A stretch of 64,000 nucleotides of DNA, from contig BCKQ01000002.1 of the NCBI GenBank assembly GCA_001600695.1, positions 1,899,434 through 1,963,433 of the forward strand. Reading direction: 5' to 3'. Source of the stretch: Ascoidea asiatica JCM 7603. Lineage: Eukaryota > Fungi > Ascomycota. The stretch's first letter is position 1; every line of letters starts with the position of its first letter. Below, piece by piece: positions 1-64,000 of the stretch. Position numbers and translations under genes: made by a program. Under the pieces are notes generated by a model that searched no databases, was not told the origin of the DNA, and saw nothing but the letters and a program-made list of their open reading frames with translations.

Positions 1-175
1 TATTCCTTTTTTTTTTTTTTTTTTTTTTTACACAATTGATAAAGAATGAAAATATTCATGAGTAAAGACAATAGAATTAATAAAATAGTTATTTAATCTT
101 GTATATAGACTAGTATATTACTTATTTCTGTGTTTAAAATCTAACTTCAATTCATATTTCTCTTTTTTTCATCCA

Positions 176-1165
176 ATGGACTCGCCTATAAAACAAATTC
201 TTCATTATGGAAATGATAATCGTCAAGTAATTTGTAAATATAAATCAAAAAATTTCAATCAAATTAATACTGAATGTTCTAAGAATAAAATTGTAACATT
301 ATTCATTCATGGTGGTGCTTGGAGAGATCCTAATAATACTTATAATGATTCTGATAACTTTTATAATCATTTACAAAAACTTTCAATAAAAGATTCAAAT
401 ATTTCAACAGATATTTTCTTAAATAATTTTTATTCCATTGATTATAAATTATCACCTCAATTTAAATATCCTTCACATTTATTAGATATTCTTTTTGGTA
501 TTATTTTTTTAAATAATGAATATAAAATTCAAGATTATCAAATTAATTTAATTGGACATTCAGTTGGTGCAACTTTAATTTTACAACTTTTAAATTGGAA
601 AGTTTTATTAACAAATTGGATATCTACAACTTCATCATCAAATAATTTAGAATTATTCAAAAATCAAATAATATTAGATTTTGGTTTAAAATATAAAGAT
701 ATTAATGATTTGAAATCAGAAAATACTGAAAGTTTTTTCATTAATTTTATTAAATATATTGAAAAAAAGACAAATTTTTTTTTCTTAAAACTTAATAAAT
801 TATTTCTTTTAGATGGTATTTATAATATTAATTTTTTAATTGAAGAATATCCTTCATATAAATCTTTTATTAATGAAGCTCATAATAATTTAAAAGAATC
901 AATAAATTCAACAAATTTTATTGAAATTTTTAATAATAAATTGAATATAAATTTAAAAAATTCATTAAAAATTATTAAAAATATAATTTTAATTCAATCA
1001 TATGAAGATGAATTATTATCTATAAAACAAAGTAATGAATTTATTTTAAATTATTTACAAAAAAAAAAAATTAATTATTGTTTAATTATGGGAAATTTTG
1101 GAATTCATGAAAATGTTTATAAAGAACCTAAGGTTATAGAATATTATTACAAATTATTTGTTTAA
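176..1165 (+). CDS. BNA7: Kynurenine formamidase (alpha/beta hydrolase)
   Basis: FIHGGAWRDP oxyanion motif, SIDYKLSP, GHSVG nucleophile elbow, LDGIY, C-terminal EDELL and G-x-H catalytic Asp/His. Confidence 0.88.
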   Translation: MDSPIKQILHYGNDNRQVICKYKSKNFNQINTECSKNKIVTLFIHGGAWRDPNNTYNDSDNFYNHLQKLSIKDSNISTDIFLNNFYSIDYKLSPQFKYPSHLLDILFGIIFLNNEYKIQDYQINLIGHSVGATLILQLLNWKVLLTNWISTTSSSNNLELFKNQIILDFGLKYKDINDLKSENTESFFINFIKYIEKKTNFFFLKLNKLFLLDGIYNINFLIEEYPSYKSFINEAHNNLKESINSTNFIEIFNNKLNINLKNSLKIIKNIILIQSYEDELLSIKQSNEFILNYLQKKKINYCLIMGNFGIHENVYKEPKVIEYYYKLFV

Positions 1166-1253
1166 GATTATATGCATTTCATATATATATATATATATAT
1201 TTAATATATATATAGATATAGATATAGATATATTTAATGAATGGATCAAAGAA

Positions 1254-2190
1254 TTAAACAAAAGTCCAAATATCTTTACCATTATCACGCATAAATTCAC
1301 CTAAATTTTGAACATTATCACACCATGAATTTAATTTATCTTTCATTGAATTAATTTGATCTAAATTCATAACTCTAGGCTGAACCCAACTTACAGTAAC
1401 AGTATTATTAACTTGATCAATAAAACCTTTTAATAGACCTATACTTAAAGCTCTCATTACTAAATGTTCAACATCATTTATTGGTAATCTTGTAATTTTA
1501 GAAATTTCAAAAAATGTTAAAATTCTTTGACCATTTGGTTTTTTAAAAATTAATTCAACTAAAGACATTAAACAAATTTTTTGTTTTAAGAAAAATTGAT
1601 TATTTTTTAATAATGGAGATTTTTGAAAAATTAATGGAGAAATTTTTTCAAATTTATTTAAATCACCAGAATTTAAAATAAATAAAAAATCTCTTAACCA
1701 AGAATATTGATCATTATTTAAATAATTTAAAATATCATGTAATAATAATTCACCAAAATTATAAATTTTATCACCTAATAAAGCAGAAATACTTAAATCA
1801 AAAGCTAAAATTTTTTTATCTTCAATTGATAAATTTGAAGATAAATTTTTATCAAGACAAGCTAAATAAAGTAAAGAATTTTTATAATAATCATTATAAT
1901 CATTTTTTAATTTAAAATATTGAGAATTAGTTGAATAAAAAGCAGCATTAATTAAAATATTAATATTATCTAAATTTTCAATTTGATTATTAATTAAATC
2001 TAAAATTAATCTTGAATCTTCAAATTGATTTAAATTTAATTTAATTTTTGCAATTTCTATTTGTAAATAAATATAAGCTTCAATTTTATCATCAATTTTA
2101 TTAAAACATTCATTTAAATTAAATGCAAAATTTTTATTTTTTTTATTTTTTATATCATTAATTTTTTTTAAATTTAATTCATTATCATTT

Positions 2191-2267
<77 letters not shown>

Positions 2268-2645
2268 TGAATATGTATAAGTATATGAATAATCATAATC
2301 TTCAGGTAAATCTTTTTCTAATTTTGTTTTAATTGATAAAAGATAATCTAATTGTTCTTGAAAATTTTGAATATCAGTAATTGATAATAATAAAAATTGA
2401 ATAAATTTTAATTCATAAATATTTTTATAAAATTTTAAAACAAATTGATTAAATAATTTAAGTCTTAAATTTTTTGAAATTGGAGAACGAAAAAATTTTT
2501 CTAAAGATTCAGTTAATTGATGCCATAATTTTCTATCATATAAATCTTCAAATTCATAAAAATTTGGATATAATTCTTCATTTGATTGTAATCTTAAAGT
2601 TGAAAGAATTGCAGGAATATCAGATTCAATTTCCATTTCAGACAT
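1254..2645 (-). CDS. RPN9: 26S proteasome lid subunit Rpn9 (PCI domain) with a poly-Asn insertion
   Basis: FEDLYDRKLWHQLT, ALLGDKIYNFGELL, VEHLVMRALSIGLLKGFIDQV..WVQPRV; start placed at MSEMEIE (ATG 2645); the ORF track extends to 2681. Confidence 0.93.
2193..2267 (-). repeat. (AAT)25 microsatellite encoding N25 inside Rpn9
   Basis: Pure tta/att run in frame. Confidence 0.95.
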
Positions 2646-2843
2646 CTTGGAATAAATTATGATTTGGTTGATAATATACACTACAGTTGTTTGACAATGG
2701 ATTATATCTATTGATAAGTATTATTGATAAGTATTATTGATAAGTATTATTAATTGATGACTATTGATAATAATGTTTCTCATGTTCTTATGCTTCTTAT
2801 GTTTCTTATGCTTCTTTTAATTCAATTGAATATTTCAATTGAT

Positions 2844-2852
2844 GGTGGCAAT
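2844..2852 (+). promoter_or_regulatory. PACE-like Rpn4 binding site upstream of RPN9
   Basis: GGTGGCAAT versus the PACE consensus GGTGGCAAA, about 200 bp upstream of a proteasome gene. Confidence 0.65.
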
Positions 2853-3653
2853 ACTTGGATATGGCGGATATATGAAAATCCGAATAGATCCAAGCCAGGA
2901 AGCAAAGGGCATTATACGAGCTGCTATCCGTAAAAGGAAATGCGGAATAAGGACGGTTTCAAAAATTTGATTTAATTTCCGCAGTTACCCTCCCGTTTCT
3001 AAGCCAGAATGCTTACGTCATCAGCTTTTCACCTACCGTAGAAAAGAAGAAGAAAATGAGATCTCGGAAGAGAATGCATTCCGTGAAACCAACCAGAAAG
3101 CACTTGACCAAACCCTGGGAAAAGAGCGCGCGACAGCAGCAAACGCAGTGACGAACAAACGAACCAGAGTAAAAAAGAATAAAAACACGCAAAACGCCAA
3201 CAATGCAGGGCTGAAGACCCCGGGGAAGGGGAACAAAACACCACTGCCGATTGCTATGGCTGGCACTTTTGGCCTTTGGTAGGAATCTGAATAAGAAATA
3301 AGAAAAGAAGAAAGAAATCAGAAATCAGATGCAAATACCTCCAAAAGAAGTTGGAACAACAATTACTTTTCAAAAAACAACTAATCATCAATCTCAGAGT
3401 CTTCAGATCACTCAAGAAGATAGAACAGTTATATTCATTCTGCTCTTTTCAGAGATTTAAAACTCTTAAAACTTCAATGGACAGCTACTGTGTTGTTTTT
3501 TTCAAAGTGAATCAAAGAACAGTTTCTATTGCTTTTATTTCTAAAGTAAACAGAATCTAATTGAAATACTTCAATGAAATCAAATTAAAATCAAACAATC
3601 AAACAATAAAACAATTAATTGTATCAATAATAAGTCAATTAATCAATTTCAAA

Positions 3654-4928
3654 ATGATGAATACACCTCAGATAAATATAACTCATTCTCAACCAGATTT
3701 AATTAAGTCGAATTCTTCAAATACAACTCCAAAGAAATCTGTTAATTTAAATAAATCACCATCTGGTAAAAAAGCCTTTCTTGGAATTTTTTCAAATAAT
3801 AATAATAAGAATAATAACATTACTATTGATACAGATAAGAAAAATACATCTCCTTTACATGATATTCAAATATCACCAACTAGATCTAGATCAAGATCAA
3901 TATCAATATCAAGATCAATATCCAAAAACAGAAACAGATCAAAATCAATATCTCAATCTTCAATAGGTGAAAACACAAGTAAAAATATAATAAGCAATTC
4001 AAATAATAATTCAAATAATAATTCAAATAATGAACATAATGATTCAATTTCTTTAAATTCAAATAATTCAAATAATTCAAGTAATTCCTTTACTTCTTCC
4101 GATTCCGAAAGTTTTAATCCAATCAATGAATCAAATATATCCACTCCTTCCCGTTTCAACAAATCTACAAAAAATAAAAATATTATCGATAAAAAACACA
4201 TAAATAATAACATAAATAATATAATAAATAATAATCCATTATCTCCTTCAATATCAAAATTTTCTAATAATAATAATAATAATAATAATAATCAAGATTA
4301 TCCTCAAAATCCTTTATCTTATCCATCTCATTCTCAATCTCAATCTCAAATTCAAATTCAAACTCCAAATCAACTTCTGCTGAATATACATCAGAAATTG
4401 AATTCAATGGAAAGTCATTTCTCAAATAGATTAGATTTTAATTCTGATATATATAATTCAAATTATAATTCAAATTCAAATTCAAATTTCGATTCAAATC
4501 AATTAGATTTAGATAGTTTAAATTTAAATTCAAATTTTAATAGTCAATATTTATCTGATAATAATATAGATTTATATCAATTATTAGTACAACCAAAATA
4601 TTTAAGATTATTTACAAAATCAAAATCAAAAAATTATTTAAATTATTCAAATCATTTATTCTTAGCTCAACAATTAAATATTCAAAATAATTTAAATTTA
4701 AATCATTTTTTATCAAATAATCAAAATTTTGATCAAACAAATTTAAATATTGTAAATAATACTATAACTCCTCATACTCAATTAACTTTAATTAATAAAT
4801 TTAAATCTTTTGATAATATTGAAAATAATTCAATTCTTGAAAATAAATCAAATAAATCAAATAAATCAATTTATTCAAGATCAAATTCAATTAATAATAA
4901 TATTAATAATCTTAATACAACAACTACA

Positions 4929-4963
<35 letters not shown>

Positions 4964-7196
4964 AAGTTTAAATAATGATATTGATAAAAATCATAAAATA
5001 AAACCAAAAAATGGTGCTATATGGTCTCTTCAATTTAATCATGATGGAAAATATTTAGCCGCTGCAGGTCAAGATGCTATAATAAGAATATGGAAAGTAA
5101 TATCTTCTCCATTAGATAGACTTGAATATCAACATAATAATAGTAATAATAATAATAATAATATTACTATCAATACTAATAGTATAATTAATAATATTAA
5201 TAATAATAATTTAAATAATAATAATTTAAATAATGTAAACAATATTAATAATATAAATAATTTTGATCCAACTTCTCCAAATTCATTATCTGAACAAAGT
5301 GAATATGATACTATACTGCAAAATTCAAATTCTTCAAAAAAACCTGTTTATGCACCTGTATTTCATGATACTCCATATAAAGAATTTTTTGGACATTCAT
5401 TAGATATTTTATCTTTAACTTGGAGTAAAAATAATTTTTTATTATCAGCTTCAAAAGATGGTACTGTTAGATTATGGCATATAGATAGAAATAATTGTCT
5501 TGGAGTTTTCAATCATCCAGAAGGTGTAACTTCAGTTTGTTTTCATCCAAATGATGATAGATTTTTTTTAAGTGGAGCTTTAGATAATGGTTTAAGATTA
5601 TGGTCAATTTTAGATAAAGAAGTTAGTTATGTTGAAATTTTACCAAGTTTAATAACTGCAATTTGTTTTTCACCTGATGGTTCAACAACTTATGCAGGAA
5701 CTTTTAATGGTATGTGTTTTTGTTTTGAAGCAAAAGGTTTAGAATTAAAATATCAATTTGAAGTACGTAATACATATGGTAAAAATTCTCGTGGTACAAA
5801 AATTTCTGGTATTCAATGTTATGATATTGAAAAAAATTCAATAATAAATTCTCCAATAAATTCTACAAATAATTTTTTAAATAATAAAATTATTAAAGAT
5901 ACAAGAATTATTATTACAACAAATGATTCAAGAATTAGAATATATTCATCACTTACAAAAACTTTAGTTACAAAATTTAGAGGTTTAGAAAATAAATCAT
6001 CACAAGCAGTTGCATCAATTTCAGATGATAAAGATTATCTTATATGTGGATCAGAAGATAATTATATATATATGTGGAAAATTAATGATGAAGAATTATT
6101 AGAAAAATATGATAAAAAAAATAGAAGAAATTTAATACATAATTCTAAATTAAAAAAAAAATATATTGATTTTATTGATGAAATTCCAAAAAAATTAAAA
6201 AATGGAAATTATATTGCATTTCATGCACATAAATCACCAGTTACATGTGCAATATTTGCACCAAATTCAACAAAGAAATATTTATCATTATCAAATGATC
6301 CAATTTATGAATTATTTTCAATTTGGGAAGATGTAATGAAAAATAATTTAGAATTAGAAAATATTGGATCACCAAAATCATTTAAATCTAAAACAGAATC
6401 AGAAAATTCAGAAAAATTAAAAAAAATTAAAAGTTCATTAAGTCAATTTATTGATATTGAACCAATTTTAGATCCAATAATTGTTAGTGCAGATAGAGAT
6501 GGTATAATTAGAATTTTTAGACAAGATTCTGGACAAGAATTAAGAAAAGTTTTATTAGAACATTTTATTAATAAACCAGGTAATGAAAAATTAGCAGAAA
6601 AAAAAAAAAAATTAATTGTTACAAAACTTACAAAAAAAGCTAAACCAAAAACATTAAGACATTTTGGAAATAGATCAAGATCACCATCAATGGATAAAAG
6701 AGTTATTGGAATGAAAACAATTGGAGAAAATAATATTAATAATATAGGAGGAATAGGAGGATCATCATTAAAACAAGTTTCATCTAGTAAATATGGAGAA
6801 GATAAGAAATCCAGTCCTGATAGAATATCCAATAATAATAATAATAATGATGATATTATAGGTTATAATAATATAAATAATAATAATAATAATGATGGTA
6901 ATAATAGTAATTATAATAATAATAGTAATAATATTATAAATGATAATAATTATAGTTATAATGATTTAAATAATACAGATTTTTTAACATTACCACCAAA
7001 ACTTAAAAGTTCTGGATCATTTTATTCATTACATAATGGATCTAAAGGTAGTTTATTTTCAAGAGGACGTAAAAAAAGTGAAGTTGGTAAAAGAATTTGT
7101 GATATATGTAGTGGTATAAAATTTGCATTTAAAGTTATTGATAATAGGGAAACATTAATTTGTACAGATTGTGGAAATCAAGTAAATACTGTTTGA
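3654..7196 (+). CDS. WD40-repeat protein of the DGR2/LAF1 (YMR102C; WDR44-like) family
   Basis: GAIWSLQFNHDGKYLAAAGQD, YAPVFHDTPYKEFFGHSLDILSLTWSKNNFLLSAS, FHPNDDRFFLSG, ITTNDSRIRIY, C-terminal CxxC...CxxC; first ATG at 3654 (the track starts at TTG 3561). Confidence 0.85.
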
Positions 7197-7208
7197 ATAG
7201 GTGATGAA

Positions 7209-7239
<31 letters not shown>

Positions 7240-7342
7240 ATAGATAAATAATAGAATTAGCGTTATATTTGAAAAGACAAAAAAGATTAATATTGTACAA
7301 ATTATATAATTTTATATTATATATAAGTTTATATGATATAAA

Positions 7343-7852
7343 TTAGAGAACACTTCTAATGATTGTTTCATTTGGTAAATTAGTTGAATTAATATCATCA
7401 CCATTTTGAAAATCTTGATGTTTTAAATAAGATAAAAAATAACAAATTGAAGATATTAAAGTTAAAATTGCAATAACAATTAATGAAGTTGCAGAAGTTA
7501 TAATTGAAAGCCATTGAATTATAGACATTAATAAATAAAAACCAGATCTTGGTAAATTTTGATTAAATTTATTCATAAAATTTGTAAATTCAATTGTAAA
7601 TGGACAAATTTTTAATAAAAATGGAATTTCAACAAATAAAATTAAAAAAGATTGTAAGATTGCAAATATTGAAAAAATTATAACTAAAGAAAAATGAAAA
7701 ATATTTGCAATACCTAAAGCAAGACATAAAATTGAAGTTAAAATACCTATCCATTTACCATAAGTACCATAATTTCTACTTTTCATATCTTTATTAAATT
7801 TTGAAAGACCATTATTAAAAAAAGTTTTTGCAACTTCTAAACCAAGTGCCAT
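7343..7852 (-). CDS. TVP18: Golgi membrane protein Tvp18 (COPI-associated/Flower family)
   Basis: YGKWIGIL...CLALGIANIFH, FVEIPFLLKICP, several TM helices. Confidence 0.9.
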   Translation of the reverse strand: MALGLEVAKTFFNNGLSKFNKDMKSRNYGTYGKWIGILTSILCLALGIANIFHFSLVIIFSIFAILQSFLILFVEIPFLLKICPFTIEFTNFMNKFNQNLPRSGFYLLMSIIQWLSIITSATSLIVIAILTLISSICYFLSYLKHQDFQNGDDINSTNLPNETIIRSVL

Positions 7853-8394
7853 TTTTAGTTAGTTATTGATTATTATATAACAGATTTAAGATCTTAGATT
7901 ATTGAATTGAGCAAATGAATTGATTGACTGATTGATTGAAGAGAATTGTATTGAAGAATTGTATTGAATAGAATACTTGATTGATTTACAGATATATATA
8001 AATATATATAATTGATTAATTGATTAATTGATTGATTGATTAATATGATTATTGATTAGCTGTTTAAATAAAGGTTTAATAATAATTGAATTGATAATAA
8101 GACAAAGACAAAGACAAAGAAGACAAAGAAGACAAAGAGAATGAGAAGATGAGGACAATGAATGATCTGAAGCTGGCTTTGCGTCTCTGGAGCTTTGGAG
8201 CTTTGCAGTTTTGCAGCTTTGCTCGTTCGTTTCCTCGCAAACTTCAACAGCAGCAGTAAACACGTAACGAGAACAGCAGCAGCATCAGCCACACTTCAGG
8301 AATCAGGACAAGTGCGAGGACAAGGAGTGTCCTGAGATGATGTATAAATAAACCAAAAATAAATACACAGAAATAAATAAAAAAAAAAAAAATA

Positions 8395-8468
8395 TGGTCC
8401 CTAGCAGGATCGAACTGCTGATCCCCGCGTTATTAGCACGATGCCTTAACCAACTGGGCCAAGGGACC
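8395..8468 (-). tRNA. tRNA-Ile(AAT)
   Basis: Reverse complement GGTCCCTTGGCCCAGTTGGTTAAGGCATCGTGCTAATAACGCGGGGATCAGCAGTTCGATCCTGCTAGGGACCA; cloverleaf, A/B boxes, downstream T-run. Confidence 0.96.
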
Positions 8469-8727
8469 AGATAATTTAATCATAGATATTCATAATCGCA
8501 AAATTGAGAACTGGATTATTTTTCATTAATCCTTAGATATGGGAAAACTAGTGGTAAATCTTAAGATAATAAGGTTAATAAGGTTACTGGTCCATATACT
8601 ACAGTTTAAATCAGTATAAATATCGATATATAATTATTGAAATGTTTGATAATGATAATTTTTCCATTTTTTTTTGCTTTTTTTGCTTTTTTTGCTTTTA
8701 TTGGTGGCTTGAAACAATTGAGAAAAT

Positions 8728-8778
8728 ATGGAGATTGATTTTAGAACAGTGAGTGTATTTGAATACGAATATTAATAT

Positions 8779-8809
<31 letters not shown>

Positions 8810-9277
8810 TAAATAATGAGATTGAAAAGTTATTAATTATACTAACTGTATGATTATTATTATTATAATTATTATTATGTCAAGTCCGTTTATGGAGAAA
8901 GTAGAGGTGGACATCATTATTGTATTGAATTTAAAAGAAATCCAATAAGAATAGTTGCATATTATTCACAATTTTTAAATGGACTTGAATTTCATTTTAG
9001 AGATTTTGCAAAACAAGAATTTGGTAATTTAACTGGTAAAACTTCAATATTTAATTTACAAGAAGATGAATTAATAACTTCAGTAAATTTAAATTTTGGT
9101 TTATTCATAGATTCAATTCAATTTTTTACAAATAAAAAAAGATGTTCAAAAAGATTTGGTGGTACTGGTGGTGGTAATACAACTGTTGAATTTAATGGTA
9201 AATTAGTTAAACTTTTTGGTAAATGTGGTGGTTTAGTTGATTGTATGTGTTTTGGAACTATTGATGAAAAATTGTGA
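8728..9277 (+). CDS. Single-domain jacalin-like (beta-prism I) lectin, 137 aa, two exons (8728-8748, 8885-9277); missed by the ORF track
   Basis: Exon 1 MEIDFRT; intron GTGAGT...TACTAAC(8840-8846)...AAG; exon 2 SVYGESRGG...EDELITSVNLNFGLFIDSIQFFTNKKRCSKRFGGTGG...LFGKCGGLVDCMCFGTIDEKL*. Confidence 0.85.
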
Positions 9278-9613
9278 CCATAATAACAATAACTTGTTAA
9301 TGAGAATTAACTATCAAGTAACTGTTAACCAAATAGAAATAGAAATAGAAATAGAAACAAAAATAATAATAATAATAATAATAATAAATGTGACTTACGG
9401 GGTATCACACGGGGTATTTTTTATAATTCATTCCGAGTTTCGACCTACTAGACATCATAATGCGGCAAACACCGCTAACGCACAGATACTTTTATTACCA
9501 CTTTTGCGGTACTGCGTTTGCTTAGCCACATTGAACTATTTTTTATTATCACCATCCTCGTCAGTGGCTTTTAGCCCCGATGTCTTTTGACAGTGTGGCG
9601 CGCCCTGGTCCAC

Positions 9614-9639
9614 TGACGTCAAGAACGCGAGTGACGTAA
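9614..9639. promoter_or_regulatory. Tandem CRE (ATF/Sko1-type) sites in the GC-rich RCK2 promoter
   Basis: TGACGTCA at 9614-9621 and TGACGTAA at 9632-9639. Confidence 0.6.
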
Positions 9640-10458
9640 AGCGGTACAGGATCCACTGCGAGTCTCAGTCCCAGTCCCAGCTATTTCTGCTTCTTCTGCT
9701 TCCTCTGCTTCCTCTGCTCTTGTTCTTCGTTTCAGTCCACCAACCACCGCATTTCTACCGCATTTCTACCGCATATCTACCGCATATCCACTGCTTCACT
9801 ACTTCACTACTTCACTTATCAACAGTTCTTAGATTTCAATCTCATTTCAATCTCATTTCATAAAACATTATTTATTCAAATTTCAATTCAACTCATTTCA
9901 ATTCATTTCAATTAATCTTTAAATTATTAAAAGGTTTAAATACAAAACTTCTTCTCAAATTATTCATAAAATAAAGAAACTAGCATTTATTCATTTATTC
10001 ATTTATTCATTAGATTTTATTACTAAAAAAGTATAGAAAGATACAAATATTTGTACCTTTTTCCTCAAATACTCATCTTATCAATAATATTTTCTCAATT
10101 TTATTTATTATATAATTTTTTTTTCTTAAATTCATCATAAAACATTCATTAAAACATATTAATCTGAAATTTTTATTTATTTATTATTTTAAAAATATTT
10201 AAATTTTTAAACATTTAAAAGTATTTACTTTCAAACATCTAAATACAAAATACATCTCATTCTTAATAATCTATTAATAATACAATAATAATATAATCAT
10301 TTATTTCATTTCATTTACTCTCTTTATATTTATAATCATATATAGACTTAAATTTATTTATTTATCTATTTAGTCATTTCCTCTTCTTTTTTTTTGTAAA
10401 TCTTTTTTTATAACATATTACATTCATATATATTAATTTAATTTAATTTAATTTAAAA

Positions 10459-12525
10459 ATGATTCAAGGATTTAAAAAATTATTTCATAATAAAGATAAT
10501 AAAGAAAACAAGGATGATAAACATATTAAAGATAATAAACTCAATAGAGATAATAAAGAAAATAAAGATATAATTATAAATTCTGAAAAGGAAAATATAA
10601 TAAATAGTAACTCAAATAATAATTCAAATGATACTTTAAATAATACTTCAATGGAAAATCAAATTCCAATCAAAAAATCAAAAAGTTTAAGATTTAAAAA
10701 TAAAATTAAAAGAGATAAAACTATTAAAAAATCAACTACTAATAATTCAAATTCTAATAACAATAATAATAACAATAATAACAATAATAATAAAATACCT
10801 AATAATAATTCAAATAACAATTCAAATAACAATTCAAATAAAATTCCTATAAGGAAAAATCCATATGATATATTAACTCAAAATGGTTATAGAATAATTT
10901 CTCAATTAGGTGAAGGTGCTTTCTCAAAAGTTTATAAAGGTGTTTTAATAAATAAAAATAATAATAATAATGAAGAATTTGTTGCAATAAAAATTATTGA
11001 AAAAAGTAATTTAGATTCAAATCAAAATTCTTCAATTTTAAAAGAAGTTTCAATTTTATCAAAATTAAATCATAAAAATATTGTAAAATTTAAAAAATTT
11101 TTTTCAAATAAATATTTTTATTTTATTATACAAGAATTATGTAATGGTGGTGAAATTTTTAATCAAATTATTAATTATACTTATCTTAGTGAAAATTTAT
11201 CAAGACATATAATTATTCAAATTGCAGAAAGTTTAAAATATTTACATAATGAAATTGGTATTGTTCATAGAGATTTAAAACCAGAAAATTTATTATTTAA
11301 TAAAATTCCATTTAATTTTCATGAAAATTTTAATGATAAATTTTTTAAAAAAAAAATTTTAAGAAAAAGTGATGATCCTGAAAATAAAAAATATGAAGGT
11401 AAATTTATTTATGGTTATGGTGGTGGTACAATTGGTATTGTAAAATTAGCAGATTTTGGTTTAAGTAAACAAATTTGGGAATTAAAAACAAAAACTCCAT
11501 GTGGTACAGTTGGTTATGTTGCTCCAGAAATTGTTAAAGATGAAAATTATAGTAAAAAAGTTGATTTATGGGGTTTAGGTTGTGTATTATATACATTATT
11601 ATGTGGATTTCCACCATTTTATGATGATAAAATTGATCAATTAACAATAAAAATTTCAAAAGGTCAATTTGAATTTTTATCACCATGGTGGGATGAAATT
11701 TCAATTGGTGCAAAAAATTGTATAAAAAATTTATTATGTGTTAATCCAAAATTTAGATATGATATTAATGAATTTTTTGAAGATGAATGGATTAAAGAAT
11801 TTTTAAATAAATTACCAAAAGATTCAAATAATAATTATATTTATGCAATTGATAATGATGGTGATTTATCAAGTAGTTCATTAAATTATGAAATTGAAAA
11901 ATCTAAATTTTTACATGATAAACATATAAGAGATCATAAATTAAATAATAAAAATGAAATTAAAGATAAAGATTTAACAAAAGAAACTATATTATATGCA
12001 CCTAAAATACCAAGAGATTCATGTTATACTCCACCTTCAGCATATTCACCTTCAGCTATGATGTTAAGAGATGCATTTGATATATCATCAGCAGTTCATA
12101 GAATGAATGAAGAAAAAATATTTAGTAAAAAACAAGGAAATAATGAGATTATCGAAGAACAAGATGAAGAAGAAGAAGAAGAAGAAGATTATGATGAAAA
12201 TAAGAATAAGAATAAAAATAAAAATAGGAATAGAAGTAGAAGTAGGAGTAAGAGTGAAAGTAAAAGTAAGAGTAGAAATAAAGGAAATAGAAATGGAAAT
12301 ATATTAAATAATGTAATAATTGAGAACTCTATTGATGGATCATCAGGTACATTTGATTTAAAAATTGAATCATCAAGTATATTTGAAAGAAGAAGACAAA
12401 AAAGAGATAAAATTGAAAAAGAAAATAGTAATACTAATAGTAATAGTAAAAGTAATAATAAAGGTAATAATGTCAATGTTAATGTTAAATCTAAATTATC
12501 TTTAAAACCAATTACTGCAATTTAA
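10459..12525 (+). CDS. RCK2: MAPK-activated CaMK-like Ser/Thr kinase Rck2/Srk1
   Basis: LGEGAFSKVYK, HRDLKPENLL, family-specific LRKSDDP...EGKFIYGYGGGTIGIVKLADFGLSKQIW, TKTPCGTVGY, FLSPWWDEIS, LRDAFDISSAVHRM. Confidence 0.93.
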   Translation: MIQGFKKLFHNKDNKENKDDKHIKDNKLNRDNKENKDIIINSEKENIINSNSNNNSNDTLNNTSMENQIPIKKSKSLRFKNKIKRDKTIKKSTTNNSNSNNNNNNNNNNNNKIPNNNSNNNSNNNSNKIPIRKNPYDILTQNGYRIISQLGEGAFSKVYKGVLINKNNNNNEEFVAIKIIEKSNLDSNQNSSILKEVSILSKLNHKNIVKFKKFFSNKYFYFIIQELCNGGEIFNQIINYTYLSENLSRHIIIQIAESLKYLHNEIGIVHRDLKPENLLFNKIPFNFHENFNDKFFKKKILRKSDDPENKKYEGKFIYGYGGGTIGIVKLADFGLSKQIWELKTKTPCGTVGYVAPEIVKDENYSKKVDLWGLGCVLYTLLCGFPPFYDDKIDQLTIKISKGQFEFLSPWWDEISIGAKNCIKNLLCVNPKFRYDINEFFEDEWIKEFLNKLPKDSNNNYIYAIDNDGDLSSSSLNYEIEKSKFLHDKHIRDHKLNNKNEIKDKDLTKETILYAPKIPRDSCYTPPSAYSPSAMMLRDAFDISSAVHRMNEEKIFSKKQGNNEIIEEQDEEEEEEEDYDENKNKNKNKNRNRSRSRSKSESKSKSRNKGNRNGNILNNVIIENSIDGSSGTFDLKIESSSIFERRRQKRDKIEKENSNTNSNSKSNNKGNNVNVNVKSKLSLKPITAI

Positions 12526-12837
12526 ATCAAACTATACAGTATAATCAAAGTTATGATTTTATTGGTTTCTTTTCTAAACTTCAATTCGGTATTTTATATT
12601 TCATTCTTCTTTTCTTTTTTTTTATCTAATTAGTTATTTATGTTTCTCATTTAATGATTATTATTTATTCAGTCTTTTTACATATCAATTCATGATATAT
12701 TTCAATTTGCAATAGCATAGTTAAGATAAAAGCATAAAAAAAGAATTTATTGTATATATGTGGATCCACACATTGCATGCAATACACTGTCTTCCAGTGT
12801 CCCCTTGCATTGAAACACAGTAAAATACAGAAATCAT

Positions 12838-13135
12838 TCACGTGACATTTTTTTTTCTAAATTTTCAAGCCAGCGCCAAGTTCATGGTAATTCTCGCCTT
12901 GTTGAGTTTAGAAGTGGTGGCGGTGGTGGCGGGTGTGTCCCGACATGCAGCCTGCCCGGCCCACGTTGGCGTGCGCACGGAGCTCACGCGTTGCCCGTTG
13001 TCTCTGGCGCTGTTCTCGTGTCCCGGCGCTGTGCCCATGTGCGAGCCCAACTCAGCAATTCCTCTGCCAGCAATTCTGCTCGCAGCTTCCTCGACCCCAG
13101 CGATAAAAGAAGAAATCAAACTCGTTGCTCGCTTC
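12838..13135 (+). promoter_or_regulatory. GC-rich KCS1 promoter island with bHLH E-boxes
   Basis: TCACGTGAC at 12838-12846 (Cbf1-type), CACGTT at 12962-12967 (Pho4-type), GGTGGCGG repeats; sharp GC rise against the AT background. Confidence 0.55.
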
Positions 13136-13989
13136 TGCCTTTATCAGATCTTAGATTTTTTATTGTTATCACCAATCCATTAGTAATTCTTATTCTATTT
13201 CTATTTATCTTTCTATCTTTCTATCTTTATCTTTATCTTTATATTCCATATTCTAATTCATATTCTTATTCATATACTTATTGAAATTGAGGTTTGAATT
13301 GAATTTGAGATTATATTCAATCAGATCATACCAAAAACTACTTTCATATTCTTATTTTTATATTCTTATTTCAATTTCATAAATTTATCAGTATTTGAGA
13401 AATCAAAGCAAAAAAAAAACGAAAGAAAACGAAAAGAAGCACATAATTTCAACTAAAATTTTTTTTTTTTTTTTTTGAAAAACGGTTTAAATTTAAGAAA
13501 AACCTTTTCGAATTCAAGAAAATTTATACAACTTTATTTATTTATTTTTATTCGATAAAGAATTTAATAAAGAGACTATTTAATAATCATTTGATATTAA
13601 TATATTTTAATAAATATTCAAAGTTTTCAAATATTTATTATTATTGTAACGTTTTTTACTTTATTTATTTATTTCAAATGATTTATAAAAAAATTATATA
13701 AATAATAATCAAAATCATAATAATATTAAAAATAATATCTAAAAAAAAGTTAAAGAATATTCCATTTTCAAAAAATTATATATTTTCAATAAATTTATCA
13801 AATTTTATCAACTTTTTTCAAATAAATATTCCTTAATATTCATCAATATTCATTCATTTATTCATTCATTAATTTATATAAAATATATATAAAATATATA
13901 TAAACTATATATATATATATTATCTTTCTTTTCTTGTATTATATCTAATCCATAAATATAAAATCATTTCAAAAAATTATAATCTAATA

Positions 13990-16900
13990 ATGTCAGTACG
14001 AAGAAATAATTCAATAAATGATAATCATAACAATAATATCAATAAGGATTCAAATACTTCAATAAAATCTTCTAATTTAAAAGGTAGAAAAGCTGCTTTA
14101 TCTTTCAAATTATTCAATGATAATGATCAACAATTAATTAAGTCAAATGATTCAAATATCATTAATACTATCAATAATAATAATAATAATAATAATAACA
14201 AGGATACTATCACAACTGATAATAAATCTATCAAACAAGATAACTTTGATGATAATAATAATACCAATAATGATTCTAAAAAAGATAATCTATTAAAAAA
14301 AGACCTTATTCAAAATAAAATTATTAATAATTTAAAAGATGATTTAAAAAAACATTATTATATAGTTAGACGCTCTTCAACTTCTATTTCAGCATCTGAT
14401 TTATCTTCTTCACCTTCTTCTTCATCATCATCTTATTCATCAAATACATCTTCATCTGCTTCAGATACTTCATCTATTTCATCACATTCTTCATGCATAA
14501 ACTCTAATAAAATATTATCAAGATCAAAATCTTTATCAAAAGCTTCAACTTTACCTTCAAATTTATATAATAATACACTAATATCAAAAAATAATTTTCT
14601 TAATAATCCCCTAAATAACAATAATGCTCATCATATTCATAATCATAATCATTTGCATAATCATAATCATAATCATAATCATAATCATAATCATAATCAT
14701 AATCATAATCGTAATCATTTTGAGAATTTATCAATAGATCCAAATATAAAGAATTTTGAAAATAAGAAAAATAATATTCACAATAATTCAAATAATAATA
14801 ACAAGGATAAAAATGAAAATGATAAAAAAAAATTAATAAAAATTAAAAATCCTTTAACTTTACAACCTTTATCTTCAGCAACTTATATTCCACATACTCC
14901 AATTAATTCAAATTTTCAATTAAAGAAAAAAAAATTATCCGCTGATACAAAGAATAATGATATAAATGATATTAATGATAATAATAATGATAATACTCTT
15001 ATAGCGCTTACTGATAATGAAAAAATCAATAATAATAAAAATATTGATATTCAAAGTAATAAAATTGATGTTAATATACTGAGTGATAAATTCATTCGTC
15101 GAATTCATAAACATGCTATTGATGATAGCATTGATGAGAGTATTGATGAAAGCATTAGTGAAAGTATTGATGATGATGAACCTGAACTTATAGAAGAAGA
15201 TTTAGGTGATATTAATACTTTAGAAATTGTTGAAACTTTAGGTACTGATGATATTCAAAATGATGTCAATAATAATGATAATAATATAAATATTAATAAA
15301 TTAGATAAAATCAATAATATTTTAGATAATAATAATGAATTTGATAATATTAATATCAATAAAACAAATATTTCAAAAAATTTTAATAATTTAAATACAG
15401 TAGAAAAAAATGAAATTATTAAAAAAAAAAATAGTCTTACTTTATCAACTTTATCTTTATCTACTGATCCATTAATTCTCAATAGAAATAATAATATTAA
15501 TAATATAACTAATATCAATACATTAAAACAAAATCAATCAAAAAATATTATCCAAAATAATGATAACTATAATAATAATAATAATAATAATAAAAATATT
15601 ATCAATAAATCAAAATCAAGTGATTTAAATAATCAAATTGATTTCAGTGATCATGATTCAAATGAAAATTATCCATTGGCGGTTGAATTACAACCTTTTA
15701 AAAATAAAGTTGGTGGTCATACTGCAATTTTTAAATTTTCAAAAAGAGCAATTTGTAAAGCTTTAGTTAATAGAGAAAATAAATGGTATGAATCAATTGA
15801 AAGTTCTCATCCAGAATTATTAAATTATATGCCAAAATATATTGGTGTATTAAATGTTAGATATAAATATTTAGAAACTATAGATTTTGATTCTCCATTA
15901 AATTCAAATCAAAATTCTTTTTTAAATTCTCAAACTTTAGATAATTCAAAAGTAAATAATAATAATTCTTTTCTAGAAATTGGTAATGATAACAATGATA
16001 ATAATGTAAATGGTTATAATATTAAGGATCAACATAATAATAATTTTATCTATAGTAATAATAATAGTAATAATGGAACTGAAAATTTAAACAACAAAAA
16101 AGAAAGTTCAAATTCAATGGATAATACTAATAATAATAATGACGAAATTTATAAAATTATAAATCAAAATGAATTAAATAATATTGCTCCGAATTTTAAA
16201 ATTAATGGAAAAAATGATAATTATGAATTACCCCCAGAAGTTGTATTAGATGATAATAAACATATTATCCCAGAGTCATTTTGGAATAATTATTCTTTAA
16301 TAAATAGTACGGATAATAGTAAAAATAATAGTCAACTGTTTAATTTTAATAATCAAAAAGTTAAAAATATAAATAATGCAACTTGTATAAATACTAAATT
16401 ACAAGAATTAGTAATTCAAGAAGTTTTTGCACCAATAAAAATACATGCAGAAAATGCAAGAAGAAGATTAAAAAATAAAAGAAAATTAAAAAAACAAGAT
16501 CATTTAAAATCAATTTTAGATGATTCTATTATAGACAATAAATCAAAATTATTAATTGGAAATTCTTCAGAACCATCATCAACAACAACTTCAAAATATA
16601 TAATAGATAAAGAAAAAAAAATTGGAAATGAGTTAAATAAAGTCAATCCTAATGAAGTAAGTAATAATCGGCAAAAGCAAGATAAAATCAATAAATCTTT
16701 CCTTGAAGTGAATATAAATACTCTACCATTAAATGAGAATCAATTTGATATTAATAGTCAAAAGAATAACTTAAGTTTAATCAAAAGTAGAGATAAAAAT
16801 AATACAACTTTGGATTTCACAGAAACTGAGAGAAAACATCGTCATAACCGTCATAATAGCTCTAATAATAGTAGTAATAGTGACAAGAATAATAGATCGG

Positions 16901-18417
16901 ATGAAAGTTTAAATATTTTCTCTTCTCATCATTCTTTGATGGAATTATCATCATTGGATAATACTGATTCATTTCCTTCTAGAGAAGTTATTATTAATTC
17001 AGTTAAGGCAATAAGAGAACCATTTGAAGAATGTCCAAGTAGAGCAAAATTCTCATTGCATGATGATGCTGAAGGTGATGAAGAAGAAGAAGAGGAAGAA
17101 GAAAATAATAGCAATGGATATAATAAGTTATCTTTCAAAAAGGAAACATCCACCAATACTGGTTCTGAAAATGTCTTAGATAATAATCAAAATAATAAAA
17201 CTTGTGATATTGAAGAGGAAAGTAGTATAAAATCAAGTGAAAAATCTAATATAAGTAGTTGCTCTATGTGTAATAATACTTATGGATCACTGATATCATC
17301 ATCAAATAGTATTACTTTAAATGGAGAAGCCATCCCTCTTCCAAAAATAATAAATCCGAAATCAACTTCTAATGATACAGTTACTGATACTAACTCTAAT
17401 TCAAATTCAAATTTAAATTCAAATTCAAATTCAAATGATAAATTAGAACCTAAAACAAATATTGACCCAAATAATAGTTCAGTTAAATCTAATGTGAATA
17501 TAGACAATAATAATAGTAATGGAGATAATAATAGTAATAAAATTCATTATAAAGGGACTCATTTAAAACAAATTACAAGAATTGAAAAATTTATTCTATT
17601 AGAAGATTTAACAATTGGTATGAAAAGACCATGTGTAATGGATTTAAAAATGGGAACAAGACAATATGGAATTGAAGCCACTAGTAAAAAACAAAAATCT
17701 CAAAGGAAAAAATGTCATTATACTACAAGTTTTAAACTTGGAGTTAGAATTTGTGGATTACAAGTTTATAATTTAGATAAAAAAAGATATATTAAAAGAG
17801 ATAAATATTTTGGTAGAAGAATTAAAGTTGGAGAAGAATTTTTAAGATGTTTAATGACATTTTTATATGATGGTATTGATATTAATAGTATATTAATTTA
17901 TATACCGAAAATAATTAAGAAATTGAAAGAATTAAAGAATATATTTATGAAATTAAAAGGATATAGAATGTATGGATCAAGTATATTAATAATGTATGAT
18001 GGAGGAAATAAATTAGATAAAGAAAATGAAGAAGAAAATAAAAATGGAAATGATATTTTAATTAGAATGATTGATTTTTCACAATGTATCATATATGATG
18101 AATTAGAAATGAAAAAAGATAAATATTCATATTTACCAAGATTTAAAAATGATATTGATAAAGGATATATTAGAGGATTAAATTCATTAATTAATTATTT
18201 TGAATTAATTGAAGAGATTATAAAGACTTATAATAATAAATTTAATGATAATGAATTAAAAGAAATTCAAGAATTATTAGATTCATTTGAAGAAGATACA
18301 ATTGAAGATGAAAATGATGATAAATATGGAAATGGTAAAGGATTTAAAAATCATTTTGATAAAAAATTATATAAAGATATTTTAAGTGAATTTAATGATG
18401 ATGAATTATCTGATTAA
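13990..18417 (+). CDS. KCS1: Inositol hexakisphosphate kinase Kcs1
   Basis: GRKAALSFKLF, YPLAVELQPFKNKVGGHT, FILLEDLT..MKRPCVMDLKMGTRQYG (PxxxDxKxG), RMYGSSILIMYDG, MIDF. Confidence 0.94.
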   Translation: MSVRRNNSINDNHNNNINKDSNTSIKSSNLKGRKAALSFKLFNDNDQQLIKSNDSNIINTINNNNNNNNNKDTITTDNKSIKQDNFDDNNNTNNDSKKDNLLKKDLIQNKIINNLKDDLKKHYYIVRRSSTSISASDLSSSPSSSSSSYSSNTSSSASDTSSISSHSSCINSNKILSRSKSLSKASTLPSNLYNNTLISKNNFLNNPLNNNNAHHIHNHNHLHNHNHNHNHNHNHNHNHNRNHFENLSIDPNIKNFENKKNNIHNNSNNNNKDKNENDKKKLIKIKNPLTLQPLSSATYIPHTPINSNFQLKKKKLSADTKNNDINDINDNNNDNTLIALTDNEKINNNKNIDIQSNKIDVNILSDKFIRRIHKHAIDDSIDESIDESISESIDDDEPELIEEDLGDINTLEIVETLGTDDIQNDVNNNDNNININKLDKINNILDNNNEFDNININKTNISKNFNNLNTVEKNEIIKKKNSLTLSTLSLSTDPLILNRNNNINNITNINTLKQNQSKNIIQNNDNYNNNNNNNKNIINKSKSSDLNNQIDFSDHDSNENYPLAVELQPFKNKVGGHTAIFKFSKRAICKALVNRENKWYESIESSHPELLNYMPKYIGVLNVRYKYLETIDFDSPLNSNQNSFLNSQTLDNSKVNNNNSFLEIGNDNNDNNVNGYNIKDQHNNNFIYSNNNSNNGTENLNNKKESSNSMDNTNNNNDEIYKIINQNELNNIAPNFKINGKNDNYELPPEVVLDDNKHIIPESFWNNYSLINSTDNSKNNSQLFNFNNQKVKNINNATCINTKLQELVIQEVFAPIKIHAENARRRLKNKRKLKKQDHLKSILDDSIIDNKSKLLIGNSSEPSSTTTSKYIIDKEKKIGNELNKVNPNEVSNNRQKQDKINKSFLEVNINTLPLNENQFDINSQKNNLSLIKSRDKNNTTLDFTETERKHRHNRHNSSNNSSNSDKNNRSDESLNIFSSHHSLMELSSLDNTDSFPSREVIINSVKAIREPFEECPSRAKFSLHDDAEGDEEEEEEEENNSNGYNKLSFKKETSTNTGSENVLDNNQNNKTCDIEEESSIKSSEKSNISSCSMCNNTYGSLISSSNSITLNGEAIPLPKIINPKSTSNDTVTDTNSNSNSNLNSNSNSNDKLEPKTNIDPNNSSVKSNVNIDNNNSNGDNNSNKIHYKGTHLKQITRIEKFILLEDLTIGMKRPCVMDLKMGTRQYGIEATSKKQKSQRKKCHYTTSFKLGVRICGLQVYNLDKKRYIKRDKYFGRRIKVGEEFLRCLMTFLYDGIDINSILIYIPKIIKKLKELKNIFMKLKGYRMYGSSILIMYDGGNKLDKENEEENKNGNDILIRMIDFSQCIIYDELEMKKDKYSYLPRFKNDIDKGYIRGLNSLINYFELIEEIIKTYNNKFNDNELKEIQELLDSFEEDTIEDENDDKYGNGKGFKNHFDKKLYKDILSEFNDDELSD
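14630..14710 (+). repeat. (AATCAT)n hexamer encoding an (HN)n tract in Kcs1
   Basis: cataatcataat run translating as HNHNHN... Confidence 0.9.
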
Positions 18418-19168
18418 GTGATTAAGTGAATGATTGATTGATTGAATGATTGATTGATTAAGTAATTAGTTAGTTAATTAAACCTGTATAATATAGATTT
18501 ATAGTATAATGAATAAATAAATAAAACAAATAAATAAGTAAAATCGATTAAAATTGAATAATTCAAATAAATCTACAAATATATAATAAAAGTAATGATT
18601 AAATGATAATATTTATTAATTTTGTTTAAGTTTTTATTTTTTTAAGCGCCGATAAATAAATTTATTAAAATGTATATATAAAATGTAAATTTTAAATTAG
18701 AGATAAATTTTGATTTAAAAAAAATAGATAGATATAAAAAGAAAAATAAAGAGATATATGAATATGAGAGAGAGATTAATGTACATTTTAAGAATAGAGA
18801 ATAAAGAGTAAAAAAAAAAGGGTAAAAATAAAGAGTAAATATAAAGGGTAAATAAAGGATAAAAGATAAAGCATTATTAGCAATAGATTGATATTAGTTG
18901 AAAAAAAAAGGGCAAATGAAGTGAAATGAAATGATTTAAGATGATTTGTAGAATTGATTTAGAATTGTATTTAGGATTTAGAATTGATTTAGAATTGATT
19001 TAGAATTGTATTTAGGATAAATGAAGTTTTGAATGGATGAAAGGATGTCATAATCATTAGCATATAATAAAGGATAAATAGAATAGATAAAGAGAATAGA
19101 GTAAGAAATAAATTGAATTAAATGGATTAATGAGAAAATGAAGATGAAGATGAAGATGAAGATAAAGA

Positions 19169-19345
19169 TTATTTTTGAGGAATATCGAAACGAATTGAGG
19201 TTATACCATTTGGATGATTATAATTTAAATTATTTGAAGCATTTGATTGTTGCCTTTGTCTTCTTAAATTGCAACGTTTCATATAATCAGATTTTTCATC
19301 AAAAAATGGAGTTTGATCATTTTTATTAAACATTTTTAAGTTCAT
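19169..19345 (-). CDS. Candidate 58-aa microprotein
   Basis: MNLKMFNKNDQTPFFDEKSDYMKRCNLRRQRQQSNASNNLNYNHPNGITSIRFDIPQK*; complex sequence within low-complexity DNA, downstream of an otherwise orphan GC island. Confidence 0.5.
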   Translation of the reverse strand: MNLKMFNKNDQTPFFDEKSDYMKRCNLRRQRQQSNASNNLNYNHPNGITSIRFDIPQK

Positions 19346-20127
19346 ATATGTAAATATATAAATATATAAATATAATTGATTTGATTTGATTTGATTAAGA
19401 TGATGATAATAAAAGGTTATTGTGGTTTGAAGATATGATTTAATAAGTTATTATTATTAAAATTTAAAATATTATTTATATTTAAATTTATTAATAAATT
19501 TATTAATAAATTTATTATTATAATATTGAATAAAGTATTGAATATGATATTGAAAGAGAAATTAAAGATGAATTTGAGAATTGTAATTAAATTTGAATTT
19601 AAAGATAATATTGAAAATAACATTAAATTCTTTTTTAGATTAAAGAAAATAAGATATTAATAAGTATATATTATAATAATAATAATAATAATAATACTAT
19701 AATATTATAATATTATAATATTAATATGAGTTAGATTTTTATATTGAAGTAATTTAGTAAGTGATTAAGTTATTAAGTAAGTAGTATTATATTATATTAT
19801 ATGATATTATTCGATAATACAATAATACAAAGTATGTAAAAAATATATAAATAAATATAAATTTATATAATAAGTAAAAATAAAAGTAAAAGTAAAAGTA
19901 AAAGTAAAATGAAATAATGAAAAAATTAAAAGGAAATAAAGAGAATTTATATCAAAAAAAACATATTATGATATAATTTAAAATAATATAAAAGTAATAG
20001 GTAAAGTATTGTAAATATTTATTGATAATAAAGATAATTATGGTAATAAAGATTATTTGAATAGATTAAAATGAGATAGAGAGAGAGAGTTAAAAAGTAA
20101 GAAATCAATAAATAAATAATGTAATGT

Positions 20128-20177
20128 AATGAATGAATGAATGAATGAATGAATGAATGAATGAATGAATGAATGAA
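20128..20177. repeat. (GAAT)n microsatellite
   Basis: About 12 tandem gaat units. Confidence 0.9.
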
Positions 20178-20529
20178 ATAAAATAAAATAAATTATCACT
20201 AGGTAAATTGGTATACTTTTAAGGAATATTTATTCATAGTAAATTCAAAATAAAATTTGCGTATTGAAAGTTTTAAAAGTATTGAAAATATTAAAAGTTT
20301 TGAAGCTTTGTAAAGCTTAACTTACTTTTGGATACAGTTGCTGTAGAATTACAGTAATTAATTATTGATTGATTCAAATATTATTCAAATATTATTCAAA
20401 TATTATTTGATGATTATTTGATAAATAATAAAAGCTTTAATAAAATCTAAAAGTTTTAATTTTTTTCATAGTTTTAAAAGTATTGAAAGTTGAGATTTTT
20501 TAAGACAGAATGAAAAAATAAAAGAAAGA

Positions 20530-21700
20530 AAGAGGTGTGAACTCTTAGCGCGGGTTGTACCCTGGGCTGTGCGGGTCTCAATGGCCTACCAAAAATAGTT
20601 TCGGGGTGGCCAGGGCTCTCTAAAACAGGGCTCTGGAGGTCATGAGCGAGCCCACTCGAGTTGCCAACGACGTAATCAGCGAGCTCTCGGGGAGATTGCA
20701 GCATCGGGGCGCTGGAGCGCGTCGGAGAACGCAGTCGCAGCGCTCGACGGTCTGACTGGCAGCAGGAGAGTTCATTGTCGGCTGTTGCTGAGAATCGAAT
20801 CAGAACTGATCCGCCTTCAAAAAGGCGAAAGGAGAGCACTCTGGGCTTTATTTACTACCCAACTTCAGACTTTCTCAGACTTTCTCAGACTCTTGTGAAA
20901 TAAATGCTCAAGTTTAAACTGAGCAGTTCCACTGGTGTATTCGGGTGTCTTTCTCTAGTACAATAGTGTATTTTCTGTTTCTCCCCCTGGGTTTATTCTG
21001 GTAAAGAGTGGATGGTGAGAATATTTGCTTTGCGTTTGTGTGTGAAAGTGTTGTGATTCATGGGAGTTGAAACCGTTTTGGTTTTGGGTTTGCTGTTTAT
21101 TCTACCGCTTGAACTTTTATATTATTATGGGATATTATTATTACTATTGGAGAGGAGAAGAGAATTCAATTTCCGTTTTACAGAGTGACAGTGGTTACTG
21201 AAAGAACAAAGTGCAAAGTGCAAACTGGTGGCGGCTGGAGCAGTGGCGGCCGATAGCGCACTGTGCGTGGCGCTGCACTTTCGACCATGGGAAGAACACC
21301 AAAAGGAAGCGTTACGTAATGATGCACAAATAAGACCGGGTAGCCTGCACTGGAATATTGTTTTGATGGGCGGACGAGAGTCTGGAACCCACCGGACCCC
21401 ACTGGCAATAGCTGGTGCTAGCTGGCACCAGCTGGTTTTTTGCAGAATTCCCAAGTAGCAGTTCCACATTTCTGGTTTCACGCCCGAATTTCTGCTTGCC
21501 GCGTGGTGAGCACTGGTAAATTTGTTACATTTTTATTGAATTTGTTAATTTTGTTCCTGAGTCCGGTTGTGAGCCGATTGTGAGCCGGTTGTGAGCCGGT
21601 TGCGAGCTCTTCGCAGTTCTCAGAAAAAATTCCTGATTGCGGCAGTCGAATGAGAAAATGCCAGCACCAGTCACGTGCTCCAGGGCGAATAATATCTCAA
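20530..21700. promoter_or_regulatory. Large two-part GC-rich island, probably promoter/enhancer of an unannotated transcript
   Basis: GC-rich blocks at about 20530-20860 and 21180-21700; TTACGTAA near 21312, GTCACGTG at 21670-21677; lies between convergent KCS1 and YCP4 3' ends. Confidence 0.5.
21559..21607 (+). repeat. Four imperfect 11-bp GAGCCGGTTGT repeats
   Basis: gagtccggttgt-gagccgattgt-gagccggttgt-gagccggttgc. Confidence 0.8.
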
Positions 21701-22559
21701 TCTTCACAACACACAACTTTTGAGACAATTTTATTAGCTTTTGTTATTTTGTGTTATTCTCCTTGTTTTCTTTGTTCTCTTTGATTTTACTTTTATTTTT
21801 GTTCAATTTTAGTCAATTAAATTCACTTTAAGTCAATTCAATTCATTTTTAGTCAATTTTAGTTAATTTTAGTCAATTTTAGTCAATTTTAATCACTTTC
21901 AGTCAATTTTAACCAAAATTTGTCAAAGATAATCAAAAATTGTTAATATTTATCAATATTTGTTAAAAAAATTCGTTAAAAATTGTCGAAAAATTCAATA
22001 ATGATCTCTTTTTATTATTATTTTTATTATTATTCATATTTATTTAAAGTCATAGACATTTGTTAAACTATTGGTATCACTTACCGATAATACTAATACT
22101 ATAAAGTTATTTTATTTAGTCTTTAATCTTTAAGTTAATCATTAATCACTTTAAGGGCATTAAATCCAGAGTAATGATTTTAAATATATTGATCTTATTA
22201 TAAATTTTTTTTTCGTAAATTTTTAAATTTATCATAATTTGTCTAAAACTACAAAAAGTAAAAGTAATCAGAAAAAAAAACTTGAAAACGTTTAAAATGT
22301 AAATGATTTAACAATACAATATAAATATATATTTCATAAAGTTTATATATAAATATGAGAGAGTCTATCATTAAATTACATCATTATAAATATAGTCTAT
22401 CATTTATAATTACCGCTAATAGAGATATTACATATTAGAAATTGAAATTTAGAAATTAAATATTAGATATTAAATTTTAAAGATTAAAGATTAAAGATTA
22501 GATATATGAACAAGGATAATTAATGAAAATAATAAAAAAGAATAAATATGATTAAACCA

Positions 22560-23387
22560 TCACATAACTGTACAACATTTCATTAAATCTTTTTTACTTT
22601 CTTCTTCTGCTCCTTCAACTACTTCATTTGCTTCAACTTTACTTTGTTTATTTCTAGCTGTGATGGCTTCATCTTTAACAATTTCTGCTTCAACAATTGA
22701 TTCTTGAATTGGTTCTTGAATTGATTCTTGAATTGGTTCTTGAACTGATTCTTCTTTTAATTCATTAAATTCAGAAATACCAAAAAATTTACAAACTGTT
22801 TTATAAAATTCAATACCTTGAATTTCACAAATTTTTAATTCTAATTCACTTGCAATTCTTGATCCATCACCTCCTGCAAATGTTCCTGATCCCCATGGTG
22901 AACCTCCATGAATTTCTTCTAAATTAGATAATTCTTTAAATGAATTTTTATAACCTAATGGTATATAAATCATACCATGATGAACAATACTTGATAATGA
23001 ATTTCTAATTGTAATTTCTTGTCCACCTCCAATTGTACCTGTACTTGTAAAAAATCCAATAAATTTACCATGTAATGTTCCTTCACTCCATAATCCACCT
23101 GTTTGTCCCCAAAAATCAACCCATTGATAAGGTAAATTACCAAATCTTGTTGGTATACCAAATAAAAATCCATCATATTCTTTTAATTTTTCAATTGTTA
23201 TTATTGGAATTTCTTCATTTAATTTATTTACTCCCATTTTTTTTAAAATTTCTTCATTTAAAATTTCTGGAATTTGATAAATATCAACTTTACCACCAAT
23301 TGATTTAATTCCTTTTTCAATTGATTTACTCATATTATTAATATGTCCATACATAGAATAATAAATAATTGCAATTTTTGGAGCCAT
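22560..23387 (-). CDS. YCP4: Flavodoxin-like NAD(P)H:quinone oxidoreductase (WrbA family), Ycp4 type
   Basis: KIAIIYYSMYGHI, FLFGIPTRFG, GGGQE, HGGSPWGSGTFAG; C-terminal extension ending CCTVM (lipidation motif typical of Ycp4). Confidence 0.92.
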   Translation of the reverse strand: MAPKIAIIYYSMYGHINNMSKSIEKGIKSIGGKVDIYQIPEILNEEILKKMGVNKLNEEIPIITIEKLKEYDGFLFGIPTRFGNLPYQWVDFWGQTGGLWSEGTLHGKFIGFFTSTGTIGGGQEITIRNSLSSIVHHGMIYIPLGYKNSFKELSNLEEIHGGSPWGSGTFAGGDGSRIASELELKICEIQGIEFYKTVCKFFGISEFNELKEESVQEPIQESIQEPIQESIVEAEIVKDEAITARNKQSKVEANEVVEGAEEESKKDLMKCCTVM

Positions 23388-24009
23388 TTTTATTTATATT
23401 AATTAATTAATTATCTAACTTTTTTATATTTCAATTTCAATTTCAATTTCAATTTCAATTTCAATTTCTAAATCTATATCTCAATTAAATTAATTATTAA
23501 ATATTTCAATTAATAAATAAAAGATAAATACTTTTTTATATCAAATTATATAAATTCATTGTTTATTATATTCATTTATTAATCATATATTCATTTATCA
23601 TTTAATTTTCCAGAATCTTTCAAAACTTACTTTTCTCACTGTAAAACGGCCTTGTATTTATCTATTTAACTAATTAACCATGTATTACTAATTTTTACAA
23701 AGCATTACGTTAAAATTACTACTCGAGCTCTTCTCTTTTTTTCCATTTCATAACATTCCTTCCAGCTTTTCGATTTTCCAATTTCAATTTATCCTTACCA
23801 GAACAATAGTAATCCGGAGTGCGGGTTTACACGGAAAGTATTTTAAACGGATTGAAAAAAATAAAAATAAAGTCACATGACAATTGAAGCACGTGCTTTG
23901 AAGGAAACCCACAGTTCTGGGGTCAACATTAGTTCAATTTCAACTTCAATAAAGTAGTAATTCATTTATCAAAAATATCATTTATCAATTGTTATTTATT
24001 ATTTATCAT

Positions 24010-24100
24010 TTACCAATTACCAATTACCAATTACCAATTACCAATTACCAATTACCAATTACCAATTACCAATTACCAATTACCAATTACCAATTACCAA
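24010..24100. repeat. Perfect (TTACCAA)13 heptamer array
   Basis: 91 bp of exact 7-mer repeats. Confidence 0.95.
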
Positions 24101-27043
24101 TTAACAGTAGTTTATTATCAATCAAATTATCAAATATCAATCATCATTCATCATTTAGTTTTAGTCCCATCAGCTATATTGAATCTGCTTTAATATATTC
24201 AAGTTAATTTCCAAATTCAGAACCGCAAGGATTCCGAAATGCTAAATATTCACAATCATAACTAACTACATTGCAGAAAAATATTGACTCAGTTTAAATT
24301 ATATTTCATCTAATCAAATTTCAAATTTCAGAAAAAGTCAGATACAATACTATATTACATATAAATTTCAACTCTGATTATAATATTTCTCCAATTTAAA
24401 TCTAATATTGATATTTAGTTTGAACTGATCTACTTTCATAAATACTTTGGGTAAAATATGAAATTTGAATACTATGGTGATAACATTATCAGTATACTAT
24501 AAGGTTATTATAAATTATATTAATTGATATTAATTAATATTAACTACTCTACAATACTTGATTGATAAACATTATTTTTAATTTCTTTAAAGTTAATAAT
24601 TCAAAATATCTTAAACAAAACTCGCATGTAGGTTTTCATCTTATTTATTTTTATTTTATTTTATTCAAATTTATTTTTACAAACTTATGGTAAAAATATT
24701 AAAATCTCACCCGATATTTGTTTCAAATTATTTATCTTCTCAAAATTTTTACTAATTTACTACCTTAGTTGCTCACTCGTTCAAAATTTTAATTTCGTTT
24801 AAATTATTCGCTACTAGAACTGTGTGACTTAATAATTGAGATATTTTATTATGAAAAAAATCTAATATAATTATTACTGTACTATTACAGTTCTTACCTC
24901 ATTCTAAGACTTTTATTACATTACATTATCCAGTATATTGTTTTTGCGACAAATTATCCCTAAAAGTTTTATGAATTTTCCAATCATTTTAAATCTCTAT
25001 TTCAATCTCAAATTTCATTAAAAAATTTATTTTGAAATCAGGTTATTTTATCTTTTACAAATATCTCAATATTATAATCAAGTTTTTTTTTCCGATGGAA
25101 TAACTCTTTAATATTTGAGACTTCTTTGAAAATTATTATCTCCTGAAAAAAATGCATCTGTTTTCAGAGTATCTTTCAATAATAATGCTTTAAAACTTAT
25201 AAAGTTATAAATTTTACTTTTGCGCTCAAGAAACAAATTCAAAGATCAAAAACAGAAATTTAAAAAGAAAAACAAAAAGGAACTATTCAATGGATAGGCA
25301 AACTAGTCCCTATTGAACTCTAGAATATTCTTTAATCATTCAACTGTTTTTTCACTTAAAAATCCTTAATCAATTCAACTGAACTAAAATTTAAGAAAAT
25401 AAAAAAGTAAAATCATTTAATTCAATATTTTAATCTTAGAATCTCTTAGAATAGTTTTAAAATTACCGCATTGTACATTTATTATATCTAAGACAAATGA
25501 AATCATTAAAAACCAAATTCTCAATAAGAGGATAATACAACAATAAGTTCATAATCGTATATGATTAATTTTTTTTTTTTTTTCTTAATTTCAATTACTT
25601 AACTTTCATGACTGATTTTTTTGTTTTTATAATGATTTTTTCTCCATTGATTACTCCAAAACTTAATTTTTTTTGTTATTAAGTATTAAAATTTTCTCCT
25701 CAGTGAATTATTACTTCTTTACATAATTCAATAATGCCAATACTCTCCATTCATCATTAATAACAGTAAATTAGATTATACTAGTACAGTGCTATAAGAA
25801 TAATAAAAAAAAGTATTAAAGCTTATTAGAATTTTGTATAAATTAAAAAATTTAAAATTATTATCAATAAATTAAAATATTCAATAATAAATGTTTATGC
25901 TAAAAGAAAACTTACAATAGAAAATAAGTCAAAAAGAATTTAATCAAATTAGTAAACGGTAAGTTTAAATCTTTTTTCAACCATAATTTAAAATAAAATA
26001 GCATCTAGTTGAATTTAGTTTATTATTAGTATTTAATAAAAAAAAATAAAATATAAAATATTCAAAAAATAAGTACGACATGTTTTCAGTCTAAGTTTAC
26101 GGTCTGAAATTTACTATATACATGGTATTCGGAAATATTCATACCTTCATCTAAAATAATGTCTTGGTTTCGATGTTCAATAAAAAGTTTTGGTAAATAT
26201 TGAAAAAAAAATTAAAATATATATCTTCAATTGTCAAGTTATTAAAAATAGATTATATAGGCATAACCGACAAAACAAATATTGCAATACTACTTTTTTT
26301 ATCTTCCAAAACCTGAAAATATTATTCGTCTTTCAATTTCGCTACAAAATGTTTTAAAAGACAAATTTTTCTCTGAATTGCATTAAAAGGGATATTTCTT
26401 TATTATCAACCACTGTGAATCCCCAAACTCAGGGCAAAATAAAATTCAACTTAAATGGAAATAACTCTTTTAATTTATAATTTCATATAGTGATGTGTGA
26501 TGAACAATAATGAACACAATAAATTCACTGACTTCAAATTGAAATAAAAGAAAGAAAATGTGCTTTTGAATTATTTCACTAAAAACTGTAAGTTGAAAAA
26601 CAGAGAAACCGACCCACCTCACTGGTTTTAAATGTTACTGCATCTAAAGGTATTTAAATGTATATATGGTTAAATTACGTAATATTCTTTGGATAATACC
26701 ATATTTGTGGTTCCAATCGATTTTTCTTTTTTTAAGTTGGCACTAACATTCAAAAAAAAAAATAGGCCTGAGTTTTTACAAAGAAACATTAAATAATGCA
26801 AAATTCAACCTTTGAGTCTCTCAAAATTTCCAACTTGCACAAGAATTCTCGATATTTATTTTTTTTTCGAAAACTTGGCCGATTATTTTTTTCCAAGCAA
26901 TAAAAATATGGATCTGATTTAATTTTTAAGTATTTAATGAATGAAAAAGGATTTAGAAGTGATTATCCTTATCGAGTTCATTAATTTATATATTTCAATT
27001 TCATTCTGAAATATTTTCATTTCAAAATATTTTTATTAGAAGA

Positions 27044-28846
27044 ATGAAGAATTTTGGTGAAAGACCTCATGTTTTTAAAAACACATTTCATGAATTATGT
27101 GTGGTTTTCTTAATTTGTATGATTCAATTATTGACTCAATGTGGGACTGGACAAACATTACCTATAATGAATATTATAGCGGATTCCTTTGGAAATAAAG
27201 TTACTTCAGGTGATAAAGTTTGGTTCATGGCTTCATATCCATTAACTGTTGGTACTTTTATTTTAATATCTGGAAGATTAGGAGATATATTAGGCTTGAA
27301 AAAAATATTTATCATTGGTTGTCTTTTTTCTGCAATTTGGTCTTTGATTGCAGGATTTTCTTCATACTCTAAAAGTACTGTTTTTTTCATAGTTTGTAGA
27401 GCATTTCAAGGTGTTGGTTGTGCTTTTGCAATGCCTTGTGGATTAGGTATTTTAGGATTGGTTTATAAAAATGGTACAGTTAGAAAAAACTTTGTTTTTG
27501 CTACATTTGGAGTATTCGCTCCTATTGGTGCTTACATGGGCTATTTAATGTCACCAGTTGTTAGTCAACTATATAAATGGGCTTTATCTTTTTATCTTTA
27601 CTCCATTGTTTGCTTTCTTATCGGAATCATTTCTCTTTTTGTTTTACCTAATCCAACTCCTCAATCAATGCTTTTATTTCAAGAAAATCAGAATAATGAA
27701 CAAGAAAAACAAAAAGAAAAACAGAAAGAAACAAAAGAGACTGAAGATAACCGAGAGAATCCAGAAAATGAATTAAACTTAAAAATTGTGGATAATAAAA
27801 ATTCAAATGATTTTCCTAAGAATAGAAATAATGATAATAATTTAGATATCAGGAAAGAAGAAAGTATAAATGAACAAGTCGAGAATTTTGTTCAAGAAGC
27901 AAATGTAAATGATGAAAATCAAAATGATATGACGTTTCAAAAATCAATCACTCATTCTTTAACCAGAGTTTCAACAACAGCTTCAGTTGTTTTAACTGAT
28001 TTACAGAAATTGGATTTCATTGGAAGTTCATTAGGTGTTCTTGGATTAATCTTATTCAATTTTTCATGGAATCAAGCTCCTGTTGTTGGTTGGGATAGTC
28101 CTTATATTATTGTATTATTAATAATTTCTATTATTTCTCTCATATCATTTTTCATTTATGAAAAAAATTATTCAGTTTATCCTTTAATTCCAAAGAATGT
28201 TTTAAATTTTAAAACTACATTAATTTTAGCATGTATTGCATTTGGTTGGGGCTCATTCGGAGTTTACTTATATTATTTTTGGTCATTTATTTTGAATGAA
28301 AAACATTACACTCCTATTCAAGGTGGATTTTGTATGTTACCTTTTATGTTTTTTGGGGTAATTGCAGCAATTTTAGTTGGATTATTGATTGATTTAATTG
28401 ATGCTTCTTTTTTAATATTTGCTGCTATGTGTGCTTTTTTATTTGGAATTGCAATGTTAGCTTGGACTCCAGTTCATCAATCATATTGGAAAATGCTTTT
28501 TCCACAATCAATTATCTCATTTGGAATGGATTTGAGTTTTCCTGCAGGTGCTATATTACTTTCAAATAAATTACCTAAAAAACATCAAGGTATGGCTGGC
28601 TCTTTAGTCTCAACTATGGTAAGTTATTCAACCTCAATTTTTTTAGGAGTTGGATCAACTGCAGAAACATATTACCTTAAAAATAATTCTAATAAATCTC
28701 AGTTAGATGGTTATAGAGCAGGAATGTATGCAGGCGTTGGAATTGCATCTTTAGGTGTAGTTACTTCTGTTGTATTGATTATTGAAAGTATGGTACATAA
28801 ATCTCCAAAAGATTTTAAAAATTCAGAAGATATAGAGAAGAAATAA
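27044..28846 (+). CDS. ATR1: DHA2-family MFS drug/H+ antiporter, Atr1-like
   Basis: WFMASYPLTVGTFILISGRLGDILG, CRAFQGVG, LILFNFSWNQAPVVGW, GWGSFG, GMDLSFPA, HQGMAGSLV; about 14 TMs. Confidence 0.82.
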   Translation: MKNFGERPHVFKNTFHELCVVFLICMIQLLTQCGTGQTLPIMNIIADSFGNKVTSGDKVWFMASYPLTVGTFILISGRLGDILGLKKIFIIGCLFSAIWSLIAGFSSYSKSTVFFIVCRAFQGVGCAFAMPCGLGILGLVYKNGTVRKNFVFATFGVFAPIGAYMGYLMSPVVSQLYKWALSFYLYSIVCFLIGIISLFVLPNPTPQSMLLFQENQNNEQEKQKEKQKETKETEDNRENPENELNLKIVDNKNSNDFPKNRNNDNNLDIRKEESINEQVENFVQEANVNDENQNDMTFQKSITHSLTRVSTTASVVLTDLQKLDFIGSSLGVLGLILFNFSWNQAPVVGWDSPYIIVLLIISIISLISFFIYEKNYSVYPLIPKNVLNFKTTLILACIAFGWGSFGVYLYYFWSFILNEKHYTPIQGGFCMLPFMFFGVIAAILVGLLIDLIDASFLIFAAMCAFLFGIAMLAWTPVHQSYWKMLFPQSIISFGMDLSFPAGAILLSNKLPKKHQGMAGSLVSTMVSYSTSIFLGVGSTAETYYLKNNSNKSQLDGYRAGMYAGVGIASLGVVTSVVLIIESMVHKSPKDFKNSEDIEKK

Positions 28847-29963
28847 TCTGTTCATTAAACAATTTACTAAATTCTCTGCTTAATTCTCTAATGATTGTTG
28901 TCATTCCCCATAGGTTATTTTCTGAAAAACGGAGAAAAATGGTTCATTTATCTGGTGAGCTGAAAACTCTAATAAAAGCTCCGATTGTTTCTAGATATAA
29001 ATATTTGCCATCTATTTTTCGTGACATTAATTTTTTACAAAAGTTTTAATCTATGAGAAGGAAAAGTAATGATTTTATAAAAGATGCAGTATCAAATGAA
29101 ATATATTACTTTTCTGAGGTATTAAAATTTTAGATCTAGGGTTATTTTAGTCACTTCAAAAACAAGGGCTTTTTAATATTAGAAGCATATTTTCCTTTTC
29201 TCGACAACTTAATATCAAGTCTAATGTTCTTTGTTTAATATATGATACATATTTCTTTCAATATAATATCAATCATTATAATTTTAGTTAAATAAAGGAC
29301 CTGAACCTGCCTGAGAATGTTTTGTTTTTAAATATTCAACTTTTAAGATATGCTTTAAATAAAGCCTAAGTAATTCACAATAATGATAATTTATATTCAT
29401 ATTAGTAGCTTTAATTCAATAACGATCAATCATGAAGCCACTCGAAACACATGATCTAACAAGTTTTTTTTCAATAATGTGGATCAATGTTTTCAAAAAA
29501 TATTTTAAATTTCAACTGAATTTGTGAATGACTTTCAGTATCATCAAAATTATTGACCTGATCAAATCATTGCCATACTGATTTGAAAATTTTCAATTTA
29601 AAATTCCATATTTGAGTGTGGTTATTGGGCTTGATAAATAGAATGATAATTATTTAACAAAATAGAGTTTCTGATTTTAGAAAAAAGATTTCACTTTATC
29701 AAGAGTTGTTGAACAGTTTTTCCTTAGACATTTGCCTAATAGTTTATAACTTTATTAATATTTTTATCAAACATGGTTTCTATTAACCCCGTCAAATAAA
29801 CTATAACTAGTTCTGTTATTCCTTTTGCCTTTATGGTTGTAGTCTCAAAAAAAAAACTCCTATATTATAAATTGTCTCTTCTCTCTCTGGTTGGCCTGAT
29901 GACCACTCTCAGTTTCTTCAATCTATTTCGAAATAAAGGGAAAGGCTAAAAATTCAAGGAAAA

Positions 29964-30035
29964 TCCGTGATAGTTTAGTGGCTAGAATTGCCGCTTGTCG
30001 CGTGGCAGACCGGGGTTCAATTCCCCGTCGCGGAG
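29964..30035 (+). tRNA. tRNA-Asp(GTC)
   Basis: TCCGTGATAGTTTAGTGGCTAGAATTGCCGCTTGTCGCGTGGCAGACCGGGGTTCAATTCCCCGTCGCGGAG followed by a T-run. Confidence 0.96.
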
Positions 30036-30468
30036 TTAATTTTTTTCTAAAATTTCAGTACTTTTTTTCAAATTTTGTTACACTTTTTCTTTTTTTATTG
30101 CTTTTTTTTCTCTTTTATTACTTTTTATTTCCATGAACAATGGATCAAATCAACTATTGAAAATAGCCTCGATTCACTTATTTTTCTTATTGTTCTTGAT
30201 ATAATGAAAAAATTATGAACAAAAAATCTTATTAGATAGAATAGAATCAAACTGATTAGATTAAACATTTGAAAGAAATGTGTAAGCGATATTGAATCAA
30301 ATTAAACTATTTTTTTTCTCGAACGATTCGAAGTAAATTGAGAAAATAAAAAGCTACTTTTGAATTATTTAATGATTTTTCAATAGATAATGTATTTCAT
30401 ATAGGTAATTATAAACTAAAAATGATATATATATTGAATATATAAATTAAAATGAAAAATTATAGTAA

Positions 30469-31524
30469 TTATTGATTTAAATGCTCTGGAGAATTAACTA
30501 AATCATAAAATTCTTTATAATCATAATAATCAGGTCTGAAAGTTTTTGCATTTTTAGATTTTTTAATTAAAATATTAAATTTATTACCTTTTAATAAAAT
30601 TCCAGGATAAAAAGGTAAAGTTAAAAGTAAAATTGCAGCAGATATCATTGCAGCATCTAAAATTAATAAATAAATTTCATGAGTTGCTAAATAACCTTTT
30701 AAAGTTTCTTTTAATTCAACAACTCTATAAATACAACGAATATAAATTAAAATAATTGAAAAAGAAATAAGTAAAGGTAATAAATTAAAAAATTTTCCAA
30801 TTCTAATTTTTTGAAATTTTGGATCAAATAAATGATCTTTTTCTTTTAAAGTAAAATGATGTTTTTTTAAATTTTTATTTTCTTGAAGTAAATTATCAGT
30901 TTTAAAATAAATTGAATAAATAAAATGAGACCAAAAAAATAAAAAAATAGTCATGGTAATAATTTGAATAATTATTCCAGCTAAAGCAATATGAGAACCA
31001 GTTTTTGGAGATTGACCTTGAGTGATTTTTTTAGCAGCAATTCCACCACCAAGAGCTTGAACAAATAAACAAATTACATCAGTAGTTATGAAGAAAATTG
31101 AATAAATTTTTGGATTTAAAATTGAATAATAATCACCATAAATTACAACTAATTGAGCTAAAAGATAATAAATTCCAGCCATAATAAAAGCAGGAGCAAA
31201 AGTTAAACAAATTATTTGAATTTTATAATAAGTTGATTGAGAAGTATTAAAATGAGCTAATAATCTTGAAATATAACCAATAATTTCAGCAATTGAACCT
31301 AAAGTAATTGTAATTTGAAACCATTTTTGTTTGAATAAAAATCCTAAAATTAATTGAGAAATTATAATAAAACCAAAAATTATTGTAAAAACCAAATTTG
31401 CTGGTAATGAAGGAGTATATCCAAAAGGATTTTCAACTATTGCAGCAAGTGATTCAGCTTCCAATTCACTTATTGAAGTAGTAGAAAAAGAAGCTAAGGT
31501 ATCAGTAGTTATTGTTGTAGACAT
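30469..31524 (-). CDS. RTA1/RSB1-family 7-TM lipid-translocating exporter
   Basis: FGYTPSL, EIIGYISR, QIICLTFAPAFIMAGIY, DVICLFVQALGGG, IRCIYRVVEL, HEIYLLILD; first ATG MSTTIT at 31524. Confidence 0.88.
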   Translation of the reverse strand: MSTTITTDTLASFSTTSISELEAESLAAIVENPFGYTPSLPANLVFTIIFGFIIISQLILGFLFKQKWFQITITLGSIAEIIGYISRLLAHFNTSQSTYYKIQIICLTFAPAFIMAGIYYLLAQLVVIYGDYYSILNPKIYSIFFITTDVICLFVQALGGGIAAKKITQGQSPKTGSHIALAGIIIQIITMTIFLFFWSHFIYSIYFKTDNLLQENKNLKKHHFTLKEKDHLFDPKFQKIRIGKFFNLLPLLISFSIILIYIRCIYRVVELKETLKGYLATHEIYLLILDAAMISAAILLLTLPFYPGILLKGNKFNILIKKSKNAKTFRPDYYDYKEFYDLVNSPEHLNQ

Positions 31525-31616
31525 TTTTAAAAAGATAAAGACACAAGAAAGCAAAAGAAAAAGTTTAAAATTGATTGAGAGAAGATCAAATTCTAATAAA
31601 CAATGATTTTAAATTT

Positions 31617-31687
31617 AATTAAATTAAATTAAATTAAATTGAATTGAATTGAATTGAATTGAATTGAATTGAATTGAATTGAATTGA
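31617..31687. repeat. (AAATT)/(GAATT)n pentamer array in the RTA1-like 5' leader
   Basis: Tandem aaatt then gaatt units. Confidence 0.85.
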
Positions 31688-32406
31688 TAGATCAAAAAAC
31701 TTATCAATTTAGAGAAAAAATGGCAGTTATTTATACAAAAAAAAGAGAAATCATTTTGAGATTACATTGAATAAGCATGAAAATAATGAAAGAAGATTTT
31801 TGCAAACAATTATTTCTGTTCCTTTGATGGTTTCACTAAGATTAAAAACAATTGTTTTGTTTATATTTAATACAAAACAAAGTGAATTTTTTTTTTTTTC
31901 AAAGAATAGATTGAATTTTAATAAATTTAGGTATCGAACTCCAAATTCTGGGTTGTATTGAAGTAAATTTAAAGTCTGAGCCTGGTTAAAGACAGCCGTG
32001 ATCCGGGCCGTTAGCCGTTAAATATGTAAAGGATTCATACGCCACAAACAAAAATTTGAAAAAATTAATCAAACAAAAGCACCGCCACGCATTTTCAAGC
32101 TTCAGAAACAGAAGCCAGAATTGCGGTACTGTGCTGCATCAGTATTACACTGGCAGCGTGTAACTTTATGCGAAAAGGAAAATCTAGATTTTAAGTTATT
32201 TTTTTTGTATGGCTGGAATTTAGTATACGATAGAAAGAATAATATTTATTAAAATAGAAAATAGTTGGTTTGAAAGTTATGGAAAGTATAATAAGTCATA
32301 AAATTTCACGATAATAAAAATAAGATATTTATTGTAAAGTTATAAATATATAATTTGAAAGTATTGATGCATAGTAAGCTTAAAACCAGAAAAAAAAAAA
32401 AAAAAC

Positions 32407-32703
32407 TCATAAAACAGCTTGTTTTTTTTTCAAAATCTTATTTAATGGTTTGAATAAATATGAAGACAGCTTGTAAATAGATATGATAATTTTACTTAAA
32501 TATGATGGTTCTTCTGGAAAATAACCACCATTTGATGAAACTGTAACTTTTCTTGTAAACTTATTTTTGGTAAATTCTGGTAGTTTATCATTACAAAACT
32601 CGCATTCTTTAATTTCTAAAGTATTTATACCGCCACAAGAACAAACCCACCGATTTTGTTTATAAGCTTCTTTTACAGTTGGAAGTCTGAATTTAGTTTT
32701 CAT
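32407..32703 (-). CDS. Small protein with a RanBP2-like C4 zinc finger
   Basis: WVCSCGGINTLEIKECEFC = W-x-C-x-C-x3-N-x6-C-x2-C; AAAATG context; upstream TATA-like tract and GTCACGTGAC. Confidence 0.65.
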   Translation of the reverse strand: MKTKFRLPTVKEAYKQNRWVCSCGGINTLEIKECEFCNDKLPEFTKNKFTRKVTVSSNGGYFPEEPSYLSKIIISIYKLSSYLFKPLNKILKKKQAVL

Positions 32704-33008
32704 TTTATAAAGTTATTTAAGTTTTTATAGTCAATTTTATAATAGTTTTATTGAAAAAAAAAAGAAAAACTATTTAAGTTAAAAAGAGATATTCGCCGAT
32801 TTTCAAATAATTATTTTCAAAAGTTGTGGAAAAACAATAGTATTTATATAAAATTGCATAAATTATAATTTCTATACTGCGCAACTACGAGGTAATTTTA
32901 ACATTTAATTTTACGAACAGCTATATATTTTGTTGCCTTTTTTTCTATGTGTACCGCGGTCCAAATTTAAAAGTCTCAAAATACCTATTCTATCCACCTT
33001 ACTTTAAA

Positions 33009-33018
33009 GTCACGTGAC
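33009..33018. promoter_or_regulatory. Palindromic Cbf1-type site GTCACGTGAC
   Basis: Exact palindrome about 300 bp upstream of the zinc-finger ORF. Confidence 0.55.
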
Positions 33019-33299
33019 TGTGTTTTAAACTGATTTTAAAGCTTAGTTCTAATGTTCTTTATTTTAGGACTTTTCTACGGAAATAAATAATAAAAGTAAA
33101 TTAGTGAATGAAGTTAAAATTGGTAAAAAAAAACCTTTTTATTGGAATCTGTTAAAAATATATGATAATTTTATTAAAAACCGAATTAAATGAGATTGAT
33201 AAAAACAATCAAACAAGGTTTAATCAACAAAATTAATGATTAAAAATATTGATGTAAAAAAAAAAAATTGATTTACAATATACTGTATTATATTTATTT

Positions 33300-33427
33300 A
33301 AAAGATAAAAGATAAAAGATAAAAGATAAAAGATAAAAGATAAAAGATAAAAGATAAAAGATAAAAGATAAAAGATAAAAGATAAAAGATAAAAGATAAA
33401 AGATAAAAGATAAAAGATAAAAGATAA
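33300..33427. repeat. (AAAAGAT)n heptamer array, about 18 copies
   Basis: Perfect tandem aaaagat downstream of DUR3. Confidence 0.95.
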
Positions 33428-33682
33428 AAAGTTAGTAATAAATATATATTGATAAATATGAAAAGATAAAAATTGAAAAGAAATATAAGAAAATCATAGA
33501 AAATCATAGAAAGTATAGAAAGTATAGAAAGTATAGAAAGTATAGAAATTATAGAAATTATAAAAATTATAAAAACAAAAAAAACAAAAAAAACAAAAAA
33601 TTTAATTTAAGAAAATGTTAAAAATTCAGTAAATTCCAAAATTCAAAAGTTAATGTTTTAAACTAAAAAATAATTAGATTAA

Positions 33683-35812
33683 TTAACTTGATGATTCTTT
33701 TTCTAAAACAGGCTTAGACTTAATTGATCTTAATTCATTTTCAACTTGAGTTTGAACAATATGCATTTGTTCTGGATTTTCATTTTGCCATTCTCTTAAT
33801 TTATAAGTTTGTCCAGTTAAATCCCAATATAATCCTCTAATAGTTGTATAAATATCATAATATCCTTCAATAATTGGATAAACACAAACAACCATTCCAC
33901 AAAAAAAAATCCAAAGAAATCCAACAACAATCCATCCAGTAAAAAATTTTTTACTAAAAACATATCCACTTCCATACATTGGCATTGGCCATAATATTAA
34001 TAAAGCTAATGTTAAAAATATGACAATATATAAACCTCTTTTTGCATCTCTTGCAAGCATTAAAGATTCTTTTTCAAGAAAATTTTCATCAATTTTTTTT
34101 AATGCAATTTCTTTTGAAATACTTGTAATTGAAGTTATAGTATTAATTTTATTTTCTTCATCATTTTTATTATTAATATTTGTTGCTTCAATAATTTCTT
34201 CAGTTTCATCAACTTTTTTAATATTAGTTTTTAATAAATCCCAATTAAAATTTTGTTTACCAAATACATATGTAAAAAATGGAACAAAAATTATTGGTGA
34301 TAATAATGCAACTACATTTCCTGTTAACATTGGATTATCTTCAAATGTTGTATCTACAGTTAATTTTCCAAATTGTTGTTTTGTACAAACTAACCAACCA
34401 ATAAGTGCAAACATTAAACCTAAAAATGGTGAACAAACAACTGCAATTGTATTTTGATCTTTCCATAATAATGTTAAAGCTGCTGGTAATACATTACTAC
34501 CAATTATTATACCCATAAGTTCATATAAATAACCCATTGAAATTCCTGCATAATATAATCCAACACCAAAACCAGCCATAATTATTGCAAAAATTACAAC
34601 AGTTGTATGTGACATATAAATTAAATTTTTTGGTTTTGCATTTGGATTAATATAAGTTTTATAAATATCAAAAGTAAAAATTGTTGAAACTGCAATTAAT
34701 TCTGCAGACATTGCAGATGTCACTGCCATAAAAATTATAAGTAAAGAAGCATAAGCACCACCTTTACCTAATAAAGCAGTTGCAGCAGAAGGTAAAGCTA
34801 AACCTGCATTAATTTGAGAAGTACTTAATGGATTTGGATAAGTTGGAAAACTTGGATCAGATTCTAAAGCTCTTGCAATTAAACCCATTAAACTAACAAA
34901 AAATGGAATTGAAAACCATGCTAAACCACTTATAACATAAGCAGATAAAGCATGATCAGGTCTACAAGCAATTGCTTTATTCCAATAACCATTATCAAGA
35001 AATACAGTACCAAAATTTCCAACAATATTTATAACAAAAAAAATTCCACCAGATCTTGATTTCATTGTTAAAAATGAACCTTGAGAATTACCATCAATTG
35101 GATTTTCTTCACCAATTTTAGTTATAATATCATAAATTTTATCAGGAGAACCTAAAGTTTTTGAAGTTGCAAAAGCAGTGAAACCAAATACAAGAGCTAT
35201 AATTACAATTACACAAGTATGTAAATAATCAGTAATTAAAGTACTTTTTAAACCTCCAACAATTGTATATAAAACAACACCAACAGGTAATAAAAAACAA
35301 GCAGCAGCAGTTGGCATACCAGTTAATTCATTTACAACTGCAGAACCACCAGTTACTAACATTGAAGTAACTAAAATATTTGTTGCTAAAGCAAAAAATA
35401 AAAAAACACAATGACCATAAGTACCATATCTAACTTTTATAACTTCTAAATAAGTATGAGCATCAGGAGCACGTTGTTTTAATTTTATTGCAAGAGTTGC
35501 AAATAAACAAATTTGAATTGAAGCACCAGAAGCATAATAAAATCCACCAGAAATACCATTTTTATAAACTTGAGTTGTTGAAGTTAATAAAGTTGCAGCC
35601 CAAGTCCAAGAACTTACAACACCTGCACAAATTAAACCAAAACTAACATTTCTACCTGCAGTTGAAAATTCTTCTGCAGTCATTATTTGTTTTTGATAAC
35701 GTTTTAACATTAAAGTAATTGCAATCATTATAAAAGCAAAAGCAAAACCTAAGCCAATAACTATACCATAACCAGCACCACCACTAAGTGGTTGATAAGT
35801 AACATCAGCCAT
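33683..35812 (-). CDS. DUR3: Urea/polyamine active transporter (SSS family)
   Basis: PLSGGAGYGIVIGLG, AEEFSTAGRNV, VVSSWTWAATLL, GNFGTVFLDNGYW, LILWPMPMYGSGYVFSKKFFTGW; GATAAG sites upstream (36286, 36551). Confidence 0.95.
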   Translation of the reverse strand: MADVTYQPLSGGAGYGIVIGLGFAFAFIMIAITLMLKRYQKQIMTAEEFSTAGRNVSFGLICAGVVSSWTWAATLLTSTTQVYKNGISGGFYYASGASIQICLFATLAIKLKQRAPDAHTYLEVIKVRYGTYGHCVFLFFALATNILVTSMLVTGGSAVVNELTGMPTAAACFLLPVGVVLYTIVGGLKSTLITDYLHTCVIVIIALVFGFTAFATSKTLGSPDKIYDIITKIGEENPIDGNSQGSFLTMKSRSGGIFFVINIVGNFGTVFLDNGYWNKAIACRPDHALSAYVISGLAWFSIPFFVSLMGLIARALESDPSFPTYPNPLSTSQINAGLALPSAATALLGKGGAYASLLIIFMAVTSAMSAELIAVSTIFTFDIYKTYINPNAKPKNLIYMSHTTVVIFAIIMAGFGVGLYYAGISMGYLYELMGIIIGSNVLPAALTLLWKDQNTIAVVCSPFLGLMFALIGWLVCTKQQFGKLTVDTTFEDNPMLTGNVVALLSPIIFVPFFTYVFGKQNFNWDLLKTNIKKVDETEEIIEATNINNKNDEENKINTITSITSISKEIALKKIDENFLEKESLMLARDAKRGLYIVIFLTLALLILWPMPMYGSGYVFSKKFFTGWIVVGFLWIFFCGMVVCVYPIIEGYYDIYTTIRGLYWDLTGQTYKLREWQNENPEQMHIVQTQVENELRSIKSKPVLEKESSS

Positions 35813-37488
35813 TTGTATTTGTATTTGTATTTGTATTTGTAATTGTGATCGTGATCGTGATTGCTATTTTTATTGAAGAGTGTTTATGTATTTGTTGTTA
35901 CTGTTGTAATATAATATTGAATATTGAATATTGAATATGGATAATAATAATTATAAATTAGAATAAATTAAATTAAAAAACCGTTTAAAGTGGAAATTTT
36001 AAACATATTTATATTATAACTAAGATTAATTGAATTGAGTTGAATTAAATTGAATTGTAATTGAAATCAAATTTGAAATATAAAATTTTTTTTTTCTTTT
36101 ATTGTTTGAGAGATTAAATCAATCAATTTAGGATCATTTCTATAGAGAAAAAGTAAGTTTAGTTGAGAAATAAACTATTATAGTACTGTACAGTATATTA
36201 CTACCATAGTAGTATTACTAGTATTACTAGTATTACTAGTATTAGTTGTAATAAGTAATAAAGTATTATGAGACTAAAATAGTATGATAAGTAAATTAAA
36301 CGTCACAAATTTTAATTAACTAAAGTAATATTAATACTATTAAAGATAAAGAAAATGAAAAAAAAGCCATACGAAATTGAATTTTAGTTATAAATTTGAA
36401 TCTGCCGAAAAATTGAATTGAAATTGTGAAATATTTAAAAGTATTTAAAAGTATTTAAGGTGTAAAAAGAAAAGTAGCTTAATTACATAAGAAATATAAG
36501 AATAAAGTGAAATAATAAAATAATATATGAAAGAAGCATATAAAGTTACTGATAAGGATGGCTCATACTCTGACAGCGGCGAAAATCAGAACTCAAACAG
36601 CGCACATGTATAATAACTATAAATGGGATATATCTTTACAAAAAAGTATACTTGTTCACTAAACACCCGCTGTAGCTGAACTAGTTTTAAGAAAATGCAT
36701 TTTTTGGTTCTGGTGAAAGTGAAGTGTCTGCATGGTGGGCATGTGGCATGAGCCGGGGTGAAAATGGTTTGGCGTGAAAAACGCAGGTTTTTGGTAACTC
36801 GAACAGCAAAAAGATCCCAAAGAAAAATCAGCCATTTTTAAAATGTGAATATGCAATTCCAAGAGCTCACAGTTCTTAAAGCTGTTCTTGGATTTCTGAA
36901 GTTCTTAGTAGGTTTGAAGCTTTTTTCAATTTCAGCCGAAATGGAAGTGCAATTTCTCTGATCAATTTCAGATAAACCTCGAAAATTGGATTACAAGAAC
37001 CAATTTAGTTATTGGTTATCTTTATAAGGGGTTTAGATATGCATTTGTGTGAAAATGCATAAAAAGGGTTGATGACTGACACATCAGAAAGAAAACAAAA
37101 ACAAAAAAACGTTCAAAAGAAGGATCAACTCGGTACCTTCGACTTTCAAAAGAATTGTAAATTCCAGAAGCCAATACCAGAGAAGAAGAAATGAAATGAG
37201 GCCTGGGACTGCTGGGATTTCAAAGATTTCAAAGATTTCAAAGATTTCTGGATTTTCGGCGAGCCACAAACACAGACAGCATGCGGACTGCGGCCAGGCA
37301 GCGCATGAGATAGCACTAGGAGCAGGAGCGCGCAACCAACGACGAATCAAGCAAAAAAGAGCGTGGAGAAATCTGCTGACAGAAAAAAAAATGCAACCTC
37401 AAAAGACATGTGATAATGGTTAAAGCCATTAATTTTCAGCAAATAGATGGTATCATATATGCTCACTAGAAAAGCAACTAACGTTTTA

Positions 37489-37568
37489 GGCAACGTGGCC
37501 GAGTGGTTAAGGCGAAAGATTAGAAATCTTTTGGGTTTACCCGCGCAGGTTCGAGTCCTGCCGTTGTC

Positions 37569-37569
<1 letters not shown>
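37489..37569 (+). tRNA. tRNA-Ser(AGA)
   Basis: GGCAACGTGGCCGAGTGGTTAAGGCGAAAGATTAGAAATCTTTTGGGTTTACCCGCGCAGGTTCGAGTCCTGCCGTTGTCG with long variable arm and poly-T terminator. Confidence 0.97.
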
Positions 37570-37599
<30 letters not shown>

Positions 37600-37727
37600 T
37601 CTTTCTTTTTTCTTTCCTTTTTTATTCATGATTAAATAATTGAAACTTTTCTTTATTTACTTAATGTATATTTATTATTATTTACAGAATGCATTATTTA
37701 TAGAGAAAAATATTAGATTCCAAGAAT

Positions 37728-38494
37728 TCAATTAATGAGATTTATACCTGGTTTAGTTCCTTTAACAACTCCAATTAAATATTTTTTACCAATTTTTTTG
37801 ATCATTTCATCATCATGTAACATTGAAAAAGTTTTTGTTGCATCTCTTCCACCATATGATAATAATGCTTCTTTCCCACCAGGATGTAAATTAAAAAATT
37901 TATTAACTTCAAAAACAAAATTTTTAATGATTATCCAGCAACTTTCTTCTTTTGAATGTTTATAAATTTCTTCAATTGAAATTTCATTTTTTAAAATTTT
38001 ATTTAAAATTTCATTTTCTTCATTTGAAATTTTTTCTTTAGAAATAATAATATTTTTATTTTCTAAATTTGATTTTGTTTTAACTTTTTCATTTTTTTCA
38101 TTAATTTCATCATTATCATTATGGTTATCATTATGGTTATCATTATGGTTATCATTATGGTTATCATTATCATACATTGATAATCTTTCTAATAAATATT
38201 TAGTTGCTGATTTTCCTGCAATTCTTCCAAAACAAACACATGTTAATAATCCTGATCCACCTAATCTATTCTCACCATGAATATTTCCAATTATTTCACC
38301 TGCTGCAAATATTCCATTCATTATTTTCTCATTTTCTTTTAAAATAACTCTTGAATTTTCATCAATTTTAATACCTCCCATTGTATAATGAATAACTCGA
38401 GTAATTATTGAAACATCAAATTCATCATCAATACTAAATTTCTCAGGAAATATACTTTTACCAAATTTATCAATTGTTCTTATCTTTTTATTCC

Positions 38495-38533
<39 letters not shown>

Positions 38534-39074
38534 AAGTTATTTTTTTCTTTTCATTTAATGAATATTCATAACATTTATTATAATTTTTAAATTCTTTTTT
38601 TAAAATTTCTAAATCACATCCAATATATTTACTTAATTCTTTACCATTTTTAAAATTTTTCATTAAAAATTTATTTTTATAATTTTTTATATGATATGGT
38701 AATTTATTTGAAATTTTTTTATTTAAAATTAAATAAATTTTACCTAACTTTTCAAAATTCTTCATTTTCTCACAAATATAATCTCTTGTACCTAATTCAT
38801 TAACAAATCTTTTTCCTTTATAATTTAAAATTATTGCTCCTTCTCCTCTTAATGCTTCTCCTGCTAAAAATTTAAATTTACAATTTATATTATTTGGATC
38901 AATTAATCCTGTTGGATGAATTTGAACTTTATCTAAATCAATTCCAATTCCACCAGCTTTTAATATTAATTTATGTCCATCTCCTGTAGCATGTTTTCCA
39001 TTACTTGTAGATAAATTTAAAAGATCTGGTCTATATTTATTTAATAACGATTCATAATTATTTTTTTCTTCTTT

Positions 39075-39124
<50 letters not shown>

Positions 39125-39823
39125 AATCTGCTGCATATCCACCTGTAGCTAAAATAACCGGTCCAATTAATTTAATTTCTTTACCAAATCTTTCAAATAT
39201 AACTCCTGGATTTGGTAATGTTAATAATTCAATTACTTTTGAATTTGTTAAAATTAAACATTTTTCATAATTTTCTTCAGAAATTTGAATTAATTTTTCA
39301 TATAATGTATATGTAATTTCCATTCCAGGAAATTTTAAATTATTTGAACGATGTGTTCTTGGTACTGAATGTCCACCTAAAATTGATAATTTATTTAAAT
39401 TTAAATTAAAATTTTCTTCTAACCAATTTAAATTCTTATTACTATTACACACTAATTTATATAATAATTTAAAATCATTTTTACCCTTTGAAGATTTCAA
39501 TGAATCTTTTAAAAAAATTTTATTTGAATCTTTTAAATTTAAATCTAATTGATATTTTGATCCTGATGCATTTATTCCTGATGTCGCTTTTATTGAATTT
39601 CCTCCAAAAAATGAACTTTTATCTAAAATAATTATATTTGAACCATTCATTAAACATTGATGAGCTGCTACAATTCCTGCTAAACCACCTCCAACGATTA
39701 TAATCTATTAAAAAACAAAATTAAAGTTAGATATTTGAAATTTTCCAATAAAATATATTTGAATGTAAGAAAATAATTACATACTGGATTCTTCGGAAAT
39801 TTTATATTCTCTTCAATTGTCAT
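37728..39823 (-). CDS. Soluble fumarate reductase-type flavoprotein (OSM1/FRD1 family) fused to C-terminal cytochrome b5; two exons (39785-39823, 37728-39704), 671 aa
   Basis: Exon 1 MTIEENIKFPKNP; intron GTATGT..ATCTAAC..TAG (39705-39784); exon 2 begins IIIVGGGLAG (FAD GxGxxG); GGNSIKATSGIN, QIHPTG, EALRGEG, HYTMGG, HGENRLGG; b5 motifs HPGG..GRDAT..H. Confidence 0.88.
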
Positions 39824-40850
39824 TATAATGTAGATTATAGTATATTTAAAGTTAAAATAATTGATATATTTATAATATAATTGAATTGATTAACATATTT
39901 CTATTATTGCTGAATAATTGAAGGAATCTCAATGCTTTTAAAACTCGTATCAAAAAACATTTTGGAAGAAAATCATTTGAATAAAAATTGTAAGAACTCT
40001 AGAAAAAATTATCATTAGAAATTTCATTGAAAATATTAACTAGAAAATTTTATGTTTTTGTATTTACCAATAGCCAATACTCAAAAAGACAGTTAAACAG
40101 GTTAAAATATTCAAGAATAGAAATATTCTATTAAAACCCTCCCTTGTGAGCAAATATTTAAAAGAATAAGCTTAAAATGGGATGAAAAGTCAGATGAATT
40201 GTATGCTTTTGAAGAATTAATCGTTGAATTTTGGTATACTTTGGAATATTTTCATATTTCTATACAAGAATATTATAATTTTAGAATAATATTTATTTGC
40301 AGAAAGCAGAAAGGAAACCCTCATTTCTGGCTTTGAACTACAAAAAAAAAAAAGCTTTTATGCAGGTATACATATTAATGCAGTAACAAGCAGACAAAAA
40401 CAGAAAATCCGTGTTTGTGGTACTGATTATGTAATCCATTAGCTAATGGCATTTTTTTAATCGGGAATTCGGGTAAACAACGGCTTTGAACGGGTTTTAG
40501 CGCTTTTTTATTTTATTGAAGAGAATTTGGATAAAAAGAGCAAATCTGATTACAATTTGAAAAAAATATTTCAATCTTTACCTTTACAGTAGTACTTAAA
40601 ATAGAGTAATATAAAACTGACTAAGAATGAATTCTCTGATTAAGTTAAAATTGACTATATTATCAGGAATATCATTAGCTCACTACTATCTAAATCAAGT
40701 AATTTTAATATCTTCAATGGAAAATCAGCATTTTACAAGTTAATATTTTAAACAGTACCGTTTTCAAAATTTTTTTATCAATTTTTTTTTAATCAATTTG
40801 AAAAAGACATTAATAATTTTTTTGAATTTCTTCCAAAAAGGTAGAAAAAC

Positions 40851-43800
40851 ATGTCTTCGATTGATAGTTCAAACAAGAATGATTTCAGAAATAATATAAT
40901 TCATAATGATCAGATATTGGTTACTGAATTCAATTTATCTAATATAATTAAGTTTTTGAATTTCAAAAATGACATAGATTCAAATATTATTGCAAGTTCA
41001 AACTCAATAATAGATTCAACTTCTTCATCATATTATACAAATAATAATATAATTCCGGATAAAAGTATTCAAAATAATAATAATTCAATTAATAATGAGA
41101 ATAAGGAAAATATTAATATTATAGATTACAATATAAATTCCAATTTTGGTTTCAAATTACTTAAACATCATGTAAAGATATATGAAAGTTTAAAAAAATT
41201 AATTTCAGATTATGATTTCAATAATCCTTTAAACAGTGTTGAAATCAATGAAAATGATGATATACAGAATTCTGAAACTGAATTAGATATCTCAAACCCA
41301 AATGATCTCAGATCAGAAATAAAGAATGAACTTGAAGATTTACGATTTAGCCGATATAACCGTAATGGGAGTTCCAATAAAAATAATAATAAAACTAAAA
41401 TTTTTAATCAAAAGGACTATAACAAAAAAAACAGTAATAATGAAATTGATTTTAATAATGTAAATATAAATAATCTTCATGAAAATGATTCTGAAATCAC
41501 TAATAATAACATTTTGGATACGGTAGATAACAATGATGCTCAACAAATAAAAGTTGAAGATGTTGATATTGAGAGTTTAAGTAGTGGCAATTTAAAGGGT
41601 GATGTTTTTGATAATGATACTCCTGATATCGATGACCAGGAAACTATTACTAATATCACCAGTTCAAGATCCTCGAATAATATGAATATGTCCAACAATA
41701 ATAGCCAAAATATAATTGAAAAGCTGAAGTTATCAGAAAAGGTTAACTTCTTTTTCGATGATGATTTTATTATGAAACCGATTGATCTTAAAAATTTAAA
41801 GCCTTCAATTAATATTAAAGGTAGAAAAAGGAAAGCTTCAATCAAAGCTAAGAATCAAAAGCCAGATAAAAATAAGAATAGAAATGTGAAAAGTATCCAG
41901 CCGAGTACCACCACTTCGAACAAGAAAAGAAAATTCACCAGTAAAACCTCGAAAACCATTAATAGTACTATAATTTTTAAGGAACCCGAATTAAAAAATA
42001 AAGAAGAGAGGCAAATCTCAGAAAATATCGAAAGTGTCAGTGAAATTGAACAGACAGATAATATCATACCTATTGAATATGATGAATCAGATTTGGAAGA
42101 TATTTGCGAGATTGAGAATAAGTTTCCAATACAAACTATTTCCACAAACCAAGGGTTTGAATTGGATCAACAATCTAATAATCTACAAGAAATTGACTCA
42201 ACTAATTTTTTAATAGAAGTTCATTCCAAAGTTTTGAAATATAGAAAAAAAATTAATAATAAAAATTTAAAGACTTTTACTTTAGAGTCTTTAAGATTAT
42301 TCTCTTTTGAAATAAACAAGGAAAATTATAATCAAATTTCTAATCATCTATCTTTGATTAATTCGGACTTAAAGTTTCGTTCTCAATCACAATCCAGGAA
42401 TCAAAATCCCAATGAACTGAATAGCACCAGTAGTAATACTTTAAATATAGAATCATTGCTTGATTTTTTTCCTCCTACTTTGAATTTATCCTTAACAGAA
42501 TTAAGTAATGATTATCATAATGATAAAGAAAATGAGAATGATGAAAATGATGTTAATTCATTTCAAATCAATATAAGTATAAATTATAAGATTAACTTGA
42601 TTGTAAACAATAATTTTAATAATCTAATTTCAAATTCAAACAATTTTATAAAAATAGATACTTTGTTCAATTTATATTCTGTTTTCGAGAAAAATAATTT
42701 TATTTCTTATAATGATGCTAATCTGAAAATAGATAATTTTAGCAATTTGGTTGAAGATATATCATGTAACTTGTATTATATTTATCCTTTTTTGAATTAT
42801 TTGAGCAAAAGCTCATATAACCGGATTCTTTTGGATCTCAAAAAATCTTTGACCGAAAAATCAAAAAATAGTTCAATATTCTCAAATTTAAATAAAAAAA
42901 AAGCTTCCTTTATCACTCCTCATTACTTTTATACTTTAATAACAGAATATACAAGGAATTTAAATTTCAATGCGAATGATAATAACTTCAAAAGATATTT
43001 TACAAAATTAATTCAGAATTTAGAGCAAGATTCGTTAGTATTAGATTTGGATGCAGATTTATTCAATTTTCAAAAAAGGACTTTATTGTGGCTATTAAAT
43101 AATGAAAATATGCTTTACAATTTTAATACAAATAAAATTGAATCCTCTAAATTCTTCAAGGATGATTTCTTCAAGATTAAAAAAAAAATAAGCTCACACT
43201 CTTTTACAAAACAACTACTGAAAAAAGAGCAAGTTCATTTTGAAAATACTAAACCGTCAAAAAAGCAAGTTCATGTGGAAAAAGTTTATTATAATTATCA
43301 TTATATTCTTTACTTATTAAACAAAATTTCTTTTGGCTGGATTCGGCTAAATTTTGATATATTAGATAAAAGATTAACTATACCACCGCAAAATAATTTA
43401 GCTGAGCCTTCATTTTTAGATCCATTCCCACCCTATAGATACTATTGGTACAATAAATTTACTGGAAATTTGTTCAGCTCTGAGACAATATTGGCATTTT
43501 TGACTGGAACTTATAATACTACTTTAAACCTTCAAAATGACCAATATAGTGGCTTTTTGAGGCCTGGATTGTATGCTCAAAATTTATTATCCGAAGAAAT
43601 GGGGTTAGGTAAAACTCTTGAATTAATTTCTCTAATTTCGTTAAACAAAAGATTGGACTTACCCATTTACGAATACAAGGATTATCACAATTTAACAATA
43701 AATTATAATTTGGAATCAAATAACGATAATTTTGAAGGAAATGAAAGATATGCCTATGATTCAACCTTGGGTAGATTTGTCTTAAAGTCCAAAACAACTT

Positions 43801-46800
43801 TGATTATCTGTCCAGAATCAATTTTGTCGCAATGGGTTGAGGAAATTTTCAAATACTCCACCAACTTGAAAGTTTTAAACTATGAGGGCTTGAAAGAATT
43901 CTACAAACAGCTATTGGAACAAGATTTGTTGAATAAAAAAAAAAAATCTAACAAAAATTGTAATGCAAATAGTTCACATACTCATCATAGCAATACAGAA
44001 CTGGATGCAGAGAATAAAACCGAATGTAATGATATTACTACTCAAAAATATCTAATCAATCATTTAGAAACTCTTGACAAAAATCGCGTTGCTTATGAGC
44101 TTGCCCAGTATGATATTGCTATAACTTCATATCAATGTGTTTCAAAAGAACTTCACTTTGCTTTGTATAATCCAAATTTAAGAAATACTAGAAGTAGAAC
44201 TAATAACGAAGAATCCTATAATTATTTCTCGCCTTTGGTGCTTCTTCAATTTTGGAGACTTATTTTAGATGAAGTTCAAATGGTTTCTTCCAAATCTTCA
44301 AATCCCTCTAGAATAACTAAGATTATCTCAAGATGTCACTCTTGGGGAGTTTCAGGTACACCAATAAAAAAGAATCTTCATGATTTATCACATTACCTTA
44401 CTTTTTTAAGAAAAGAGCCTTTCTTGTCGAACGAAAAAGTTTGGGATCTTTTGATCAGTAATGCTGATGATTTTAGAAATCTCTCCATGAATCTAGCAAT
44501 CAGACATGATAAAGCAATGGTTAGATATGATATCTCATTACCTGTCCAAGAAAGAATATTATTAACAGTTTCTTTTTCTCCGATCGAGCAAAATAATTAT
44601 GAACATTTATATAAGCAATTCTTGACTTCGGTTTCTTTGAATATTAAAGGAGAACCTATTGTCGATGACTGGGAGCCAAATTCAATTATCCATTCTCGAA
44701 TGTCTGAGTGGTTAGTACGATTGAGGCAAACTTGTTGTCATGCAAATATGGGAAGAAATAAGCAGACTAAATCTTCAAGTATTAAAACTCTCGATCAACT
44801 TCTTGTGGATCTTCTAGATGATGTAAGAAGTAAGGTCAACACATTAGAAAGAGATGAAATCAATTTAGTTTTTGAAAGAGCATGTATAAAAGAGTTCTTG
44901 AATAAATCTATGGAGTTCAAAAATATTGTAATGGAATATTATAGTTCTATAAAAAGGAAAATTGAGAAGACCACTAAAGAACTTTCTATCTTGGAAAAGT
45001 GGAAACAGGAGAGAGAGGAATTAGATGTTTCTTTGGAAGAATCTAATTCCTCTCGTGATGTAGAAATTGATGAGGATGACTACATTGTCAGGTCAAAAGC
45101 AAGGTTAAGATCATGGTATGAGGCTTTACACAAATATTATTTTATGATAGGTTCTGCTCATTTCCAAATAGCGAATGATATTGCTAAAAAGGGCAAGTTT
45201 GAGGCAAAAGATTTAGAAGATCTAGTTAAATGTAGTATTCCCGTATCTGAAGCTGATGAAAATGATGATCAATCGATTTCTAAGAACAATTATGTCAGAA
45301 ATAAAAAACTCGAAAATTTATATTATAGCAAAGCTGAAATGATTAGAGATGATTTGCTTTTAGAGCAAACGAATCTAGTAGAAGAAGGGATAAAAAAACT
45401 CAAGAAAAAGAATTTGAAAATAGACTTTCCACAAATTGATGTCACGCTCTTTGCAACAGCAAATATACCGAAAATAACGAACTTAAATCTTAGAATCCAC
45501 TTCAATTATGTTTTTAGAGTTATTGATGAACTGAATATACAAGGAAAAAAAATAACTGAATGGATCAAAGAATTAAAAACTATCTTAATGACTGGAGCTC
45601 TTGACTATAAAAGTAAAGGTGATGAATATGCTGAATCATTAATCGATCAAGATAAGTCTTTTTATTTATTCAAAGTTATTGAAAAAGCGATTATGCATAG
45701 AAGTGTATTGATTCAAGGTAGATCGCAGTTTTTGCCCTCTAGTTTTGCAGGGACGCTTTTTAATGAGCCCATAATGCTTGATATTAAAGTGAAAAAAGCA
45801 GAAGATGAAAATGATATAATTAATACCTTCAAAGAGAATTTAGAAAAATCTTTGAAAAAGATCACTCCTTCTATTTGTTTATCTAACGACTTTTTAAATT
45901 TATCAGTAAAGGCATTAATTATTAAATCCAAATCTTTTGAAAATAGGGATAATCATGAAGTTTTAACAAAAACAGAAATTAAGGAAGTAAGCTTATTATA
46001 TACCAAATTAAATAAATTCTATCGGCAAGAGAACTCAGTTTTAGAAAGTTTTAAAAAGCAAGTTTTTCAAAGCTTCAATACTTTGCATAATATAAAAGCT
46101 CAATATTATGCTCAATTACAAGTAATATCGGACAGTGTTCAAGACGCTGATATGAATAAATATAAGGGAAGATTTGTAAAAGACGATATAAAGGATATGA
46201 AAATTGAGGATAAATTATCTATTCTTGATAAAGCAGAAGAAAATATAGTTCAAAAAATAGAGCATATAAAAACTAAAATTTCTAAAAACAAAGGTAGAGT
46301 TCAATATTTAGAAACATTGAGCGAGAAGCATTTAGCTGTTTCAGAATCAAGAAAAGAAAACAAAGAAACAGAAAATGAAAGAATTTGTATTATATGCCGA
46401 AGTAGTATTACTATTGGTGTTTTAACTGAATGTGGTCATCAATATTGTAATGATTGTTTAGATTTATGGTTAAAAAATCATAGAACCTGTCCAATTTGTA
46501 AACGACAAATAATCAAAAGTAATATTTATAATTTTACATTCCCAAGGCGAAGTTTGAAAGTTAATTTAATCCCTAATTCAAATGTTACTGCTGATGAAAA
46601 TCATAGTAGTCAAAATTTCAATATTAATGGTACTAAAAATTCTAATGATAAAACAAGTCAGTTAACTTTATATAATAGAGTGGAAGATGAAAAATTAAAA
46701 GAAATCAATAATTTAAGTCTTAATTCCAAATATAGATATGGATCAAAAGTTGATATAATAATTAAATTGATATTATATTTGAAATCTAAAGATGAAAATG

Positions 46801-47456
46801 TTCAAATTGTCATTTTTTCTCAATGGGAAGAATTCCTAACAATAATTTCAAACGGATTAAGGCATAATAAGATAAAATTTTTAGGATCAAAGTTTCTAGG
46901 TAATATCAATGGATTTAAAAGAGGAAAAAATTCAATGACATCTTCCAATATAAGTCTATTCAAAAATGATTCTTCCATTACATGTTTTCTATTGAATGCA
47001 AAAGCCCAGTCATCAGGATTAACGTTGGTTAATGCTACTCATGTATTTTTATGTGAGCCTTTAGTTAATACTTCTTTAGAATTACAGGCAATTAATAGAA
47101 TTCATAGAATTGGACAAGAAAAACGTACTACAGTTTGGATGTTTGCAATTGCTGGAAGTGTTGAAGAATCTATTGTTAAATTGTCAACTAAAAAAAGATT
47201 GATGACTTTAAGTAAGTCCACTAAAGAAAAAAGTAAGGGAAAAAGTGAGGAACCTTTACTTGAAGAATACGAAGAAACTGAAGAAAGTGATGACAGCTTA
47301 AATGAAAACAGCAATGATGATTCTGAGAAGGAAATGTTTAAAGACTTAATTGAAAGTGAAGAAATGATGGAAAGCACCAACAACATGCTCGAGAAATCAG
47401 TCAAGGGAGGTGAAATTGTTCCTTCTGGAGATCTTTGGGAAGCTTTTTTTCTGTGA
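40851..47456 (+). CDS. IRC20: SNF2-family helicase / RING E3 ligase (Irc20/SHPRH-like)
   Basis: EEMGLGKT, TTLIICPESILSQWVEEI, FWRLILDEVQMV, WGVSGTP, LRQTCCH, RING CIIC..CGHQYC..C..CPIC, FSQW, GLTLVNATHVFLCEP..QAINRIHRIGQ. Confidence 0.9.
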   Translation: MSSIDSSNKNDFRNNIIHNDQILVTEFNLSNIIKFLNFKNDIDSNIIASSNSIIDSTSSSYYTNNNIIPDKSIQNNNNSINNENKENINIIDYNINSNFGFKLLKHHVKIYESLKKLISDYDFNNPLNSVEINENDDIQNSETELDISNPNDLRSEIKNELEDLRFSRYNRNGSSNKNNNKTKIFNQKDYNKKNSNNEIDFNNVNINNLHENDSEITNNNILDTVDNNDAQQIKVEDVDIESLSSGNLKGDVFDNDTPDIDDQETITNITSSRSSNNMNMSNNNSQNIIEKLKLSEKVNFFFDDDFIMKPIDLKNLKPSINIKGRKRKASIKAKNQKPDKNKNRNVKSIQPSTTTSNKKRKFTSKTSKTINSTIIFKEPELKNKEERQISENIESVSEIEQTDNIIPIEYDESDLEDICEIENKFPIQTISTNQGFELDQQSNNLQEIDSTNFLIEVHSKVLKYRKKINNKNLKTFTLESLRLFSFEINKENYNQISNHLSLINSDLKFRSQSQSRNQNPNELNSTSSNTLNIESLLDFFPPTLNLSLTELSNDYHNDKENENDENDVNSFQINISINYKINLIVNNNFNNLISNSNNFIKIDTLFNLYSVFEKNNFISYNDANLKIDNFSNLVEDISCNLYYIYPFLNYLSKSSYNRILLDLKKSLTEKSKNSSIFSNLNKKKASFITPHYFYTLITEYTRNLNFNANDNNFKRYFTKLIQNLEQDSLVLDLDADLFNFQKRTLLWLLNNENMLYNFNTNKIESSKFFKDDFFKIKKKISSHSFTKQLLKKEQVHFENTKPSKKQVHVEKVYYNYHYILYLLNKISFGWIRLNFDILDKRLTIPPQNNLAEPSFLDPFPPYRYYWYNKFTGNLFSSETILAFLTGTYNTTLNLQNDQYSGFLRPGLYAQNLLSEEMGLGKTLELISLISLNKRLDLPIYEYKDYHNLTINYNLESNNDNFEGNERYAYDSTLGRFVLKSKTTLIICPESILSQWVEEIFKYSTNLKVLNYEGLKEFYKQLLEQDLLNKKKKSNKNCNANSSHTHHSNTELDAENKTECNDITTQKYLINHLETLDKNRVAYELAQYDIAITSYQCVSKELHFALYNPNLRNTRSRTNNEESYNYFSPLVLLQFWRLILDEVQMVSSKSSNPSRITKIISRCHSWGVSGTPIKKNLHDLSHYLTFLRKEPFLSNEKVWDLLISNADDFRNLSMNLAIRHDKAMVRYDISLPVQERILLTVSFSPIEQNNYEHLYKQFLTSVSLNIKGEPIVDDWEPNSIIHSRMSEWLVRLRQTCCHANMGRNKQTKSSSIKTLDQLLVDLLDDVRSKVNTLERDEINLVFERACIKEFLNKSMEFKNIVMEYYSSIKRKIEKTTKELSILEKWKQEREELDVSLEESNSSRDVEIDEDDYIVRSKARLRSWYEALHKYYFMIGSAHFQIANDIAKKGKFEAKDLEDLVKCSIPVSEADENDDQSISKNNYVRNKKLENLYYSKAEMIRDDLLLEQTNLVEEGIKKLKKKNLKIDFPQIDVTLFATANIPKITNLNLRIHFNYVFRVIDELNIQGKKITEWIKELKTILMTGALDYKSKGDEYAESLIDQDKSFYLFKVIEKAIMHRSVLIQGRSQFLPSSFAGTLFNEPIMLDIKVKKAEDENDIINTFKENLEKSLKKITPSICLSNDFLNLSVKALIIKSKSFENRDNHEVLTKTEIKEVSLLYTKLNKFYRQENSVLESFKKQVFQSFNTLHNIKAQYYAQLQVISDSVQDADMNKYKGRFVKDDIKDMKIEDKLSILDKAEENIVQKIEHIKTKISKNKGRVQYLETLSEKHLAVSESRKENKETENERICIICRSSITIGVLTECGHQYCNDCLDLWLKNHRTCPICKRQIIKSNIYNFTFPRRSLKVNLIPNSNVTADENHSSQNFNINGTKNSNDKTSQLTLYNRVEDEKLKEINNLSLNSKYRYGSKVDIIIKLILYLKSKDENVQIVIFSQWEEFLTIISNGLRHNKIKFLGSKFLGNINGFKRGKNSMTSSNISLFKNDSSITCFLLNAKAQSSGLTLVNATHVFLCEPLVNTSLELQAINRIHRIGQEKRTTVWMFAIAGSVEESIVKLSTKKRLMTLSKSTKEKSKGKSEEPLLEEYEETEESDDSLNENSNDDSEKEMFKDLIESEEMMESTNNMLEKSVKGGEIVPSGDLWEAFFL

Positions 47457-47757
47457 CACCAGTGTTTGCGATGAAAATATGAACGGACAAATGCCTGCAT
47501 TACAGGGATATTTTTATAGATATAAATTAATTTACGCTATTTTGTTTATCTAATTACCCGCTAGTTTTGAAATACATCGAAGTTTTGATTCTTGTTTGAT
47601 CTAGAATATTCGCACGGTTTTCCGCTGTCTGTAAAAAGCTTTTTGTTTGTTTTTAAGCAGATTGAATTTTTATGTTCTAAATTAGCAAATATTTACAATC
47701 TTTATTCGAAAAGAAAACAATTGGTTTGCTTTTATTAATAGCTATTAAATAAATGAA

Positions 47758-48402
47758 ATGAATGTGCCCAAAGTCATTTTCAGAGAAACTTTGTTGCGAA
47801 GCTCATTTAAAAGATTTACTTTCAATAGACTTAATGTAGGAATTATTTCGGTTATAAATCATAGACCTCAACTTTCTCAAAGTTGTTTGAATGAAGTGAG
47901 TAATTACTATGTTGGTGGAGGCCAGAACCGAAAGTTTTCTTCAAATTCTAGGATTCTAAATCAAGAAAATGATGAACTTAAAAATAATAAAATCAAAGGG
48001 AGTAAATTTGAGATTCCAAATCAAGAATTAATGTTAGCTTTTACCTGTAAAAAATGTTCTAAACGATCAAGCCATATTATCTCAAAACAAGGATATACCA
48101 AAGGCACTGTATTAGTTGAATGTCCTGGTTGCCATAATAGACATATAATTGCGGATCATTTAAAGATATTCAATGATAATCATATTACAATTGAAGATAT
48201 TTTAAAAGTAAAAGGTGAAACTGTTTCAAAAAATACAAATGATTTAGTATTTGAAGAAATACCAGAAAGATTGAAGGGAATTTTAGGTAGATATGCAAAT
48301 GATTCTCCTGAAAATATGAATAAGGTCAAAAATTTTCTTGAGAATGAAAAAGAATTTGGTGTGGATAAAAAATTTTTACCAAGTAATAAAAAAAAAATTT
48401 AA
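47758..48402 (+). CDS. ZIM17: Mitochondrial DNL zinc-finger Hsp70 escort protein Zim17/Hep1
   Basis: Presequence-like N-terminus; LMLAFTCKKC..RSSH..SKQGYTKGTVLVECPGCHNRHIIADHLKIF. Confidence 0.93.
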   Translation: MNVPKVIFRETLLRSSFKRFTFNRLNVGIISVINHRPQLSQSCLNEVSNYYVGGGQNRKFSSNSRILNQENDELKNNKIKGSKFEIPNQELMLAFTCKKCSKRSSHIISKQGYTKGTVLVECPGCHNRHIIADHLKIFNDNHITIEDILKVKGETVSKNTNDLVFEEIPERLKGILGRYANDSPENMNKVKNFLENEKEFGVDKKFLPSNKKKI

Positions 48403-48775
48403 TTTAGCAAAATTTTCATTAAGAATAGTTTCATCAAACGTAAATTACTTATAAGTATAAAAGTGACAAAAGTTTTGAAATCAGTAATTTCTACACCTAA
48501 AATTGAAAGAATGGGCTTTAATTTTTTTATTTTTTTGATTATCTGAAGCTCTTCAATGATTTATTAATATTTGAAAAAGTAAAGAATTTGATATTATAAA
48601 TTAACAATATATAAAAATAAGATAAAAAATAAAATCATTTTGTAAATTTATAATATAAGTCATAGGAAAAGTAGAAATATGTTTAAGCCAAAATATAGCA
48701 TAATTATTAGTGGATAAATATCAAAAAATCTATTCATATTCTTTATCTTCGCGATCTTCACTTTAAAGGTGACTA

Positions 48776-48895
48776 TCATTCATTTTCTCTCCCACATCCT
48801 TCACATAATGGAATATTTAATCCATTGATTTTACCACAATAACAGGTCCAGAAATTATCTTTAGGTCTAGGAACGCTAGCATGACGATAACCCAT
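48776..48895 (-). CDS. 39-aa zinc-finger micro-ORF (or truncated pseudogene) sharing the zinc-finger motif of 32407-32703
   Basis: MGYRHASVPRPKDNFWTCYCGKINGLNIPLCEGCGRENE*; same W-x-C-x-CG-x-IN-x-L-x-I-x2-CE-x-C pattern. Confidence 0.5.
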   Translation of the reverse strand: MGYRHASVPRPKDNFWTCYCGKINGLNIPLCEGCGRENE

Positions 48896-50276
48896 TTCTA
48901 AAAGTTTTTTTTCTCTTTTTAATACAAGAAGATATAGTTAGTTTAAAAATATAGGATACCAGATCAAAGTATTAAAGAAATTAACAAATGCAAAAATATA
49001 AAACCGTTTGAAGCAAATTATAACTTAAACCTAATTTAAAGTAAAATTGAAGATGATTGTCAATGATATTTTATAAATTTTTTTCTTTTCTTATTAAATA
49101 ATCAAATAAAAATAAAACCATGAAAAGCAAAGCTATTTATATTAAAATTTTGCCTTTACTAAAAAAAAAATGAATAGTTTCTTACTTTTGCTTTCATTGA
49201 TTAAGTTCATAATGTTAAGAAATTGTTAGTTATCATAGATACCTCATAGAAGAGACACTGACTTGGTAAAACAACTATATAATTTATAATAATACTAGAT
49301 GTGATATGCAATAACAGGATTCTATGAAGGAAAAAACAAGCGAGTTAAATTTTTATAATCTTCACTGTTTTTGATTGAGACTGAGACTGAGACTGAATTG
49401 TACTGGGTAAAAAGAATATCCAGTAAATTAACACTATTATAGCTTAAAAGTAGAAGAATTCTTAACATTGAATTTCAGCACCGTTGAAAAGGAGAAAAAT
49501 ATCCTAATAAATCCGTTAAATTTTAGGTAAATCCTTAAAATATACTCTGATGTTACAAATGAAAGCAAAAAAAGAGAAAAGAAGATAAAGACGAATTTTA
49601 TTCATTTACCAATTTGAAAGTGCTTGCAGGATTGAAAAGACATACTTAAATCTTCGCAAAAAGAATTTGAATAGAGATAAAAGATTAAAAAAAAAGTTCT
49701 TGAAATAACATTTATTGATGATTAACTATCATTTTAAATTTTAATACTTGTTTACAAATTAAGTATGATTTTTTATAACCCACCACAAAGTTTTTTCTTC
49801 ACTGAAAATATGAAAAGCATATAATCAGAAATTTCAATGAAGTTTTAAAAAAATTATCAATTGAAGATTTAATGGAATTTAAATGCAATTGAAAAATCAA
49901 TCAAAAAGAATTCTAAACAAATAATTAAAAAAAGGATAATTTGTTTTTAATTTATACCTCAGAGAAGACAGTGAAGAACTTATTATAAATTAAGAGATCC
50001 AGAAATTAGTATAACAAATCAGCCTTATTCTTGTTTACCAAACGAAAAAGAGAAACTGAGCCTGCAATAAGGAACTCTTTCAAAAGACCCACAAAAACGG
50101 CGATTTATTTTTTTTGCTGAGTCAGCAGAAATTCCAGAAATCTGGTCTCGAAGTTGCGAAAATTCCAGATTCATAAATTTATAGCAAAAGAAGAGGAACA
50201 AAAAAATATAATTTATGTAAAAAAGAGTTTATCAGAAGAAGATTTTATATACTGTACAAGGAAAATCAGAGTACAA

Positions 50277-51584
50277 TCAGTAAGGAGCATAATTGAATCC
50301 TAACTCATCAATTTCATCTCCATCTTGACCATAGAATCCAACAATTTGAAATCCTGATGGTGCTGTAAATGTGGTACAAGTACCGGATGTCTTACCTGCT
50401 GAGACAGTGTTGCCATCTGAAGTGGTTAATTTCAAATAGAATACTCTGGTGTGACTACTATATGTATCAACACAAGCATAAGCTCCAGTTAAATATTCAC
50501 CATCTGTTAATGTTAAAGAATATGCATCACCTCCAGTACCACCATGAGAAAATACAGTTCCATCTTCAAGAGTAAGAGATACAGCATCTAATCTATTGGC
50601 TCCTCTTAAGGTTACAGACGAAGTCATAGAACCTTCAGCAATATCATCAAGATCATTGAACCAGGTACCATGGAATCCACCAACAATATCACTTTGTTTG
50701 AAGGTAGAGGATAAGGTATAGGTGAAATTGACTAGAACTGGGTTATGATCAGATAAAGTACTACCTTCATATTCAAACAAAGTACTTTCATAATTGAAAG
50801 CATTGGCAGTAAGAGTGATGGCCTTACTACCTCTGTAAAGGACTTTGTCAACGGTTTCACAGGTATTGTTGGCAGCAGGATTGTCACATACCAAAGCATC
50901 TGCTCCTTGGGCTGGAGCTGAACCATCTCTGATCAATTCAACCCATGCATCAGTCATATCATTTTGGGTGCCGAATAAACGAATAACATCAGCAGTTCTG
51001 GTGTAACGAGAATTGGTGTCACCGAACACAATAACAGCATCTCCATCGGCATTTGCATCAATCCAATCAGCAACTTGTTCAATGTTATCTGCTCTGGCCT
51101 CGTTGTCGCCATCCTCACTTCCTGCATCCGTATGGAGATTGATGAAATCAATATAAACTCCATCTTCTAATCTGACCTTCATATATGTGAACCCCTTTGG
51201 AGTCAAACAATCATTTTCAGAAGCATCAGAACAGTCATCCCATTTGGTTCTACCGAAATTGATCCAAGGATAATTGGATAATGAATTCAACCCAGAACCA
51301 ATAGCTGCACCTCCAGAAGTAGCGGTTCTGTATGTATGGTCATCATATTCATATAAAGTTGAATGGTAGTTGAAATCCTCTTGAACATGAATAACATCTA
51401 ATTGATCCTTATATGTTGAAAATAAGGATCCGATTTGGGTGGTGGCAGTAGTTTTATCTAAACTTTCATCATTACTTTGAAGAACTTCAGGTAACCCAGC
51501 TACATTGAATGAAAGAACATTGAAAGCACCATCAGCAGCAATTAAACCTGCGGAATAAAATGCGTATAAAATTGAAGTAAGCAT
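50277..51584 (-). CDS. Secreted EEP (sphingomyelinase/DNase I-like) phosphohydrolase with a C-terminal jacalin-like lectin domain
   Basis: Hydrophobic signal peptide; FNVAGLP, QEDF, PKGF, NLHTDAG, FGDTN, DKVLYR, LSDHNPV; jacalin motifs GGFHG, RLDAV, HGGTGG, LTDGEYLT, IVGFYGQDGDEIDELGF. Confidence 0.85.
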   Translation of the reverse strand: MLTSILYAFYSAGLIAADGAFNVLSFNVAGLPEVLQSNDESLDKTTATTQIGSLFSTYKDQLDVIHVQEDFNYHSTLYEYDDHTYRTATSGGAAIGSGLNSLSNYPWINFGRTKWDDCSDASENDCLTPKGFTYMKVRLEDGVYIDFINLHTDAGSEDGDNEARADNIEQVADWIDANADGDAVIVFGDTNSRYTRTADVIRLFGTQNDMTDAWVELIRDGSAPAQGADALVCDNPAANNTCETVDKVLYRGSKAITLTANAFNYESTLFEYEGSTLSDHNPVLVNFTYTLSSTFKQSDIVGGFHGTWFNDLDDIAEGSMTSSVTLRGANRLDAVSLTLEDGTVFSHGGTGGDAYSLTLTDGEYLTGAYACVDTYSSHTRVFYLKLTTSDGNTVSAGKTSGTCTTFTAPSGFQIVGFYGQDGDEIDELGFNYAPY

Positions 51585-52599
51585 TGTATAAAAGGCTACT
51601 CTTTTTTTTGAGCTAAAGAAAAAATTTCAAAATATTTGTTAATTCAATTATTTGAGATATTTATTTGTGGAGTTGATTGTTTTAGATATTTTAGTTGGCT
51701 CAAATCTTTGGAAAAGTCTAGTCTTTTTTATACCATTTTTTTGATTTATTGAATTTCATTCAATTTTGGTATTTATACAATACTTTCAGCAAAATTTATT
51801 CTGACCTAGGAACATTCTGCCAATCAAAAATAATAGATTTCAATAAGTGAATTTTAGGTGGTTTAGACTATTCAATAAAAGTAATTCAACAATATTTTGT
51901 GTAGGTACATTATACAAGAGTATGCATTAAATTTTTCCTAAAAAGATGATAATCTTCTTATTCGTCACTTTTCACTGTTACTTGAATTTTTTTTCTGGAT
52001 TTATAGTTAAAATTAGTCTCGAAGTTTCACAACGATATGCTTCTCTGTTTTCTTCAAAATAAATAAAGGATTTTTAATTTCTAGTAACATATACTGTATT
52101 TCGTAGTAATTTTATAAGTAACATTTTTATTATTTACCACTATAGCAAAATCCTTATATGAAAAGTGTTTTGTAATTTGAGAGTCATATTCTTTTATAAA
52201 AAAAAAAAGATTTATTTTTATTTATAGGAATCCATTTCCGAGAGTAGTTTCTTTTATACAGGGTTGAATACCGAAATATCCACATGAAACCAATGGATAA
52301 ATGATATTTTCAAAAGCCATCTCTTTTAAACAAGGTATTGCTTGAATATATAATTAATTTAGTTCTAACCAAAAGAAAAATAGTATTAGAGCATCTTTTC
52401 TCACCTATTACTGGTTGGTTATTAGAGCTGTATTGATACTGTACTATTTGAATTCCCATGCTGAGTTATGTATTATTGCATATCACTCAAACCCTTTTTT
52501 GTTCAAAGAAAAAATGCTTTAAGCTTTTAGGTAAGAAAAACGTTTTTACTAAAAAAATTTGGCTGTCAATTTGACAATAATCTGGATAATCAAATTGGC

Positions 52600-52605
52600 A
52601 ACGTG
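52600..52605 (-). promoter_or_regulatory. Pho4-type E-box (CACGTT) in the shared EEP/acid-phosphatase promoter
   Basis: caACGTGgg on + strand, i.e. CACGTT on - strand, about 610 bp upstream of the acid phosphatase. Confidence 0.4.
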
Positions 52606-53213
52606 GGTGTTTATTTGGATTTTGCTGCTCACTATTAGTACATATTTATTTCCAAAAGGGGATTAACTTAAAATCAGTATTACATTTGAACGTCAATCCA
52701 AATGAATTCGAGACAAGAGTAAAATGATTCAATCAATTAACATTGGCAGGTTAGCTGAATTTGCTCGGCCTAGAAAAATCTCGTTAGGATTAAAAGAGAA
52801 AGGAAATTTTTCATAGCTGAATTAAAGACAATTTGATGAATTCACATTCAATTTATTGTGATTGTTTTTACAAAATTCAATGTTCGGAAAGCCTCTTATT
52901 TTGGAGTAGTTTGTGAGATGTATACCAAGTGATTTCAGTCAACAATGAAATCTCATGTTTATTGAGTAAACTCAATTAATAATGAAATTTTCAATTGCTG
53001 CAGAACATCATGATAATTTCAGATATAAATATTATCCAATTTATCTCCTTGAAAATATAATTTGAAAGAAAACAGATATTCCAATTTAATAACTTCTTGG
53101 ATTTATTCTTAATCAAATATTTATCTCACATTCGTTTATTTTCTTTATATAATCTCTTCAATTTTTTTATAAAAAAAAAGATTTTTAAATAACATACTAA
53201 TATATTATTAAGA

Positions 53214-54602
53214 ATGTTTTTTTCAAGTTCTGTTTTACAAATTTTAGTATTGGCTTTAGGTGTTTCAGCCTTCCCTTCATTCAATTACAAACCATACCCT
53301 CAAGACTCAGATGAACAGTACAATAAATTAAGATATTTAGGTACAACTGGTCCATACATTTCAAATCGTGGATATGGAATTTCACCAGAGGTTCCACCAC
53401 AATGTACAGTCACGCAAGCTCATTCATTTATGAGACATGGTGAAAGATTTCCAACTACCGGTACTGCAAAGTCACAATCAGCTTTAATCAAAAGAATGCA
53501 AAACTCAAATGTTACCAATTTTAAAGGCCCATTAGCATTTATTGAAGATTATGAGTTCTATGTTAAAGATAATAATGATTTGGAAACCGAATCCACCAGT
53601 GGATTTTATGCAGGTTTGAAAGATGCTTATGATTTAGGTGTTACTTTACGAGAAAGATATAGTGATTTATGGGATGGAGAAACCCTTATGCCAGTTTTCA
53701 CTAGTGGTCAAGCTAGAGTTGTAAATACAGCTAGATATTTTGCTAAAGGTTTTTTCCAAGATAGTTATTCTAATTTATCATCAATTCAAGTTATTCCTGA
53801 AAAAGAAACCCAAGGTGCAAATACTTTAACAAGTCACGATGCTTGTGCCAATTATAATTCCTCTTTTAATGACGCAATTACTAATTCATTTTCTTCTGAT
53901 TACCTTGATGTAGCAGCTGATAGATTAAATGAATTAAGTCCAGGATTTGATTTAGATGGTGATGATGTTTATGTATTAATGGGACATTGTGGTTTTGAAT
54001 TGAATGTTGTTGGAAACTCTCCATTTTGTGAAATTTTCACTCAAGAAGAATTGATTAATTTTGCATACTCCAAGGATTTAGGTTTCTATTATGAAAATGG
54101 AGCTGGTTATAATTTATCTGTTCCATTGGGATCCGTATATGCCAATAATACTTATACCTTATTAAGTGATGATTCTTTAAATCTTACTTTTTCATTTTCT
54201 CATGATACAGATATTGTAACATTTGTAACTGCTTTAGGATTATTTAAACCTGAGAAAGATTTAAGTGCAGATAAAATTGATTTTGGATCAGTCTTTAGAA
54301 GTTCAGAAATTGCTCCAATGGGTGCTAGAATTATTCATGAACGTTTAGAATGTAATGAAAGTTATAATGAAACTGAATCGACAATTGAAACTTATGTAAG
54401 AGTTATTGTCAATGATGCAGTTATTCCAATTCCAGATTGTCAAGATGGACCTGGTTTTTCATGTTCATTAGAGGGTTACAAAGAAAATTTTGAAGATTTA
54501 TTAAATGGTTCTAATTATCTAGATGCATGTGGAGTTAATTCAACATATCCTCAATATTCTAAATTTTATTGGGATTGGACACCTACTTTTGAAAATAATT
54601 AA
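53214..54602 (+). CDS. Secreted histidine acid phosphatase/phytase (PHO5/PHO3 family)
   Basis: Signal peptide, RHGERFP catalytic motif, FSHDTD, PMGAR, YVRVIVNDAV, CQDGPGFSC. Confidence 0.93.
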   Translation: MFFSSSVLQILVLALGVSAFPSFNYKPYPQDSDEQYNKLRYLGTTGPYISNRGYGISPEVPPQCTVTQAHSFMRHGERFPTTGTAKSQSALIKRMQNSNVTNFKGPLAFIEDYEFYVKDNNDLETESTSGFYAGLKDAYDLGVTLRERYSDLWDGETLMPVFTSGQARVVNTARYFAKGFFQDSYSNLSSIQVIPEKETQGANTLTSHDACANYNSSFNDAITNSFSSDYLDVAADRLNELSPGFDLDGDDVYVLMGHCGFELNVVGNSPFCEIFTQEELINFAYSKDLGFYYENGAGYNLSVPLGSVYANNTYTLLSDDSLNLTFSFSHDTDIVTFVTALGLFKPEKDLSADKIDFGSVFRSSEIAPMGARIIHERLECNESYNETESTIETYVRVIVNDAVIPIPDCQDGPGFSCSLEGYKENFEDLLNGSNYLDACGVNSTYPQYSKFYWDWTPTFENN

Positions 54603-55103
54603 TTTTTTCTAAATATCATATATTTACTCTTTTTACTTTATTATTTCTTATATTTTCTAGTGTTAATTTTATAATTTAATTTCCTTTTTTTTTAAACATT
54701 TTGTTTGATTATCTATACTTTTATAAAAATACCAATTGTTTCAATATATGAAATGAAATCAGTTTACAATTAATACTAACTATGAAAGTTGTTGAGAGGT
54801 TATCTAAAAGCTCTTATAAAGTCCATATATTCTCAATGATAATTGAGTATTACGAGTTTAGTAATAGGAACCTTTAAATTTAAAAGAATTAGCTTTATAA
54901 ATAGTCAAATTTTGTTTTTAATGAGAGATACTTAATTTTTCTAAATTTTATTGACTTTTGTAAAAATAAACTGCATATAAATTTTGAAACAAGCTCCTAA
55001 AATAGTTTTTTTATTACAGCTTAAATGATACTTGAAAGATATATTTTTTTCAAAAAAACTTAAGTGATTGAAATAATAATAAAATAATTTTCAATAGATT
55101 TCA

Positions 55104-56579
55104 TTATACAAAAGCTAATCTTTTAATAATCATATGTAAACATTTTGCAACAAAAATAAAATAAATAATTAAAATTAAAATAAAAGCAGAAGTAAAAAGA
55201 AAATTATATTTTGGATTAATTTTTTGTTTAAGTATATCAGAAATACCAATAATTAAAACAAAAATAAATTCATAAATTAAGAAAAAAAAAGTAATTAATA
55301 AAGCATCTTTTGTTGAAGATCTTAATTGAAAATTTTTAAATTTTAACTTATTTGTAAAACCTCTATGAATTGGAATTTTATTATAAGATAAATTAACAAT
55401 TTTTAAATTTTTTAAATTTTTTATATTTTTAATTTTTTTAATTGAATTATTATTTAAATTTAATTTTTTTAAATTTATTAAAAAACTTAATTCTATTGAC
55501 ATTAAATTAATTGAATTAAAACTTAAATCTAAGAAAATTAAATTTTTTAAAAATTTTAAATTTTTAATTTCTTTAATAAAATTATATGATAAATTTAATT
55601 TTTTTAAATTAATTAAATTATTTAAATTTTCTATAATTAATAATTGATTTTTAGATAAATCTAAAAAAATTAAATTTTTTAAAAATTTTAAATTTTCAAT
55701 TTTTTTTATAAGATTATTTGATAATTTTAAAAATTTTAAATTATTAAAAAGATTAAAATTTAATGGAATTTTAATTAAATTACATGAATTTAAATTTAAA
55801 TATTTTAAATTTAATAAATAATTAAAATTATTAAAATTTTTAAAATTATAAATTAAATCAATTGAAGATTGATTATTATTATTATTATTATTATCATTTG
55901 AAGGAGGAGGTAATAAATTATTTTTATATAAATTTAAATAATTTAAATTTATACAAAATTTTAAAAATTTTAAATCTTGATAATTAAAATTATTTTTTGA
56001 TAAATTTAAAAATTTTAAATTATACCAAAATTTTAAATTAAAATTTATTATTGAATTTAAATTTAAATTTGAAATATTATAAGAACATGAATTTAAATTT
56101 AAAAATTTTAAATTTTTTTTTGAATTTAAATATAATAATAAAATTAAATTTGGAGATAATTTTAATGGAAAATATGAAAAATTATTAAAAAATTGAATTG
56201 AGATTAAATTTAAACAAAATGGAGTTGAAATATTATCAATTATTGATAATATATTATTATTTATAATATTATTATTAAATGGAATTATAAATAAGAATTT
56301 AGTATAAATTTTAAAAAAATGAATAAATTTTTTAATTTTAAAAAATTGAATTAATTTTTGATTTAATTTTATATAATTTTTAAATTTTTTTTTATTTAAT
56401 TCATTAATAATTAAAATACTTTTAAAATTTGTTGATAATATAATTTTTTTAAATAATTTTTTATATGATTTTTTAATAATTATTAAATTATTTGATAAAG
56501 TTAATAACCAAACTTTATCAAATGGTAAATAATTTATAATTTTTTCAATAATTTGAGGTGATAAATGATTATTTAACAT
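55104..56579 (-). CDS. F-box + SDS22-like leucine-rich repeat protein with two C-terminal TM helices
   Basis: N-terminal LSPQIIEKIINYLP (F-box-like); repeated LxxLxLSxNxIxxIENL; hydrophobic ALLITFFFLIYEFIFVLIIGI and FLFTSAFILILIIYFIFVA. Confidence 0.75.
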   Translation of the reverse strand: MLNNHLSPQIIEKIINYLPFDKVWLLTLSNNLIIIKKSYKKLFKKIILSTNFKSILIINELNKKKFKNYIKLNQKLIQFFKIKKFIHFFKIYTKFLFIIPFNNNIINNNILSIIDNISTPFCLNLISIQFFNNFSYFPLKLSPNLILLLYLNSKKNLKFLNLNSCSYNISNLNLNSIINFNLKFWYNLKFLNLSKNNFNYQDLKFLKFCINLNYLNLYKNNLLPPPSNDNNNNNNNQSSIDLIYNFKNFNNFNYLLNLKYLNLNSCNLIKIPLNFNLFNNLKFLKLSNNLIKKIENLKFLKNLIFLDLSKNQLLIIENLNNLINLKKLNLSYNFIKEIKNLKFLKNLIFLDLSFNSINLMSIELSFLINLKKLNLNNNSIKKIKNIKNLKNLKIVNLSYNKIPIHRGFTNKLKFKNFQLRSSTKDALLITFFFLIYEFIFVLIIGISDILKQKINPKYNFLFTSAFILILIIYFIFVAKCLHMIIKRLAFV

Positions 56580-57285
56580 TATGTATAATGAATATTTTTT
56601 TTTTTAAAATTAGAATTTAAAAATATCTTTTATTTTTAACAATTTTTTAATTGAATTCTTTAAATGATCAATTGATATATTGTTTTACTGTTTGATTCAA
56701 GACTTCATCTTTTAAGAATAAGTGAATGAATGAATCAATGAATGAATGAAGTGTTGTTTGTTGTTTTTGTGTTGGATAAATTGAGGTTCTTTTGAAGACT
56801 GAGAGAAGAGTTCAGTTCTTGAGATGAATAAGATCATTGTGCATAGATAAAGAGTGTTTTGTTCTTGATTTCTTCTTGATTTCTTCTTCATTTCTTCTTG
56901 ATTTCTTCTTTTGTGATTGATGTGTGTGAGTGAAGATTGTTTCCATTGTGGTGTTTGAATGTGTATTTATTAAACATTGAACCATTCAATTTATTGTCCA
57001 TTGTTTATATCTTCTTTCTTTGTTTATTTCTTTGTTTATATCTTTGTTTATATCTTTGTTTATATCTTCTTTTTTTGTTCTTTGTTCTTTGAATGCGGTA
57101 ATTGAACATCCGTTGTCAGGAAGTTGATCGGGAGAACTAATCCGCCCACGTGAATATTTAAACTTAAAGACCAATTATACGGTACTTCTTATTTCATTTC
57201 AATTATTATATTAATATATTATTATAATATATTATTATAAAGTATATAAAGTAATATTATAGTAATATTATAGTAATATTATAAA

Positions 57286-57797
57286 TTAATCTTCATTTGA
57301 ACCAAAACTGATAGCATCAATGAAACCACCTTTTCTAGCAGTGATTTGAACTAATTTACCATTTAAATCAATTTCATGTTCAATACCACCATTATCATTA
57401 CCAAAATAAATTGATTCATTATTTTTATTTGTAAAAAATTTAATTGCATCAACATAATCACCAGATCTTAAAATAATTTTATTAATATATTCATTATCAT
57501 CAAGATCTAATTCAAATTCACCTTTTTCACCATTATTATTACCAATTAATTGATTATGATCATCATCTTCATAAATTAATTCAATTCCATTAATAAATTC
57601 TTCATAATAAACATTAATTTGTTTTAAATCATCATTAATTTCAATAGATTGTTCATCTCCACCTTCTCCACCATATTCAATCTAACATATAAAAAAAAAA
57701 AGAATGTTAATATAAATTAAGTTATATTACTAAAGATAACTTTAATAACTTATATATATAACTTATATATATAACTTACTGTTTGTAAATCAACCAT
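57286..57797 (-). CDS. Second single-domain jacalin-like lectin, 137 aa, acidic; two exons (57780-57797, 57286-57681); missed by the ORF track
   Basis: Exon 1 MVDLQT; intron GTAAGT..TATTAAC..TAG (57682-57779); exon 2 IEYGGEGGDEQ...NEYINKIILRSGDYVDAIKFFTNK...LNGKLVQITARKGGFIDAISFGSNED*. Confidence 0.88.
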
Positions 57798-59041
57798 TGT
57801 TTTAAGATTATAAATTTGTTATTTAATATAATTAGTAATTCAGTTTATACTTATTACTTTTATATAATTGTTAATTTATTCAATAACCTCAAAAGATGAA
57901 TAAATCTCTCTTTATTTATACCATTTCTTTACATTATCAATTATAATCATTTGATAAATGAATATATGAATAAGTTGAATTGAATTGAATTAAATATTAA
58001 TAATCTAAGACATTTAATATAATATATTAGAAAGTATTGGATTTTGAATAAATTGGAAAACCAAGATTTTGATATTTGATATAAAACACCAAAGCCACGA
58101 AATTTAACGAATTAACTTGTTTGTTACTTGTTTGTTACTTGTTTGTTAACTTGTTTAATAACTTGTTTAATAACTACTTCATTGACCACTTCATTGACCA
58201 CTTCATTAATCTTCTCGTCTTTTACACGTTTTGAAGTCGATGATTGAAAAAAGACTCCGGCGTTTCTTCACTTTCCTCACTTCTTCACTTTCTTCACTTC
58301 TTCAACGCCACCGCCACCGCCATTTCCGCAACACTCTCAACAGAACAAAGAACACAAACACAAACACAAAGAAGAAGAAGAAGAATTAAACAAGAAGTTC
58401 TTCAGTTCTTCATTCTTCATTCTTCAACCATTGCAGTTGAAATGACTCTGAGAAGGATCAACAGACAAGAATCAAGACAAGAAAGTAAAGTTCACACTGT
58501 TCAAGTCTGTTTAGACTCTACAATTAAAAACCATTGTTTAAGTACTGTGATACAGTAAGAGAATCGTCAAATATATAAAATAAAATAAAGTAATAAAGTA
58601 AAGTAATAAAGTAATAAAATGTATCCTGTCATCAGCATTTGAATTCATCGCCTTAATCTAATAAAACACTTCGAATACCAAACTTCCTATCGGGGATATT
58701 ATATAATATATTATAAAATATAATTTAATCTGGGAAATTAAAATATCAATCTTTTGAATGATATTATGGCAATGTAATTTAGTAAATACTCAAATTCCAT
58801 CGTGGCAAATATTTCCTGTACTTTTTGATTAATTAAAAGAAAAATAATTAATATAAAATAAAACAAGTGAGAAATTGCTGTTTTTATATTAAATTTAAAT
58901 TTAAATTTAAATTTGAATTTGAAATTATTCTCGGAAGGGTAACTTCATTCACACACTTTTTCAACCTTTTTAATGAAATAATTTGTTTATTTTTTAAGGG
59001 TTATTTATAACAATTTAATTTATTAATTTATTATAAATCAT

Positions 59042-59932
59042 TTATTCAATTCTTCTTGGAATATAATGTGGAATTTCAGGATAAACTTTACTCCAAGTTT
59101 TATTTAAATAATTTGTTAAAATAGCTTTTTTTAAATAAAAATTTTTATTAACTAATTTTTTTTTATTATCTTCATAATAATATAATAATTTAAAATTTTT
59201 TATTTCATTTTTATTCTTTATTCTTTTATAATAATATTGTAATTCATCTGATTCATAAAAATGTTCTAATAATCCTTTTCTAAAGATTTGTATACCTTTA
59301 TCTTCACTTTCATCTTCACTTTCTTTTACTTTTTCTTTTTCTTTTTCTTTTTCTTTTTCTTTTTTAATTATTGATTCTAATATATTAAATTCAAATCCTC
59401 CAATTTGTGGAATTTCTTCCGTTAATTTTGAAAGTTGATTAAAATTTTCTTTTTCCATTATTGGTATTCTTTCATTATTTGGATTTAATGGTGATGGTAA
59501 TTTTAATGATATAATATTTAATATTCTTTTATAATTAAAATTCTTATTATTATTATTATTATTATTAATAATATTAATATTATATTTTGATTGACTTAAA
59601 TCAATTTCAATAACATTTAAATTACTTTTTCCATTTTTTCTTTTTTTATATTTATTTGAATCATTTTTTCTTAATTTTATAAAATCTTTTAAAATTTTAA
59701 TTGACATTGAAAAATTATATTTTAAAATTTTAAATAAAAATATTGGATATCTATAAATTATAATATGTAAAAAAATTTCTTCAACTAAATTTTCAACTCC
59801 TTCTCTAAATATTATTTCTCCATCTTTTTTATCTAATAAATCCATCCAATATATTCTTCTACTTCCTTGATTTATACTTCTATTTATTATTCTAAATCTA
59901 TCTTCATTTTCTTCATTTTCTTCATTCTCCAT
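59042..59932 (-). CDS. Hypothetical protein, no recognisable family
   Basis: 296-codon ORF with genome-typical A/T-ending codons, AAAATGG start context and a GC-rich island upstream (about 60120-60255). Confidence 0.65.
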   Translation of the reverse strand: MENEENEENEDRFRIINRSINQGSRRIYWMDLLDKKDGEIIFREGVENLVEEIFLHIIIYRYPIFLFKILKYNFSMSIKILKDFIKLRKNDSNKYKKRKNGKSNLNVIEIDLSQSKYNINIINNNNNNNKNFNYKRILNIISLKLPSPLNPNNERIPIMEKENFNQLSKLTEEIPQIGGFEFNILESIIKKEKEKEKEKEKVKESEDESEDKGIQIFRKGLLEHFYESDELQYYYKRIKNKNEIKNFKLLYYYEDNKKKLVNKNFYLKKAILTNYLNKTWSKVYPEIPHYIPRRIE

Positions 59933-60637
59933 TTTTTTTTTTTAATAAAATATAGAATCCATGAATTTTAATTATAATTTTGAGATTTTTTTTACTTAAA
60001 ATATTAAAATACCTATAAAGAAAGATAAAATGTTCTAATAAAATTAAATTTTTGATTAAATTTATTGACTTATTATTGTTATTAGTTCTTATGTTACAGT
60101 TTTTATTTTCTTTATTAAATTTGGAGCGCAAAGCTAGCTCAGACGTTTGAATGTCAAAAACGGCAACTATATGTCGGTTAAAAGCCATTGGAGGCGTCTT
60201 CATGCACCAAAAATTCCAGATTCTATTTTATGCAGTCCAAAGCGGGTCTGCTTTTTAATTTAATAGGAATTACTCTTAAAAATTAAAAAAGAATTTTCAA
60301 ATAAATTTCTTTGATAATAATTAATTTCAATTGTTTTAAATATTATATTTACAACTTCTTTTAAATTCAATTAAAACAAGATATACATCAATGATTTCAT
60401 TTTATAATATAAAATATAAATAGGCATATGCATTAAGAAACTTAAAATTTGAAAAAATAAAAATAAAAATAAAAATAAAAATAAATAAACCACAAAAAAG
60501 AGCAGAGAAAATAAAAAAATAACAAAGCACAAAATCAAAATCAACATCAAAATCAAAATCAAAATCAAAAAAAAAAAACTTTTAATTAGACAACCACAAA
60601 ATTAAAACACAATTCAAATTCATAAAATCAAAATAAT

Positions 60638-62137
60638 TCAAACTTTGCATATTTTAAATCCAGCACATGCAATTCTGGAAAGACATAAGGAAAAAGTACA
60701 TACTATACTAACTACTGCTGCAAATATAACTAAATTTGAATATCCATTAGAAGTTCCTGAATTTCCAATTATAGCTCCTCCAATTGGTAATCCAATTAAT
60801 CCTCCAAAACTAGAAACACTATATGCTGTACCATATCTTTTACCAAAATCTTTTGTATTACTTATTTGTCCACAACATGATGCTCCTAAACTTAATACTG
60901 CTCCTCCAAAAAATCCCCATAAACCTGAAAAAACATATAAACAATTTAAATTTGATCCAAATGGTAACCAAATTATAAAAATTAATATTGATGAAAAAAA
61001 GGAAACAATACTTAAAACATTAAATCTACCAAATTTATCTGCATAATATCCTGGTATAAATCTACCTGGAATTCCAGTTAAATTTATAATTGTAATTAAA
61101 AGTAAACTTTTTGAATCTGATATTCCTTTTGCAACTGCATATGATGAAATATATGATAAAACAAGAAATGTATATAATTGAATAAAAAATAATCCTAATA
61201 CAAAAAATGAATATCTTGCTTCTTTAAAATACGTAAAGTTAAAACTACCTTTAAATATATCTTTAATAATTTCTGAATAAAATTTTAATTTCTTTTTAGA
61301 TTCAATATTTGAAGTTTTAACTTTTCTTGGTAATCTATCTTTCATTAAAATTGTAGATAAAGTTTGAGTAAATAATAAAATAAATCCTAAAATTCTCATT
61401 GACCATGTAAAACCAACTTTTGGATATAAATATCTTAATAATAATGGAATTAATCCACCTCCAAGAGATGCTCCAGAAGTTGCAGCTGCAATTGCTAAAG
61501 CTCTATTTTTTGAAAACCAATGAGAAATTACACTTACATTTGTAGTAAATGTTAAAGAATTTCCAATTCCATTTAATATACCAAAACATAAAATAAATTG
61601 ATAATATTTTGTACAATTTCCTAAAGCAAAAAAAGATCCACTCATCATTATAGTTCCTGAAATCATTGGAAATTTAGAACCTTTTGTATCAAACATATAT
61701 CCTGCAATATTACTTAATGCAGAAAATAAAAATGAATATATTGAAAAAATCCAAGAAATATCTGATGTAGAATATTCAGTTAAAATATTATATTGAATAT
61801 AAGATTGTATTGATCCATATGAATTTGATATACCACCAGAAGTGATTAATCCAATAAAAGCTCCAAGTACAACAATCCATGCTCTTAAACCTCCATCTGG
61901 AAAATCTAATCCACCATCAAGATCATTTTTAATAACAATTTCATTTTTTTCAAAATTATCACTTGGAATAACATTTAAAGTAGATTCAGAAGAATTTGAT
62001 TCAAGATCAATTATTTTTTTTGGTTCTTCTTCTTTATTTGAAAATTTTTTTTCAATAGAATTATTTAAATCAGTTAAAGTCTTAACTGAATTTTGAGATT
62101 TTTTGAAATGAGATAAAAAAGGTCTTGAATTTAACAT
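60638..62137 (-). CDS. MFS monocarboxylate permease-like transporter (Mch4/Mch5 family)
   Basis: DFPDGGLRAWIVVLGAF, SHWFSKNRALA, GRFIPGYYADKFGRFN, GQISNTKDFGKRYGT, ..FKICKV; first ATG MLNSRP at 62137. Confidence 0.9.
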   Translation of the reverse strand: MLNSRPFLSHFKKSQNSVKTLTDLNNSIEKKFSNKEEEPKKIIDLESNSSESTLNVIPSDNFEKNEIVIKNDLDGGLDFPDGGLRAWIVVLGAFIGLITSGGISNSYGSIQSYIQYNILTEYSTSDISWIFSIYSFLFSALSNIAGYMFDTKGSKFPMISGTIMMSGSFFALGNCTKYYQFILCFGILNGIGNSLTFTTNVSVISHWFSKNRALAIAAATSGASLGGGLIPLLLRYLYPKVGFTWSMRILGFILLFTQTLSTILMKDRLPRKVKTSNIESKKKLKFYSEIIKDIFKGSFNFTYFKEARYSFFVLGLFFIQLYTFLVLSYISSYAVAKGISDSKSLLLITIINLTGIPGRFIPGYYADKFGRFNVLSIVSFFSSILIFIIWLPFGSNLNCLYVFSGLWGFFGGAVLSLGASCCGQISNTKDFGKRYGTAYSVSSFGGLIGLPIGGAIIGNSGTSNGYSNLVIFAAVVSIVCTFSLCLSRIACAGFKICKV

Positions 62138-64000
62138 TTGAATTATATTTAATTGTATTAATACTTTTATTTTTTTTAATACTTTTAAAAATTTATAAAA
62201 AACTTTTATCTGAAATTTATGAATAAAATTCAATCATTTTTATATAAATTCGTTAATATGGGGAGTTCAAAAAACCAGAAGTAAGAAATATCTCTTTCAG
62301 TAGTTCAAAATTAGTATTATAACTAACATTGTTGATGCTAAGGTAGTATAAAGACACTCTAGAAAATTTTTCAGAGAAATCACTTGAATTGTAATGAACT
62401 ATAATTAGCGAAAGAAAAATTTCTTTTTTATAAAAATTGCTACAGTTAACTCTGCTTTGTTTTATTTGACAAAAGTTTTCGATTCTTAGAAACGTTTTCA
62501 TATTTTCTCATGAATTGTTCTGGATTGAATCAAAAAAATAAGTCGAGGTTATTCTTTCAAAAGAAAATTTGAATCACGCAGTCAATTGAAAAAAACAACT
62601 CCAATAATGAAATCTGTCAAATATTCTTCAAATTCTCTTTCAATTAAAGTTCGGATAAATTATAAAAAATTGAATTGATTTGGAAATAAAATAAAGCAAC
62701 TAATAGAAGAATTTAAGAACAAAATTCGACTAAATTAGAATTGTACCATTGTTTTAGTTATTTTTAGGAAATAGAACCCCGTCAAGAGCATTATTTTTCG
62801 AAAAAAAAAGTATAAACGGAACCTTAATCTTTCTTATTTCTTCTTAACCAGTACCCATAAAATTTTTTATAGCTGTCACTTATTAAATATCGAGAATTTC
62901 GACAATATTGAAATTCTTTCATTCTTTTACACACCTTCATTTTAATGACCAAGTATTAAAATATTTTTTCTGCTTTAATAATAGAATTAAGCAATAATGA
63001 ATGATTCAATGAAATGACTCTTTCCTATAAATAGACATAACACTTTAGAATCATTCAAAACTTCAAATAATCATGAATCCACAAAAAAATATTTCATTCC
63101 ATTTAACAGCACTTAACACCCGAAGGACAATATTTTTAAAAATATTTCTCGACTGTTAAACCATCCAGAGTTATCTTTTTTTTTTCAAAAAAAAATTATT
63201 TGAAAGTACTCCTATTTCCGCCTAAGTATACTGAAATTAAATTAGAAAAATCAACATAGTCGCTCCACTAGTAGCTGTACTAAGGAATGTACATTAATAA
63301 ATTCTGGAAGATAGGATCACACAATTGCAAAAACATTCAATAATCTTTGACATTTCCAACAGACATAGTTTATGAATAAAATTAGCGATGAACAATGAAC
63401 TATGAATTTGAACAATGTTAATAGCAGAATCGAATAAATATGCTGGGGTCTTGCAGCGCAATTTATGCGCAATTTTTTAAATGCAACTAGCTGCAACAGG
63501 AGCACTATGTTGTCAAGCTCAAAAATAGCTAAAGAACACTCCAAATCGAAACGCGCTTGCTTCAAAAAAGATCCCCAAAACTGGTCTCCGTCTGGAATTT
63601 TGAAGTTTTTCCTGAAATTTTTTGACGGAAAAACTGAAAATATTGGAAAATCTGAAAAAGCACAATCGGAAAAACTTCTTGGAGCCAGGTGCACATGACT
63701 ATCTTCGGGATCTGAGAAAGGGAGAAATGTGGGGGTGAGAATAAGAATCAAAAATCAACAATAACTTAATATCGTTAGTGTAGAAAAGTACCAAATTTTT
63801 GAATTTGAATAGACCTTAGCTTTCTTTTATTCGAATTGCCAAATATACCATCAATCACTCACATAAAAACTTTGGAAACATTTGTTCATGGATTTTCCTA
63901 ATCTAATACTCATCATCTATTAAAAAACTTCAAGGAAGAAGCTCAATTGGTCGTTTTTTAACAATGAAATTATTCAACTTTTTTCTGATTTTAATATCAA

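Follow-up and report, generated by a model that had tools for sequence, protein, structure and literature searches.

A probable two-exon jacalin-related lectin gene of the yeast Ascoidea asiatica and two dispersed paralogs that share its intron position

In a window of 64,000 nucleotides of Ascoidea asiatica, by which we mean the whole stretch of DNA that was analysed, we found at positions 8728-9277 (+) what is likely a genuine two-exon gene, here called gene A, for a jacalin-related lectin of 137 aa that consists of one domain of the beta-prism I type. It belongs to a set of three dispersed paralogs, A, B and C, which have kept an inherited intron. Gene A is probably a real small gene that had so far escaped annotation, and it gains its start codon only by splicing.

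The two exons and the predicted 137-aa product were obtained by direct reading of the DNA. Exon 1 (8728-8748, +) comprises the seven codons ATG GAG ATT GAT TTT AGA ACA, which encode MEIDFRT, has an A at position -3 of the ATG and is followed directly by the donor GTGAGT (8749-8754). The predicted spliceosomal intron (8749-8884, +) is 136 nt long, lies in phase 0 after the Thr codon ACA and contains the branch site TACTAAC in its perfect yeast form (8840-8846). Its acceptor, AAG at 8882-8884 instead of the usual YAG, is the first AG past the branch site and lies 39 nt downstream of the branch A; with the next in-frame acceptor candidate, exon 2 would open on a TAG codon. Exon 2 (8885-9277, +) contains 130 codons plus the TGA stop codon (9275-9277), and the entire exon is one jacalin-like (beta-prism I) domain. 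This is the layout, with MEIDFRT and a phase-0 intron after ACA, that an earlier note on this DNA had described. With a donor of the GTRAGT/GTATGT type, TACTAAC and a downstream AG that restores the frame, the predicted intron shows all the features of a budding-yeast spliceosomal intron.

A TAA at 8843-8845, 13 codons before the acceptor, limits the frame of exon 2 on its upstream side, and no in-frame ATG occurs before residue 120. Consequently, the domain can be translated only after splicing, and a caller that looks for ATG-started open reading frames cannot find gene A, exactly as the note had claimed. A stop codon is expected every 10-12 codons in the DNA around gene A, and the 143-codon frame around exon 2 is nevertheless intact, which at the local base composition would happen by chance with a probability of about 1e-5 to 1e-7. 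The splice signals by themselves tell us nothing. Triplets of donor, branch site and acceptor were observed three times in the window versus 15.6 ± 5 times in shuffles, and because shuffled AT-rich sequence contains them at least as often, such a triplet alone is no evidence for an intron. Hence, the gene model of A rests on the open frame, on the integrity of the domain and, above all, on the conservation among the paralogs.

Upstream of the gene we read from the sequence a TATA-like box (TATAAATA) at 8615-8622 (+), 113 nt before the ATG, with a T-rich tract at about 8660-8710 between this box and the start codon. The box would be the core promoter of gene A, so that transcription may start from near 8615; splicing from 8748 to 8885 would then join the mini-exon with the start codon in phase 0 to the domain exon. 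Another ATG at 8642 is out of frame and opens a 36-codon frame (8642-8752, +) that overlaps the start codon of A. As this ATG follows the TATA-like box by only 27 nt, it probably precedes the transcription start, and it is of consequence only for transcripts that begin upstream of 8642. In the surroundings, a tRNA-Ile (AAT) gene lies 260 bp upstream on the opposite strand (8394-8469, -), GC-richer islands at about 8000-8340 and 9390-9900 flank the AT-rich gene, and microsatellites are found in the intron ((AAT)n, 8775-8815) and just past the stop codon ((AGAAAT)n followed by (AAT)n, 9335-9395).

The second copy, gene B, lies about 48 kb away from A on the other strand. Its exon 1 (57780-57797, -) encodes MVDLQT; the intron (57682-57779, -; 98 nt) reads GTAAGT … TATTAAC-like branch site … TTAG and is again in phase 0 after the Thr codon ACA; exon 2 (57286-57681, -) comprises 131 codons plus TAA and encodes a strongly acidic jacalin domain (PF01419, E 1e-16). 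The predicted product has 137 aa, as that of A. Both proteins are 36% identical over 123 columns, with E 9e-24 in BLASTP with compositional matrix adjustment, and the alignment contains the common blocks YY..F.NG.E, D.I.FFTNK, NGKLV and GG..D...FG. We could thereby substantiate what the note had said about this pair: the matching first exons, the common intron position, each of the four blocks, the spacing of roughly 48 kb and a paralogy that stays significant after correction for composition.

A third copy, gene C, was found on another contig, C15 (locus L004). There, exon 1 encodes MDYQT, a phase-0 intron of the form GTAAGT … TACTAAT … CAG follows the Thr codon, and exon 2 opens with R-E-Y-G. 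In all three genes exon 1 reads M…(Q/R)-T, and the alignment column at which exon 2 opens is identical (Thr / x-[V/E]-Y-G). The common junction column means that A, B and C received the intron from a single ancestral gene; since none of the copies has lost it, they arose by duplication at the DNA level and not by retroposition. CTG codons are absent from all three genes, so that a possible non-standard reading of CUG leaves their translations unaffected. After the jacalin domain, gene C (L004:1373-2181) additionally encodes about 105 aa of acidic C-terminal tail rich in Asn and Glu, whose weak Pfam match (CTD11, E 0.0015) lies below the cut-off and is probably compositional.

The identity among A, B and C is 32-44%, and they are each other's best BLASTP matches. 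Searching all six frames of the complete 20.3-Mb assembly with Pfam revealed six places with a jacalin domain. When the whole assembly was searched with a profile made of A, B and C, only these three members were recovered, with 198-213 bits; the match that follows, the jacalin domain of a metallopeptidase, reaches 64.6 bits (E 1.5e-16). The proposal of a dispersed and old, or else fast-evolving, family is in line with these identities and with the third gene of the same layout on contig C15, while the count amounts to three genes and not to a large expansion.

Exon 1 of A, with its 7 aa, offers too little sequence for a search. Exon 2 alone served as the query throughout and as the input of the fold prediction, and properties were scored per exon. 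Exon 2 of A matches the Pfam family Jacalin (PF01419) with E 4.8e-12 and 46.9 bits, at a gathering cut-off of 22, over profile positions 10-133 of 136; as in B, this is the sole Pfam match. The best AlphaFold2 model is all-beta with 10 strands (pLDDT 88.5, pTM 0.82); it was the one confident model out of five, the remaining four having pLDDT values of 49-54. Foldseek places this best model next to banana lectin, griffithsin, Calsepa, Heltuba and ZG16 with TM scores of 0.73-0.83 and a probability of 1.00. Additionally, the A/B/C profile matches Parkia lectin, griffithsin, banana lectin, PPL3, Horcolin and ZG16 in the PDB, with E down to 1e-10. The model thus predicts for A a beta-prism I fold of four-stranded Greek keys with three-fold arrangement, and the glycine and aromatic positions that define the fold are retained. 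On the basis of the Pfam, AlphaFold2 and Foldseek results we agree with the note that A is a jacalin gene.

The motif of jacalin carbohydrate sites, GxxxD together with Gly-rich loops, is present in A. We found GLFID in repeat 2 and GGLVD in repeat 3, with GG and GGTGGG loops, which align to GDYID, GDYLD and GGSGG of griffithsin. Pseudo-repeat 1 lacks the Asp (SQFLN), which is also the case in B (EEFIN). According to the alignment, two out of three candidate sugar sites are hence kept in A, two in B (GDYVD and GGFID) and one in C (GDLID); in the last motif of C, GSFIN, Asn has replaced Asp. Since two motifs of A are intact and the third is without Asp, the layout corresponds to the two-site arrangement of banana lectin. 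A most likely binds glycans of the mannose or glucose type. Because the predicted protein has no hydrophobic N-terminus or signal peptide, it is most likely cytosolic. The product of gene A would accordingly be placed, in terms of function, among cytosolic single-domain lectins of the mannose/glucose type.

Regarding the chemistry, A is the outlier of the three: it is mildly basic with five Cys, in contrast to the strongly acidic B and C. The pI of exon 2 of A is 8.62, with 16 Lys and Arg against 13 Asp and Glu (net +3). For exon 2 of B, scored without the last Asp codon, we obtained a pI of 4.07 with 9 against 30 (net -21) and no Cys, and for exon 2 of C, including the tail, a pI of 4.09 with 17 against 50 (net -33) and one Cys. 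The five Cys of A (C13, C86, C114, C119 and C121), three of which bracket the C-terminal GxxxD loop in CGGLVDCMC, had been correctly listed before. The note had further contrasted a Lys/Arg-rich A with a strongly acidic B as opposite chemistry. This is right for B; A is just mildly basic and not rich in Lys and Arg, so that the contrast was overstated. The suggested charge complementarity between both proteins is weak, with a net charge of about +2 to +3 on one side and -21 to -23 on the other.

To find relatives outside of the assembly, we searched large protein collections. The word-index searches, which see only proteins of 72-228 aa, gave no match either with exon 2 of A or with the A/B/C alignment. 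An exhaustive profile search through 1.84 billion representative proteins furnished 1550 jacalin proteins and among them no close relative of A, B and C. This collection does not contain the proteins of the assembly itself; two single-exon proteins were looked up exactly and neither was found. All matches above 100 bits are multi-repeat proteins. Among the best 150 of the 1550, the best single-domain match is P0040 with 80 bits, which is generic jacalin similarity. We ruled P0040 out as an ortholog, as its contig comes from a eukaryote with introns of about 25 nt and a multi-repeat jacalin gene; at this locus (L007:2526-3462, a JGI metagenome contig) the AT-rich DNA carries the multi-repeat jacalin gene adjoining a G-alpha gene. 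Of the other near matches, those that were looked up come from protist transcriptomes, from Tilletia and Pyricularia, and from metagenome or run assemblies.

In the careful tree, A, B and C form a group whose sole further member is a long-branch metagenome row (support 88/77), and B and C form a pair (98/73). NG86 gave dN > dS for A-B and A-C. We rejected positive selection as a reading of these values (dN 0.48-0.77 vs dS 0.32-0.56): with a GC3 of 0.02-0.08 the synonymous sites are compositionally pinned, and for this reason the diversifying selection implied by the note is not demonstrable from dN/dS.

The question of where this family came from leads to the YIL108W-type metallopeptidase (PF12044 plus PF01419), which is conserved in Saccharomycotina, has hundreds of orthologs across budding yeasts and other Ascomycota and contains the nearest jacalin domain in the genome outside of A, B and C. 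The representative in this genome (L006) shares 58% identity with the corresponding protein of Ascoidea rubescens. Among the named budding-yeast proteins found by our searches, the jacalin domain occurs only in this architecture. A itself does not belong to this type: none of A, B and C contains a peptidase domain, all three fall outside of the well-supported clade of metallopeptidase-type jacalin domains, and in A the open frame of just 143 codons contains no PF12044 domain N-terminal to the jacalin domain. The three genes could nonetheless descend from a duplicated C-terminal jacalin domain of such a metallopeptidase, a scenario that concerns the origin only and is compatible with the reading of A as a functional lectin gene. 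We consider it possible but on balance doubtful. It is favored by the 64.6-bit match given above, which is the closest non-family match in the genome and is 29% identical to A, by some metallopeptidase-type domains that are the best outside matches of A (35-37% identity), and by the AU test on a 48-row set, where a position of A, B and C beside the metallopeptidase clade is not rejected (p-AU 0.78) and scored better than the quick free search. The careful tree argues in the other direction: A, B and C lie outside of the clade of the metallopeptidase-type domains (support 100/99), within which the copy of this genome pairs with the one of Ascoidea rubescens (98/96), and among the other jacalin domains the three genes are without firm placement. 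Given this exclusion, such a duplication would have to predate the sampled Ascomycota, or the copies must be evolving very fast. The family is no recent copy of this genome's own metallopeptidase domain.

Other jacalin genes of the assembly gave some side observations. At L006:232-1836 (contig C5), the ATG-started ORF of the metallopeptidase has 534 aa, while the open frame has 690 aa and the orthologs about 680 aa; the true start must therefore lie upstream, perhaps again behind an intron. In our window, an EEP-jacalin gene (50277-51584, -) encodes 435 aa in a single exon, with an endonuclease/exonuclease/phosphatase domain (PF22669, E 7.5e-22), a C-terminal jacalin domain (E 1.3e-19) and a hydrophobic N-terminus. 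Its GC content is 0.386 and its GC3 0.25 vs 0.02-0.08 in the small lectin genes; its jacalin domain is 16% identical to A and was missed by the A/B/C profile. On contig C10 (L003:1489-1836) we found a partial copy of this gene, which covers the last 116 residues (the jacalin part) at 87% identity. It contains two in-frame TAA stop codons and the locus some N; probably, it is a recent pseudogene fragment.

The unusual features of A raise the question of whether this gene is still functional. It could be a decaying or silent duplicate of an acidic gene of the B/C type, a pseudogene in the making, in which five Cys and a charge unlike that of the paralogs reflect relaxed constraint. Indeed, A has the weakest PF01419 score (46.9 bits vs 62.1 and 54.6 for the other two small genes), a non-consensus AAG acceptor, the out-of-frame upstream ATG and a long terminal branch of 1.2-1.5 substitutions per column, which is far longer than that of B. 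Yet the branch of C is comparably long, that of A being about equal to it or longer. Moreover, decay does not fit well with an intact 143-codon frame of such low chance probability, a canonical donor and a perfect TACTAAC, the retained fold positions and both GxxxD motifs, or with the confident best model, and we thus regard a dying gene A as unlikely. That the intron of A is not removed at all and the region is non-coding or gives just a short peptide, so that the gene model is wrong, agrees with the AAG acceptor and with the abundance of splice-signal triplets in AT-rich sequence, but we hold it for very improbable, as mini-exon, intron phase and junction column are common to three paralogs, the domain starts exactly at the junction and there is no alternative start.

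We now compare A, as a probable gene of a three-membered lectin family, with known systems. Like the plant mannose-specific lectins BanLec, Heltuba and Calsepa, A has a single beta-prism I domain of about 140 aa without a signal peptide (TM 0.75-0.83). With banana lectin it shares, as judged from the motifs, two candidate sites and the combination of GxxxD and Gly-rich loops. Unlike these plant proteins, to which it is only 17-23% identical, A comes from a budding yeast and has Cys flanking the C-terminal GxxxD (C-GGLVD-C-M-C). The best sequence match among solved structures is griffithsin from the red alga Griffithsia, with E 5e-5 when A alone is the query and 1e-9 with the profile of the family. 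Each griffithsin domain carries three intact sites (GGSGG / GxYxD), and the protein is a domain-swapped dimer; A is not of this type, since repeat 1 lacks the Asp (FLN; FIN in B), and in A another residue stands in place of the Tyr of GxYxD. Stand-alone jacalin-related lectins of fungi, as A would be, are otherwise represented here by those of Grifola frondosa and other Agaricomycetes, which are basidiomycete mushrooms. Jacalin-like lectins are reported from Grifola frondosa and as being widespread in Agaricomycetes (PMC8227253). In full-text searches of the literature, jacalin and Saccharomycotina occurred together only in one paper, on Taphrina infection of Arabidopsis, and no link between jacalin and YIL108W was found.

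We propose that one ancestral, intron-bearing gene gave rise to A (at 8.7 kb), B (at 57 kb) and C (contig C15), which would later have diverged in sequence and charge. About the biological role one may speculate. Cytoplasmic fungal lectins offer an analogy for defence against grazers. In this sense, A might bind foreign glycans after ingestion or cell damage, a role that we suggest with less than even confidence; binding of self or foreign mannans could be an alternative. A survey of fungal lectins likewise stresses defence against feeders (PMC8227253). A more far-reaching idea is that A, B and C form a lineage-specific family of stand-alone cytosolic anti-grazer lectins of Ascoidea-type beetle-gallery yeasts, in which the basic, Cys-bearing A is neofunctionalised. 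We find this improbable. If it were true, a redox- or metal-sensitive sugar site might follow, as the Cys bracket the GxxxD loop; alternatively, A might have a different glycan target, and assembly with the acidic paralogs would also be possible.

In summary, fold, motifs and gene architecture of A are all of known kinds, and A is a lineage-restricted addition to a well-known kind of lectin. The consequences are modest and no concept is changed by the A/B/C family. With its start codon in a mini-exon, A illustrates that single-exon gene calling under-counts small genes in an intron-richer yeast lineage. Finally, a family of three stand-alone jacalin genes in an Ascoidea-type yeast enlarges the repertoire of fungal lectins, and with pI values from 4.1 to 8.6 the three proteins are a compact natural set of charge variants of one lectin fold, useful for binding studies.

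Follow-up and report, generated by a model that had tools for sequence, protein, structure and literature searches.

A predicted intron-split gene for a standalone jacalin-type lectin in an Ascoideales budding yeast

At 57286-57797 of the window (the whole 64-kb stretch of Ascoidea asiatica DNA analysed here), the minus strand carries what is probably a genuine nuclear gene, with one intron after codon 6, for a standalone jacalin-type lectin. From the reading frames, the splice signals and the structure model, it is very likely that this is a real, spliced gene whose product has a beta-prism fold. The lectin is not unique, as the genome has two further paralogs with an intron. Plants, algae, animals, bacteria and mushrooms are all well-known sources of jacalin-type lectins, and this one is a modest addition to a widespread family and implies no new mechanism. 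In budding yeasts, the jacalin domain is to our knowledge otherwise known only as the tail of YIL108W-type metallopeptidases, and a literature search on jacalin and Saccharomycotina returned nothing relevant.

Gene structure and the predicted intron

The gene is laid out as follows.

57797-57780, minus strand: lectin exon 1, ATG GTT GAT TTA CAA ACA (MVDLQT), ATG plus five codons, phase 0
57779-57682, minus strand: predicted lectin intron, 98 nt, 12% GC, spliceosomal type, GTAAGT...TATTAAC...TAG
57681-57286, minus strand: lectin exon 2, 131 codons plus TAA, whole Jacalin domain, phase 0
57913-57920, minus strand: possible TATA box TATAAATA, 116-123 nt 5' of the lectin ATG, read by eye, weak

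TATA-like motifs are frequent in DNA of 18% GC. An earlier note on this DNA had described the gene, and its coordinates, exon sizes and intron length of 98 nt proved exact on the minus strand. Joining the 6-codon and 131-codon exons gives a product of 137 residues. In the sequence as read, the intron opens with GTAAGT at 57779-57774 and contains a branch-point-like TATTAAC at 57712-57706, which differs from TACTAAC by one mismatch and lies 25 nt from the 3' end; a T-run follows, and then the 3' splice-site TAG, the first AG past TATTAAC. The intron therefore combines the features of a yeast-type intron, namely the 5' site, a TACTAAC-type branch point, the use of the first AG and a preserved frame. 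Exon 2 contains no Met, Cys or Trp, and because it lacks a Met and has an in-frame TAG just 5', it is translatable only through exon 1. An unspliced or alternative start for exon 2 was rejected on the same two grounds, and unspliced read-through from exon 1 hits a stop after 15 codons.

Exon 2 encodes a strongly acidic chain, with 31 Asp and Glu residues against 9 Lys and Arg and a pI of about 4.05. The N-terminus of the lectin is hydrophilic from residue 1 (MVDLQT, then IEYGGEGGDEQ) and has no hydrophobic segment. Read from the sequence, the protein has neither a signal peptide nor a membrane segment; the hydrophilic, acidic N-terminus thus bears out the earlier statement that a signal peptide is absent.

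The splice pattern was also used as a search grammar (ATG, at most 12 codons, GT[AG]AGT, TA[CT]TAA[CT], first AG) on both strands of the window. Exactly two candidates were found: the lectin gene and a paralogous jacalin gene at 8728-9277, whose frames stay open for 131 and 130 codons, respectively, past the splice site. In 50 block-shuffles the same scan gave a mean of 1.6 candidates, with at least 100 open codons downstream in none of them. When the 3-kb region was shuffled 500 times, the longest open frame was 132 codons and the mean 59, so that the 131 codons of exon 2 are long for DNA of 23% GC. The genome offers its own reference in ACT1, whose two introns have the 5' sites GTACGT and GTAAGT and branch points TACTAAC.

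2600-3080 of L007 (G000:C1), minus strand: ACT1, two 5'-proximal introns; exon 1 of 10 nt, exon 2 of 14 nt (AAGAAGTTGCTGCT)

Micro-exons and matching signals in ACT1 mean that tiny first exons and such signals are normal in this genome.

The surrounding DNA has some features of its own. A perfect 13-nt tandem duplication of 2.6 copies lies inside the lectin intron (57745-57778) and adjoins the 5' splice site, and the intergenic DNA at 56600-58600 is crowded with short tandem duplications (7-24 nt) that are perfect or almost perfect. Amid intergenic DNA of 10-18% GC there is a GC-richer island at 57090-57180, which bears CACGTGGG at 57145-57152. This motif is an E-box of the Pho4/Cbf1 type, 3' of the lectin stop and about 570 nt 5' of the ATG of an LRR gene (56579); a histidine acid phosphatase gene (53214-54602) lies near it.

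Host, composition and codon use

As the earlier note had supposed, the host is a yeast, more precisely an Ascoideales budding yeast: the window's Rpn9 is 61% identical to that of Ascoidea rubescens and 48% to that of Saccharomycopsis crataegensis. Elsewhere in the window lie genes typical of fungi (RTA1-like, DUR3-like and KCS1-like). An exact look-up of eight window proteins in the protein collection found none of them (0/8). The lectin gene has a GC content of 23% and a GC3 of 2%, matching the neighbouring genes and ACT1, and its composition is thus native. Its codon usage, with a C-ending share of 0.05, gives no sign of high expression.

In the Ascoideales clade, CUG is decoded ambiguously or as Ser (PMC6041473, PMC11342251). 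Since the lectin gene has no CTG codon, ambiguous CUG decoding leaves the protein unaffected. CTG was likewise absent from about 4,400 codons in the eleven frames examined, drawn from ten coding regions of the window, the paralog L004 and ACT1. This agrees with strong avoidance of CUG, given its ambiguous decoding, in combination with extreme AT bias.

Two intron-bearing paralogs and other jacalin genes

When the PF01419 profile was run over the organism's own 20.3-Mb assembly, six loci were found, two of which are further standalone jacalin frames that likewise lack a start codon. One of them, L005, lies in the window, and the other, L004, on contig 15.

8728-9277, plus strand: paralog L005; exon 1 8728-8748 (MEIDFRT), intron 8749-8884, exon 2 8885-9277 (130 codons plus stop)

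The L005 intron is 136 nt long (GTGAGT...TACTAAC...first AG, in this case AAG) and separates ATG GAG ATT GAT TTT AGA ACA from TCC GTT TAT GGA. In L004, ATG GAT TAT CAA ACT (MDYQT) is followed by an intron of 98 nt (GTAAGT...TACTAAT...first AG) and then by AGA GAA TAT GGA. All three genes are thus split in phase 0 after a Thr codon, a few residues 5' of the (Y)G-G loop, and the position of the phase-0 intron is common to the lectin and its two same-genome paralogs. Pairwise identities among the three are 36-46%, with 36% between the lectin and L005; these within-genome paralogs are the conservation evidence for the lectin. In a tree of 186 jacalin domains the three form one clade (SH-aLRT 93). 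As they are only 36-46% identical and yet share a clade and the intron, the intron appears to be old and maintained.

L004 (1373-2181 of G000:C15) also carries, after its jacalin domain, a C-terminal extension of about 100 residues that is very acidic, repetitive and rich in Asn, Glu and Tyr, and in its C-terminal G-x3-D loop Asn replaces Asp.

The other loci include two with the jacalin domain as the C-terminal part of a larger protein, and a fragment. L006 encodes a metallopeptidase with an HExxH motif and a C-terminal jacalin domain that is 33% identical to the lectin. The remaining two are related to each other.

50277-51584, minus strand: EEP-jacalin fusion, 435 residues, Exo_endo_phos2 (EEP) plus C-terminal Jacalin
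1520-1840 of L003 (G000:C10:171384-171704), plus strand: fragment copy of the jacalin domain of the EEP-jacalin fusion

The fusion gene has a GC content of 38.6% and a GC3 of 25%, compared with 2-7% GC3 in its neighbours and ACT1, and bacteria, mostly Pseudomonadota, make up 92% of an ESM Atlas cluster of proteins with these two domains. By these sequence features it is a candidate for horizontal transfer. Both identity and tree position indicate that its jacalin domain is not near kin of the lectin. L003 has near-identical peptide stretches, two in-frame TAA stops, one N and no EEP part upstream; as read from the sequence, it is a pseudogene remnant of the fusion on another contig.

The predicted protein is a jacalin-type beta-prism lectin that leans to griffithsin in sequence

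All searches, fold models and trees used exon 2 alone (57289-57681, minus strand) as the query, and exon 1 was only translated. Against Pfam Jacalin (PF01419), exon 2 scored 62 bits, well above the gathering cut-off of 22, with an E-value of 1e-16 over profile positions 4-134 of 136. A sequence search of the PDB returned griffithsin first (E 8.9e-7, 28% identity), followed by Parkia lectin, PPL3, SalT/Orysata, horcolin and banana lectin. In the HMMER alignment, exon-2 residues 59-125 pair with griffithsin 52-116. The earlier note had likened a stretch of the protein to a griffithsin segment, and the segment it gave is correct: the two share 13 of 23 residues over the quoted stretch.

AlphaFold2, given an 18-row alignment as input, modelled exon 2 as an all-beta, closed monomer with a mean pLDDT of 95.8 and a pTM of 0.88. 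Foldseek placed the model closest to engineered monomeric griffithsin (E 1.4e-9, TM 0.76/0.80), and by the Foldseek and VIA matches the model has the three four-stranded sheets of the beta-prism I fold. The Pfam match and this confident model together uphold the earlier description of a standalone jacalin-type beta-prism lectin, for which a Pfam search and a structure prediction had been suggested as checks. A homodimer prediction on the exon-2 piece gave a score of 0.00, which counts neither for nor against a dimer.

Griffithsin, from the red alga Griffithsia (PDB 2gty, 3ll2), is like the lectin a single small beta-prism I domain. Griffithsin is a domain-swapped homodimer; the lectin model, a closed monomer with engineered griffithsin of the monomeric form as its best match, speaks neither for nor against such a dimer. 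The lectin differs from griffithsin in being 137 residues long and very acidic. The plant mannose-specific jacalin-related lectins (banana lectin, Heltuba, artocarpin and Orysata/SalT) are 20-31% identical to the lectin, whose host in contrast is a fungus. By its modelled fold, then, the protein is a generic mannose-type jacalin-related lectin, and by sequence it leans to griffithsin.

Predicted sugar-binding loops

In artocarpin, the mannose site is made up of Gly15 and Asp138-Asp141, that is, of an N-terminal GG loop and a C-terminal G-x3-D loop (PMC6359319). Both loops of this canonical primary site are present in the lectin, where alignment to the family consensus places GGEGG at exon-2 residues 4-8 and GGFID at 118-122. 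The middle Asp loop is also kept, as SGDYVD (exon-2 residues 73-78) compared with SGDYID in griffithsin, and GNDNGG (94-99) stands where griffithsin has GGSGG. The motifs YGGEGG, RSGDYVD and KGGFID named in the earlier note were all found in exon 2, and the GG loop and two G-x3-D loops that it had singled out are intact in the 18-row alignment.

Griffithsin has three symmetric sites, with three GGSGG and three G-x-Y-x-D loops. The lectin shares with it a nearly identical RSGDY(V/I)D loop and an aligned C-terminal G-x-(F/Y)-x-D, and has GGxGG at its N-terminus, but its second and third GG loops are the Asn-rich variants GNNNG and GNDNGG, and one of the three sites is lost. The loss affects the first Asp loop, where the lectin has EEFIN, with Glu for Gly and Asn for Asp. 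This loop is degenerate in all three paralogs, so its loss probably predates their duplication. The second site of banana lectin uses the first Asp loop. The lectin lacks that loop but retains the middle one, the counterpart of the third site in griffithsin. As judged from its sequence, the lectin could thus plausibly have two of the three griffithsin sites. The loop motifs suggest sugar binding, and we consider it somewhat more probable that the lectin binds sugar than that it does not.

Proposed function

Presumably not secreted by the classical route, the lectin would stay in the cytoplasm, where it would bind mannose-type sugars at up to two sites per chain. The canonical site would form from the N-terminal GGEGG and C-terminal GGFID loops, and the second from the GNDNGG and SGDYVD loops. 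Its most likely role would be to recognise glycans of foreign origin. It could, for instance, be a defence lectin that is kept in store and, after ingestion, would act on the gut glycans of fungivores. Precedents exist in cytoplasmic fungal lectins that are stored in the cell and bind nematode or insect gut glycans after ingestion, as an anti-nematode defence (PMC2798750, PMC10512399, PMC6126850). The known examples from filamentous fungi, among them CGL2 and MOA, resemble the lectin in being small, in lacking a signal peptide and in having lineage-specific paralogs. They differ from it in having other folds (e.g., galectin and ricin-B) and in occurring in mushrooms or moulds.

By this analogy a defence role is possible but tentative. 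A three-gene family that diverges fast is easier to reconcile with an accessory or defence role than with a housekeeping one. The fuller proposal, that the three genes encode lineage-specific, cytoplasmic, griffithsin-related high-mannose lectins guarding a hyphal yeast against grazing invertebrates or glycan-bearing antagonists, is speculative and, taken as a whole, rather unlikely; sugar specificity, multivalency and biological role are put forward as hypotheses.

Alternatively, the lectin could serve the biology of its own cell, either as a nucleocytoplasmic, stress-inducible mannose binder like Orysata/SalT or by reading the high-mannose glycans carried by glycoproteins that are misfolded or retro-translocated. 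We regard such a role as doubtful. The paralogs have diverged to 36-46% identity and differ in the Asp loops that they keep, L004 being without the C-terminal Asp, a pattern seen more typically in accessory genes that evolve fast than in housekeeping genes, and no ortholog was found in annotated yeasts.

Origin of the family

A word-indexed protein search with exon 2 gave no match. An exhaustive phmmer search of 1.84 billion representatives gave 353 matches, none above 47% identity, and the best of them span only part of the length. The clusters for which names were checked were metagenomic, protist or plant, and the nearest small relatives were unnamed proteins from metagenomes whose griffithsin-like repeat is three-fold. 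No ortholog of the lectin and no named fungal relative was found in the protein collections searched. A profile search with exon 2 gave 41 matches, none fungal by name; most of these carry no taxon, and the sample of names is therefore biased.

By structure, the top cluster of the ESM Atlas was the Ascomycota metallopeptidase-jacalin family (TM 0.89 by query), that is, the YIL108W-type zinc metallopeptidases (PF12044 plus PF01419) to which L006 of the same genome belongs. These proteins are about 700 residues long and have the jacalin domain at the C-terminal end, whereas the lectin is standalone, has its own intron and falls into a separate clade. The sister group of the three-paralog clade is poorly supported in the tree of jacalin domains (40).

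In A. rubescens, the locus KV454487.1:304991-326238 (L013) contains RPN9 and, divergently transcribed, a WD40 gene of 1190 residues and is syntenic with 1254-7196 of the window. Past RPN9/WD40, the window has tRNA-Ile, the jacalin paralog L005 and a kinase, whereas A. rubescens has 4.4 kb without a called gene and then Med13; no jacalin was found at this A. rubescens locus, which is syntenic with the RPN9/WD40 side of L005. From these comparisons the three-gene family looks lineage-restricted. It could have originated from the jacalin domain of the metallopeptidase, from an old fungal gene or by an old transfer. A recent horizontal transfer of the lectin gene was rejected because of its native composition, unlike that of the EEP-jacalin fusion nearby.

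A more specific version of the last origin is that the family entered the yeast lineage from bacteria and gained its intron later. The named relatives in the profile search (Sphingomonadales, Chloroflexota and Alteromonadaceae) are all bacterial, no standalone fungal relative was found in the protein collections, and A. rubescens has no copy of the paralog at the syntenic locus, all of which would agree with such an entry. We nevertheless consider it unlikely, given the taxon-less majority of the profile matches, the fully native composition of the lectin gene and the intron at one common position in three paralogs. Furthermore, the best ESM Atlas cluster is from Ascomycota, the genome itself has such a gene in L006, and the sister group in the tree is weakly supported.

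Other readings of the gene and its product

Some jacalin-related proteins use the beta-prism domain for a task other than sugar binding, e.g., protein-protein interaction, and the lectin could be one of them. A shared fold shows no function, and the protein has a strongly acidic surface (pI about 4), degenerate second and third GG loops and one G-x3-D loop fewer than the full set. On the other hand, the primary site is intact, with GGxGG and the C-terminal G-x3-D corresponding to the mannose-binding residues of artocarpin (PMC6359319), and we consider a non-sugar task quite improbable.

It is less probable still that the locus is a decaying or silent copy whose intact frame goes unspliced or unexpressed. 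In favour of this are the non-consensus branch point, the 13-nt duplication in the 5' part of the intron and the fact that another jacalin copy of the genome, L003, is a pseudogene fragment. Against it, the frame is long for its base composition, every conserved jacalin position is intact in the alignment, the fold model is very confident and the splice grammar is complete and in frame.

Significance

Read as a spliced gene for a jacalin-type lectin, the locus carries a lesson for the annotation of this genome, in which an open frame that lacks an ATG may be a real second exon, preceded by a first exon of 15-21 nt. If the proposed reading is true, the lectin would be a natural two-site variant of the griffithsin scaffold, which may interest engineers of antiviral lectins. 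A standalone, probably cytoplasmic jacalin family in a hyphal yeast would extend the idea of defence lectins from mushrooms and moulds to Saccharomycotina, and its members would, if the defence role is true, be the first cytoplasmic defence lectins described in this group.
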